Assembly (NCBI GenBank): GCA_024137785.1
Contig: JAHRHZ010000012.1
Location: forward strand, 69,347,286 to 69,411,285
Length of the DNA stretch: 64,000 bases
Reading direction: 5' to 3'
DNA from: Ginglymostoma cirratum
Taxonomy: Eukaryota
Shown here: piece by piece, positions 1 to 64,000 of the stretch
How positions within the stretch are numbered: position 1 is the first letter of the stretch
Layout of the letters: the number at the start of each line of letters is the position of its first letter
Position numbers and translations under genes: made by a program
The notes under the pieces: model-generated
The model's database searches: none
What the model saw: the letters and a program-made list of their open reading frames with translations, nothing else
Told to the model about the DNA's origin: nothing

Positions 1-784
1 AAAAAACCCCACAAAGACTCTGTGCAGGAGCTGACAAGCATGGTGGCAGTATCCAGTACAGGAATAAAGAGGCCTCCTCTACTGTGAAGAGCATTCTGCT
101 GAGAGAAGTAGTTCCAGGAGTTCTACTTATCTTAGACAAAAAGTAAGGTTCTTAGACACATAACTGTGTGAACCCACCGAGGAATGAGTTTCTGAGACTG
201 TTCACCTTGGGGTTTGTGCATTTCCTGGATGGCCAAAATCTCCTGAGATGCACTGTTAGCTTCTGGGTGGTTTGTACTTCTCTGTCCAACCAAAAACAAA
301 TGATAAAACTGAGAATCTTCTGAGGAAGATATTTTGCTATTTCATTTTAATCTCAATGAAAATTCTTAAATGTAGTGAGGGGCTTCTGTAAGATTTGAGC
401 CGGGTTTCATGGATTACCCAAAAAAGGGAGATGATGTGTGGGAGAAAGTGATTTCAAAATATCTTATTAAGAAGCAATAGTTTAGATACGATCTGTAAGT
501 TAAATGCTCCATAACAGGAGAGAGCAGTTTACTGGTTTTGGACCAGAGAAATGGCCAGATTCATTTGATCCCTGAAACTTGACTTACAACTCTCCTGTTC
601 GCATCTTGCTAGACACCCAGATAAACATTTATTCAGGCAGTGGTTTTACACACTGTCATGAGATCCAACCTTAACAGGTTTAAGAATGTCTCATTTCAGA
701 TCCTATGCTATAGAAATGTCCTTGACAGTGATAATGGACCTGTGCTGCCCTGCTTTGCAATCTGTTACGGGCATTTCCCTCGTA

Positions 785-858
785 AGAGAGACAGAGAGAC
801 AGACAAAGAGAAGAGATGAAGCGGCAGAGACAGAGAGGGAGAAGGAGAGAGAGAGAAA
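785..858. repeat. GA-rich simple repeat
   Basis: agagagacagagagac...gagagagaga; explains the ETEREKERER ORF 686..871. Confidence 0.8.
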
Positions 859-957
859 ACTAATTCTATAATATCCCAGTGTATTAATTAATATTTCATA
901 ATTATTGGAAAGTTATTTCTTACAGCCCCAAAATAAAAAGCAGCAAACATTTATTCC

Positions 958-1167
958 AAAAGTTTCTGGAAAAGCTCGGCAGGTCAGGCAGCATCTGTGA
1001 AGGAAAAAAAATCAGAGTTAACGTTTCGGGTTCTGAGGAAGGGTCACCGGACCTGAAATGTTAACTCTGATTTTTTTTCTTCACAGATGCTGCCAGACCT
1101 GCTGAGCTTTCCCAGCAACTTCTGTTTTTGTTCCTGATTTACAGCATCCACAGTTCTATTGGTTTTT
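958..1167. mobile_element. Head-to-head Penelope pLTR hairpin (family A, ACGTTAAC type)
   Basis: Arms about 960-1030 and 1051-1122 are reverse complements; TSD aaacattta(t/a)tcc at 945-957 and 1168-1180; the same sequence flanks the GIY-YIG fragment at 62432-63417. Confidence 0.85.
1029..1066 (+). ncRNA. Type I minimal hammerhead motif (slightly decayed)
   Basis: GGTT CTGAGGA A GGGTC-ACCG-GACCT GAAAT GTT AACT. Confidence 0.7.
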
Positions 1168-1264
1168 AAACATTTAATCCGCATCATTGGTAGGAGTTAC
1201 TATCTAATTGCAAATGGATTCTGAAAGGAGTTGGTTCATAGGTGACTGAGTAGACATCATTAAA

Positions 1265-1580
1265 ATTTTAGAAGTTTTTAGATAGGGAAAATGTTTCTAT
1301 TTCTTGCAAAAAGAAAAACCAGAGGGCATAAAAATCAGATAGTCACTAACAATTCAAATAGGGAATTAAAAAAAATCGAGAGAGTGGTGAGAATGTCATA
1401 TTGTTACCTCAGGGAATAGATGAGGGGAATAGTGCATGCATTCAAAAAGATAATAGAAGGTTGTGTTGAGAGATTTGTATGAGGGAGGATGGGTGAAAGT
1501 TCAAGTGGAGCATAAATTTTGGCATAAGATTGATCAGACCTGCCTTAGACCTGCGCAGTGGTTCTTGCACTATTTTTCTT
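1265..1580 (+). mobile_element. Old CR1-type LINE 3' fragment
   Basis: gatagggaaaatgtttc...aaccagagggcataaa...gagagtggtgagaatg resembles the CR1 ORF2 end and 3' UTR. Confidence 0.55.
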
Positions 1581-1744
1581 GTTTTTATGTGCAGTTCATC
1601 TTATTTTGATATCTTACTTTGATATTGTGACCCTAAACGCAAAGTGACTCATTCTTCAAGATTATCAAGGGTTGTGGGTGGTAGACAGGCAAACGGAGTG
1701 AAGGCTGTAATCAAATCAGCCAGGACCTTGTTAAACCTTGCTTG

Positions 1745-2095
1745 TGGATAGTACATTGGTACAGTGATTACTATCTCACAGTGCCAGGGATGTGGGTTCA
1801 ATTCTACCCTCAGGTATCCACACTATCTGTGTGGAGTCTGCAAATTCTTCTTATGCCTGTGTGGGTTTCCTCTAGGCATTCCAGTTTCCTCCCATAGTCC
1901 AAAGATGTGTGAGTTGGGTGGATTGGCCATGGTAAATTGTTCACAGAATCCAGGGATGTGTCAACTAGGTGGATTAGCCATGGAAAATATAGGGTTACAT
2001 GGATGGGGTAGGGCTGGGTGAGACGCTCTTTGGAGGGTTGGTGTGGACATGATGGGCCAAATAGCCTGCTTCCACACTGGAGGGATTCTATGAAA
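1745..2095 (+). mobile_element. HE1-type V-SINE (tRNA-derived), with internal duplication
   Basis: tRNA-like head (ctcacagtgccaggga...ggttcaattc), V-domain tgtgtggagt...gtgggtttcc...cccatagtccaaagatgtg, tail cctgcttccacactg...attctatga. Confidence 0.85.
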
Positions 2096-2337
2096 TGTTG
2101 AAGGGGCTAAATGGTTTACTCTCATTTCCAGTTCTTTCTTTTTACTAGTGTTTCTTAATATAAAGGGCACAAAATTCACCACACAGAAGTGAGAGAAAAT
2201 TATAAACTCAAATATGTCCTTGCAAACTATTTAAAACATAAATACATTTTTATTACCTGATTATTTAGAACACTAGTAAAAGATGATACATGCGCTACAC
2301 ACCATGCACAGCATTCCCAGGTTCTGTACTAACCTTA

Positions 2338-2472
2338 CAAACCAAAAGACCTGCGGATGCTGTAAATCAGGAATAAAAACAGAAGTTGCTGGAAAAGCTC
2401 AGCAAGTCCGGCAGGACCTGTGAAGAAAAAATCAGGGTTAACGTTTCAGGTCTGGTGACCCTTCCCCAGAAC
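2338..2472 (-). mobile_element. Penelope pLTR fragment (family A) ending at a decayed HHR
   Basis: Minus strand reads TCTGGGGAAGGGTCACCAGACCTGAAACGTTAACC... Confidence 0.8.
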
Positions 2473-3314
2473 CTTCCTGGGTAAATGGCATATTGTTATG
2501 TAAATCTCTCTCTAAAGATATTTTACACTTTTTCTCCAATGGGGATGAACTGCTATATCTGACTGATATTGATAACGGAAAGAAATAGTTGGCCTGTTCT
2601 AGGCCTCTGCCAATATCATTTCAAATTGCATATGACTGGTACAGAGGACCACTCTGAGGATAATTTAGTATATGAGGTTCCAATCAAACTGCTGGGAAAT
2701 CAGGCACCTCATGGTTGGATACTAAGTATGCAATTCTGACAGGCAAGGTTCTTCACTGGAAGCACAAATTCAGAAAATATCACTGAAAACAATAGAAAAT
2801 TCAATAATTCATGGGTGTCTATGTTTATCACTCATGCATTTGAACCTTTCTGTAAAACACAGAGGCTTTGACATCTTTCATGGATTCTCCAATTTGTACT
2901 GACTAATTGCCCAGTTAGAGCAAATGTGGCACCTTTATTTCATAACGATAGTTGGCATATCACTTATTGGATGAAAACTCCGTACATGAATAAATTTCCA
3001 GTATTCCTATTTAATATTTAATATTTCATATTTAAACATATTTAACAGCAAAAATATTTTTCTGGTTTGTTCTGCTATTTATATCCCAAAAGAGGTTCCA
3101 CCCAGCCTATTTTATCAAATCCTATAGACATATCTTTTGATTACTCTCTCCCTCATGTAGTTTTCTAGCTATGTCTTCAATGTTTCAAGGCTATTTACCG
3201 CATTTACTACATATGGTAATAATTTACACATTCCAATGGTGATTTTTTTCTGAACTCTTGACTGCAATTATTAATGATTATCTTATACTTATGATCTCTA
3301 CTTTTAAAATCTGT

Positions 3315-4245
3315 TTACAATATCTATGAATGACTTGGAGGAAGGAAACAAATGTACTGTAACCAAATTTGCAAATGACATACAAAATAAGTGGAAAGGC
3401 AAGTTGGAAGTGGGTTGCAGTTTACCGAGATATTGATGGGTTAAGTAAGTGGGCAAAATGTTGGCAAATGGAGCATATGGTGGAAAAATGAGAAGTTGTT
3501 CATTTTGGAAGGGAGAACAGTGTACGACTTAAATGAAGAAAAACTGTAGAAAGCTACAACATAAAAAGACTTAGGGGTAGTTATGCCTGAAACTCAAAAT
3601 GCTAGCACACAGATGCAGCTGGTAATCAGGGAGGCTAATGGAATTTAGGCCCTTATTTCAAAGGGGTTGGAGTATAAGAGTCAGGAAGTCTTACTACAGC
3701 TATGCAGGTGTTAGTGTGACCACATATGGAGTACTGTGAACAGTTTTGGCCCTCTTACTTAAGGAAAGATATTATTTCATTGGAGACAGTTCAGAGAAAT
3801 TTCAATTGGAGACTCCCAGGTACGGACAGATTGTCTTACAGGTAAATGTTAAACAGGTTGACACTTTATTCAACGGAATTTAGAAGAATGAGCGATGATC
3901 TCATTGAAACATATAGGAATCTTAAGGATCTTGAATGGACAAATGCCGAGAGGACGTTTCCCTTGTATGGAGAGTCTAGGACTGGAAGTCATAGTCTCAC
4001 ATTTAAGGGGTGATAATTTATGACTGAGATGAGGAGGATTTTCTTCTCTCAGAAGGCTGTGAATCTTACCCACTTACAACTGTGAGCTGTGGGGTACAGC
4101 TCTTGTGTATATTTATCAGTAGGGGAATCAAGGATTATGGGGAAAGAGCAAGAAAACGAGTGTGTTGAGTATCAGATCAGCAATGATCCTGTTGAATAGC
4201 AGAGCATATTTAAGGGTTTGAACAGCCTGCTCCTATTCCTATTTT
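3315..4245 (+). mobile_element. CR1/HER1 LINE RT and 3' fragment
   Basis: Decayed frames encode NDLEEG, KFANDI and PHMEYCEQFW..YLRKD motifs; CR1 3' UTR. Confidence 0.85.
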
Positions 4246-4394
4246 GCCAGTCTTTTCTTATAGCCTACCCAATCAATCTACTTTATAATTTATATACCTC
4301 TATATGTCAAGTATTTCAAAGTGAAACAGCAAAACCATTGGTATGGTTGTTAATACGATACAAATTGGTGAACTGTCTTTTTAACCTATTCTTC

Positions 4395-4505
4395 TCATCA
4401 ACCTGCTCAGTAGAGTTATTATGCACCTCAGGCGTAAGTAGGACCTGATCTCAACCCTCTCAAGCCCAGGGGTAAGGACACTACCACTGCACCAGAATAG
4501 GGCTC
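4395..4505 (-). mobile_element. Short tRNA-derived SINE fragment
   Basis: Reverse complement ggtgcagtggtagtgtccttacc; same family as 18985 and 63590. Confidence 0.6.
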
Positions 4506-4734
4506 CTTGGTGAGTATTTATTTCTGGAAACTGGAATTATTTCAGCGTTTAGTTAAGACTTGAGTTAATGGTTAATTATTCTGCTAACATTCATTGTGGT
4601 GATATTGAGATTGCCCAAAAAGTTTGCCAGCAACACTAAAATTGCTTTGACTCATCAGTTGGTGAACAACATCCCCATTGCTTTTCTGTGTGTGTTAATT
4701 CAGTGTTGCTAAAATAATATTGATGAACCCAAAA

Positions 4735-4858
4735 CAACTGGACCCAAATGTTAACTCTGATTTCTCTGCACAGATGCTGCCAGTCCTGCTGAGTTTTTTG
4801 AGCAATTTCTGCTTTCTTTTTTCTAATTTCCAGCTTCCGCAGCTTTTTTTGCTTTTTA
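4735..4858 (+). mobile_element. Penelope pLTR fragment (family A)
   Basis: ggacccaaatgttaactctgatttctctgcacagatgctgccag... Confidence 0.75.
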
Positions 4859-5339
4859 TTATTGATGGATATTGACATTTGAGTGTATATGTATTTCATT
4901 TTTGAGCTCTCAATGCATAAGTGCCTTTTTAAAAACATAATCGATTCTTCAGTGAGCTAAACAGATTTAAAAGCATATGTTTCAGTGCATCCTGTTGAAT
5001 CTAAGGAATAATTTAAATATTTTTCAAAATTGTGTGAAGTTTAATGAATAATTTCAGACATGTCTATGGCATACAAAGCCTTAGTGGAAATCTAATTCTC
5101 CTGACCTAAACCTTTGAATGGAATACAAAATACATATTTGGAAATTAAGGGAGATAAAGGAATATACCGTTACAAGGGATGTCCTGCTCAACCTTAGGAG
5201 TGGCCACCATGCCATTATCCCAGTTTCTACAGCTCTGCTGTCATGAAATGACAGTGTAGAAACCTATATGCAAATTCAGTTACAGAAGAGAATGGAGAAC
5301 TCAGCTACACATTACATCACATCTTACTTTAAAGATATT

Positions 5340-5760
5340 GAGTATTTCTCAAAAAAAGTCACAAAAGCCTTCCATCTTGTACTCATCAAGACAATTAGGA
5401 AGTATTACCAGTAAAAGGGAAAACCAACATTTATATGGCATGAAAGGAAAGTGTTGATTTGTTAGCAAGTGGCAAGAAATGAACCACATCATGGCAGTCA
5501 TCTACTTTGTTAATTTGAAACAGACACAGTGCATGCACATGTGGTTCATTTGATGCATTTCTTGTTGCAGTCCTGATCAATCCAAATCAATTGGCTTGAT
5601 CTGAAATCTAAACAAATGTTAGCAGTTAATTGTCATTCATCATTCACCACTGTATTCTCCATTGTACAGCCTGTACCAATCAGAGTCTACTTGTTAACCA
5701 ATTAGAACTCTCCTCTCATTCAAATCATTACTTTTTTTTTTGCCAACAGTATTGAACTTC
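5340..5760 (-). mobile_element. Ancient PLE-derived repeat with HHR relic (family D)
   Basis: Minus strand 5394-5358 reads TTGTC TTGATGA GT-ACAAG-AT GGAA GGCTTT; homologous to 10290-10520 and 11430-11620. Confidence 0.55.
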
Positions 5761-5984
5761 ACATAGCCAGGAGTTTGGTTGCAGGTTCCTTCAAAAATGT
5801 GAAGTATGCGATGTGATGAGTCTGTTGTTGGAGACTGGAGGGGAAGTGTTTCCAGGACCAGTGCAGTGTTGCTTTGGGGCTGGCAGAAGACAGGGGTGTC
5901 AAGGCTGATGGGAGAGTGGGAGTGTTGGGTGATAGGGGGATCATTGAGTGAATGGGGTGGAGTCAGAGCCAACAGAAGAAGGGT

Positions 5985-6663
5985 AGTATTAGAAAGAAAG
6001 GAGGAGAACACAGCCCCATCTACATCAACAGAACTGAGGTTGAGAGGGTGGAGAGCATTAAGTTCCTCAGAATGACGATAACCAACAACCTGACCTGGAG
6101 TTCAGATGTAGATGCAATGGTCAAGAAGGCACAACAACTCCTCTTCTTCCTCAGGCAGCTCAGGAAATTTGGCATGGCCATAAGCACCCTCACTAACTTT
6201 TACAGATGCACCATTGAAAGGATAACAGTCTGGAATGGCAGCTGCTCTGCCCAGGACCATAAGAACCTACAGAAGCTAATGTGCACAGACCAAACTATCA
6301 CAGAAGCCAAACTTCCATCCATGGCTCATTTATGTAGAAAGGTTGCCAACATCATCAAAGACCCATCGCACCCTGGTAATGATCTCGTACAACCTCTTCC
6401 ATCAGGCAGAAGAGAAGCCTGAACATATGCACCAGCAGGTCCAGGAACAGCTTCTTCCTGGCTGTTCTTAGATTGATGAATGGACTCTCTAGCCTCAAAT
6501 AACACTGATCTTGTTAACATTGATCTCACCTAGCGCATGCCCTGTGCAATGTAACCTGTGTGCCTCTGATCTGTACAGCCTTGCTTACAATAATCTGCCA
6601 GCACTGCTCGTAAACAAAACTTTTCACTGTACTTTGGTACATTTGACAATAAGTCAATCAATC
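5985..6663 (+). mobile_element. Rex1/Babar LINE 3' fragment
   Basis: ORF 5952..6422 HSPIYINRTEVERVESIKFL..KKAQQLLFFLRQLRKFG..NFYRCTIE; tail ttttcactgtac...tgacaataagtcaatcaatc. Confidence 0.85.
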
Positions 6664-8089
6664 TGTCAGGTGAGGGGTTTAGTCAGGTTTGGCAGTGGAG
6701 TTGAATGTATATATTTATAATGATGTGTCCTCCATGCCAACTATGTGTCTTTTGTCTTTCTTGTTGCCCCATTACATTCTGGGGATTGCAGCTATGGTGA
6801 AGTGCACCTGCCTAATAGTGCAGGCCGTTGGTGGTGGTGGTGAATGTGTGGAATTGGGCTTTTGGGTAAAATGCGACTTGGAGTCACAGGGCGAGGGCTA
6901 CCTGGTGGCCAGGTGGAGCCTGGCACTCACAATGCCACCACATCCCTGCTACCATGTGCCATCCTTTAGGTGTAAAATGGAACTAGAAAATGGCTGGAAC
7001 AATGACCAGGGTGAGATCAACATATACTGGGTACTAGATCACTGAAGAGGTAAATACATGAAGCAGATATTTTTAGGCCTCATCTCCAATTTACTTGCAA
7101 TAATATCCTCATCAATTTGCAATGCTTCGGGTTTAAATGCTGTTCAATGGTGAATTGATCCATGCTGCTGCTCCTTGCAAATTGAATAGTGGTATTTCAA
7201 TGATGCAAAGTTAGCAGCAATGACATAAAAAGAGGTGTATGCTGACCAAAAGTGACCTATAATCTTTGAAACTTGAAAGAAGGCTCTTGGAACTGGAAAT
7301 AACCACTTTCTTGTCTTTCATATAATTTCAAGAATGGTCTCAACTGAATACAATGGAAGGTTGATTGATTATTGCAGATCAGGGTGCTGCATCTCTCACT
7401 GCATGGGGGAGAGTATGCATCGTTCATCTGCACGGCACGCCATCTCCAATTGTTCTCAGACCTAAGATCCTTATGCTCCCAATGTAGGTCATTGCCAGCA
7501 AACATCATGTGCTCAGTTGCTGGATATTGGTTAATGAGGCAGCTTTCATAGAAGACAATGTCAGATTAAAGAGGACCAGGGCTGATGGCAAACCCTGGAG
7601 CATAAACAAACCAAAACAGAAGCCCAGGAGCATCAAACTCAGTCAAATGTTACAGTGTGGGATCCACAGGACAACAAAGGTCTTCAGTTCTGACTACATA
7701 TCCTGGGATTGATCAATACTGGATGACCAACATTTGTTGGGTGCACACCAGCCTGGTAAAAGATGCCAGTCTTTTGGTGGATATCCCCCGAATGGTGGGT
7801 TCTGGGAATGACCTGTGGTATGATGGGGAAAGCATCAGAGACAAGAGGGACAAAACAGGGGCAGTGTGGCTAATTAGTGAGGTGAGTTTGGTAATATGTG
7901 GTGAAAAATCTCAATAAGCCTCTTCATGAAAGACCCTCCAAGAAACCTGATCCAACTGGCACTTAGCCAAATAAGCAAAACATTCAGCCCAATTTGTTAA
8001 TTCTGTTTCTCTCCCCCAGATACTACCAGACTGGACATATCTTCCAGAACTTGCTGTTTACATAGCAAAATATTTTTTTTCATCCTTCT

Positions 8090-9880
8090 TGACCAGCCTG
8101 CAACACATTATATAAATACCAACAACCATCTTCCTCCAACACATTTTTTTTTATCATTCAGCTCTGTGGATTTAAACTCATCTGATTCCATTCTTATCTA
8201 ACAGGCATTATGTGCAATAATTTCCCTTCCTGCTCCCACAGTGGTAACATCTGGTGTTCCTCAAGGACCTATCTTTTGTTTCCCCTTATATTTCTTATAT
8301 ATATGTTGCCACATAGCATTACCTGAAAATATAGTGTCAGTTTCCTAGCTTTACCTCACCACTGATTCTACATTGAGACATAGCTTGTCCAAAATCCAGT
8401 GTTGGATGAGCAGAATTTTCCTCCAGCCAGATATTGGGATAACTCTGTTCCCAAGCTACCAACTTAATCTCTTTCGCTCTCTCTTGTTGACAGTTGTGGC
8501 ACTGGATTTGAAACTAAAATCTAACTCCAAATTACATATCACACAATCACCAACACCGACTGCTTACATCACCAGATGACGTCCCTAGCTCAGATCATCT
8601 GCTGCTGTACCCTCATACATTTTCACTTCTAGACTTGTCTATCTCAGTTGTCTATTGGCTGGTCTCACTCCCATATTTCATCTTCCATTAGCCTTGGCTC
8701 ATCAAATTGATGCTATTCAAATCCTAACTTAGACTCAGCCCTATTCACCCCTTCCCCTTTTGTTGCTGACCTTTATTGATTGTTTCAATTTATTTATTGA
8801 ATGTTTCAATTTTAATCTTCTCATCCTTGGTTTACAGTCTTTCCATGACCCTACCACTCTCTATTTCAGTAACAATCTCAAGCCCTTCATTACTCTAAGA
8901 TTTTTTACATTCTTTTAATTTTGGACTCTTGATCTTTCACTACTTTTACTCTATCACTGACGGCAATGATTTCACAATTCTTTGTATACAGTAAATGGCA
9001 GAACCTTTAATATCATCAACATACAGAGGGATATAGTTCCCTGAAAGTGGCAGCACAAGCGGATAAAGTGGTCAAGAAGGCATATGGTATGCTTGTCTTC
9101 ATCGATTGGGGCATAGCCGATAAACATTGGAAAATCACGTTGCAGCCGTATAGAGATTTAGTGTATGGAATATTGTGTTTGGAATAATGTGTACAGTTCT
9201 GCTCACCACAGTATCAGAAGGATGTGGATGCTTTGGAGAGGGTACAGAAATAGTTTACCATGATGTTCCCTGGTTTGTAGGGTATTAGCTATGAGGAGAG
9301 ATTAGACAAACTAGGTCAGTTTTCACATGAACGTCAAAAGATGAGGAGTGATCTGATAGAAATTTATTATATTGTGAGAGGCAAGGATAGAATGGATAGT
9401 CAATGTCTTTTTCCCAAGGAGAAATGTCAATTGCCAGGGGACATTGGTTAAGATAAGAGGGCGTATATCTAAAGGACATGTAAGAGGCAGGTTTTTGACG
9501 CAGAGGATAATAAGTACCGGAAATGTGCTGCTAGAGGAGGTGGTGGAGATGGATACAACAGTGACTTTTAAGAGGCACCTTGACAGACAGATGATTTAGC
9601 AGGGAATAGAGAGATATAGAGAGTGTAGAGGCAGAAATTTTTTAGCTTAAGTATCATGCTTCGGCACAATCTTGGTGGGCCGAAGGGCCTGTTCCTGTGC
9701 TGTACTGTTCTTTGTTCCTTGATCTCATTGTTCTTTAGACTCTAAACCAGCCTTCCCCTCTAAACCTCTACCACTTTGTCCACCTCTCCCTCCTTTAGGA
9801 GGTTCCTTAAAACCTATCTACTTAACCAACCTTGGCGATAAGTCCTGGTATCACCTTACGTGAGTCAGCATCCAATTTGG
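8090..9880 (+). mobile_element. Decayed L2 LINE interrupted by a CR1 fragment
   Basis: tctggtgttcctcaaggacct (GVPQG), agacttgtctat; L2-like tail cctttaggaggttccttaaaaccta at about 9790-9820. Confidence 0.6.
8985..9720 (+). mobile_element. CR1/HER1 LINE 3' fragment
   Basis: YCVQF.SP.Y.KDVDALERVQK motifs; tail gggccgaagggcctgttcctgtgctgtactgttctttgttc. Confidence 0.85.
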
Positions 9881-10289
9881 GAGAGATGGCAGTTTAACAA
9901 AGGGTCAGCAGGATAAAATTATGACACAAATTGCACATGGGAATAATAGAGACAATGTGCAGGATCCATCACAGTTAAGCTGAGAATCCCAACAATTTTA
10001 ATTAAAAAAAATTCAACTGTGACTTAGAAGACTGACAAGTCCTTTTACATTTACATTTGAAATTCTTAGGCAAACTTATCTTCAACACCAAGATGTTACA
10101 TTATAATATAAAGAAACATTATGCTCACATACAAGAAAGGTTCTCACGAATATTTTGTTTGGATTAAAACTGTTGTGAATGCAGACACTTTTTTAAAGCT
10201 TTTTATCATCAGGGATCTTGAGTGAAAGCTTTATAAGTTGATACATATAGGGAAGTTGTAAACTCAATGTCATCATTAAGGAGCAATCC

Positions 10290-10520
10290 TTAACCATCAG
10301 TCTTGAAAAGTTAACCTGCCTGGTTTAAAACCGAAATAAAGCCCAGTAATGAACCAACAATCATTAACTGCTGCTTTTTCTATAACAATGCCTTGAACAT
10401 ATCAAAACTACATTAGCACTCTCATGTCATGTTGATTTTCCCTTTATTTGTGTTCTTGAGAATTGTCCTGACGAGTGCAACATACTGACAAAATATGTCT
10501 TCTTTCAGCAATATTCAATA
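10290..10520 (+). mobile_element. Ancient PLE-derived repeat with HHR relic (family D)
   Basis: TTGTC CTGACGA GTGCAA...GACAA at 10463-10491, GAAA arm deleted. Confidence 0.5.
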
Positions 10521-10632
10521 TAACTGGAACCTTTGAATTTTTTAGACTTGGTGTTAAGTATTCTTGTTGATGACGCAGATATGGGGTCAGAATGTCAACT
10601 CAGAATAAAACACAAGACCACATTTGTTAATG

Positions 10633-11126
10633 AGAGATAACAAGCATGGGGCTGGATGAACACAGCAGGTCAAGCAGCATNNNNNNNNNNNNNNNNNNNN
10701 NNNNNNNNNNNNNNNNNNNNNNNNNNNNNNNNNNNNNNNNNNNNNNNNNNNNNNNNNNNNNNNNNNNNNNNNNNNNNNNNNNNNNNNNNNNNNNNNNNNN
10801 NNNNNNNNNNNNNNNNNNNNNNNNNNNNNNNNNNNNNNNNNNNNNNNNNNNNNNNNNNNNNNNNNNNNNNNNNNNNNNNNNNNNNNNNNNNNNNNNNNNN
10901 NNNNNNNNNNNNNNNNNNNNNNNNNNNNNNNNNNNNNNNNNNNNNNNNNNNNNNNNNNNNNNNNNNNNNNNNNNNNNNNNNNNNNNNNNNNNNNNNNNNN
11001 NNNNNNNNNNNNNNNNNNNNNNNNNNNNNNNNNNNNNNNNNNNNNNNNNNNNNNNNNNNNNNNNNNNNNNNNNNNNNNNNTTGTTATCTCGGATTCTCCA
11101 GCGTCTGCAGTACCTTTTATCTCTGA
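10633..11126. mobile_element. Head-to-head Penelope pLTR hairpin (family B) spanning the assembly gap
   Basis: gagataacaa on the left and ttgttatctc on the right; perfect 14-bp TSD cacatttgttaatg at 10619-10632 and 11127-11140. Confidence 0.8.
10681..11080. other. Assembly gap (400 N)
   Basis: N run. Confidence 1.
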
Positions 11127-11429
11127 CACATTTGTTAATGGCCGAGTCTAATTTCAGGTAGTTGGTAGTTTGGGGTGTGGGGGTGGGGGGCGGTAAATTA
11201 ATAGCCAGCTAATGGACTTCAATGGAGACAGAATGCAATAACTTTGATCTTCCCAATTTTCAGTTGGCAGAAGCATCTATTCATCCTATACATGATGTCA
11301 GACAAAGATTTCACTTATAGCCGAGAGCACACACTTCATTGTGTGCATGGTTCTGTAATACTGCCATTTAGTAGCATTTTATTGACAAAATATTTTGCTT
11401 TATTGGGGTTTAATGGTTAAATAGTACAA

Positions 11430-11620
11430 AAGTAGAGTATTGCTGAAGTGTAACACACTTTGTCAAAGCTTTTCATCTTGTAATCAGCAGGACAATTTGC
11501 AAGAATTACAATGTAAAGCAAAACATTTATACTGTGAGAAGAGAGTATTGATCGGTTTGCAAGTTGACTCTGATTGTTTGATGCCATTACTATGAAGAAT
11601 GCTCCACTGAATGATGACTG
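11430..11620 (-). mobile_element. Ancient PLE-derived repeat with HHR relic (family D)
   Basis: Minus strand 11495-11460 reads TTGTC CTGCTGA TT-ACAAG-AT GAAA AGC TTT GACAA; helix I TTGTC/GACAA intact. Confidence 0.6.
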
Positions 11621-11769
11621 ACAGATTTTATCATTTTTACCCCTTTTCTTTCTCCCTTGGAGGACACTCCTTTCCTGGAGCATTATTCTCTGAGTTATGA
11701 ACACACTCAGGTAACATAATATAGTGTCAAAATCTTAACATGACTACATACAGAGTTCATTTCCCATGT

Positions 11770-11905
11770 CCAAAGAAGAGCTATAATGGACTCAAAAAGT
11801 TAACTCTGTTTCTCCCTCTATGACTGTTGCTGGAGCTGCTGAATTTCTCCAGCACTTGCTGTTTTTATTTCAGATCTCTGGCATCCACAGTATTCTGCAT
11901 TTATT
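11770..11905 (+). mobile_element. Penelope pLTR fragment (family A-related, old)
   Basis: aagaagagc...ggactcaaaaagttaactctgtttctc...gctgaatttctccagca. Confidence 0.65.
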
Positions 11906-12759
11906 CTACAGTTACATTCACCTGCGTACAATAATCAGTAGAGGCTCAGACAGATTTCTGCGGTTTACATACAGATGAACTAAAGCTAGAGCCTGCTGTT
12001 TCATCTACACTTACCAGACACAATTTATAATTGATTAAAATTCACAATCTCACTGCTATGTTCTGTAACTCCTTTAATCTACTGGAGGTGAGTGCAGTTA
12101 GTTCATGTTAGTCCTCAATCAGACAATTAGTATCGGAGCATCGAGTGTCTTATTTTCTCTGCTCATTCTCAGTGTAATTATCCATTTTCCAGACTGAATC
12201 TTGGGAGATAATGAGGTCATATTTCAAAAGAGGAGGGGTTTAGCTCCAGAGGTTGCACTGCATGGCTGTTATAACCCCAGATCAGTTATCAGCTGGAATA
12301 TAAGTACAAATCTCTCCTTGTTTTGTAACACCATAGAGCCGTATACTGTGTTGGAGACACAAGAGCGCATTGTGACGCACCTTGTGTGGAATGATTGGTA
12401 TGAGCTCTTCATTTTCATCTATTTACTATTGTGCCATGAATAAACACAAGAGGGAAAATGATTTAAATTCTACACTTCATATTCATAACTTTTTAACCTT
12501 AACATTTATGTGAAAATTTCTAATTGCATGAATATTTACAATCATTAGTATTAAAGAGCATACTTAGTTCAAATGACTGAACAGAAATGATTGCAACCTA
12601 CACATTAAAGCAAGACTGGTGATGCTCTCCTGCCAACTAAAGGAGCATTCGCAAAATTTGTTGCTGACTGATCATATATAAGTTTTAAAAAATCAAATGT
12701 AGAAGTGAAAGCAACAATAATGGTTTATTAAAAGACTACTATTTTGTAGAGACCTGGAG

Positions 12760-13100
12760 TTCTATGGACTTTGATCTCATTGAGATTTGACAGGATAGGT
12801 AATGAGGGGATGTTTCCCTGGCTGGAAGGTCTAGAACACAGGTTCACAATGTCACATTAAGGGTTTAGCTGCTTAGGAATATAAAGAGAATAATGTCACC
12901 ACTCACAGGATTATTAATCTTTGGAATTCTAAACTCTCAGGAACCATAATGTGAGTTTTATATTGAATACTAAGATGGATAGAGTTTTGGAAACTAAATC
13001 CAGCAACATGGGAACATGGCTAAAAAATTGAGATCATAAGAAATATCAGTTATGCTCCAATTGAAGCCATAACATGGCTTACTCCTGCTCTTATTTCTTA
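12760..13100 (+). mobile_element. CR1 LINE 3' fragment
   Basis: gatgtttccctggct..tctagaac..aatctttggaattct..ggcttactcctgctc. Confidence 0.65.
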
Positions 13101-13306
13101 CGGTTTAATGGTTGTTGAGCCTTTATTTCTTAGGAAAAAATGTACGACTTAGAGATATTTGTATCATTATTATCATAACACTCCACTACAGATGGGATAA
13201 TGGTACAGTCCAATATATGAAATACCACAGCATGTTGGCAAGCAATTGGAAAACAACATTGCATTTTGTTCATTAAGTTGCACTTTTTGAAGCTGACTTA
13301 CTCAAT

Positions 13307-13961
13307 TTTGATTTGATTTGATTTATTATTGTCACATATACTGAGATACAGTGAAAATTATTGTTTTACATGCTAACCAGACAAATCATACTTTACATAA
13401 GTACAACTGAGCAATAGAAGAGAATGCAGAATATAGTTTTACCAGCTACAGAGAAGGTTTAGAGGAAGATCAACCGTAATATATGAGAGGTCCATTCAAA
13501 GGTCTGATAACAGCAGGGAAGAAGCTGTTCTTGAATCTGTCGGTAGTTGTTTTCAAACTTTGTATCTTCTACTTGATGGAAGAGGGTGGAAGAGATTATA
13601 ACAGGGTGGGAGGGGTCTTTGATTATGTTGGTTGCTTTCCCAAGAGAGCAGGAAATATAGATGGCGTCAATGGAAGGACGGCTAGCTTCAGCGATGGGCT
13701 GGGCTGCATTCACAACTCACTGTAATTTCTTGCTACCTTGGGCAGTGCAATTGCCATACCAATCTATGAAGCATCTGGATAAGATATTTTCTATGGTGCA
13801 TCTATAAAAATTGGTAAGAGTGATTGTAGACATGCTGAATTTCCTTAGCCTTCTGAGGAAGTAGAGGCATTGGTATGCTTTCTTCCATGTAGCCTCACTG
13901 TGGACGGACCAGGATAGATTGTTGGCAATATTTAATCCTAGAAAATTGAAGCTGTTGACTA
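13307..13961 (-). mobile_element. Rex1/Babar LINE, 3' part (split by the Penelope insertion)
   Basis: ORF 13717..14001 FNFLGLNIANNLSWS..KKAYQCLYFLRRLRKF..NFYRCTIE; (aaatc)n tail at 13307-13325. Confidence 0.85.
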
Positions 13962-13997
13962 TTGAGGTTGGTTGGCTTGCCGAGCTGGTTTGTTGTT

Positions 13998-14041
13998 CCA
14001 CAGATGTTTCGTTACCGTGCTTGGTATCATCCTCAGTGTAG
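13998..14041 (-). ncRNA. Hammerhead ribozyme in the 3' pLTR (GUC to AUC)
   Basis: CTACA CTGAGGA T GATACC-AAGCAC-GGTAAC GAAAC ATC TGTGG. Confidence 0.8.
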
Positions 14042-16390
14042 CCTCTGAGGAAGCATTGGTGTGTTTTCCCGCCTGGTTTTTAAACTCTGGGGTCTGTTGC
14101 AGTGGATTGCCTCACTTCCGGGTTTCCTCCATAGTGGAATGTGTATGGGGTCGAGTTCAATGTGTTTATTAATAGCATGCTTCGTGGAGTGCCATGCTTC
14201 CAGGAATTCTTGTGCCTGTCTCTGCCTAGCCTGTCCCAGGATCTTGGTGTTGTCCCAGTCGAAGTCATGGTTCTCCTTGTCCATGTGGATTGAGATGAGT
14301 GAGTATTGGTCGTGTCTTTTTGTAGCCAGTTGGTGTTCATGTACTCTTGTTGTTAGTTTCCTTCCTGTTTGTCCGATGTAGTGTTTCTCACAGTCTCTGC
14401 AGGGGATCTTGTAGATGACATTGGTCCTGTCCATGGTGGGGAGTGGGTCATTAGTTCGAGTGAGCAGTTGTCGTACGGTTGATGTGGGCTTGTGTGCCAA
14501 TCTGATGCCCAGCAGTCGTAGAAATCTTGTGGTGAGTTCTGACGTGTTCCTGATGTAGGGTAGTGTGATGAGTGTGTCAGGGCGTGTAGAATCTTTCTGA
14601 TGCTCTTCGTCTAGGCATCTCCTGACCCAGTTCTTTGAATATCCATTATCCTTGAAACTTGGAAGAGGTATTCTTCCTCCTCTTGGCGTAGTTCTGTGTT
14701 GCTGCAGTGTGTTGTTGCCCTTTTAAATAGTGTTTGCATGAACTTCGTTTGTGTGTGCCGGGATGGTTACTGTTGAAGTTCAGTACGTGGTCTGTGTGTG
14801 TGGCTTTTCAGTGTACTTTCATTTGCAGGTCCCCATTTGTCTTGCGCTCTACCATGACGTCCAGGAATGGGAGCTGTTTGTTCTTCTCCTCCTCTCTGGT
14901 GAATTTTATTCTGGTGAGGGTGTTGTTTATGAGCTTGTGTGTCTCTTCTAATTTGGTCCATTTAACGATGACAAAGGTGTCGTCTACGTAGCGTATCCAT
15001 AGTTTAGGTTAGATTTTCAGAAGGGCAGTCCTTTCCAGTCTTTGCATCACTGCTTCTGCTATGAGTCTGGAGATATGTGATCCCATGGGTGTCCCGTTGA
15101 TTTGCTCGTATGTTTGGCTGTTGAAGGTGAAGTGGGTGGTCAGGCATAGGTCCAGTAGTTTAAGCATGTTGTCCTTGGAGATGGTTTCACTGGGGTCATG
15201 TTCTTGTTCAAGTAGTGTTGTCATGTTTCCCTTGCTAGAGGTATCTCTATTGATGTGAATAGGGCAGTGACATCAGACAATATCATGGTGTCTTCGTCCT
15301 TTGTCTTTAGTCTTTGATGGAGTTGAGGAATTCTTGGGCTGAGTGGATGGAGTGGGGTGATTTGTTGACTCTGTGCTTGAATCTTCTTTGTAGTAGTCTG
15401 GCTAATCTGTGCGATGGAGTGCCTGGTAGGGAGACTATGGGTCTGAGGGGGACTTCTGGCTTGTGCACTTTTGGGAGGCTGTAGAATCAGGATGTGTTGG
15501 TTCCTTCAGGTTTCATTCTTAAGAAGTCTGTTTGGTTGATCTGTCCTGTTTGTTTAAGTCTTTGCAGCATGTATAGGATTTTGGTGCCTAGTTGAGGTGT
15601 TGGGTCAGTCTGTACTGGTTGGTATGTGTTCTCGTCGGCGAGCAGTGCTTGTGCCTTGGAGATGTAGTCCCTTTTATTCATTATCACTGTCATACGCCCT
15701 TTGTCTGCAGGTAATATAGTGATGTTCTTGTCCTTCTTTAATCTGTCCAGGGCTTGTCTTTCCCATGTGTTGAGGGTGTTGAGTTCCCTCTTTCTGCTTA
15801 GTGTTGGGACTACTGTCTGTCTTAGAGTTTGTTGTATTTCTTCATTGATATTGTTGGTCGAGTGTGGCTTCCAGTGTAGCTAGCCATTCCGTTTTGTTGG
15901 TGTCCCTATAGTTGTCATTCAGTCCCTGGGTGAGAACGGCTTTTTCCGCGTCTGTCAGTTTCCTGTCAGAGAGGTTCCTTATCCATGTGTCAGTTCTGTT
16001 GGTGTCGTTTTTGTGGGTAAGTGTGGTTAGCTTGTCTTGCAGGGTCTGTCTTTTCTTGGCTCTTGTGGTCTGTCGGCTGATGTTAATGGCTTGTTCCATG
16101 TCGGTTGTCCAGTCTTGATAGGTAGCTTCCTGGAATAACGTTTTTTGGCGCGTAATTTCACTGTTGTATTTGTGGAGCCGGTTGTGTGTGTCGTTTATCA
16201 TTACCCTTATCATCTTGCGGCCATTTTGTTCTGCTATTTTCCGGGCTTGTAGGTTGTTGGTGGGTGGTTTGTACTTCACACTGCGTGGTAATACCTGGTT
16301 CCTGAGGCATCCATGTAGGAAGTAGAGTTGTTCACAGGTTGCGCTCTCTCATTTGGCATAGTTTTCCCATTTCCTTGCCAGTTTGAGCAT
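14033..16390 (-). pseudogene. Penelope RT + GIY-YIG endonuclease ORF, disrupted
   Basis: ATG 16390 MLKLARKWENYAK, then TGA (likely CGA decay); pieces 15842..16279, 15487..15693, 15009..15224, 14767..14961, 14033..14500 joined by stops and frameshifts. Confidence 0.9.
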
Positions 16391-16483
16391 GTTGCACCTA
16401 TAGGTCTCTAAGGTTTTGGAGTAGATCTGTAGCTCAGGTTGTGGGTGTTGAGGTTGGTTGGCTCGCCGAGCTGGTTTGTTGTT

Positions 16484-16527
16484 CCGCAGACGTTTCGTTA
16501 CCATGCTTGGTAACATCCTCAGTGCAG
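16484..16527 (-). ncRNA. Intact type I hammerhead ribozyme in the 5' pLTR
   Basis: CTGCA CTGAGGA T GTTACC-AAGCAT-GGTAAC GAAAC GTC TGCGG; all core nucleotides, 5-bp helix I, 6-bp helix II; predicted cut between 16489 and 16488. Confidence 0.9.
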
Positions 16528-16910
16528 TCTCTGATGAAGCGTCGGTGTGTTTTCCCGCCTGGTTTTTAAATTCGGGGGTCCGTTGCGATGGATTGCCTCA
16601 CTTCCGGGTTTCCTCCGTAGTGGAATGTATATGGGGTCGAGTTCAATGTGTTTAATAAGAGCATGCTTCGTGGAGTGCCATGCTTCCAGGAATTCTCATG
16701 CCTGTCTCTGCCTAGCCCGTCCCAGGATCTTGGTGTTGTTCCAGTCGGAGTCATGGTTTTCCTTGTCCATGTGGATTGAGATGAGTGAGCATTGGTCGTG
16801 TCTTTTTGTAGCCAGTTGGTGTTCATGTATTCTCGTTGTTAGTTTCCTTCCTGTTTGTCCGATGTAGTGTTTCTCACAGTCTCTGCAGGGGATCTTGTAG
16901 ATGACATTGG

Positions 16911-17449
16911 TCATCACACTACCCTACATCAGGAACACGTCAGAACTCATCACAAGACTCCTACGACTGCTGGGCATCAGAGTGGCACACAAGCCCACAT
17001 CAACCGTACGACAACTGCTCACTCGAACTAATGACCCACTCCCCACCATGGACAGGACCAATGTCATCTACAAGATCCCCTGCAGAGACTGTGAGAAACA
17101 CTACATCGGACAAACAGGAAGGAAACTAACAACGAGAATACATGAACACCAACTGGCTACAAAAAGACACGACCAATACTCACTCATCTCAATCCACATG
17201 GATAAGGAGAACCACGACTCCGACTGGGACAACACCGAGATCCTGGGACAGGCTAGGCAGAGACAGGCACGAGAATTCCTGGAAGCATGGCACTCCACGA
17301 AGCATGCTGTTAATAAACACATTGAACTCGACCCCATATACATTCCACTACGGCGGAAACCCGGAAGTGAGGCAATCCATCGCAACGGACCCCAGAGTTT
17401 AAAAACCAGGCGGGAAAACATACTGACGCTTCATCAGAGTCTGCACTGA
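16911..17449 (+). pseudogene. Inverted copy of the Penelope GIY-YIG endonuclease domain (open frame)
   Basis: ORF 16901..17449 LPYI..VIYKIPCRDCEKHYIGQTGR..REFLEAWHS. Confidence 0.9.
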
Positions 17450-17484
17450 GAATGTTACCAAGCATGGTAACTAAACATCTGTGG
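17441..17484 (+). ncRNA. Mutated hammerhead in the inverted pLTR
   Basis: CTGCA CTGAGAA T GTTACC-AAGCAT-GGTAAC TAAAC ATC TGTGG; three core changes, likely inactive. Confidence 0.7.
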
Positions 17485-17558
17485 AACAACAAACCAGCTC
17501 GGCGAGCCAACCAATCTCAACACCCGCAACCCGAGCTACAGATCTACTCCAAAACCTT

Positions 17559-17766
17559 AGCTGTTGATTATCTCCACTTGAGCAACTTTGATACAGGCAG
17601 TGGCGTATCCTCCACTCCACTTCCTGAATTTGAAGACCAGCTGACATTGAGGAAGAGATTGTTATCTTTACACCATACCACTAAGCTCTCTATCACTTTC
17701 CTGTATTCTGTCTTGTTGTTGTTTGGGAACCAACCCACTATGGTGGTGTCATCAGCAAATTTGTAA
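17559..17766 (-). mobile_element. Rex1/Babar LINE, 5' part of the copy at 13307-13961
   Basis: Minus strand encodes YKFADDTTIVG..NNNKTEYRKVIESLVVWCKDNNL.LNV. Confidence 0.85.
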
Positions 17767-17794
17767 ATGGAATTAATGTAATGGAATTAAACAA

Positions 17795-17925
17795 TTTCTG
17801 AAGAAGGGTCCAGACCCAAAACGTCAGCTTGCCTGCTCCTCTAATGCTGCTTAGCCTACTGTGTTCATCCAGCTCTACACATTGTTATCTCAGATTTTCC
17901 AGCATCGGCAGTTCCTACTATTTCT
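17795..17925 (+). mobile_element. Penelope pLTR fragment (family B) starting at an HHR motif
   Basis: TTT CTGAAGA A GGGTC-CA-GACCC AAAAC GTC AGC (G12 to A). Confidence 0.8.
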
Positions 17926-18017
17926 AAAGAATCATTAATGGTTGTTTTGGGCTGGTTTGTAGTGAAGTTTCCAGGAGCCAATGTTGGAACCCTTGCTTTT
18001 CTTGCTCTATGTTTAGG

Positions 18018-18097
18018 TGTGTATGTATATGTACATATATAAATGTATGTATGTCATATGTATATATGTCATCTATATATATAGATATATTTATATT
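18018..18097. repeat. (TA)/(TATG)-rich low-complexity repeat
   Basis: gtatgtatatgtacatatat...atatttatat. Confidence 0.8.
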
Positions 18098-18792
18098 CAT
18101 GACATGGCTCAATTTTCTGAGGAGCAGCAATTTCACACAGTTTGCCATTCTTACCATTTCTTTTACAAAAGGAGAGAGTTCCACATTTCTGACAAGAGAT
18201 TCTGAGCAGGGTTTTTCAGAAAGCCGTATTCCATGCTGACAGTTCTCTTGAGCTGAAGAATCATCAGGGGCAGGTAAACTATGGCCTCTTTTTACAGAAG
18301 TCAGCTTCTATATTCTTGAATTTAAAGGTCCGGAATCACAGGCAGCCACTTTGCCAGCTGCTGGTAGTAAGATCTTAAGGTTAGAGTGTCAGGACTGTTG
18401 GGTGCCAGGCAAGTTGGGCGCCGACTGGGTGGTTCATATGGTGTTCACTTGGGTTGTGAAGGGCTGTTAGGTCTGGAATAAATGATGAGTACATTCGGGC
18501 TAGAATGAAGGAAGAGGTTCTGCTTCTGCAGGGTGAACAGGATTGGGTTCAGGGCTGGAGAAGTGGGGAACATGCCTGGAATGGGAAAAGGTGGCATTGG
18601 ATCTGGAGTGGGTATATGGATGCCTTCAGGTCTAGTGGAGGGGAAGAAAGGTGTCAGATCTGGCGGGAATGGGGTTGTTGGGTTCCTGGGTGGAATAAGA
18701 GGGGTTTCAGGTCATGTTCTAGGAAATGTTTGGGGTTTGGGGAAGGTGTAGTTGGGGATGTGCGAGATAAACATGGAGTGAGTTGAATAGTT

Positions 18793-18905
18793 AAAAACCA
18801 AAAGAGCTGCTGATGCGGTAAATGGGAAACAAAAACAGAAACTGCTGGAAAAGCTCAGCAGGTCTGGCAGCATCTGTGAAGAGAACTCAGAGATAATGTT
18901 TCAGA
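18793..18905 (-). mobile_element. Penelope pLTR fragment (family A)
   Basis: aaaaaccaaaagagctgc...gctggaaaagctcagcaggtctggcagcatctgtg. Confidence 0.8.
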
Positions 18906-18984
18906 ACTGGACCAACTTGATATTAGTGAGATAGTTTGAGAGACCGGTTAAGAAAACATATCTCAGTAGCATCATTCTTCCACA

Positions 18985-19093
18985 GGGCTCTTGTGTTACA
19001 GTAGTAGTGCCCTTACCTCACAGCCAGGAGGCCTGGGTTCAAGTCCCACCTGCTCCAGAGCTGTGTCACAATGTCTCTGAGCAGGCTGATTGA
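18985..19093 (+). mobile_element. Short tRNA-derived SINE
   Basis: A-box-like gtgttacagtagtag and B-box gggttcaagtccc. Confidence 0.65.
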
Positions 19094-19114
19094 TAAAAAT
19101 GCTGACAATACCCT

Positions 19115-19700
19115 GGAGATTTTTAATAGGGGCATGGAGTGCACAGGAAAACAAGGTTATTTTGAACTTGTACAAGGTCACTAAGTATTAGCTTGGCGTT
19201 GGCTAGATTATTGCATCCAAATCTGGACACCACACTTTAGGAAGAATTTGAAGGCATATGTGAAGATGCAATAAAAGATTCATGAGGATGTTTCCAAGGA
19301 TGAGGGACTTCAGTAATGAAGGTAGGTTGGAGAAATTGGACTGTTTACTTCAGAGAAAAGAAAGCTGAGAGGAATTTGATAGGGGTATTCAAAATTCTGA
19401 GGAGTTTAAACACATAGGATAGGGAGAAACTATTTCCTCTTGTGAAGGCTTCAAGAACAAGAGGGCACCTGATTAAAAGTACCTTGTAAAACAAGTAAAA
19501 GTGATATGAGGAATAACGTATTCATGAAATGACCTCATGAAGTTAGGATCTAAAATGCTCTGCCTGACCGTGGTGGAGGGAGGTTCAGTTGAGGCTTAGG
19601 AAGAAAATATAGCTTTATGGAAAGAAAGGAACTAAGTGAAGAGAAAGTGCAGACACGATATGCCAAATGACTTCCTCTGTAACATAACAATGCTGTGATT
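19115..19700 (+). mobile_element. CR1 LINE 3' fragment
   Basis: LNLYK, YCIQIWTPHFRK, gataggggtattcaaaatt. Confidence 0.75.
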
Positions 19701-20642
19701 CTAATTCTTATGAGTGGTTCCATGTTTGCCTCAGTTTAATAATTCTAGTAGAAAAGGGATCCTAAATAAAAGAGTTCCATTATTGGAAAGATGTGGCAAC
19801 AGGCTGTTAAAGAATGTCCAATGAAGATTCTTCCATTCTCAAAATGGAGTAAAAAAGAAGTTTTTTCTTTAAAGTGCCATGTTGGCTCATGTTATAATTG
19901 AACATCATTCCACAGCTGCACATTCAAATTGACAAGTCAATATGTTTTGCCTGAACCAATCTATTCTCATCAGATGCAATGCTTATTCAATATTGTCCAG
20001 TCATTAAGTATTGCACTGTTTGTATCAAAACCTCTTGGAAAACTGGAAAGTATCTATAATATGAGAGTTGAGCTTCGGTCTTGATATTGTGTTTATATCA
20101 GTAGATATTTGTTATTGGTTCATGCATGTACAGAGCTTGCTTCCTCCCAAAAGTTTTTTTTTCAAGACAGTGTTCAAGAAGCAATGAGCAGTATAACTGC
20201 TTTAAAATATTACTGCATTATTTGACAACCACAGGTGATGAGTGATTATTAAGTATTCATAATAATCTATAACTTAATAAATGGAATAATTTCTGTAGAA
20301 TTAAGCAAAATTCTGATATTACTTTAAGTTACTCTGAGATTTCACAATTAATATGGGGTTTAGCTGCTTTATAAACAATATACATTTTTTATTCCAAAGC
20401 AAAATACCATGGTTGTTGGAGATATGGCGGAGAAAAGGTCTGAATCATAATCCATTTTCTCAACCAATAGACCTATCAAAGTTTCTTGAGCATCATGTTT
20501 ACTAATGATGCGGGAATGTCTGAGATTGTGGAATGAGGTACTAACTATAAGTTGCATTACAATGGCAAAACTGTTTTTATGTCAAGCCAATCGAAATTAC
20601 TTCAAACAGCAGCGTTTGTTTTAATAAAATTCATCATCCACA

Positions 20643-20730
20643 GAGATAACAAGGTGTAGAGCTGGATGAACACAGCAGGCCAAGCAGCATCAGAGGAGCA
20701 GGAAGGCTGACGTTTCAGGCCTAGACCCTC
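20643..20730 (-). mobile_element. 88-bp Penelope pLTR insertion (family B)
   Basis: Perfect 13-bp TSD ttcatcatccaca at 20630-20642 and 20731-20743; 5' end lies in the HHR CUGANGA box. Confidence 0.85.
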
Positions 20731-21484
20731 TTCATCATCCACATTTCTATTCCAAAGAGTTGATCTATGGGCAATTTTTCTTTAATTACAAGAATGGAAG
20801 AACTGGAGCACCCATATGACTTCTGAAGCCAATTCCATCATTCAACAATATTAGGCCTGAACTGTTTTCCATACCTTAATACCATTCCATACCTCCATAC
20901 CATTTTCCCATCTTAATTCTAAATCCATTAGTAACCGTGCCTAAAAAGACATCTATCAGTCTCAATTTAGGTAGTTTCAACTGAATTATTATTAGTGGTG
21001 TTTTGGGACAGAATAAATAAGTCGAGAAGAGCTGTGAATCAGATTGAACTACAAATAAATGACAGACTGACAATTGTAATAGTATCTCTCAAAAAATTAA
21101 ATCATTGTAATATGAAAAACATTACAGCTGTATATATCTTGCCCCAATGTATTACGTTTCAATGTTTTTAAATGGGTGAACCATTGGGCATGTTAGAATT
21201 TTAAAATGACAATTTTCTTTTCATCTTCTCCAGTATGTGTCAGCGCTCTCTACACTAATGTCAGCCGCTAACTTTGGAGGCTACCAACCATTTATTAGTA
21301 CCATCAGCGTAAATTATATAGGTCCTGCTTATAATGCATTAAGCACATTTCAGGACTATTTCAGGAATTCAATAAGTACTTAGCCTTTTAAAAAGTTTCA
21401 TTCAGCCAATGTCACATGCTGAAGCAATTTCAATCATCTGCTTGCATCTTATTAAAGTGTACTTACCTCAGCGATGGGATTTTG

Positions 21485-22085
21485 CAGCAGGTAGTAAAGA
21501 AGGCAAACTGCATGTTGTTTTCACAGCAAAAGGATTCAAGTTCAATAACAAGGATGTCCTGCTGCAATTATACAGCGCATTTGTACGGCCACACTTATCT
21601 GAGGAAGGGTGTTCTTGCTATAGAGTGAATGTAGAGTAGGTTCACCAAATTGATTCCTGGATAGCAGGATTGATGTATGAGGAAACATTGAGTCGGTTAG
21701 AATTGTATTCACTCGAGCTTAGTAGAATAAGGGGAGTGATCTCTTAGAAATCTGTAAAATTCTAACAGGACAGGTTAGATACAGGAAGAATGTTCCCGAT
21801 GATGGGGAAGTCTACAACCAGTTTAAGAATAAGGGGTAAACTTTTTAGGACTGAGAGGAGAGAAAATGTGTTTGTTCAGACAGAGGTTAGCCTGTGAAAT
21901 TCACCAACACAGAAAGCGGTTGAGGCCAAAACATTACATCTTTTCAAGAAGGAAATGGATCAAACTCTTGTGGCTAAAAGGATCAAGGGATATGGGAGGA
22001 GTGCAGGACTAGGGTATTGAGCTTGATGATCTGTCTGGATCATATTGAATGGCAGAGCAGGCTTGAGGAGTCAAACGGCCTCCTC
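21485..22085 (+). mobile_element. CR1 LINE 3' fragment
   Basis: KDVLLQLYSAFVRPHL in ORF 21409..21639; CR1 3' UTR. Confidence 0.85.
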
Positions 22086-22559
22086 TACATATTTGTATAT
22101 TTTTTTCATAAAGTTTCCATAATTGTGTGTGCAATATGCAGGAGAAGCAGTTTCTACATGGAAATTTTTTTCCAAAAAAAATGTGTCTCACTTACATTTT
22201 TGGCTTTACCATTCACATGATGGAAGAGGAAATTTACTTTTACTCCAAATTTACAACTTTCATAGAGATCGAGTGAGTAGGAGGAGCTGAGAGAAGAGTG
22301 TAGCACTCACCCTGGTGCAGTACAGAAGTCATTGCCTTTCCTTCTGAATTTCTGGCCACTCCACTGCACCCTAGAGATGGCATTGACCCAGTTGGTGACT
22401 TCAGACCAGCCTGGCAGTGTCTTTACATCGTGGGGAGTTTACATCATGAGCCAGATTTTCATGCAACTTGTGATAAAGGGGTGGCAATAATCATTGTTGA
22501 TTTGAAACTGCGTACAAACTGGAAAAATAAGATTGGCAACAGTAGCATAATGAAGAGTT

Positions 22560-23010
22560 CATAGACTGTTTCCAAGACAGTTTCTTAGGGCAGTACATTC
22601 TAGATCCAACTAGAGAGCAAGTTTTGTTAGACTTTGTATTGTGTAATGTGACAATTAATTAATGACTTCAGTATGAAGATACATTTAGATAGCAGTGACC
22701 ACGATATGGCTAAATTTTACATCCATTAAAGAGAATAGTGGGTGTAAGACTGATATTTTAATCTTAAATAAGGGCAACAATGTGGGCATAAAAGCTGAGC
22801 TAGCTAAAATAAATGTTGAGCTCGGAGATTGGTCAATAAAGAAGTAGTGGCAGTCATCCAAGGGGTGTTTTAGAGTAATCAGAATAAGCATATTCATACT
22901 ACTGAAGAAGTTTAGGAAAGCATCAAATGAAAGAAAAGCACAAAGGTGAGAGGCAGCTCAGATGAATTGTCAAAATATAGACAACAACAGAAAATAACTA
23001 AGAGGTTCTG
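22560..23010 (+). mobile_element. CR1 LINE fragment (endonuclease and linker region)
   Basis: DSFL.QYILDPTREQ..LDFVLCN..SDH motifs. Confidence 0.7.
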
Positions 23011-23248
23011 AAACATAAAAGTACCTGCTAAAGGGGGATTTGAGCCTGAGTCCTCAGGATACTACCTAGGTATCTGGAACAACAGAGCAGTAGTAATACC
23101 ACTAGGCTATTACCTATTTAGGCAGGTTCCCTGCAGTCCATGTCATTGTCTACATCTGGAGCAAGAGCCACGTATCTATTTAATAACGGCACTGGCTATT
23201 AATCCTCCAAAACTAAATTCTAGATCCCAAAACCTGCATCACTCACAG

Positions 23249-23481
23249 TGATAATGGGAGCTGCCGATGCTGGAGAATCTGAGATAACAAGGTGTATAGC
23301 TGGATGAACACAGCAGGCCAAGCAGCACCAGAGGAGCTGGAAAGCTGACGTTTCGGGTATGGACCCCTCTTCAGAAAATTTCTGATTTTCTGAAGAAGGG
23401 TCCAAACCCAAAACGTCAGCTTTCCAGCTCTTCTGATGCTGCTTGGTCTGCTGTGTTCACCCAGCACTACACCTTGTTATC
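23249..23481. mobile_element. Head-to-head Penelope pLTR hairpin (family B) with an HHR on each arm
   Basis: Arms 23281-23378 and 23386-23483; minus CTGAAGA GGGGTCCATACCC GAAACGTC, plus CTGAAGA AGGGTCCAAACCC AAAACGTC; TSD tc(a/g)ctcacag. Confidence 0.88.
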
Positions 23482-24713
23482 TCGCTCACAGGCATACCCT
23501 TTTCTGCCTCCTCCCAGTCTGCTTCACAGCTACGCTGACTGGCTACATGCTCCTATCAATCTGAAACAAATTTGTTTGATAATATTGTAGGAATATTTGT
23601 AAGCTACTTTAAATTAAGGACCTATTGTATAATGGAAAGGGGAAGATTTAATAAAAGAACACAACTATTCATGATCTTTACACATTGGGAGAATTTTGTG
23701 TTATAGGAATTTATATTCCAAACTAATTGAAGACAAAATTGTCATCAGAACTTCTGATACATTTCTTTCAGAAATGTCACAATCAAAAGAGGACCCCATC
23801 CTGGCAAACTATCCAGATAGTGGTAGAAGCATAAGTCTGAAAACAGCATTTGAAAATGATGGGTGTACAAGCCAACTTAGCGGAAGACCATCAGATGTTA
23901 TCAACTTTGTAAGTTATAGCAGGACACTTGGATACGTTCAAGGTAATTAGACAGAGTTAACATGGTTCTTTTGAAGGGAAATCATGTTTGACCAATCTAT
24001 TAGTGTTCTTTGAGGAGGCAATATGTGCTGTGACAAAAGGGGAACAGATGGATGCACTGTACTTAGATTTTGAAAGATATTTGATAAGGTGCCACATCAA
24101 AGATTATTGCAGAAAATAAAATCTCATGATAAGAAAAGTATCATATTGATATGGATAGAAGATTAGTTGACTTTCAGGAGGTAGAGATTAAGTATTTTGC
24201 AGACTGGCAAGATATAATAACTGGTATGCTATAATGATCAGTACTGGAATATCAACTTACCTATGACTGACTTCATCAATGATTAAATGAAGTGTTGGAA
24301 GGAATGGCTGCCAAATTTGCTGAGAATATAAGATACATAGGAAAGTAAGTTGTAAAGAATACATAAAGAGCCTACAAGCAGATGTAGATAGTTTACGTGT
24401 GTGGGCAAGGATGTATCAAATGAAGTATAGTGTGAGAAAATGTGAAATTGTCCATTTTTACAGGATGAATAAGAAGAAACATACTATTTCAAGGATGAGA
24501 GATTGCAGGGGTCTAGGATGCAGAGATATCAGGTGTCCTCATACATGAATTACAGTTAGAATACAGATACAGATAGTAATTAAGATAGAAAATAGAATGT
24601 TATCATTCAGCACCCGGGAATTGAATACAAAAGTAGGGAAGGCGTGTCTGGAGTAGTTTTACACTATTTAAGGAAGATGTGAATGTGTTGGAAGCAGTTC
24701 TGAGAAGGCTTAC

Positions 24714-25747
24714 TGTTGCAAAGTTGGGTAGAGTATTTGTGGATTTGGAAGGCAGGATGTTAGAATTTGATGTCTGTAAAATGATGGGGGGTTGGGGGGT
24801 GGTGAGAATAGTGTGTGGTCCCTTTAAAAGATGTTGTGTTTTTCTAGGCTTGGAGATTTTAAACAAATGGGCAGGTGTACAGCAAGCTCCTAAAATTGAA
24901 ACATTGTATCAACGGCTGTGTAGTTAACAACCCAGGCACTGGTTGTTAAGGCAAACAGTTTGAATATCAGCCAATTAATTTAAACCAGGCACTTAGAAAC
25001 TAAAAACCAATTAAATTTAAATCTGATAGTTTTGACAACCTGGGACCAATCTTATTGTAGGAAAATAATAGGTCATCAAGTGTATAAAAGAAGAGGGCAT
25101 TTGAAGATTGATGCGACAGCAAATGCTATCTGTTAGAGTTAACAACCAACAGTCCTAAAGAGAAAATCACTGACTATCACAGGAGTCTTTAAGCTCTCAG
25201 AGTAACCATCATCTGACTAAAGGTACAGCAGCCCTCTTAGCTAATATTCCTTACACAAAAATTTAATAGAAAAAGGTGCTACTGATTGAAGAACAGTGGA
25301 GAAGGCACAGAACATTCCAGAAGACATATCCTGGTTGTAATTTCAATAGATTAAATTTTAATTTATATTATTATTATTTTCATTTTTCAAAGTTGGGCTT
25401 CTATTTATTGGAACAGCATACCATTAGAATGTTGTTTTATAAGGGAATAGTTAGTACTTAAGGGGGAATTGTTCAGATTGTTAGTAGTTCTATTAGTTTG
25501 TTCACTGTTAGATAAATACATTTATCCAAGTAATATAAATAAATGACTTGTTCATTATACAGTGACTGTCAGGAGTTCATTTCATTTAACCTCTCCTTTA
25601 TAACAGATTGGAGGTGGTGGTGAGAGGCAGGTTATGCCATTTTTCACTTTTACTTTAACAGATTATGAGACAAGGTGAGCTTCTTTGGTTTTGGTTTTAG
25701 TTATCGGTTGGGTTGGGGGTTCGGCGGTCGGCCTATACTTTAGAACA
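24714..25747 (+). mobile_element. Solo LTR (Gypsy/ERV-like), 1034 bp
   Basis: TG...CA termini; 9/11 inverted ends TGTTGCAAAGT / ACTTTAGAACA; 4-bp TSD ttac/ttag; TATAAAA at about 25083 and AATAAA at about 25538. Confidence 0.75.
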
Positions 25748-25831
25748 TTAGTAAACTAATAACTAGAATAAGCAGATGTCATATAAGGAAAGGTTGGACA
25801 GGCTTGTTCTGTATCCCTGAAGATGTCTCAT

Positions 25832-26122
25832 GGGTGGCACGGTGGCTCAGTGGTTAGCACTGCTGCCTCACAGCACCAGGGACCCAGATTTGATGCAACC
25901 CTTGGGTGACTGTCTGTGTGGAGTTCGTACATTCTCCCTGTGTCTGCTCGGGTTTCCTCCCACAGTCCAAAGATTTGCAGGTAAGGTGGATTGGCCTTGC
26001 TAAATTGCCCATAGTGGACAGGGATGTGTAGGTTAGGGGGATGGGTCTGGGTGGGATGTCTGAGGGCTTGTTGGGCTGAAGGGCCTGTTTCCACACTGTA
26101 TGGATGCTATGACCTTCTATGA
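25832..26122 (+). mobile_element. HE1 V-SINE
   Basis: gggtggcacggtggctcagtggttagcactgctgcctcacagc...gggcctgtttccacactgta. Confidence 0.92.
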
Positions 26123-26559
26123 TTGAAATGCATACAGTGTTGCGAGGTTTTGACAGGTTGGATGCGGAAAGGATGTTTCCAGCGGGGTGTTGCTCATTTA
26201 GAACCCTCAGCCTTTGGAACGCTCTTCATGAAAATGTAGTAAGAGCATAGTCCTTGAATAGATCATTTCTTGTGAAGCCAGGGGACGAAAGATTGCCAGA
26301 GGTGTGTGAAAATGTGGACTTGGTCTTGCAAACAGGCCAGACATAATCATAGTGAATGACAAAGTAGGCTCAAGGGGCCGAACGGTCCACTCCCCCATCT
26401 AAGTTATATGTGTGTACATACTTAGGTAAGAAGAGACCTTTCATAAGGTCAAAGACATAAGGAATTCTGAACAAGTTTTGGCCCACTATAATCTATCCTG
26501 CAGATGCCTTCAACGTACAGATATTGGAACAGTTTTCTAACAAGAATCACCAGAGCAAT

Positions 26560-27080
26560 GCAGAAAATCAGTATATTGTGCAACCCGAGCCTAATGTGAT
26601 ATCCCTTACTACATCCAGAATACATCCATGTACCTGGCGGGCTGTTAAAAGGACTTGGGTAAAATTTACCTTTTCAGTATTACAGCATCGTGGCAGCCAG
26701 CACAAAAGCATGAACAGACGTGCAGAAATGTTTTTGTGCATTCACACACGACTTTGTCAGAGATGGAATGGTAACCATCCCTGTTCGGAATTGTGTCAGG
26801 TTTGTCCAACCAGGACCTGGGGAAGGTAATATTGATGAAAAACTCATTGCAGTCTCACAAGCACAAAGTGCATCTGTCAGGAAGCCAATGAATTGCAAAG
26901 AAAACATCCATGAAGGTGTAGCGTCAGTGGTGAGAACCAACTGAGATATTCTGCAAAGGTCAGCAACAGCGTAATAAGCTGAAGTCTGTATTGGCTCCAG
27001 TCACCTTCTGTGCTACCACCAAAGTCTGTCAGAGTTACTCTGTTTGTTGTCACTAAGGAAAGCACAGAGATAGTTCACTA
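26560..27080 (-). pseudogene. PIF/Harbinger transposase remnant
   Basis: Minus-strand pieces in the expected order: ADLCRISQ, LTDAL, FP.VLG-like, FLHVC, CHDAVIL. Confidence 0.6.
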
Positions 27081-27737
27081 TCTGCTTGGACTGTAAGGGC
27101 TGCATGGACATGTCCAGGTAAAGAAGCCTAAAGCCAGGGCATTATCTGCTTCTCATCCCTGTCCTTCAAACCTAAGGTTTGACCTCTTGTTGCCCAGTGA
27201 TCATCATCATGTCTCACACAGCTGCTGCAACATGGATTCGAGAACCTGCAGATGCAATGGAGCTGCACATATATCCAGTAGCTGCATTCTTTTCTTCCGG
27301 AATATTTCCTGGGAGACTGACTGAACACACCAGTGGTTTTAAGCTGTCCCTGACCTGTTAATGAGTGCACCCTGTATCTTTGCTCACCTCCCATGTACAA
27401 CTCCACCACTTTCCTTTCCAGCTCATGTTAAATAAAAACATACTGATTACTTGGGCACTATTCAGAGTAGGTCTGCCTTGAAAGTAGCCTCCCAAACCTT
27501 GCTTACTGTACTGTGCTGCCATGATTTTGAAAACTTTCTAGGTCTTTCATAATTTGGAGTATTGCTTTAGTGATTAACTTAATAGCATATCAATTGTTTC
27601 CAACTGTGTATGCGGGCTGTCAACCATTCCCCTTTCCCATGTCACAGCTAATGTCCAGCATTGGAAAAAGGGTTGTGATTTCTGCATTCACACCCTCACC
27701 ACCACTCTTGACCCCACCCAAGTTCGATCCTGTGTCT

Positions 27738-27777
27738 AGATTTCTGATGAAGGGTTTAGGCCCGAAACGTCAAGTTT
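27738..27777 (+). ncRNA. Intact type I minimal hammerhead
   Basis: AGATTT CTGATGA A GGGT-TTAG-GCCC GAAAC GTC AAGTTT. Confidence 0.8.
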
Positions 27778-27838
27778 TCCTGCTCCTATGATGCTGCTTG
27801 ACCTGCTGTGTTCATCCAGCCCCATGCTTGTTATCTTA
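27741..27838 (+). mobile_element. Penelope pLTR fragment (family B)
   Basis: HHR followed by ttttcctgctcc..gatgctgcttgacctgctgtgttcatccagc. Confidence 0.82.
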
Positions 27839-28659
27839 GAGTGCAAATAAGTTGACTTTTGACTTATGCAAACTGAATTCTGGCTATTTTATGTCATTTG
27901 TTTAAAACTTTATTCTGGTTTAATTGCACATCACCCTGTATCTTCCCAAAGAAATATGAAATGTACCATTATTATATTAAGCTGGAACCTATTATCCATT
28001 CCAGTAAGAACATTTATAATATAATTCAGCTGTGAGACATCATGAAGGAGAGTACGACTTTTACTTTGTTTTTCATAGTTGAGCAACTAGTTCTTTATTA
28101 TAAAATGCATGCACATATAAATTGATAACAATGAGATTGGGAGCTATTCTTTAATTAACAATGTGCTCCGAATATGGAATTATAATTGGACAAGCTTTAT
28201 CCACTATGTCAATGATTTTAAAAGTATAACCATGATTGCACACCACTGCATTTACATTGCAATGGGTGAGGAAATTTAATATTGAATATGACTTTTCTGT
28301 CATTTTGTGCAAAAGAATCTGAATCCTTCGTTACCATTCAACCTTTAAAAATAAGAGGTTCGAAGTTATCCTCAATTTAATACTTAGGAGGTCACTCAAA
28401 AATGTTCATCAGGTAACTGTTGCCTCAGTGCAAACAAAAAAATGCATAAAGATGATGGCATTCATGTAAGAATGTCCATTTTTACCATGTTGTGAGGCAA
28501 CTAACAAAGGTAAAGAATTCCTCTGCATTTTAATGTCATTGTAAATAGAGGATTATGCATTTTTTCACAACTATTTATTGCAAAATTTTAAACAAGGATG
28601 ATTATGGGGTTAAGTTGAGTTAACCCTAAATGTAAACTCGGAGATCTGAATGAGTGAAT

Positions 28660-30125
28660 ATGATCATGCAAACAAGGGACAAGTGCAGGCCACTCAGTCC
28701 TTCACACCTGCTTCACCAATAATAAGGTCATGGCTGATCTGAATTCAACCTCAACTCTGTTCCTGCATATCCTTGATAATCTTTCATCCCCTTGGTAATC
28801 AAGAATCTATCTCCATCTGCCTTAAAAATATTGAAAAAAGTCTGCATTCATTGGGCTTTGAAAAAGGGAATTCCAGAGACTCACAACCTTCTGTATTTTT
28901 CCTCAGCACTGACTTAAATGGGTGACCTCTTATTTTTAAGCTATGACCCCTAATTCTAGATTACTCCACAAAAGGAAATATCCTTTCCACATCCACATAG
29001 TCAATCCTCTCAAGATATATGTTTTAATTATGTCACGTCTGACTCCTGTAAATTCCAGAGAATACAAACCTAGTCTGTCTAGCCTGTCCTCGTAATGCAA
29101 TCCACCCATTCAAAGTTCATCAGATAAACCTTCACTGAACTGCCTTGAATACTTTAACATCCTGCTCTATGCATGATGAGCAGGACTCCAGATGCAGTCT
29201 CACTTAAGTCCTGTAAAACTGAGGCATAACCTCCATAGTCTTGCATTCAATTCTGCTCACAATAAAACATTACATTCTATTAGTTTTTTTGATTACTGCT
29301 GTACCTGTATACTAACCTGCTTTGTTTCATGCACTAGGACACTTCAGGTCTCTCTGTACCACAGACCTCTGCAACCTCTCACCATTTAGATAATAAGCTT
29401 TTTTAAAATTCTTTCTTCCAAAATGAACAATTCCACACTTTCCCTCATTTTACTCCATTTGCCCGATCTTTGCCCACTCATTAGCCTTTCGATCTTCATT
29501 TGTAGGCTTCTAACGTCCTCTTCAAAACTAGCTTTCCTACCAATCTTTGCGTCATCCGCAAAGTTAACTAGCATACTCCCAGTCCCTTCATGCAGATACG
29601 TTATATAAATTGCAAAAATTTGAAGCCCCAGCATCGACCCATGTGGCACACCACTCACAGTATCCTACCAGGCTCAAAAGTACCTGCTTAGCCTGACACT
29701 GTACTTCCTGTTAACCAGCCAATCTTCTATCCATACCAATATGTTATCCCCTAAACCATGATCTTTTTATTACCTTCAATAGCCTTTGATGTGGCACCTT
29801 GTCAAATGCCTTCTGGAAATCTACATCCACTAGTTCCCCCATATAGAATCATAGAATCCTATTCGGACCATCAAGTCCACACTGACCCTCCGAAAAGCAT
29901 CCCACCAGACCCACCCCCCAATCCAATCTCTGCAACCCTGAATTTCTTCTGGGTAATCCACCTAATCTGCACGTCTTTACCCGCAGCATAAGTTAAGGAA
30001 CTTCAGTACATTAGTTAAACATGATTTCCCTCTCAAGAGACAATGTTGGCTCTGCCTGATTACCTCAAACTTATCCAAGTGCCCTGTTATAATATTTTTA
30101 ACAATAGCCTCTAACATTTTTCCAT
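28660..30125 (-). mobile_element. CR1 LINE RT and 3' fragment
   Basis: ORF 29386..29658 SGVPHGSMLG..NFADDAKIG; ORF 29977..30210 SQHCLLRGKSCLTN. Confidence 0.88.
29843..29975 (-). mobile_element. HE1 SINE 3' fragment nested in CR1
   Basis: tagaatcatagaatcc...aatccacctaatctgcacgtcttt. Confidence 0.7.
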
Positions 30126-30379
30126 GGTTGTTCATTGTCCAGGCAACATAGTAAATTTGGGATGCATGAACTTTTATATCACTGCTTTTTGCAGTCAGCA
30201 CTATACACACTGTTCATTGGTTGCATACATCAGTAAGGGACCTAATATCACAGCTGGCATGACTTTAAAGCAGCCTACAGCTCTTAAAGGGGAGAAGCAG
30301 TCTGGCTGCAAGAAATGGTGAGACTCATTTGAAAATTGAATGTGTGCTCAGATACTTCAAGCTATGGCTGAACATGCAA

Positions 30380-30665
30380 GGAAAAGTACATTAAATTTCT
30401 CAGATATTGCAACAGAGGCCCTATTGGAGGCCTTGTTAGAGAGACAGCCTGCATCTGTCGTGGTGGGGATAACAGATCAGAAAGGCAGCAAATAACTGAA
30501 AGGAGGGAAGGATAAAAGAATGTCTGACTGTTTAAACTCCCACGAAGGACTGTCTCTGAGCCTGTGGCCACTAATAGGATGAAGTCACTAATGATGTAAC
30601 TGCAAACCTAATCTTCCTACTTTCTACCTATCACATCTGGCTGAGAAATCATGTTCTTCAGTGAG
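30380..30665 (+). pseudogene. Harbinger Myb/SANT-like gene remnant (N-terminus)
   Basis: TTC TCA GAT ATT GCA ACA GAG GCC CTA TTG GAG GCC = FSDIATEALLEALLERQ, resembling the FSD..LEAL motif. Confidence 0.45.
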
Positions 30666-31696
30666 CAATCAAATGGGACGGGAATGTTATGGAAATGTGC
30701 CTTCAGTGATGATCCTTTGTTCAAAGTCACTCAATGCTTTCTCCAGCAGAATTAGAAAGAGTGAGCCTACTAGAAGTCTCCCTTTGCTTCTGACTGCCCC
30801 CCTTCTCTTCCCTATGAACCCTCATTTCATGATGGTCCACAATGTTCTCCTTAAATTTGACATTCAAGTAAAGGAGCCATACAAAGTTTAAATGCAGTTT
30901 TAGAGAAAGGAAAATTGTGCCAAAAGCCAAGGAACTTAAATTTATATGGTCTTTACATTTTCATTGAAAGCAAAATCTCTCTAGAGTTGATTTACTGATA
31001 GCAATGTGAGTGAAAAATGAATTACTTCCTAAGGTCCTTACCTGCACCTTGTGAATGGGTACTTAGAGCTATACAACTACTGTTAGTTACAGCACTAGTA
31101 AAACTTCTAGGTTAATGTTAGAGCAGCAGGTTTTTTGAAGCATCAACACTACATACAGTCTTGTTTCTGTTTTTTGGCGGGCTTTACTCTGTTAAAAATG
31201 GAGCAAGTTATATATATGCTAAGAAGGGCACGAAGTGGTTGTGTCATCTTATAGAGGAGAGCTGGAGAGCAACCATTGATGTCCAATCTGGCTCTCAGAA
31301 ATTGAAGAAAAAGTTTCCTGTCAATAACAATGACATAAAGTGACTGCTGATATTAACAGAACAATGAGGCTGGAAACTGTCCTTTATGTTCTAAAGAACA
31401 GTAATGATTAAATGATTTCCAAGACACAACAGGTGGACAGGATTTTCTTTTTAGTGTTGACTTTACTTGCAGAAATATAATAGTTTGTGGCCACTTGTGG
31501 ACTGAGCTTCTGTTCTATGCTTGTTATAAATATTCACTGGTAAAATTGCAACACAGAGAAATGTAAGCTGTTACTTTCATACTAAGTTGTGATGTGGATG
31601 TCTAAGGCAGACTGTGGGATACACCACAACACAGAGTCGCCAAGCAGAGGCTGATAGCGAAGTTTTGTACCCATGAGGACGGCCTCAAACGGGATC

Positions 31697-31925
31697 TAGA
31701 ACATAGAACATTGAACATTGAACATAGAACATTACAACGCAGTACAGGCCCTTCGGCCCTCGATGTTGCGCCGACCTGTGAAACCAATCTGAAGCCCATC
31801 TAATCTACACTATTCCGTTATCATCCATATGTTTGTCCAACGACAACTTAAATGCCCTTAAATTTGGTGAGTCTACAACTGCTGCAGGCAAGGCATTCCA
31901 TGCCCTTACTACTCTCTGAGTAAAG
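31697..31925 (-). mobile_element. Young CR1 3' end with (TAGAACA)n tail nested in Penelope
   Basis: agaacatagaaca..cagtacaggcccttcggccctcgatgttgcgccgacc. Confidence 0.85.
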
Positions 31926-32008
31926 AGAGTTCATGTCGCATGACGGGTGACCCCACTACACTATACACTCTCACATGTGCACACATTCATACACATTCTC
32001 TCTCTCTT

Positions 32009-32053
<45 letters not shown>

Positions 32054-32479
32054 CACACGCACACACACAAATATCCATGAGGCAAATTTGCATTTGCAAA
32101 TTTGTAACTGCAGATACATCCTGTTTTGTTTATAAAGCACATAATTTGTAGACAGTCAACGTGTCATTTTATAAATTCCTACTTTGGAAATAAAACGAGT
32201 CTGACTCCAAGTTGATACACAGTCAGATTCTAAACAAGGCTTCACGCTTAAAATGCATTATCTGACCTGGGATGTCATCCCTGGTATACTAAGGGAACGA
32301 ATAAAACCTTGAGTTATCTCCAGGCAGTGACCTGAAAGAAATTCAGGAATTTGCATATTAATCCTTTCTAACTGATTAAAGATTTAACAGCCATCTTAGG
32401 TTTGTTCAACACAACATCAGTTCTATGACCCTTTGATATCTTGCTTATAAATTCCGTGTGTGATGCCACCTCTCTTACT

Positions 32480-32518
32480 GACACCTGAAGAAGGAGTGAG
32501 ACTCCAAAAGCTTGTGTC
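32480..32518 (+). ncRNA. Hammerhead motif (family C), single G12-to-A change
   Basis: GACAC CTGAAGA A GGAGT-GAG-ACTCC AAAAG CTT GTGTC. Confidence 0.75.
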
Positions 32519-33494
32519 TTCAAATAAACCCTGTTGGATTACAACTTGGTGTTGTGTGATTTTTGATCATATTAGGTTGATAAGTGCAAATAATGATGTG
32601 GATGTGTCAATATCAGGCCATAATTTTAGACTGAGTTTTCATTTTTGAATAGCTACAATGTGGACATTATGTACCACATGACAATACTCTTCCCACATTT
32701 GCAGTGGCCTTTTCGATCTGTTTACATAGCACAAATTCTGGACTATGTTCAAAGCTTTCTAGATTGGAGAAAACAGCATGAAAGTTTCAGCCACAAGCTT
32801 GAAATAGGCTTGTGATTTCTTCACTCACCCCAGAAGTAGAAATATGGTAAAAAGGAGCAGACCACACCCGTAACATGGCTCATGGGGAATTATCAGGTTG
32901 CAGTATGCAGTATGCATTATTTTCTACGTGTAATTCCATTTTATTTGTTTTTCCTGCCTTTCTCCTTGCTTTCATACTCCTTGATTGTTCTCCCTTCTTT
33001 TGGTCCTGACTTTGTCGATTTTCTATCTTTTATCTCATCTTCTCTTGTTATCTTTTACCAAAGAACAAAAAAAATCAGAGTAAGAAAGACCACATTTGTT
33101 TTTCAATGGTTCAGATTAAAACACCAATTTAACTAAAAGGCTTATGGTTTTATTAAGGGAGACAATGGTGAGAAAACCCCACCTCCACTATTTAACATTT
33201 TATTGAACAATACAGAGGAGGAAAATTGCTGGAATTTATCAGCATGGTCATAAAGATGCACTACAGAATTCTAAAACAAGTGGTGAAGAAATATTGGTGT
33301 CATATATGACTCCCAATAAAATGCTCATTCATTTTTGTACTAGCATCAGACCAAATATGTATGAGGAACTAGGGATGTGTGAGATGGGTGCCAATGTAGT
33401 GGTGGGGAAACCCAGAAGAACAATTGATCCAAAGATCTTGGGATGTGAACATTTTTGGCACCATTTTGATTTTTTTGCAAATAACTTTTAATTA

Positions 33495-33842
33495 TTCATT
33501 CACAGGATGAGGAAGTTGCTGACTAGGCAGCATTTATTGCCCATCTCTAATTGCCCAGAGCGCAGTTAAGAGTCAACCACATTGCTGTGGGTCTGGAGTC
33601 ACATGTAGGCCAGGTGACAATGGCAGTTTCCTTCCCTAAAATACATTAGTGAATCAGATGCGTTTTTCCCGACTATCGGCAATAGATTCATAGTCATCCT
33701 TAGACTCTTAATTCCAGTTTTTTTTAAAAAAATTAATTCAAATACCACCATCTGCCATTGATTTGAACCTGGGTCCCCAGAACTTTGTCTGGGTCTCTGG
33801 ATTAACAGTCCAGTGATAATGCCACTAAGTCATCACCTGCCC
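33495..33842 (-). mobile_element. Shark tRNA-derived SINE with a LINE-derived tail
   Basis: Minus: head ..tagtggcattatcactggactgttaatccagagacccag..ggttcaaatc; tail gggcaattagagatgggcaataaatgctg. Confidence 0.85.
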
Positions 33843-33919
33843 CATCACCTAGGTGTTCTTGAGAAGGTGGTAGTGAGCCACATTCCTGAACTATTGCAGT
33901 CCGCAAAATAAAATTGTAG

Positions 33920-34215
33920 GATCATAAAATGTAGGAACAGAAGGAGGCCATTAACTAAGGTCATTGTTGATCTGACTGTAGACCTAACTTCGCTTTCCTG
34001 CCTACTCCCCTGATAGACCTTGGCTCTCTTGTACATCAGAAGCCAACCCAACTCAGCTTTGAATACATTTAATGATCCAGTTTCCTCTTTGCTCTTTATG
34101 GAAACAGAATTCCAAAACTAATGAAAGAAGAAATCTTTCCAAACCTCAGTCTTAAATGGGAAGCCCCTGATTATAAAACTGCACCCCTTAGTTTGAGATT
34201 CTTCAACGAGGGGAA
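33920..34215 (-). mobile_element. CR1 3' fragment
   Basis: taggaacagaaggaggccat..gaattccaaa..tcagtcttaaatggg. Confidence 0.7.
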
Positions 34216-35674
34216 ACATGAGGCAAATTCTTATCCTGATTTTGGAAGTGGGAAGCATGGAAGCAGGAGAGTTTATTTATGTGGAGGCCAAAGATCTGCT
34301 TCCCAGCAGTAGGGAGAAACTATGAAGTTATGGGGCTGGATGTTACGTGGACAATAGGATCAGGGAGGCAGATCATTCTGCCCCTCTGGCTTGCTGTACT
34401 TTTTAATAATGGTTGTGCTGTGGGTGGGTCAAGTAAAATTAGTTGGCTGTCTAGCCTACCATCTTGTCACTATCCCCCGCATTCACTCCCATAATATAGA
34501 GGGTAGGCAGGTGCTGAACGTAGCAGCCTGTCTACTATCTGTAAATAAATAACTAGTTTTCAATTATTAATATTACCAGTTGGTGTGGAGAGGTGGGCAG
34601 TTGATTTTTTAAAAACAGTTTTTAAATGGGGGAGAGAAAGGAGGTTTGCCAAGCTCAGCTCATCAAGCTAAGTGCATTGCTAGTGATAATATAATATATC
34701 TTCTTCAGACCATGTTCCCACGACCAAGTGGTCTTGAATGAGCCCTTCTTTCTAGGCTCTGTTTTGGAAATTATCCATGAGGCTGTATCAGCTGTTCATA
34801 AAATAATTAATGTTTTCTCCTGGCTCTTGGTTACACCAATTAAACTTTGCCAGGTCAACATTGAGGTTTTGGCTTAAAATAAAAAGGGTCAGGCGCCCTG
34901 ATTATATCATTATATGTTACATTTTCTTCTGCTATACCTTGGGACTGTCACTGAAAGCATTCAATGAACTGACTTGATCTTTGTCTGGCTTGAGTCCTGA
35001 AACAGTATGATACCTGCTAAAGCATCAGAGCCATGGTACCCAATGCATGGCCTGGGTCAGTTCCTCTCTGCGTCCCAGAGGGTCTAGTAAAAGCAAAGCT
35101 TTTATATTATCTGTATTTACCATGTGGGTTTTTACTATTATGCTGCCTCCCTCTCTTGTGTGATTATTCCACTGACAAATTTTCATATTTACAGGAATTT
35201 ATTGCTCACTGATGAAGCTTTTCTGATTGCACACCACAATCCATGTTGTGGATTTCTTCCATGCTTTTTTCAGTTTTTCCATGGACTTTCTCTTCAGTGA
35301 ACATGAACAGGCTTTTTTTAAACATAACTATACACAAAGGATGTTGAGAGAGACATCTTTTGGAACCATACAGATTCAGAATTCCGTTCCATGTGACCTG
35401 ACAAATTCTGATATAGCTGTTTACATACATGCTCAGTAGTTGCTCTTCAAATAAAGTTGTAGTTAACCTTTTACTCTACAGACTGGACAGTGCAATTTGA
35501 TAAATATGAGTTTCTGCTCAGAAAACTGTTGGACAGCCCTTCCAGCTTTGGTGTAAGTGCTCAGATATTAAGGAGGAAGACTATTCTCGGTCAACTGTGT
35601 GTGTCCTTTGCTCTTTTTGATGCCTTGGCCAATGGTGGGTGCTCAATCTAATTTTCTTCTTTTTGACTTGTTTT

Positions 35675-35925
35675 TAGCAGTTTGCTATGACTGAGTGGCA
35701 AACTAGATCATTTCAGAGGGCAATTGCGAGTCATTGACTTGGTATGGATTTGGAGTCACTTGTAGTACATACCAACTAAGGATGGCAGATTTCCTTCCTT
35801 AAAGAACATTTGTGAACGAGATAGGTTCAGAAAACAATCTGATATTTCATGGTTACCAGTACTCAGAATAACGTTTCATTCCAGATGTATCAATCATTTG
35901 AACCTGAATTCCACCACCTGCCAAA
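35675..35925 (-). mobile_element. Decayed copy of the 33495 SINE family
   Basis: catttcagagggcaattg..ggagtcact..aaggatggcagatttccttcc. Confidence 0.65.
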
Positions 35926-36619
35926 CATCACACGGACTGCCTCATCTGGAGTTGGAAAACTTTTCACGGCAGTTCAGAAAGTCAACTTCCCATGTCATAA
36001 TAAAATACTGTGTAAGTTGAATATGCTTTTCGAGAATAGTGTAGCTGGGCTGCACTGGGAGAGAGGAAGAAATGGCAAGAATGGGAAATTGTCCACTTTG
36101 CACTTTCTGCTTCAAAGATGAAAGTCAGTCCCTTTATCTCTTTTCTAAATTTGACACTGAATCACCAAACTTCATTGACAGTGGAAATATAGTGGATAAA
36201 GAAAGGCGAGGACTGTTGAACAATTCACAGCTTGTCCACATAGTCAAACTTGTTAACCCTTTCAACAATTGGACCTTATGTTCCCTGCACTTTGATGACC
36301 TCTGTTCTTTCCAAGCCTACTCCACTTTAATCATCTCTATGATTCCCCTGTTAACTCCTTTCCTTTTTTCCAAGCTTTGTTCCCTCCTAGACTCCTTATT
36401 ATTCAGAGTCCCTTTATCAATCCCAGCCTTGATTCAAAGCCTGTAACCCCCCTTTTCACTGAGTGCTGCAAGCCTGCTCATCTGGTAGCATCCCAGATCC
36501 TCTGTCCACTGGGTACATTTGGGAAACAGATCCCAAAAATGGTAATTAAAGCCAGCAAATGATATTTCATCAGTAACTCATTGAGTATCCCCACAGACAT
36601 TCCATAGTGTTCTAGGTCC

Positions 36620-37005
36620 AATGCCTTCAACATGTGGTCAGAAATGGGAATGTTCATTGATAATTGCTGTGTTTAGAAAATGATGCAGCCCTTGCCAGAA
36701 TGTAACAAGACCTAGATAACATTCAAGCTTGTATGAATAAGTGGCAGGAAAAGGTTATGCCTTGAAGTGCCAGGTAATGTCCATTTCAGACAAGAGAGAA
36801 TCTATCCCACACCCTGTGACCTTTGACAGCCTAACCATCTGTAACCATCCACATCATAAACATTGAGGAAGAGGTTACCACTGGTCAGAAATTTAACTTG
36901 ACAGACTGTACAAGTAGTTTGACAGCAACAGCATATCAAGGGCTGGGAATTTTGCAGTGAATGTTCTGCCTCCTAACTCCCTAAAGCCTGTCCACCTTTC
37001 ACAAC
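36620..37005 (+). mobile_element. CR1/L2-group LINE RT fragment
   Basis: GMFIDNC..QDLDNIQA..KW...KCQVM motifs. Confidence 0.6.
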
Positions 37006-38349
37006 TGTAGCCAATTCTTCAGCAAGATTTCATATGATTTAAAAGCTGACAGCGAAAGTTAACACATCAAGTCATGGCTCAACAAGAACTGGTTAAAAGT
37101 GACAGATGATCTGAGGAGTTACATATTAGTCACTTGGGCGTTGAGTCCTGTAGCTGATCCTTCGGCAAAAATGCACTCAAGTTAAAAGTAGCCAAGACAC
37201 TCAAAAAAAAAGTTCAAGTTTGTGATAGACAATTTTCAGAAATTTACTAAACTCTGCCTTTTAGCATTCCACAAGACATAGAAAACCTAACATACACGCT
37301 GAGTAACTTGTTCAATATACTCCATCTTTTTACAGTAGCTTTCAAAGGAACTTTATGATTTCTGTGTGCTTCGGAATGAATTTATAATAATGGTTGGTAA
37401 TACCAAGGCACATTGCTGACTCGTTCATAGCAGATGGAGTTGCATGTGTAAAAGTAACTTTGATATTTTCATGTGTAAGGTTTTCTCCAACTGCTGTCAC
37501 TCTATATTTCAAAATGTTAATTTCAGATGCTGTAAATATGCATTTGTCCTTTTGAACATTAAATTGTGTTGTGTGAGTGAATTCAGAGCCTGATTGTGTT
37601 CTGTTTTGCCCCTTTCAGGACAATGCATCAACAAGTACATTGAGTATTCCTCAATATCTGACAAGCCTAAAGAAACAATCCTTTGGAATGGTTAAAGGGA
37701 TTAAGTTGAACTTAGTCCATAGGGCCCTCTGTGGCACTGAAATAATTTCATGAGCAATGAAAGTCGCAAGGTATTGGTTTTGTCATATGTCGAGCTTCAT
37801 GAAGACTGTAGAATCTTCATCACAAGAACTGGATACTTGTCTGGAATGAAAGCTTTGTGGACCAACTAAATATCAGCTCATGGTCCAAATTCAACATTTT
37901 TTGTGCCAGGCAGTGACTGGATTCAATGTGCAAGGTGATGGGTTGTATCACTTAGTTATACCACCTGCCTCCAGTTGTTTTAGCATCTATGACACTTTGG
38001 TATGGAATCAAAGTGGTAGATGTATCTGTCCAAGTAACCACATCTAGGCTTAACTAATCATCCAGAGACAACCTAACACATATTCAAATACCAAGCAATT
38101 GATCAGTTGTATGCATGTTCCATCAAGGGAATTGATTACCCATTATACTGACCGCATTATAGCCTTGGTGCAACCATGGACAAAAGAGCTGAATTCCAGA
38201 GATACAATGAGAATGAAAGGACTTGACAACATGACCCTATTTGACTGAGTGTGGCATCATGGAATGCAAGCAACAATGTAGCCATTGTAAATCAGTTGAA
38301 AACCTAGCATGAAGAAAGATGGTTTTGCTTAACATATGACCATCAGGGG

Positions 38350-39685
38350 ATTAGAAATAGGAGTAATAGACAGCATTAGGCCTTCAAGCCTACTTTGTCA
38401 ATTAATATGCTCATAGTTGATCATCAGCTTTAATCCCACTTTTTTGGTCTTTCCCTATATCCCTTGAGTCCTTGAGAAAGCAAAACTTCTCAGCCTTAAA
38501 TATATTTATACATCCAAATGCTACATCCACAAACCTGTTGTGGAGAAATTTCTCCTCATCTCAGTTGTATCAGTCCTATATCCTAAAACTGACCTCACAT
38601 TCCTGGTTCCCTAGACAATAGAAACAACCTTTCAAAACATACTCGCTCATCCCCCTTCAGAATGGAAGGTCGTTGGACGGCAATTATTTCTGATTCACCA
38701 ACACCTCCGGATCTCTACTGGTCAAGCAGGAGTGGGCTTGCTGTCTTCTGGGCCCTCTCTTTGATGATAAGGGTTGATTGCCTCACTACTGTGTGAAGGG
38801 AATTTCCTGGCTTGTAGCATCTGAGGACGGGTTCGGCTGGCATTTAAATCTGGTGCTAGAAGTGTGGAAGCAGGAAGTTCTGGGCTATGCCAAGAATATC
38901 TGTTCAGTTGCCATGACATTTATAATCGTAAAAACATAAAGTCATACAGCAAAGAAGCAAACCCTTTGGTCCAACTCATCCATGTCAACCAAGTTTCCCA
39001 ATCTAAAAAAGTCCCATTTGCCTGCATTTGGCCCATATCCCTCTAAACTTTTCCTATTCATGTACATATCCAAATGTCTCTTAAATGTTGTGACTGTACC
39101 TGCACTAACTCTTCCTCTGGCAGTTCATTCCACAGACGAGCCAACCGCTGTGTGAAAAAGTTACCTATCAGGCCCCTTTTAAATCTTTTTCCTCTCACCA
39201 GAAAGTTATGCTCTCTAGTTTTGAACTCCCCAACCCTAGGGAAAAGATTGTTGCTATACACCTTATCTATAATAGCGTCATAGTCATAGAACCATACAGT
39301 GCGGAAGCAGATCCTTCAGTCCAACAGTCCATGCCGACCATAATCCCAAACTAAACTAATCCCACCTGCCTGCACTTTGTCCACATCCCTCCAAACATTT
39401 CTTATTCATGTACTTTTCCAAATGTCTTCTAAATTATTATAACAGTACCTGCATCCACCATTTCCTCTGGAAGTTCATTCCACACATGAACCACTACCTG
39501 TGTAAAATAATTACTCCTCGTGTATTTTTTAAATCTTTCTCCTCTCACATTAAAGATATGACCTCTAGTCTTGAAATCGCCCACTCTAGGGAAAATACAC
39601 TTGCCATTTACCTTACTGTACCCATCATGATTTTATAAACCTCTATGAGGTTACCCCTCAACCTGCTACGCCCCAATGAAAAAGG
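38350..39685 (-). mobile_element. Cluster of CR1 3' fragments (38350-38660, 38925-39270, 39280-39685)
   Basis: ORF 39058..39261 LFPRVGEFKTREH..GNFFTQRLARLWNELPEE; tagtcataga tails. Confidence 0.85.
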
Positions 39686-41429
39686 TTAACGTTGAGTCAT
39701 TAATGAGCTGAAGGGTTGAGGATCCTACAAAAAAATTTACCTAAGAACATGGTAGAGTGGACATTATGGACCTCATTCACCACCACATTTTAACATGGGA
39801 AAAATGGGGAAACCCAGCTGTATGACTTTCATGATGAATTTCTTCCTTACGCACAGAATTTATCAGAGAAATTTTCAGGTAAGCTTTCAAAGTCGGATCC
39901 TAACGATAGTCTCATAAGTTGGCAATTGTAGGAGAACTGTCTAAAAGCTTTTGTAGTGTTAAATAGCAGGTAGACTCTAATGACATTTACAGCACAGAAA
40001 GAGGACACTTTGGCCATTGTGTTTATACCAGTCAACCAAAGTATCCCAGATAAACTTCTGGATTTTTTTTTCAGAATTGGATTTCTTTGTTTATCAGGTT
40101 TAAAATCTTATTATATTTTAAAGCTTAGTACATTTTCTTGCATAGTTCCACTGTGACTCCAGTGGCAATGTGATGGAAGGCTAGAAAACAGACTGGGATG
40201 AGGATACTTTGGATTTCAACCTGTACTTCCAATGTCCAAGAGGCATTCTGAGGGTCAGAACCTGGATCTACTCTAAATATAGATGTCCATGTCAAAGCAG
40301 GTATGGGCAGGAGAGAGGTTGAATCCTCCAACCTCACCTTCAGAGGGCTCCAGTATATATTTGGATGTGATACAGGCCAGGCATCTTTGCTCACTACATC
40401 ACACAGACTCCCACCCATCCTTCATCATCATGCTTCTTGGGGTCACCTCTGTAAATTTTGAAGAGTGAAACATTTTCTGTCGGCTTAGGATAAACAATTG
40501 TCTGAGTGCTCCTCAATACAATGGCAACGTATTGTAACTTTATTGTCTAGGTGCTATTCTTGACTCCTACAATATGCGATATGGCAGGGAAAATACGAGG
40601 GAAAGCCTTTTGGAAGAATTCCAGTATAAGTTCCGGGATCACTTTCCATAGAAGGAAAATGCCCCCAAAAACAGAGTGAAGAAATTATTTCCGTGCAATT
40701 GCAGTGACATACTTTATTGGTTTACTGGTTAACGGACAGTAAAAGAAAAACAAATTCAAATAAATTGATTGTTCCATTTTAGACTGGTGACATGCTCCTC
40801 ACTCACACTTTTTGCACACTTTATTAGATATGTATTTTGTTGAATGGGCATTTGATTGGATCATTAATCTAATCATGATGGTATTTTGATTGGACGCATA
40901 ATATTTCATAATGTATTATTTTAATGGAAGACACTTTTGAAGTATGAGTCACCGCTAGATATGATCTGTATATTTAAAGTGTCCTGCTCTTCTCAGGTAA
41001 TATTATTCTCATCAACATACATCCTAACATTTGAATTAAGAGCTAAAATAGGGCTTTTTAGCCTCTCAAACCCACTACATCATTCAGAGCCATCCAAACA
41101 CAGAAACAGATTTTAACATAGGGAAGGGAGCAGATGATGGTGGGTGAACCTCCTATTAGATTTTAACTGTTCTGCTAAGCAGACAGAGCTAAAGTTATAG
41201 CTGCAATGCTATTCATTAGGCTTAAAGGAGAGGCAGCCTGGCATTTTTGTCCAAAGACTAATTGCACTGATGGACCCAGAGTGCATTCTGGAATGCATCT
41301 ATAACTTCCTCAGCTATCGTCTTCAGAACTCTGTGGTGTAGTCCATCTGGTCTAAGTAATATATCCATCTTCAGATCTTTCAGTTTCCCTACCGCCTTCG
41401 CTTCAGTGATGGCACTACACTCACCTCTG

Positions 41430-42575
41430 CCCCCAACTCTCTTGAAGTTCTGGTATGCTACTGATGTCTTTCATTGTGAAAACTGATGAAAAGTATCTAT
41501 TTAATTCCTCTGCCATTTCATGATTTCCCCATAATTACTTCTCCAGCCTCATCTTCCAGTGGTCCAATGTCTTGCCTCTCTCTTACCTTTTGGATACCTA
41601 AAAAAGAGGCTTGCTATCTTCTTTTAAAGTTCTAGATAGCCTACACTCATATTTCACCTTCTACCCCTTTTTGGTTTTCTTATTTTTCCTCTGCTGTTTT
41701 TATAAGGCTTCGCAATCCTCTGGCTTCCCAGGAATCTTCGCAACATTCTAAGCTTTTTCTTTTGCTTTTATGCTATATCTGTCTTCCCTTGTCAGCCATG
41801 GTTGTGTCATCCTCTCCTTAGTATCTTTCTTCTTCCTTGGGATGAATTTCTGCTGTCCCTCCTGAATAACCCCCAGAAACCCTTGTCATTGCTGTTCCAC
41901 CGTCTTCCCTGTTAGGCTTTCCTTCCAATCCACTCTGGCCAGCTCCTTCACATCTTTGTATTGACCTTTACTTAATTGTAATATCATTACATCCGATTCC
42001 AGTTTCTCCCTCTCAAACTTCAGGGTGAATTCTTTCATATTATAGTCACTGCTCCCTTGGGGTTCCTGCACCTTATGCTCCCTAATCAAGTCTGCCTCAT
42101 TATACATCACCAAATCCAGAATTGCCTGTTCCTGAGTGGACCCTATCACAAGCTGCTCCAAAAAACTATCTTGTAGACATTCCACAAATTCCTTTGTTGA
42201 GATCTGCTAACAATCTGTTTTCTCAGTCCAGGTGCATATTGAAGACCCCCATGATTATTGTAGTAGTGCCTTTCATACATGCCTCTTCTATCTCCTGATT
42301 TATTTTCATTCTCACATCCTGACTACTCCTCGGTGGTCTGTATATAACTCCCATCGAGGTCTTTTTGATTTGTGGTTCCTTGACTCTAGCCACATGAATC
42401 CTATGCCTTTGGACTCTATATCACTTTTTGCTATCAATTTAATTTCATTTCTTACTAACAAGGCAATCCTGTCCCCTCTGCCAATCTGCCTGTCCTTTTG
42501 ATACACAGATTCATAGTATCCATGGATATTTAGTTCCTAGCCCTGATCTATTTGCAGCCATTTCTCCGTGATGCC
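41430..42575 (-). mobile_element. CR1 LINE endonuclease and linker region
   Basis: ORF 41886..42185 ECLQDSFLEQLV..TQEQAILDLV..GSSDYN; ORF 42312..42506 KDRQIGRGD..ALLV. Confidence 0.88.
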
Positions 42576-42663
42576 TAGAATCATGGCACAGCAATGGGGT
42601 TTTAATTGAGGGGGACCAGGTTTCTGTCTGTCTTGATGCAGTGAGCTTGCTGTCCAATGCATT

Positions 42664-42987
42664 AGGGTGGCACAGTGGCTCAGTGGCTAGCCCTGCTGCC
42701 TTAAAATGCCAGAGACCCAGGTTCAATTCCATCCTTGGGTGACTGTCTCTGTGGAGTTTGTACGTTCTCATTCTCTCTCTGTGTCTGCATGGGTTTCCTC
42801 CAGCTACTCTGGTTTCTTCCCACAGTCTAAAGATGTGCAGGTGAAGTGGGTTGGTTATGCTAAATTGCCCATAGTATCTAGGGTGGGAAATGCAGAGCTA
42901 GGATAAGGAGTGGGTCCGGATGGGATGCTCTTTGGAGGGTTGTGATGGGCTGAATAGCCTGCTTCCACACTGTAAGGATTCTATGAT
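42664..42987 (+). mobile_element. HE1 V-SINE
   Basis: gggtggcacagtggctcagtggctagc...cctgcttccacactgtaaggattctatg. Confidence 0.92.
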
Positions 42988-43044
42988 TATTCAATTAATC
43001 ATCTGTGATCCCAGTAGGGATGAGCTTATTTATCTTTATTTTCC

Positions 43045-43390
43045 TCTATTCATTCACGGGACAAGGGCATCGGTGACCAGGCAGCTTTTATTGCCCATCC
43101 CTAATTACCCAGAGGGAAGTTGAGCACTAACCACATTGCTGTGTGTCAGGAGTCACATGTAGGCCAGACCAGGTAAGGATGGCAGTTTCTTTCCCTAATG
43201 GACATTAGTGAACCAGAAGGGTGTTTCCAACAATGGGTTCACGGTCAACATTAGATTCTTAATTCCAGATATTTATTGAATTCAAATTCTACCATCTGCT
43301 ATGGCAGATTTGAACCCAGATCCCCAGAATGTTATCTGGGTCTCTGGATTAACAGTCCAGCAATAGTGCCAGTAGGCCGCAGCCTCCCCA
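43045..43390 (-). mobile_element. Shark tRNA-derived SINE (33495 family)
   Basis: High similarity to 33495-33842. Confidence 0.85.
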
Positions 43391-46199
43391 TCTTAGGGTA
43401 TATATTCAATGCATTAATTCAAAAAATCCACTCAAGGCTTTGAGTTTGAAATTTCACAGCGATATCTGCATTTTTTTAAAGGTCAATGAAAAGTCACATT
43501 GGAACTTCTAAAGCATTTCTTGGAAATCACATGGTTCCAGATAATTATTGGCTTTGGTGACTTGAAAATATTTCAGGGGAACACCTGACTGTTTTACAAT
43601 CGGATTTAAGCTGTTCTGTTTAAACAGTGTTTGCAAGCTTAAACATTGCTTGGATTTTCAATGACGAAAGCCTAGCATAGAACAAGCAGTTCAGTTCATG
43701 TCTCCTGTTTCTGAACACCTTTGCTGTGAAATCGGGGAGAAACTTGAGTGTTTTTCCATAAGTGTGTCAGAAAAAAAATCTTAATATCGTACTTCCTGAG
43801 CAAGATCGCCTGCAAAGACTGAATTGATCATCCGCGCAAAAACCCCAGATCATCAGATTTGTCTTTAAGAATAACCACTATTGGTCAGAAAGCATTTTCC
43901 TTTTAAAAGTAAGTCTCTGTTAAGAAAAATCCACTTATTCTCCATTTACCTGAAGTCGGTGGGTGTATGTGCTTGCATAATTGTGTCTTTTCTGGGTTAT
44001 TAGACAGGTGATCATTTATATTTTTATATCACAAATTGTGTGTGTTAACCAATTCCGCATCTTTATTGAACAGGTTTTATAATAAATCATTTCTTTTCTT
44101 TGCTCATTAAAGAAACCTGGTTAATGGGTCTCTTCATTTTAAGTTTAATATACAAAAAAAATCACATGATTATCTATGACCTAAGAAGCATAAGACTGCA
44201 TTAACAGACCAGTCCTCCTATCTCGGCTGTAACAGTTCTTCAAAACAACGTGGAGACACGCAGGAGATGGATGTGCTGTTCGTGACTTCCTGATATTGGT
44301 GCTCTGTTCTATTCCCATAGCATGGACGCAGCAGTCGTATTCAGGTTATATTGACATCGCCACAATCTGCATCTTTTAATCTAATGGAAGGGTCTGAAAA
44401 CTTGTGTATGATGATGTTTGTTATAATACTTCTGAGATATTGTTTAAATAAAGAAAATTATCTCTTATCCATGGGTTTCCTAATTAGTGCAATATTACAT
44501 TTGAGCCACTTGTTGCATAAATGTTATATTAAACTCACTGATGTGCACTCAGCTTACACATCGTATAGTTAGGAACATTCCTTTCTTTTACATCCCAGGA
44601 TCAGAAACATATGATAGTAATTAAAGATTTAACAGTTGCATTTTAGTGAAGTGGGCATGAATTAAGGTGGCATGTAAAGTATATGCCACCTCTATCCACT
44701 TTCTTTTCTGACAGTGTTAAATGAAACTTAGGAGTTTGAAAATATTACTCCCTTTGTGAAAAGCCTCTAACTAAGATTGATGTTCCCTAAGTCTCAGATC
44801 TTGCTATAGGTGGCCTCAGACACTATCAATGTAGTGCACAGATTGCAGACCTAGAAGAGGGCATGCTCACAGGCTCATTCAGTGTTATTATTGAGGGTCT
44901 AATTACATCTATTATTGATGCTGTTTGTCATTGCAGTGTTGAAAGCAAGGAGAACGAATGCTCAGCAATGGCCTCAGCTGCTTTGAGCCTGACTGATGAC
45001 CAAAGCCATGGCACTTAGTGAGATTAAATCTACACTGCTGAGCATGTCATTTTAACGAGACAAAATGGAGATGATCCCAATTTCCTATCATTTCAGAGGC
45101 AACAGGGAACCAATTACAGTCAGACTGTGAGGCGTCAAAATTCTCACCAGGCCTCATCTCAGTCAGACAGCTGACAAAGTGAAATAAAAAGGCCAAGTAG
45201 AGAATTTTGTCTGTGCAAAACCTTAATTTATACTTCAGCCAGCAGACAAGGCTTTTTTTTTATATATATCGCAAAAGATTGGAGCCCTTTTCATCATTTG
45301 TGTGGGCTACATCAATCCTGTTATCTTTTTCTGATAATATGGCTCAGAAGAAGGGTGGAGAAACTCATTATTTTTAGAAACCTTCACTTTTCCCACAGGG
45401 ATCTTATGGATCCTACTTAGCACCCGTCTCATTCCAGCACTGATTAAGTGGGAAATACAGGGAATCTCAAAAGGTCAAACCTATAATCAGTTGCCCTTAG
45501 GGCTTTGACATAGAAAACTTCTTAATCCAACTGAAGCTTATTTCATGCCTTTAACAAGATGTTGAGGAAAATTTGACACAGAGAGAAAAAAAATTGTAAA
45601 CAGACTCAGAGACCAGATATCATTAACGGTCTGCTATTATGTGTTGTAGAAACCTACTTTGCTTTTTTAATGTATTTTCATTTAAAATGACAAAAAAACA
45701 ATGCTGCCAATTTTCTTTGTATATCAAATATAATGCAAAAACTGTGCACAATAGATAAAGAGCTTAGTACCTCTGGGACTCGTACAGATTGCACTATTAA
45801 TCCTCTGAGTATAGAATTTTATTAACAGCTTTCAAAATATGCATTTGATCTTTCATAAAACCTGTGAGAAATATAAAATGTAATGATGCTAAAATAATAC
45901 AGCAGATTACATAATGATCTCTTCTAAGCCTACTTGCAGAAATGTCACATTCAATAATGAAAATGATAAAATTAATACTTGATGGTTAACACATGGGGAT
46001 TTTTCATTCAACATATTTGCAATCATTAATTTGATGTATATTGCATGACTATAACTATTCCAGCAAAGCCTGGATAAAGTTTCAAGGACATTAGAAGGAA
46101 AACAGGATCAGGTTAGGATGAGTTTCATTCTGATGGAAGGTTATGGACCTGAGACTTTGGGAGCCAAATTCAGTTCATTAGCAGTACTGGAGTTAGATA

Positions 46200-46712
46200 G
46201 CACAACTACTATTCTTGGGCGCCATGTAGTGCAATCAGCTGCATCCACACCGCCTCGCACAACTTCGTCATTCGCTGCCATGGCAGCTTCCTTGCATTTC
46301 CACGTTATTTTTCCCAAAGGGGAGTCAGTTGGGGCCAGGTCCCGCGCAGCCCTAGATCCATGGCCGGCGCATGCTCTGTGTGCTGAGGCACCAGAAGCTT
46401 CAACGTGTCAGTGGTGGAGGAGCCTGGATTCAGGATCTTGGTGATCGAGGAGTGGCAGCAATGGTGGAGGTGGCCCTGTAACCGAGAGCACATTACATAG
46501 ACTCGGACCAATGTCAAGCAGCGAACGGTACAGCAGCAGAGGGCAACAAGAAGAAGAGGGAAAGATGAACTCTATTGCAGTAAAATCTTGCCTTATATTC
46601 AGTGTTTCAAGATGGCACTGGAGCATGGCAACTCTTTGACTTTTGCACGTGAAAAATCACTTTTCACTGTATTTTTATATACATGTGACAATAAATCTAA
46701 ATCTAATCCAAA
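46200..46712 (+). mobile_element. GC-rich non-coding element with a Rex1-type 3' tail
   Basis: Tail cttttcactgta..acatgtgacaataaatctaaatct matches the Rex1 tails at 6620-6663 and 13307-13357. Confidence 0.55.
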
Positions 46713-48089
46713 TTTCTCAACCTGAAGGCCCTTCTGTAGGCTCATGAAGCTCCCACATCTGCTTCCAATACAGTCAATGTGAGCAGCACCTTCCAACGGA
46801 CATCCAGGTAGACACAATTTGTAACAAATAACCTGGTGATATCATGACATCACAGCACTGCCACTGATGTGGCAGCCAAATCTCAAATTTGAACCATGCA
46901 AGTCTATTCTGTGAATTTGTATATCACTCATTAAAGTTCAAATGTTCAGCTACAAAATCAACCTGCTGAGTCTCTCTTTTGTTTGGGTCATTAGGAGTAT
47001 TATTTAAAGAGCCAGGTAGCAAATTACACACAAGGTTGTTTCAAAGAGATTCTGCTATTGCGGGCTTTGTGGTCCACTTCTCAGCTTGACATGGAGTGTT
47101 GCTATATCCACACAAGGAGGGCAGAGGAATACGTAACCCACTCACATCAAGGTTGCAACAGTTATAGGGATGCCCATTGCACTGCCTCTTTATTTGCAAC
47201 ACAACAGGAAGTTGTGAAGAGGGAAACCTCTCCATGATGCTCTCTGCCAAGTTGGACACAGACCCCTTTGTGTGTTTTGACAGTGCTGGGAGGCTGCTTG
47301 ACAAGAAAGCCAATGCAGCCACTCTGTCAGTGTGCAACTTCATTAGCATTGTCCCTTTACTATTTTAATAAGTTCCTCTTCTGTAACCTCGATCGTAGAA
47401 CTTATTTGTGATCTTTAGCATGCAGAAAACCAGCATCTGTACCCTCATTCCTTCCTGATGTGGGCAACACCTAACTTCTGTCCAGTGACTCATTGCATGT
47501 AAAACCAAATTCTATATCACTGTTTTAGGTAAATGTCAATTTCTGAGCTGATGGTTGGGAGTGGCAGTCCATATCACTTCAAATTGTTGGTCTCTCTCCT
47601 GCTTCTAAACGCATGCAAACATAGAAAAAATATTGTAAAGATTGGTATATTTCTGGTGAATCTGCACTATCCTCTTTTATAGGCCAACACAACTACCTGA
47701 GGTTTGGCCCCAAGACTGAACACAGAAGTCTGGATAGAGTTTGACCAAAATTCTCCACGCCTCAACCATCATCATCTGACATTTGAATTCCAAACAGCTT
47801 GAGATAAAGGCCAGTATTCCATTCGCCATTTTTATCCATTCTGTCACATTTAAATTGTTCCCTTTTAGCAGATAGGTAATGATGTCTGAAAAATAATGTT
47901 TCTTCTGCAGATGTTGTCATCAGCTCCATGAGTAGCTATCTATCACTGCAACTTCCTGTCTCCCTCATCACTCGATTTCTGAAAAGCAGTCAAGGTGCAC
48001 TCCGAGTGATGCTCAGAAAGCTTCCACCTTTCCACGTCGCATAGTGTCAATAGCAAAGCTGGATATATTCCCCTTGGTCACTTCATCTA

Positions 48090-48262
48090 GGAAAGAAAGA
48101 TTTGTACATAGTATTTTTCAGTGTCAAAGGATGTGTCAAAATACTTTACAAGTAATAATGTACTTTGAAGGGTACCTACTGCTGTGAAGTAGGAAAGACC
48201 GCACCCAATCCATGTTCAGCAATCTTTCACAAAAAGCAAAGTGATAATGATCGGGTCATCTA
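48090..48262 (-). mobile_element. Deu-type SINE 3' fragment
   Basis: Reverse complement resembles 61420-61540 (ttcctac..cttcaaagtac..). Confidence 0.55.
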
Positions 48263-48264
48263 AG

Positions 48265-48740
48265 ACATTTATGTAAATTGTAAATATTAAGGACCCAACA
48301 CTGATCCTTTCTGCACCACAATAAACTATCCTTTTCTTCCTACTCTGTTTCTGTCCGCCTACCATCCTCTATCCATGCTAATGTATTACACTCAATCCCA
48401 TGAGCCTAATAAACTTTGACGTGGCACTCTTTCAAATGCATTTTGAAAATCCAGATATATTATGGCCACCAGTTCCCTATTAATTATCCTGCTAGTTACA
48501 TCCAATTCAAGAAATACAATTCGCCTTTCATAAAACCATGTTAATTATAATCACGTTATCTGATTGCTCTGTTACCACTTCCCTAATAATGAGTTCCAGC
48601 ATTTCCCCAATTCTGATGTCAGGCAAATTAGACTGTATTTTCCTACATTCTCCCTCACTGCTTCTGTGAAAAGTGGTCTTCCACTCGCTAACTTCCAACT
48701 GACTGAGGCCTTTCTTGAATTTAGGGAATTTTGGAAGATC
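48265..48740 (-). mobile_element. CR1 RT fragment
   Basis: ENVGKYSLICLTSELGK; YLDFQNAFERVP. Confidence 0.75.
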
Positions 48741-49518
48741 ATAGTAGATGTCATAGGCAAAGATAGCAGCAGAAAATATCTTAACTGTGATTATTTTTAT
48801 TATCAGGTAAATGAGTGCCTACGATCAATAAGACTAAACAAGGACCATATAAATCTTAGTCATTCACAGGTCCACCATCATTGAGGTAGAATTACCCATA
48901 TTTTGACTGGGACTGCAATGACTGAGGTGGAATTTTAAGTTTTGGCAGTGAAGATGACAGAGGATATGAGGACACAGTATGAAGGAGTTTGGCCATGTAC
49001 CAGGACAGCTAGGGGGAACTCAAGGGCTAACTTCCTGCTGACCAGAGTGGTAGCTCTGATCCATTTTAGCTGTTGGACCTCATTAAAATACTATCTTTCA
49101 AGCTAGGTGAAAAGACAGGTTGCTAGAGGGTTACAAACAGTTTACCGAGAGATATGGATATGGTAAATGGGTAAAACGTTGGTAATCGGAGCATAATGTG
49201 GGAAAATATGAAGTTGTTCATTTTAAGAGTGTTACTTAAATGGAGAGAAGCTCCAGAGAGCTGCAAAACAATCCTGTTAGTTACATAGACTTGGCATTGA
49301 AATGGATGCAAAATTAGAATACACTGGTCAGCTCCTCCCAGGAGGAATCATTTACATCCTTATGGCCAGAATGATTTTGTCATATTTCTATGTTTGTTAT
49401 GTTGGGATTTGCAGTTAGGTTCTACACCTTGGTGGAATCATAGCACAACAATGGTGTTTTAACTGAGGTGGACCAGGTTTCTGTCTGTCTTGATATAGTA
49501 AGCTTGTTGTGCAATGTA

Positions 49519-50069
49519 AAAACCGAAAGAACTGCGGATGCTGTAAATCAGGAACAAAAATAGAAGTTGCTGGAAAAGCTCAGCAGGTCTGGCAGCATCT
49601 GTGAAGTAAAAATCAGAGTTAACATTTCAGGCCCGGTGACCCTTCCTCAGAACTGATGGTAGCTAAGAAAACGTCGGTTTATATGCAGAAAATAGGGAGG
49701 GGGGTGGAGCAGGGAGTAAACGATAGGATTGAGCCCAAAGAGAGAGAAGAGCCATTGGATAAACAAAGGAGTTGATAACAATCTGGATAGGAGCTATTAG
49801 TTACCAACAGTCCCCATCAACAACTATTTACCCTCCTAGCCTGATCATTATCAACTTCTTTGTCTATCCAATGGCTCTTCTCTCTCTTCGGGCTCGATCC
49901 TATCATTCACTCCCTACCCCATCTCCCTCCCTACTTTCTGCATACAAACCGATGTTTTCCCAACTCTGTTCTGAGAAATGGTCACCAGACCTGAAATGTT
50001 AACTTCGATTTTTTCTTCACAGGTGCTGCCAGACCTGCTGAGCTTTTCCAGCAACTTCTGTTTTTGTTA
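49519..50069. mobile_element. Long head-to-head Penelope pLTR hairpin (family A), arms about 230 bp
   Basis: Perfect 12-bp TSD ttgtgcaatgta at 49507-49518 and 50070-50081; HHR motifs at about 49617-49654 (minus) and 49967-50004 (plus). Confidence 0.9.
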
Positions 50070-50112
50070 TTGTGCAATGTATTATCTAACAAAGTATCTG
50101 CTACCCTGACCG

Positions 50113-50340
50113 GACAAAGTCAGAAGTCACACAACACCAGGTTATAGTCCAACAGGTTTATTTGAAATCACAAGCTTTCAGAGCGCTGTTCCTTCATCAG
50201 ATGGGATCGTGACTTCACCTGATGAATGAGCTGCGGTCCGAAAGCTTGTGTTTTCAAATAAACCTGTTGGACTATAACCTGGTGTCGTGTGACTTCTGAC
50301 TTTGTCAACTCCAGTCCAACACCGACATCTCCATATCATG
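50113..50340. mobile_element. Head-to-head Penelope pLTR hairpin (family C) with an HHR on each arm
   Basis: Arms 50113-50203 and 50216-50306; plus CAC CTGATGA..GAAAGCTT GTG, minus CAT CTGATGA..GAAAGCTT GTG. Confidence 0.88.
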
Positions 50341-51921
50341 GTTATCCTGGCAAGGGTAGGCTTAATTTTCTTAGGGTATGTATTCAATGCATTAATTCAA
50401 AAAAGCCACCTATAGATTTGAGTTTGAAGTTTTGTGGAGATGTCTGAACTTTTTAAAGGTCAATGAAAAGACACATTGGAACTTTTTGTTAAAAATAAAG
50501 CATTTCTTAGAAACCACGTGGTTCCAGATAATTGCTGGCTTTAGTGACTCAAAAACATTTCAGGGGATCACCTGACTATTTTACAACAGGATTTAAGCTT
50601 TTCTATTTAAAGAGTGTGTGCAAGTTTAAACTTTGTTTGGATTTTCAATGGGGTAAAACAAGCAGTTCCATTCTTGCCTCCTGTTTCTGGCCTTCTTCAA
50701 TCCATGGGAATCTTATCTTTTTCAGGTGGGTAACATGCGGCAGCTAGGACGGGAGAGGAACAGGATAAAAATCTAGCATTGCAATTTTAACTCCACTGCT
50801 GCTGGATTTTCACAGGGTGGATGGGGTTAAAATCAATGGCTTTGACTCTTCGAACGATTGTAGGGATTGATTTAGCTCATGTTGCAATAGATTGTGGTCA
50901 TCAGTAAGGAAAAGTGTGTCAGAAATGAGGGATGTCATTCAGTCTACATAACAGTATTCATCAACTGAACAACTACATTGTGCAAAGTTATTGATATGAT
51001 GAGCAGAATATTGTCCTTCAGGTGAGTGATTCAGAAGTCTATCTGTGATGACACAAGTAAATCATTAACCTACTTGAAAAACATTGAGCTTTTCACTACA
51101 TCAGCCTCCATTGCAGCAATTTGATGAATGTTAGGGCTTAAATTCTGGCAACACCCACTTTCTAAAAAGGCTTTTATCAAGTAAAACAAAACATGAGTAG
51201 CTGCCAGCAGGAATATAATCCTGCTGCTACTTCCATTTTTCTATAATACAATGCTCTTCTCAGTTGCAAATTACAAACTGTGACAAACACTTTAACAAGC
51301 CTTAGTAATTAGAATTAGAATACCTGGTGCTGAGCAAAGGGGTAAGAGTTAATGGTCATAGTTTGATGCAAGAGGACAAAGCAAAATGCATTTCATTTAA
51401 ATTTGTCATCCAGCACAGATATCCTTTTTTAATCAAGCAATAGTCTTGGAGTGGGAAAGGAGAGTAAATAAACAGATATCAGTTGAGTTTGAAGGAGACG
51501 TTGATATAGAACAAGAATTTGAAGAATATCTGATAGGAGGATAGGAGTGCATGCCACAAAAAACTGAAAAATCAGTAATTCCACAGTTACAGTAAACAGA
51601 CGTTTTTTAAAAAATTGTTCCTTCTTAGATCATTCAAGCACCAACATTTGTTTCATCACTACATATGGTACAGATTATCTGTGTGGCAACACCTAGGAAA
51701 CAACACGTAACTTAATCAGTAAAAGGGAAGCTCCTTGATTTCTTTTACAAAGTGCAAACCAAAGTCAATTGCAGCAAATGCCACAATATTCTGCACAAAG
51801 ACTTTCAAAACACATTTAATAATCTTTCACATGAGGTTACTGATTAAACTTACAGCTATGAGCATAAAGAACAAAAAAAAATTACACTGAATTAGAAACT
51901 GGCAACAGCCAATATACTAAG

Positions 51922-52135
51922 AGATAGTAGGAACTGCAGATGCTGGAGAATCTGAGATAACAAGGTGTAGAGCTCGATGAACACAGCAGGCCAAGCAGCA
52001 TCAGAGGAGCAGGAAGGCTGACGTTTCGGGCCTAGACCCTTTCTGAAGAAGGGTCTAGGCCTGAAACATCAGCCTCCCTGCTCCTCTGACGCTGCTTGGC
52101 CTGCTGTGTTCATCCAGCTCTACAAGTTGTTGTCT
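51922..52135. mobile_element. Head-to-head Penelope pLTR hairpin (family B)
   Basis: Near-perfect palindrome centred at about 52045; TSD agccaata(t/c)ac(t/c)aag at 51907-51921 and 52136-52150. Confidence 0.9.
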
Positions 52136-52339
52136 AGCCAATACACCAAGTTCTGGTTTAGCTAGGGAATGGCAGGTTAGGTGGAAGTATAGGGTGGAAC
52201 AACTTCAGAGTTTAAGCTGCTGTCATTACTAAATTACTTCAATGTCTTGGGTTCAGAAACTCGAAGCAAAAATAGAAAATTTGAAGATGATCCAAAATTA
52301 GAAAAATAAGAAGAATTAGCCTTGAAATTACAGAAGGAT

Positions 52340-53635
52340 CATAAGATCATAGGACGTTGGAGCAGGTATAAACCATTTGGCCCCTCGAGCTAGCTCTGCC
52401 AATCAATCAGATCAATAAAGCTGATATAATCATCACTTTAACTCCACTTTCCTGCATGTCCTCATAACACTTGTTGGTCAAAACTCTGTTCAACTCATCC
52501 ATGAATACATTCAATGACTCAGCCTTCATTTTCTCCACTGGGGAAGAGAATTCAATTGACCAATCTTTGACACAAAGATTGGGGGAGCTGCAGACAGTGA
52601 GGAAGATTGCCAGAGAATACAAAAAACAAGCTGGGCTGGAGACTTGGGCGGAGAAATAGCAGATGGAATCTAATCCAGACAAAGGCAAGATGATGCATTT
52701 TGGGAGATCTAATAGAGTCATAGAGTCCAACAGCACGGAGACAGGCCCTTTGGCCCAAACTGCTCCATGCTGACCAAAATGTCCATCCTCACTAACCCCA
52801 TCTCCCTGCACTTGGCCCATATCCTTCTATCCTATCTTATGCTTGTATTCATCCAAATGCCTTTTAAATGTTATTAATGTACTCCCCCCTCAACCACTTC
52901 CACGAGCAGCTCATTTCCATATGCGTACCACCCTCTGTGTAAAAACGTTACCCCTCAGGTTCCGATTTATTCTTTCCCCTCTTACCTTTAACTGATGCCC
53001 TCTAGCCCTCGATTTCCCAACCCTGGGAAAAAGGCTGAGTGCATTCACCCTATCCATGCCTCTCATGATCTTACATACTTCTGTAAGATTCCCCCTCAGC
53101 CTCCTATGCTCTAAAGAAAAAAGTCCTAGATTGTCCAGCCTCTCCCTGTAATTCCCTAGTACAGGAGGGAAGTATACAGTAAATGACAGAACACTTAGTA
53201 GCATCAACAAACAGACAGATCCTGTAATGCAGGTCCACAGTTCCCTGAAAGTGGCAAAAAAAGTGGATATGGTGGTCCAGAAGACAGATGGCATGCTTGC
53301 CTCCACGTGTCAGGGCATGGACTATAAAAATTGGCAAGTCATGTAACAGCTGTTAGAACTTTAGCTAGGCTACATTTGGAATATTGTGTACAGTTCCAGA
53401 AGGATGTGGTAGCTTTAGAGAGGATACAGAAATGGTTTACCAAGTTGTTGCCTGGTTGGAAGGTATAAGCTATGAGGAGAGATTGGACAATGTTGGTTTA
53501 TTTTTCCTTGAAAGTTGAATGATGAGGCATGACCTGATAGAAGTTTACAAAATTATGCGAGGCATGGGTAAAATAGATAGTGGGAGTCTTTTCCCCATGG
53601 TTGAAATGTCATTTACCAGGGGACACAGATTTCAG
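52340..53635. mobile_element. CR1 fragments: minus 52340-52555; plus 52575-53635 with a nested minus copy at 52712-53150
   Basis: ORF 52911..53306 YRERLDNLGLFSLEHRRLRGNL..FTQRVVRIW; WAEK..MES.P.K. Confidence 0.85.
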
Positions 53636-53959
53636 ATTTCACCTCCGTTTTAGATGGGAGGGCTCCTATTTTAAAAATGTGCCATTTACTTCTTCATGCA
53701 AGCCGAAAGAATAAAGCTTCATTTTCTGCTTCGGCACAGTGCAATTTTGAGGTCTCAACTTTGAATTCCACAACTTTAGAAAGTGACTACATATATCTGT
53801 TCTCCATTTCCCTTATACTCTCCACCACCCTCTCCTCGCAGCCTGTTTTGTTTATGTCTTGTATACTTTACTCTTATTAAAAAAGATTCATTCTCTCTCT
53901 TTCACACTTTAATTTATACCCACTTTATATTTTTTTTTCACCATCGTTTTCACCATGTC

Positions 53960-54143
53960 TTTTACACTGGACTTCTCTACCATCTGTTACCTTGCTCTTC
54001 CTCTGACCCTGTTACAAATATAACACCTTTCCACCACCTCTCGGTTCTGACGAGTCATACTGGACTTGAAACTTTGACTCTGTTTCTCTATCCACAGATG
54101 CTGCCAGACCTGTTGAGTTTCTCCAGCATTTCCTGTTTTTGTT
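53960..54143 (+). mobile_element. Penelope pLTR fragment (family A-related) with an HHR relic
   Basis: GGTT CTGACG AGTC-ATACTG-GACTT GAAAC TTT GACT, then ctgtttctctatccacagatgctgccagacctg. Confidence 0.75.
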
Positions 54144-56751
54144 AACTGTTCATGTAAGTGAGTCAGAACTCTTCAAAGCCTCTGATTCTAACTCAGAATT
54201 AGAAACATTTTTAGAGAGTTTCAGGCAATGAGTATTTTCCTACCGTAAGGTTAAATTTCTTGAACAATTCCCACATTGTAACCTTCCACACGGAACTGAG
54301 ATGCAATTCCTATTTGCACTGCTGCAATGATAATCTTCCTAGAACAAATATTTTATTCAATTATGCAATTCCTTTGAACAAAATGTACTGGAATTTTTAA
54401 TCTCACTTGAAAGAATTTGTAATCACTTAAAGCCAACAACAAAGTCTGAAGTGGTAGACACCCGCTGTGTTAATGACAGCTTGTGAAATAAGATCAGGCA
54501 GCAGTAATCCAATAAACCCCTTTGGGATTTCTCAAAAGACAGAGTAAAATAGGAAGACATGATACTTTTAACACTCCAAGCATTTTTGATGATTTAAACA
54601 ACAGGACTTTTAAATACTCTGACAGTTAACAGCTGCCTCTGACAGGCACTTTTCACAGTTTGTCTTGACATTTTTGACAACTGATTTTGATAGGTCTATC
54701 GACAGATCCAATGTACTTGTCTGTTAAACGGTTTATGTACTTTTGTTCACATTCTTGCCTCCTTTTAACAATTCCAAATGTTACCGTACCTTGTCCAAAG
54801 TCCATCTTATCTCCCCCAAATGAAATCTGAACTCCAGTAAAAGATGCCCTGAATAATACCCAAAGGGGTATTTCTGCTACTCAAAGAAATGTGCAATGTT
54901 CAGATTTGCTCTTGTCAGGCTTAGTCTGTAATTTTTGAGCTTCATATAACTACAAAATCTGACTTGATTGAAGAAAGCTGGTTACACTATTCTATGATTT
55001 ATGCATGTATGAAATGTGGTCCAGCTCCATGAAAAAGTGAGTTTAATGTGTGGTGAGTTACTAAGTCTCAATATTTTTCTACAAGTTGTCTCCAGCGAGC
55101 AGTTAATTGACTTTTAATGGGCTAAGAATTAAATTCAGGAAGGAGAGTTAAGCTTGTTTTTTTCTAGCCTTAGGCTGAGTAAACAAGCTCTTTTTCGGAA
55201 GAGCTGATTAAGTAATTAGGCAAAGTAGTTCAATCTTTTCTTGCATTATGGCTCCAAAGACTACAAATGTGGAGAGCTCTAAACCATCCCTATGTCTGTG
55301 ATTAACAACAGGAGTGTCCTGAAGCAAATATTTGGTTAAGTTCTGGGTATCAAGCTCAGGGCACTGACGCTAAGGTCAAGATGCTTTTGGAGTGCTCCAA
55401 GAAGTGTAATTCTGCCCATGGGATGTTTAAACTTCTTGAGCAAAGTACTGCACATTTTCACAAGTCGGAACTTCATCACACTCCGTAGTATATAACAGTG
55501 CCACACTTCTCAATATTCATCGTTGTTGTCATCAGATCATTCAGCACAAACTCTTTCAGTGACTACTTGACCAATAATCATTAATGGCGGGCAAAGATCT
55601 CAGATTAGACGTGAGTATAATGTTTTTGTGCAATGAATAGTTAAGATGCGGGATTATGTTTGGCATGGAGTGGTAAGGTGGAAGGATCTGTTTCCATGCT
55701 GCATGACTCTATGACTTAGACTGCTCTAAATACAGATTCAATAGGAATGTTCAAAAGAAAATTGAATAAATCATTGAAAGAAAAATAAGCATAGGCTGAT
55801 GCTGAAATTAACTGAATTGCTCTTCAACAAAGCTGGTTGAGACTCAATGAGCCAAAATACACCCTTTTGTCCTGAGCTTTCTGATTCTATGCTCCTGTAA
55901 TCATTGTATAATTTTATTTTGTGCAACCTGGACTTTGAAGTTAGAGGGACCTTCTAATTTTACAGAGCCACATCTCCTTCAAGGACCTCTGACAGAACTG
56001 CGGAAGAGCATGTTATGTAAAAACTGAGACTGTCAAAAACACAATTATGCATCTTAAATTTTCTAATAAAAGTAACATCTGAATTATTTTGACTAATCTG
56101 AGAGATATGTGTGTTACAAATGATCAGAGTATCTAGTGTCAGTTACCTCACACAGCCTGTTAGCATCCTTGATGAACTCCAAATCAAGAAAGCATAAAGT
56201 CATGTTAGGTTAGTCATTTTGCCAATGAAGAGAGCACAAACACCAGTCCAGATAAGAAGGAACATCTTCATGTCTCATTTAACAAGCTGACTTTGGGCTA
56301 GTGATCATGATAATTTGTGGGAAAGTTTACTTCAGCCTATTTTTGGAATGCGTGATCATTCAGTGCCTGGTCCTGCTGAGCCAGCAGCAGACAGAACTCA
56401 TGCTGCTTCTTCTAAATGATTTCAGAGTGTAGCTGAGCACAATCCATGCAAAAAGGGGACCAGGCAACATGCATGGCAATTGTGTTTCAGCTGGTCTGGT
56501 ACATCTTTAAGGAATTTCTTAAAATAGACGGACAACTGGAATTGCTGAATATTGCCTATGGACAGCTCAGAAAAATAAAAGTGCAGAAAGTGGAACAACA
56601 GGCAAGAGTGAGGTCTTGCAAGTTTCCTGATGCAGTAGAAGCACTAGTGCCTCTAATGGCTAATGAAGCAACTAGTACAGGAGTTGGGAAGATGGAGAAA
56701 TGCAATGTTTCTGAAGACGTCTCAAGGCCGGTGCAGAGAAAGAAATGGGAA

Positions 56752-57290
56752 TAGATAACACAGTGTGGAGCTGGAGGAACACAGCAGGCCAGGCAGCATC
56801 AGAGGAGCAGGAAAGCTGATGTTTCGGGTCGGGACCCTTCTTCAGAAATGGGGAAATGGGAAGGAGGTTCTGAAATAAATAGGGAGAGGAGGGGTGGGGC
56901 TGGGGAAGGTAGGTGGGATGGCAATAGGTGAGTGCAAGTAGGCAGTGGTGGGGATTGGTCAGTGAAGTAGGAAGGGCGGAAAGGTGGGAGAGAAGATGGA
57001 CAGGTCAAGGAGGCGGGGATGAGAGGAAGGGTTGCTCATAGGATGAGGCTGGGGGTGGAGAGATTTTGAAGCTAGTAAAGTCCACATTGAGACCACTGGG
57101 TTGTAGGCTCCCAAGGCGGAATATCAGGTACTGCTCCTCCAGTTTCTGGGTGGCGTTGTTGTGACACTGTGGGAGGCCCAGGATGGACATGTCATTCAGG
57201 GAGTGGGAGGGGGAGTTGAAGTGGTTCGCGACTGGAAGGTGTTATCGTTTGTCGTGTACAGAGTGCAGGTGCTCTACAAAACGGTCTCCG
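56752..57290 (-). mobile_element. Penelope 3' fragment (family B): GIY-YIG C-terminus and pLTR with HHR
   Basis: ORF 57005..57190 MSILGL..KLEEQYLIFRLGSLQPSGLNVDF; minus CTGAAGA A GGGTC-CC-GACCC GAAAC ATC at about 56813-56848. Confidence 0.9.
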
Positions 57291-57429
57291 AGCCTTATAT
57301 GTCAGGGATATTACTGTTTAGAATTCTGCTCTAAGACAATTGCAGTGGTGCGACAAAGGGTCCAATAACCTACATTGGCAGTCAATGCTAATGGATTCAT
57401 CTTCACATGACATCTCCAAGTCACACTCC

Positions 57430-57908
57430 AACAACATCTCATGCTCAAGAAGCTTGACACTATTCAAGGCAAATCAATTGGCTTGAATGGCACCTCTTCA
57501 ACAACCTTGAATTTTCATTGTCTTCCCACTAATATAAAGGGATAAGATTCTGTACCATCTGGAAGTTGTACTGTCACAACGCATCAAAGCTTCTTCAATG
57601 ATGCCTTGCAAGCCCAGGAGATGTATCCCCCAGAAGGACAAGGAAAGCAGATGCATGGGACCACTACTACTTGTAAATTCTCCACCAAACCAAACACCAT
57701 CCTGACGTGGACCAATGTTCCTGTTCCTTCATTATCACTCCGTTAAATTCCTAGCACTTCATTTCTCACAGCACATTGGGTAGACCAATATCCCAAGGGC
57801 TGTAGCAGTTCAAGAAGACAGCTCACTATTACCATCCCAAGGGAAATTAGGTTGGGCAATAAATGCTGGCCTGTCCCCAGCAATGCCCACATCCTGTGAA
57901 AAAAAATT
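57430..57908 (+). mobile_element. LINE 3' end (CR1/L2 group), probable partner of the 33495 SINE
   Basis: KKLDTIQ..; tail gggaaattaggttgggcaataaatgctggcc..gcccacatcctgtgaaaaaaaa. Confidence 0.75.
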
Positions 57909-59499
57909 GTTTGCTCCTCAATTAACCATCGTCCAATCATTCACCCATCAGCAGCATCAAAATCTCAGCATTCAGCTCTAACGATCAGATACTCCACCAC
58001 ATTCTCACGTATCTACCAATACTTCCAGCCTCACATTTTCTCCTCAATCCTTTCATATACCTCCAGACAATCAACTTTGGCAGCACATTATCCAAATATA
58101 TTGCAACACACTAATATTTTCTCCGTCTTGCAGGACATGCTGACCCCTCATAGGAGACAGAGCAGAACTGGAAGAGGACAGGCACCACTGTATCACCTGA
58201 ACCCTCTGAAAGAGACTGTACTTCCCTTTGTAGGATTGCCTGTGACTTAGGATGTTGCACTTGCAATCACTAAAAACATTCAGGACTTTGGTATTTCCCT
58301 AACTCCTCAAATCATATCTCTGTCTCCTACTGTCTGGCAACAAATGAAATCTGCAGATGTTGTGATTGCAAATCCGTATTTTTGACTAGGCACCCAACTT
58401 AGTTCACCCCAACCCTCCCCTTCTCTATTTCTGTTTTCAGACACTCAAGAACTGACACATTACCAGCCACTGCAGTCTCATAGGAAGAGAGAGTGTCATG
58501 CCAGACTGCCGAGGAAGAAACACTGTTGACTGATTTAATAGTTACAGTCACCAGCTCAGAGACAGGTATCTTAGAGGCAGCATAGAATTGGGATCAGCAC
58601 ATGGTGAACCATCAGACACCAATGTGCAGCCAGCCAAAGGGGAAAGAAAAGTTCATGGATCATATCTTGGGAAGGCAAGTTCACACATAAATTCTGTCAC
58701 AGAGATCTTGTCCGTAAAGTTTGATGGAATAGCATACAAAAGAATGCTGTTAGCATGTAAACTGAGAGGATACCTTGAAGATCCAAAAGGTCTGCAATTG
58801 ACTCAAGGTCTGCAATTGACTCAAAGGTTCCTCCTTTGGAAGTTGGATGATTAGGTCTTTAAATAACAGACATGAGGTTGAATGATGGATGTCCCTCATG
58901 TAATTAAATGTATATTCAGCTGGGTGTTAAAGGGAGGGCAGTAACTGGATCGGCACAGTTGAAAATGGAAGACTATGTGCCCACTCAGTTATTTTTGCAT
59001 GCTTTGATATAAAGATGTATGGTACACACCTGCCAATTTAGGTGGGGAATGAGCATAGATGAAGGAGATCAAAGGCTACCCAGTTGCTAATATTTCACAT
59101 TGGGACTTCTGCAGCTCTAACACAAGAAGTCCAATTTAGTGGCTCTTGATCTTTTAATCAATGAAAAGGAATGTTCTGTTTATATCATAATTTAGTAAGC
59201 ATCGACACTTTCATAGCCTGCAGTCAAATTACTATTTCCCATTTAAAGATACATTTAAAGTATATCCAATGGCAGCTTAAATATTAATTGATGAACATAG
59301 ATGGTTAACATGTAGGTGATTTACCCTCTGAGTCAACTTGAGTATTCTGGAAAAGGGAAAAAAAAAGAAAATGAAGCAAATGACACCAGTTGAGAGAAGT
59401 CAGACAAATGTAATACACCAAAACCACAAAACTTTAAGATTCGACAATAATTGTGCTGTTTATCACTTTTTTGAGTGAATGCTGATAGAATAGAATAGG

Positions 59500-59945
59500 G
59501 CAGTATAGACTAGAATAGAATACCATAGCAATTTATTGTAACGTGCATTTTTATAAAAAAAAGTGAAAAGTTTTATAAGTCACCATACTATGGCGCCTGT
59601 ATTAATGACATAAGCCATAGCGTAGAAGAAATAAAGTAAAAATTAGGATAAAGTTCATCTTAGATCAATTTCAGTTCAGGGAAGGCCAGATAAAACACTG
59701 AATGCTGGAATACCTGGAAACCACCTCCACGCCAGGATGAGACGGCCACTCAGGGACTAGACTGCCAAACTGAGACTGCGGCACCAGACTGAGATCACCA
59801 CGTCAGACGGACACCGTCACACTGGGCCAGTGGAATGCCTGGAAGCCATTGTTGAAGATAACCCCAACACATGTATGAGACCTGCATGCTAGGATAAGAT
59901 CGCCAAACCTGGAGACCACCACACCAAGCTGAGACCGCAAAAATA
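59500..59945 (-). mobile_element. GC-rich element with a Rex1-like tail and internal tandem repeats
   Basis: Minus tail GGCGCC..ATGGTGACT..ACTTTTCACT..CACGTTACAATAAA..(TATTC)n; degenerate ~20-bp units ctgagaccaccacaccag; possible TSD atagact. Confidence 0.55.
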
Positions 59946-61154
59946 GACTCATGCACACGTCAACTTCTTTCACAGTAATATTTTTGTTCCTGCTGTCCCT
60001 TTACCCATTGCAAGAAATTCACTTGGCTATCCTAAGTGAATTAGTAAAGAGTTCATATTGTTTTTAAAACTATTAACTGCTAAAATACCTAATTCATAAT
60101 GTAATTGAATTGAGTTTGGGAGCAGTCCTCAGGGAGTTTGCAGAATGCAAGCTTTATAGGTTTGAAATTGGTCAGCAAAATTGGTCACTGCAGTTTTAAG
60201 ATTTTGCACAGTCCAGTGCAGTTCACTTGGCAGTATTTATCCACTCCTTCACAAATACTGAGAAATGAACTGTAAACTACACTCTTCTTTAAATGGCCTT
60301 GCAAGCGTGTGATCCTTAATATGTTCTATTGATCCCTGGAACTGATTTCTTGAGCCATTGATTTTTCTTACTCTCAGTCCGTGGCCTTCCCATCTCAGTG
60401 TTTATTCAGACGAGTCTCTCTAAATTGCTTCTAGTGAAGGCTGGTGCCAAAGGCCAATCGAGGCCATGGTGCATGTGCACCTATCTATAAATCTGTGCTG
60501 GGGACTTTGTTTCCAAATGTTGTTTGTGAACACTGTTTGTCTTTGGCAGAAGAGGATGCCTATTAGTGAACTGATAGCAGGGCACAGAAGTGAGTATTTC
60601 ACGTGCTATTTCCCCCCTTTAGCAATAACGAATACTATTCTTTCATTGCATACTGACTATCAGTGTGCCAGAGAAACAGAGAAAAAAAAATCGAGGTTGC
60701 ACAATGTAAGATCTTGTTTATCAGGCAATGATGCCTTACTAAGGCATCAGTGGTGATGGCCTTCACATGGAAAACAAACAGAAATTATGCAATTGCGTTT
60801 CAGTACTGTACAGCCTTCCATGCAGTTCCACATAACTTTTCGGATCTGGAGGGAATGGGTGGGCACTTTTATTTTATTCAGTTAGAATGCAATTCTTTTC
60901 ACTCCAGGGACCTGGACTTGAAATCACCCCAGACCGATGGGATAAAGATCTCCTCTGACACGTCTGACATATGTTACGGGTCACAAGTGAAATGGATTCT
61001 GGCAGCTTCAATCCAGTTCCCAGTGGACATAAGTCAGCACAAACTGCCCTAAATTCAGTACTAATTGGCACTAGATTCGCAAGCTTTCTACACAACATAG
61101 AAAGGTTGGAAAATATGAGGGCAAGCACATTGTAGTGATGCAGAAGAGATGACA

Positions 61155-61545
61155 GCATCAGCTCAGTTGATTTTATTCCTGCTTCTAAGGCACAAGGATG
61201 TTGGTTTAAATTCCATGTCTCAGAATGAAGGACATCTTGGCAGAGTGCTGTATGCCAGGAGGCGCCATCTTTTGAATGAGACATTAAATTAAGGGTTTAT
61301 CTGTTCTCTCAGCTGAATGTAAAAACTCCAAAGCGTTATTTGAAGAAAAGATTTTTCCAGGCCTTGAGCAATATTTACTTGTCAATTGGTGTCTTAAAAA
61401 AGGATCTCACAAATCACTTTTTTGCTGTCTGTGGGACCCTGCTTTTTGTAACTTCCTACATTGCAACTGCGATGACACTTCAGAAGTACTTCTGACATCA
61501 TAGAGAGCAAATATATAAATGTAATTTCTATCTTTCTTTCTTTCT
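61155..61545 (+). mobile_element. Deu-domain SINE (SacSINE1/AmnSINE-like)
   Basis: ggaggcgccatcttttgaatgagacattaaa..ctctcagctgaatgtaaaa..tatttgaagaa resembles the Deu core. Confidence 0.7.
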
Positions 61546-61605
61546 TTCTCTCTTTCACTCCCTTTCTTTTCATCTCTCTCTTTCTCTCTTTCTTCCTTTC
61601 TTTCA
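61525..61605. repeat. (TTTC)n / CT-rich microsatellite
   Basis: tctttctttctttctttctctc.. Confidence 0.85.
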
Positions 61606-61999
61606 ATATGCATTCAATATGTAATGCCAGCAGATGTACTTAGTACTTACACAAATGGTTGCATTTCCAGCACTGTGAAGAAATTATATTTTAAAATATA
61701 TAAACTTGAAAAAATCATATAGTTTTATTAAGCAAAGTAAAAAGCTACAATCACTGGCTTTTATTTGTATTTGTTACAAAGTAGAGGATGCTGCTCAACT
61801 GATCAAAGTTTATCTGCTATAAGCGAGCTATGAATGTGGCAGAAGACACCTTTACATGGATGAATATCTGACCAGTTGAAGCTAACTTTCCTCATCAGCT
61901 TCTGGAAACTTTGCAATTCCAGACTCCGGTTCAGGATTTGCGAGGTTTTAGCAGCAGTCTGACAGTGACAATTTTATTACTTCTCAAAATCTGAGAAGA

Positions 62000-62350
62000 A
62001 GACATGAAGTAGAAGCAGGAATCAATCATGCTACCCCTGGAGCCTGACCTGTCATTCAATACAATCAGGACCGATCCAAGGATTTAGCTCCACTTCCCTG
62101 CCCACTCAACATATTGCTTGATTTCTGAGAGACCAAAAATCTATCTATCCGGGCCTTAAATATATTCAGCATTGGAACATTCAAAACACTAGATATTTCC
62201 AAAGATTTATAACTCTTTGAGTGAAGCAATTCCTCCTCATCCAAACAAATGAAAGGTCCATTATCCTGAGTCTGTGAACCAGATTTTACGTATTCCGCGA
62301 GGGTTAGGGAGAGTGGAACACAAAGAAGTGATCTACTGGCTCCAGTCCCC
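62000..62350 (-). mobile_element. CR1 3' fragment
   Basis: LNIFKARIDRFLVS in ORF 62065..62355. Confidence 0.75.
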
Positions 62351-62431
62351 GCCATCTTAGCTTGATAAATCGAGTATCACACAGCCAATTAGCAAATGCC
62401 TGGAGGAAATTACCAATTAGTGCTGCAAAGG

Positions 62432-63417
62432 GACATAAACAGAAGTTTCTGGAAAAGCTCAGTAGGTCTGGCAGCATCTGTGAAGAAAAAATCAGAGTTA
62501 ACATATTGGGCCTGGTGACCTTCCTTCAGGACTGATGCAGCTGGGAAAACGGCAGTTTATTTGGCAGAAAATCAGGAGGGGGATAGGGTAAGGAGTAAAT
62601 GATAGGATAAAGGATAGAGCCCGAAGAGAGAGAAGAGCAGTTGGACAGACAAAGGAGTTGATAACAATTCAGCTGGGAGGGTGAATAGTTGTTAATAGGG
62701 ACAGTTAGTGACTAAGAATAGGGAGTGTGTAATGGCAGGCTATGTGGTAACAAGGCCTGGTTAGTGGGATAGGGGTCCCCAAGCGAAAAATGAGGTGTTG
62801 TTCTTCCAGCTTGCTCTGAGCTTCACTGGAACACTGCAGCAGGCCAGAGACAGAGATGTTGGCCAGGGAACAGGGTGGTGTGTTAAAGTGGCAGGCAACT
62901 CGAAGCTCGTGGTCTTTCTTGCAAGCAGAACATAGATGTTCTACGAAGCTGTTCCAGTCAATGCTTCGTTTCCCATTGTAGAGGAGACCACACTGTGAGC
63001 AGTGAATGCAGTAGACTAGATTCTGGGAAGTGCAGGTGAAGTGTTGCTTCACCTGGAAGGTATGTTTGGGCCCTTGGATAGTGGGGAGGGAGGAGATAAA
63101 TGGGCAGGTGGTGCACCTTTGCCGGTTACAGGGGAAGATGCCATGGGGCTGTGGGGGGGTTGTTGGGAGTGAAGGAAGAATGGACCAGAGTGTCCCAGAG
63201 GGAACGGTCCCTGCAGAAGACAGACAAGGCGGTGGAGGGGTGGGGGAGATATGTGTCCGGTGGTGGCATCTCGCTGGAAATGGCGGAAATGGTGTCTGAT
63301 GATCTTCTGAATGTGGAAGAGGTTTTCTTCACAGATGCTGCCAGACCTGCTGAGCTTTTCCAGCAACTTCTGTTTATGTTCCTGATATACTGCATCCGCA
63401 GTTCTTTCGGTTTTCAT
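62432..63417 (-). mobile_element. Penelope 3' fragment (family A): GIY-YIG domain, pLTR and inverted pLTR arm
   Basis: ORF 62705..63052 FTCTSQNLVYCIHCSQCGLLYNG..KLEEQHLIFRLGT; inverted arm 63322-63415; TSD ttagtg(c/t)tgcaaagg at 62417-62431 and 63418-63432. Confidence 0.92.
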
Positions 63418-63589
63418 TTAGTGTTGCAAAGGAGGAAACGGGAAGGAGGAATTGAAATCAGAAACTACAGCCTGATGTGACAGATCAGGATGATGTCTCC
63501 TCCACATTAAGAAGCTTAAACCACAGTCTTGGAGAAACCTAGATTAAGCACCAGTAGCATAGTTTGAATTATATGATGTAGATATATCC

Positions 63590-63700
63590 TAATCAACCTA
63601 TTCAGGGTTGTTATTGCACACCTCTAGAGCAAATAGTACTTGAGCACTGACCTTCTAGTCCAGACACAGGGACACTACCATTGCACCACAAGAGAACCCA
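63590..63700 (-). mobile_element. Short tRNA-derived SINE (18985 family)
   Basis: Reverse complement ttctcttgtggtgcaatggtagtgtccctg..tcaagtac. Confidence 0.6.
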
Positions 63701-64000
63701 TATGAAAGGAACTGTAATAGAGTCAGGGCTCCAATACAAGGTTGCAGTTTTACTGAATACTAGTATATGACAAGCCTCCAATGTAACCCCATCTGAGTCA
63801 TATTCAAAGAGTCAGGTCAACCTGCCCATCTGCTAAAGAAAACCATAATCTGCGAGCAAAATTTTATAGGGGTTTGAGCAGCATGGGCTATGATGAGATT
63901 TGGGGCAGAATCAAATGACAGGTCTGCTGAGGTCCATCTTGACATTGAGAGTATCTTGCTCCATTGTTTTTGCGTCACACAAGTGATGTGAGGAGCTTTG

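What the first reader, a model, noticed from the sequence alone, without database searches (positions are those of the whole stretch)
13998..16527. Tandem hammerhead ribozymes bracket the whole Penelope ORF and could excise a unit-length 2486-nt RNA
Seen: an intact type I HHR on the minus strand at 16527-16484, about 100 nt upstream of ATG 16390, and a second copy at 14041-13998. Helix I differs between them as a compensatory pair (CUGCA/UGCGG versus CUACA/UGUGG). Helix III is only AC/GU with no loop. Known: PLE pLTRs carry minimal HHRs with palindromic helix III, which are proposed to act as double hammerheads, as in retrozymes and newt satellite 2. Inference: cuts at 16489/16488 and 14003/14002 would release a 2486-nt RNA containing the entire RT-GIY-YIG ORF, which could be circularised. 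The 3' copy has C-A in helix III, so it may be weaker.
Basis: partly seen in the sequence, partly recalled or inferred. Interest (0 to 1): 0.8.

Follow-up and report, generated by a model that had tools for sequence, protein, structure and literature searches.

The report
Ribozyme overlapping a transposon's start codon
This is a dead shark Penelope retrotransposon with the self-cutting RNA motifs already known from these elements; here the motif also spells the protein's start and stop codons, so a cut would remove the start of the gene instead of releasing it whole.

Summary
The two minimal hammerheads are real, sit at the stated coordinates 2486 nt apart, and are far above chance. A third, dead copy lies inverted at 17441-17484. 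Hammerheads in both pLTRs, dimer cleavage and a possible circle were all published for Penelope-like elements in 2014.

The ORF starts at ATG 16516, inside the hammerhead core, not at 16390: shark and flatworm homologues align from that Met. It ends at the UGA of the next core (UGA-GG-AUG). The cut falls 28 nt inside the coding sequence, so the cut-to-cut RNA is a circularly permuted ORF.

This copy is dead (5 frameshifts, 4 stops). The 'compensatory' pair is best read as decay, and it becomes a mismatch in the double hammerhead. The insertion reads straight through both cut sites, so its template was uncut or re-ligated.

Most likely the uncut tandem RNA is both mRNA and template, and cleavage is an off-switch. 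A translatable circle is not excluded. The start codon inside the ribozyme is already reported for one lizard element. Its spread across sharks and flatworms, and the stop-start junction, I did not find in print.

The parts
13962..17560 (.). Whole Penelope-like insertion: 1.19-unit partial tandem on the minus strand plus an inverted 5'-truncated copy
   Evidence: self-BLAST and repeats, junctions
14033..16516 (-). Broken RT + GIY-YIG ORF, AUG 16516 to UGA 14035-14033, 2484 nt; 5 frameshifts, 4 in-frame stops
   Evidence: tblastn of P0014 starts at residue 1 = 16516; stops and frames; homologues
16484..16527 (-). Hammerhead A, intact minimal type I; C3 16522, G12 16496, GUC cut site after 16489
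16514..16521 (-). UGA-GG-AUG in the core of A: U4G5A6 is the stop codon of the upstream partial unit, A9-U-G10.1 the start codon of the full unit
   Evidence: frames in all three copies; homologue N-termini
13998..14041 (-). Hammerhead B, decayed (helix II mismatch, G16.2A); its core UGA is the ORF stop; cut site after 14003
17441..17484 (+). Hammerhead C, inverted copy, catalytically dead (G8A, G12U, G16.2A)
16448..16912 (-). 5' pLTR (465 nt): 3' part of a preceding unit, coding the GIY-YIG end, the hammerhead and the first 23 codons
   Evidence: 94% identical to 13962-14426
13962..14426 (-). 3' pLTR; ends at +69 from the core AUG, without tail
16911..17560 (+). Inverted 5'-truncated copy; ends at +109, with the tail; 2-nt overlap at the inversion junction
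17521..17560 (+). 40-bp AC-rich tail (also 16447-16408 on the minus strand, 72.5% A+C there); interval between the two inferred RT start sites
   Evidence: compared with PMC11167929
13950..13962 (+). Target-site duplication, left copy (13 bp, 1 mismatch)
17559..17571 (+). Target-site duplication, right copy
16388..16390 (-).
   Evidence: Met in 5 of 94 aligned homologues
13486..13961 (-). Older LINE RT fragment interrupted by the insertion (continues at 17561 to about 17780)
   Evidence: flank translations and 66.5% match to the LINE copy at 6123-6490

Best explanation
A decayed copy of a shark Penelope/Poseidon-type element. Its repeat unit (2486 nt) is all coding except 2 nt, and the hammerhead spans the stop-start junction, so 'two ribozymes' simply follows from a 1.19-unit tandem. 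SHOWN: the anatomy, the true start, the cut inside codon 10, and continuity of the insertion through both cut sites. INFERRED: both ends of the cut target site primed reverse transcription at +69 and +109 of a unit; one cDNA ran 2951 nt through two hammerheads, the other about 650 nt, and they joined head to head. A linear cut-to-cut RNA has no start codon at its 5' end and offers only 41 or 81 nt of template from those start sites, so it is neither mRNA nor template. The working RNA is therefore the uncut tandem transcript. The hammerhead is slow, needs a partner copy or the element's protein, and when it cuts it separates the AUG from the ORF and breaks the template: an off-switch, not a release step (inferred, untested).
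For: N-terminus aligns without gaps from residue 1 with a Dicrocoelium protein (47% over 212 aa) and from the same Met with a bamboo-shark protein preceded by the core-coded A-L-R (51%). 11 of 15 homologues that start within 3 residues of this Met carry the K-[R/A]-x motif that the GAAA-helix III-cut site would encode, against 4 of 83 that start downstream and 4.9% of background windows (related sequences, not independent). Two published Cercyon hammerheads, read by eye from A9, give the N-termini of P0030 (14 of 14 residues) and P0057 (13 of 14). Insertion ends at +69 and +109 with a 40-bp tail match the Anolis RT start region (111-118 nt into the ORF) and tail. In that element the ORF starts at stem II, the cut is 26 nt downstream, cleavage needs protein, core mutants still insert, and no RNA-seq read begins or ends at the cut. 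16 of 18 other hammerhead-fragment matches in the window run upstream across their cut site and 0 of 18 start at it. Naiad PLEs spread without hammerheads.
Against: No cleavage, expression or translation data for this family. Continuity through the cut sites fits a re-ligated circle equally well. The off-switch role is my inference; no paper I read tests it. 83 of 130 homologues start downstream of this Met (truncated models or families with another start) and 32 start upstream. AUG at A9-U-G10.1 occurs in only 10 of 56 published representative motifs (counted by eye), so the arrangement is not general to PLEs. The stop in the core is seen only in this family's 3 of 3 copies; fluke proteins end earlier.
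Confidence: 0.6

Rival explanations
1. Circle model, corrected: in active family members both hammerheads cut, the ends are ligated, and the 2486-nt circle rebuilds the ORF and the RT start region. It is translated by stop-restart at UGA-GG-AUG and copied more than once round to give partial tandems.
For: The permuted linear unit is useless unless ligated. The unit is ORF plus 2 nt. The three pLTR copies differ in a star-like, mostly non-synonymous way (8, 9 and 8 non-CpG changes), as expected if identical at insertion. Proposed in 2014; non-coding retrozymes do form circles.
Against: Anolis: uncut RNA is the dominant substrate and no reads end at the cut. Minimal PLE hammerheads cleave poorly even as dimers; 8 of 9 Xenopus retrozyme dimers did not cleave. 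Identical copies are also expected from a young tandem source. None of the papers read reports a full-length PLE circle.
Confidence: 0.2
2. The fold matters mainly as a structure (protein-binding, or control of access to the AUG at the base of helix II); cleavage is incidental.
For: Core mutants do not affect insertion in vitro and the protein-binding region lies in the first 172 nt of the ORF. The 2014 authors allow functions other than cleavage. Helix II of copy A is predicted stable in context (pair probability 0.99-1.0).
Against: The catalytic core is kept across distant PLEs, including those where it is not coding, and the Anolis motif does cleave, with C3/G8 rescue.
Confidence: 0.15
3. 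The cut RNA is translated cap-independently from the next AUG (16390), giving a protein without residues 1-42, so the reader's unit does work as mRNA.
For: 16390 is the first AUG after the cut and is in frame. Ribozymes aid translation initiation in R2 and L1Tc elements and in some RNA viruses (passages).
Against: Met at this position in 5 of 94 homologues, Thr in the bamboo-shark relative, Ala in Dicrocoelium. 89 of 151 homologues align upstream of residue 43.
Confidence: 0.05
4. As written by the first reader: this locus excises a 2486-nt RNA with the entire ORF, helped by a compensated 3' hammerhead.
For: Copy A is intact; spacing is correct.
Against: Dead ORF; start codon upstream of the cut; three mismatches in the A+B double hammerhead.
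Confidence: 0.02

Closest known systems
Minimal hammerheads of metazoan Penelope-like elements (Cervera and De la Pena 2014, PMC4209133), especially Cercyon of Clonorchis and Schistosoma
   Same: One motif in each pLTR about 2.5-3 kb apart, extra motifs on the opposite strand, long helix II, extra nucleotide after A9, G10.1-C11.1, palindromic 15.2-16.2; dimer and circle model proposed there.
   Different: In the parts I read, that paper draws the motifs in repeats flanking the ORF and does not note that they encode the start; no shark is among its 56 listed motifs.
PAc (Poseidon of Anolis carolinensis; Frangieh et al. 2024, PMC11167929)
   Same: ORF starts at stem II, cut a few codons inside the ORF (26 nt there, 28 here), RT starts about 110 nt into the ORF, tail between two start sites, both target strands extended.
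   Different: PAc is active and tested; its pLTR is described as containing UTR, and no stop codon in the core is mentioned. Here the unit has only 2 non-coding nt and the copy is dead.
Pen2a_Av of Adineta vaga and the typical Penelope insertion (PMC3846280, PMC8557442)
   Same: Two pLTRs, adjacent inverted pLTR, 30-40-bp tail at one end, short TSD, pLTR includes the first codons of the ORF.
   Different: pLTR is longer here (465 nt) and made of coding sequence.
Non-LTR retrozymes and newt satellite 2 (PMC7229834; bioRxiv 2026.07.22.740005)
   Same: Tandem type I hammerheads with weak helix III; thought to derive from PLE pLTRs.
   Different: Non-coding, about 170-400 nt circles, canonical hammerheads with shown circular RNAs; this is a 2.5-kb coding element with no circle shown.

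Membership tests
EN+ Penelope-like element | Single ORF with RT then C-terminal GIY-YIG endonuclease | tested here: met
   tblastn covers P0014 residues 1-816 in order; weak Pfam RVT_1 and GIY-YIG hits on pieces, below cut-offs; DKG and YVDD in the translation
EN+ Penelope-like element | Partial tandem forming pLTRs, inverted 5'-truncated copy, 30-40-bp tail at one end | tested here: met
   definition
EN+ Penelope-like element | Hammerhead motif in each pLTR | tested here: met
Penelope/Poseidon clade | [quoted passage not shown] | tested here: met
   by inspection of the translation; definition
Penelope/Poseidon clade (Cercyon group) | Placement in an RT tree with named reference elements | not tested
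   no named reference elements among the hits; nearest hits are shark and flatworm proteins
Minimal type I hammerhead of PLEs | CUGANGA, extra nt, G10.1-C11.1, long helix II, GAAA, palindromic 15.2-16.2, NUH, helix I 4-5 bp | tested here: met
   copy A meets all; B fails helix III and one helix II pair; C fails G8 and G12
Minimal type I hammerhead of PLEs | Self-cleavage as dimer or with protein | not testable with these tools
   only folding energies computed
Rfam hammerhead families | Match to a covariance model | tested here: not met
   0 hits; the motif has no helix III loop
Non-LTR retrozyme | Short non-coding tandem repeat with a hammerhead per unit | tested here: not met
   unit is 2486 nt and coding
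Non-LTR retrozyme | Accumulates as circular RNA | not testable with these tools
   no RNA data

The most novel reading that the evidence does not exclude
In a shark-flatworm group of Penelope elements the hammerhead is dual-coding: its core supplies the start codon, and in this family also the stop codon, so the unit has no UTR. Cleavage yields a circularly permuted ORF that only ligation can restore. Active members would then live as protein-coding RNA circles, translated by stop-restart at UGA-GG-AUG and reverse-transcribed past unit length: an autonomous, viroid-like retrotransposon cycle in a vertebrate.
Probability: 0.17. Interest if true: 0.75.

Novelty: new member of a known kind. Interest (0 to 1): 0.33.

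Why it matters
What PLE hammerheads do is an open question. This family makes it sharper: because the cut removes the start codon and leaves only 41-81 nt of template from the RT start sites, simple 'release of the element RNA' is ruled out and only two outcomes remain, silencing or ligation into a circle. Both are easy to tell apart with RNA data from a shark or fluke with intact copies. The locus itself is an ordinary dead insertion.

Tried and rejected
Rfam at gathering score and at E<=10: no hit. Word-index protein search with the N-terminal piece against longer proteins: 0 of 360 candidates; the HMMER search then found 180. Pfam: only sub-cut-off hits on 3 of 6 window pieces. Synonymous-site test for a non-identical tandem source (which would exclude a circle): about 3 of 9 non-CpG changes in B are synonymous, no signal, little power. 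Compensatory pair as evidence of selection: rejected, though my rough estimate of the coincidence is only 1-2%, so a real source variant is not excluded. Stop codon in the core as a general rule: not supported; fluke proteins end 11-28 residues after the GIY-YIG end, and two other shark proteins run into the hammerhead in another frame (gene models on possibly decayed copies). Lunse et al. (PMC5785218) is not held, so its content is unchecked. The Anolis supplementary figure gave no text and its GenBank file is unreadable here, so the PAc stop position is unchecked. No eukaryotic DNA collection was open (metagenome and viral contigs closed; the genome collection is prokaryotic and was not used), so no family-wide DNA alignment or nucleotide covariation count was made.

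Full report
OBSERVATION. A descriptor scan found A and three motifs of other families in the window and nothing in 200 of 200 shuffles; B needs relaxed rules. Rfam does not detect them. A third copy, C, lies inverted at 17441-17484 and has lost G8 and G12.

THE INSERTION. The element spans 13962-17560: 2951 nt on the minus strand (one 2486-nt unit plus a 465-nt upstream repeat) joined head to head, with a 2-nt overlap, to a 650-nt inverted copy. It interrupts an older LINE RT fragment and has a 13-bp target duplication with one mismatch. One end stops 69 nt, the other 109 nt, after the AUG described below; the 40 nt between are an AC-rich tail. This is the typical Penelope insertion (passages of PMC8557442, and PMC3846280). 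The nearest named proteins come from bamboo, zebra and whale sharks and from flukes and tapeworms. The ORF is dead: 5 frameshifts and 4 in-frame stops. The three repeat copies carry 8, 9 and 8 non-CpG changes in 465 nt, plus 4, 13 and 5 decays at 23 inferred CpG sites.

THE ORF STARTS INSIDE THE RIBOZYME. Read from there, the protein aligns without gaps from residue 1 of an 824-aa Dicrocoelium protein (47% over 212 aa) and from Met19 of a bamboo-shark protein whose preceding A-L-R is the same core read in frame (51%). Of 151 homologues examined, 130 had their best match beginning in the first 70 residues; 15 of these start within 3 residues of this Met, 32 further upstream, 83 downstream. 11 of the 15 show K-[R/A]-x at residues 6-13, against 4 of the 83 and 4.9% of background windows. 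K-R and K-A are what GAAA followed by the palindromes ACGU or AGCU encode (inference from the code). A second search gave 8 of 9 among 120 proteins, with four near-identical tapeworm copies and two proteins shared with the first set. These sequences are related, so the counts are not independent tests. As a direct check, the published Clonorchis and Schistosoma mansoni Cercyon hammerheads, read by eye from A9, give the N-termini of P0030 (14 of 14) and P0057 (13 of 14); the GAAA column was displaced in the PDF text and I restored its position. The arrangement is not universal: 10 of 56 published representative motifs have AUG at this position (by eye).

THE ORF ALSO ENDS THERE. In all 3 copies the GIY-YIG frame ends at the UGA of the CUGA core (copy A has one earlier CpG-decay stop), two bases before the AUG. 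The unit is thus 828 codons plus 2 nt. Two other shark proteins stay open to a similar L-H-R-R-L tail and then read into the hammerhead in another frame; fluke proteins stop earlier. The stop-in-core is therefore shown for this family only.

CONSEQUENCE. The cut falls after nt 28 of the ORF. A cut-to-cut RNA carries codons 10 to stop first and the AUG with nine codons last. It also offers only 41 or 81 nt of template from the inferred RT start sites. Yet this insertion reads through both cut sites, as do 16 of 18 other hammerhead-fragment matches in the window, none of which starts at the cut. The template was uncut or re-ligated.

THE COMPENSATORY PAIR. The C-to-U side is a CpG decay also present in C, which lacks the partner change. 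B has further changes that break helix II and helix III. In a double hammerhead, helix I pairs the 5' arm of one copy with the 3' arm of the other (geometry of the published model), so B's change gives a C-A mismatch with A. The A+B structure has 3 mismatches and evaluates at -4.6 kcal/mol against -23.3 for A+A. Even for A+A the predicted minimum-energy dimer is another fold (-36.7), in line with poor activity. A real source variant cannot be excluded.

WHAT IS KNOWN. Cervera and De la Pena 2014 (PMC4209133; abstract, results, discussion and parts 1-2 of 3 of the supplement read) report minimal hammerheads in both pLTRs, low dimer activity, and propose cleavage, ligation to circles and more-than-unit reverse transcription. 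Frangieh et al. 2024 (PMC11167929; main text and part of methods read) show for Anolis PAc that the ORF starts at stem II, the cut is 26 nt downstream, cleavage needs protein, core mutants still insert, and no reads end at the cut. Arkhipova et al. 2013 note that a rotifer pLTR includes the first 12 codons (passage). Also seen: bioRxiv 2026.07.22.740005 (parts 1-3 of 5); passages only of PMC8557442, PMC13725137, PMC6765202 and PMC7229834. Lunse et al. was seen only as a reference title. Eight full-text searches showed no paper on a conserved hammerhead-encoded N-terminus across sharks and flatworms or on a stop-start junction in the core; the library lacks most subscription papers, and unread supplements (the PAc GenBank file, bioRxiv supplements) may bear on this.

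MECHANISM. Most likely (0.6): the uncut tandem transcript is mRNA and template; the hammerhead cuts rarely, with a partner copy or the element's protein, and a cut silences that unit by removing its AUG and breaking the template. The anatomy is shown; the RT start sites are inferred from PAc; the off-switch role is inferred and untested. Rivals: a translatable circle (0.2), a mainly structural role (0.15), translation of cut RNA from codon 43 (0.05).

VERDICT. Real feature, known kind, dead locus. The correction, a dual-coding hammerhead that cuts its own ORF, extends a single published case to sharks and flatworms and narrows an open question. Interest 0.33.

Noticed in passing
window 957-1130, 2375-2473, 4737-4815, 11795-11866, 18830-18904, 49555-49653, 49968-50066, 54043-54141, 62434-62532, 63323-63378: A family of about 100-nt hammerhead-bearing fragments (GUU site, A after A9, so no core AUG); several begin within a few bases upstream of the CUGA core; 957-1130 is a head-to-head pair.
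   Followed up: partly
window 17794-17873, 20661-20737, 23299-23465, 27735-27830, 51972-52118, 56766-56849, 10641-10680: A second family of about 85-nt hammerhead-bearing fragments (GUC site), 83% mean column identity over 7 aligned copies; most begin at TTT just before the core; two head-to-head pairs. They look like extremely truncated or non-autonomous PLE insertions; why they break off at the 5' edge of the ribozyme is unexplained.
   Followed up: partly
homologues of window 14033-16516: Fluke and tapeworm proteins are nearly as close (42-48% in the pieces compared) as other shark families (51-57%). Old horizontal transfer between sharks and flatworms is a possibility; no tree was built.
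   Followed up: no
P0004 and P0121 (shark gene models): Host genes annotated with a Penelope-derived last exon: a bamboo-shark MAP3K7 isoform ending in GIY-YIG sequence, and a whale-shark model whose Penelope match ends about where this window's tail ends, +109.
   Followed up: no
window 5952-6490, 13486-13961, 17561-17780: Decayed LINE RT C-terminal fragments of one kind; the second is split by the Penelope insertion.
   Followed up: partly
window 10681-11080: 400-nt assembly gap (N) inside one of the short hammerhead-family elements.
   Followed up: no
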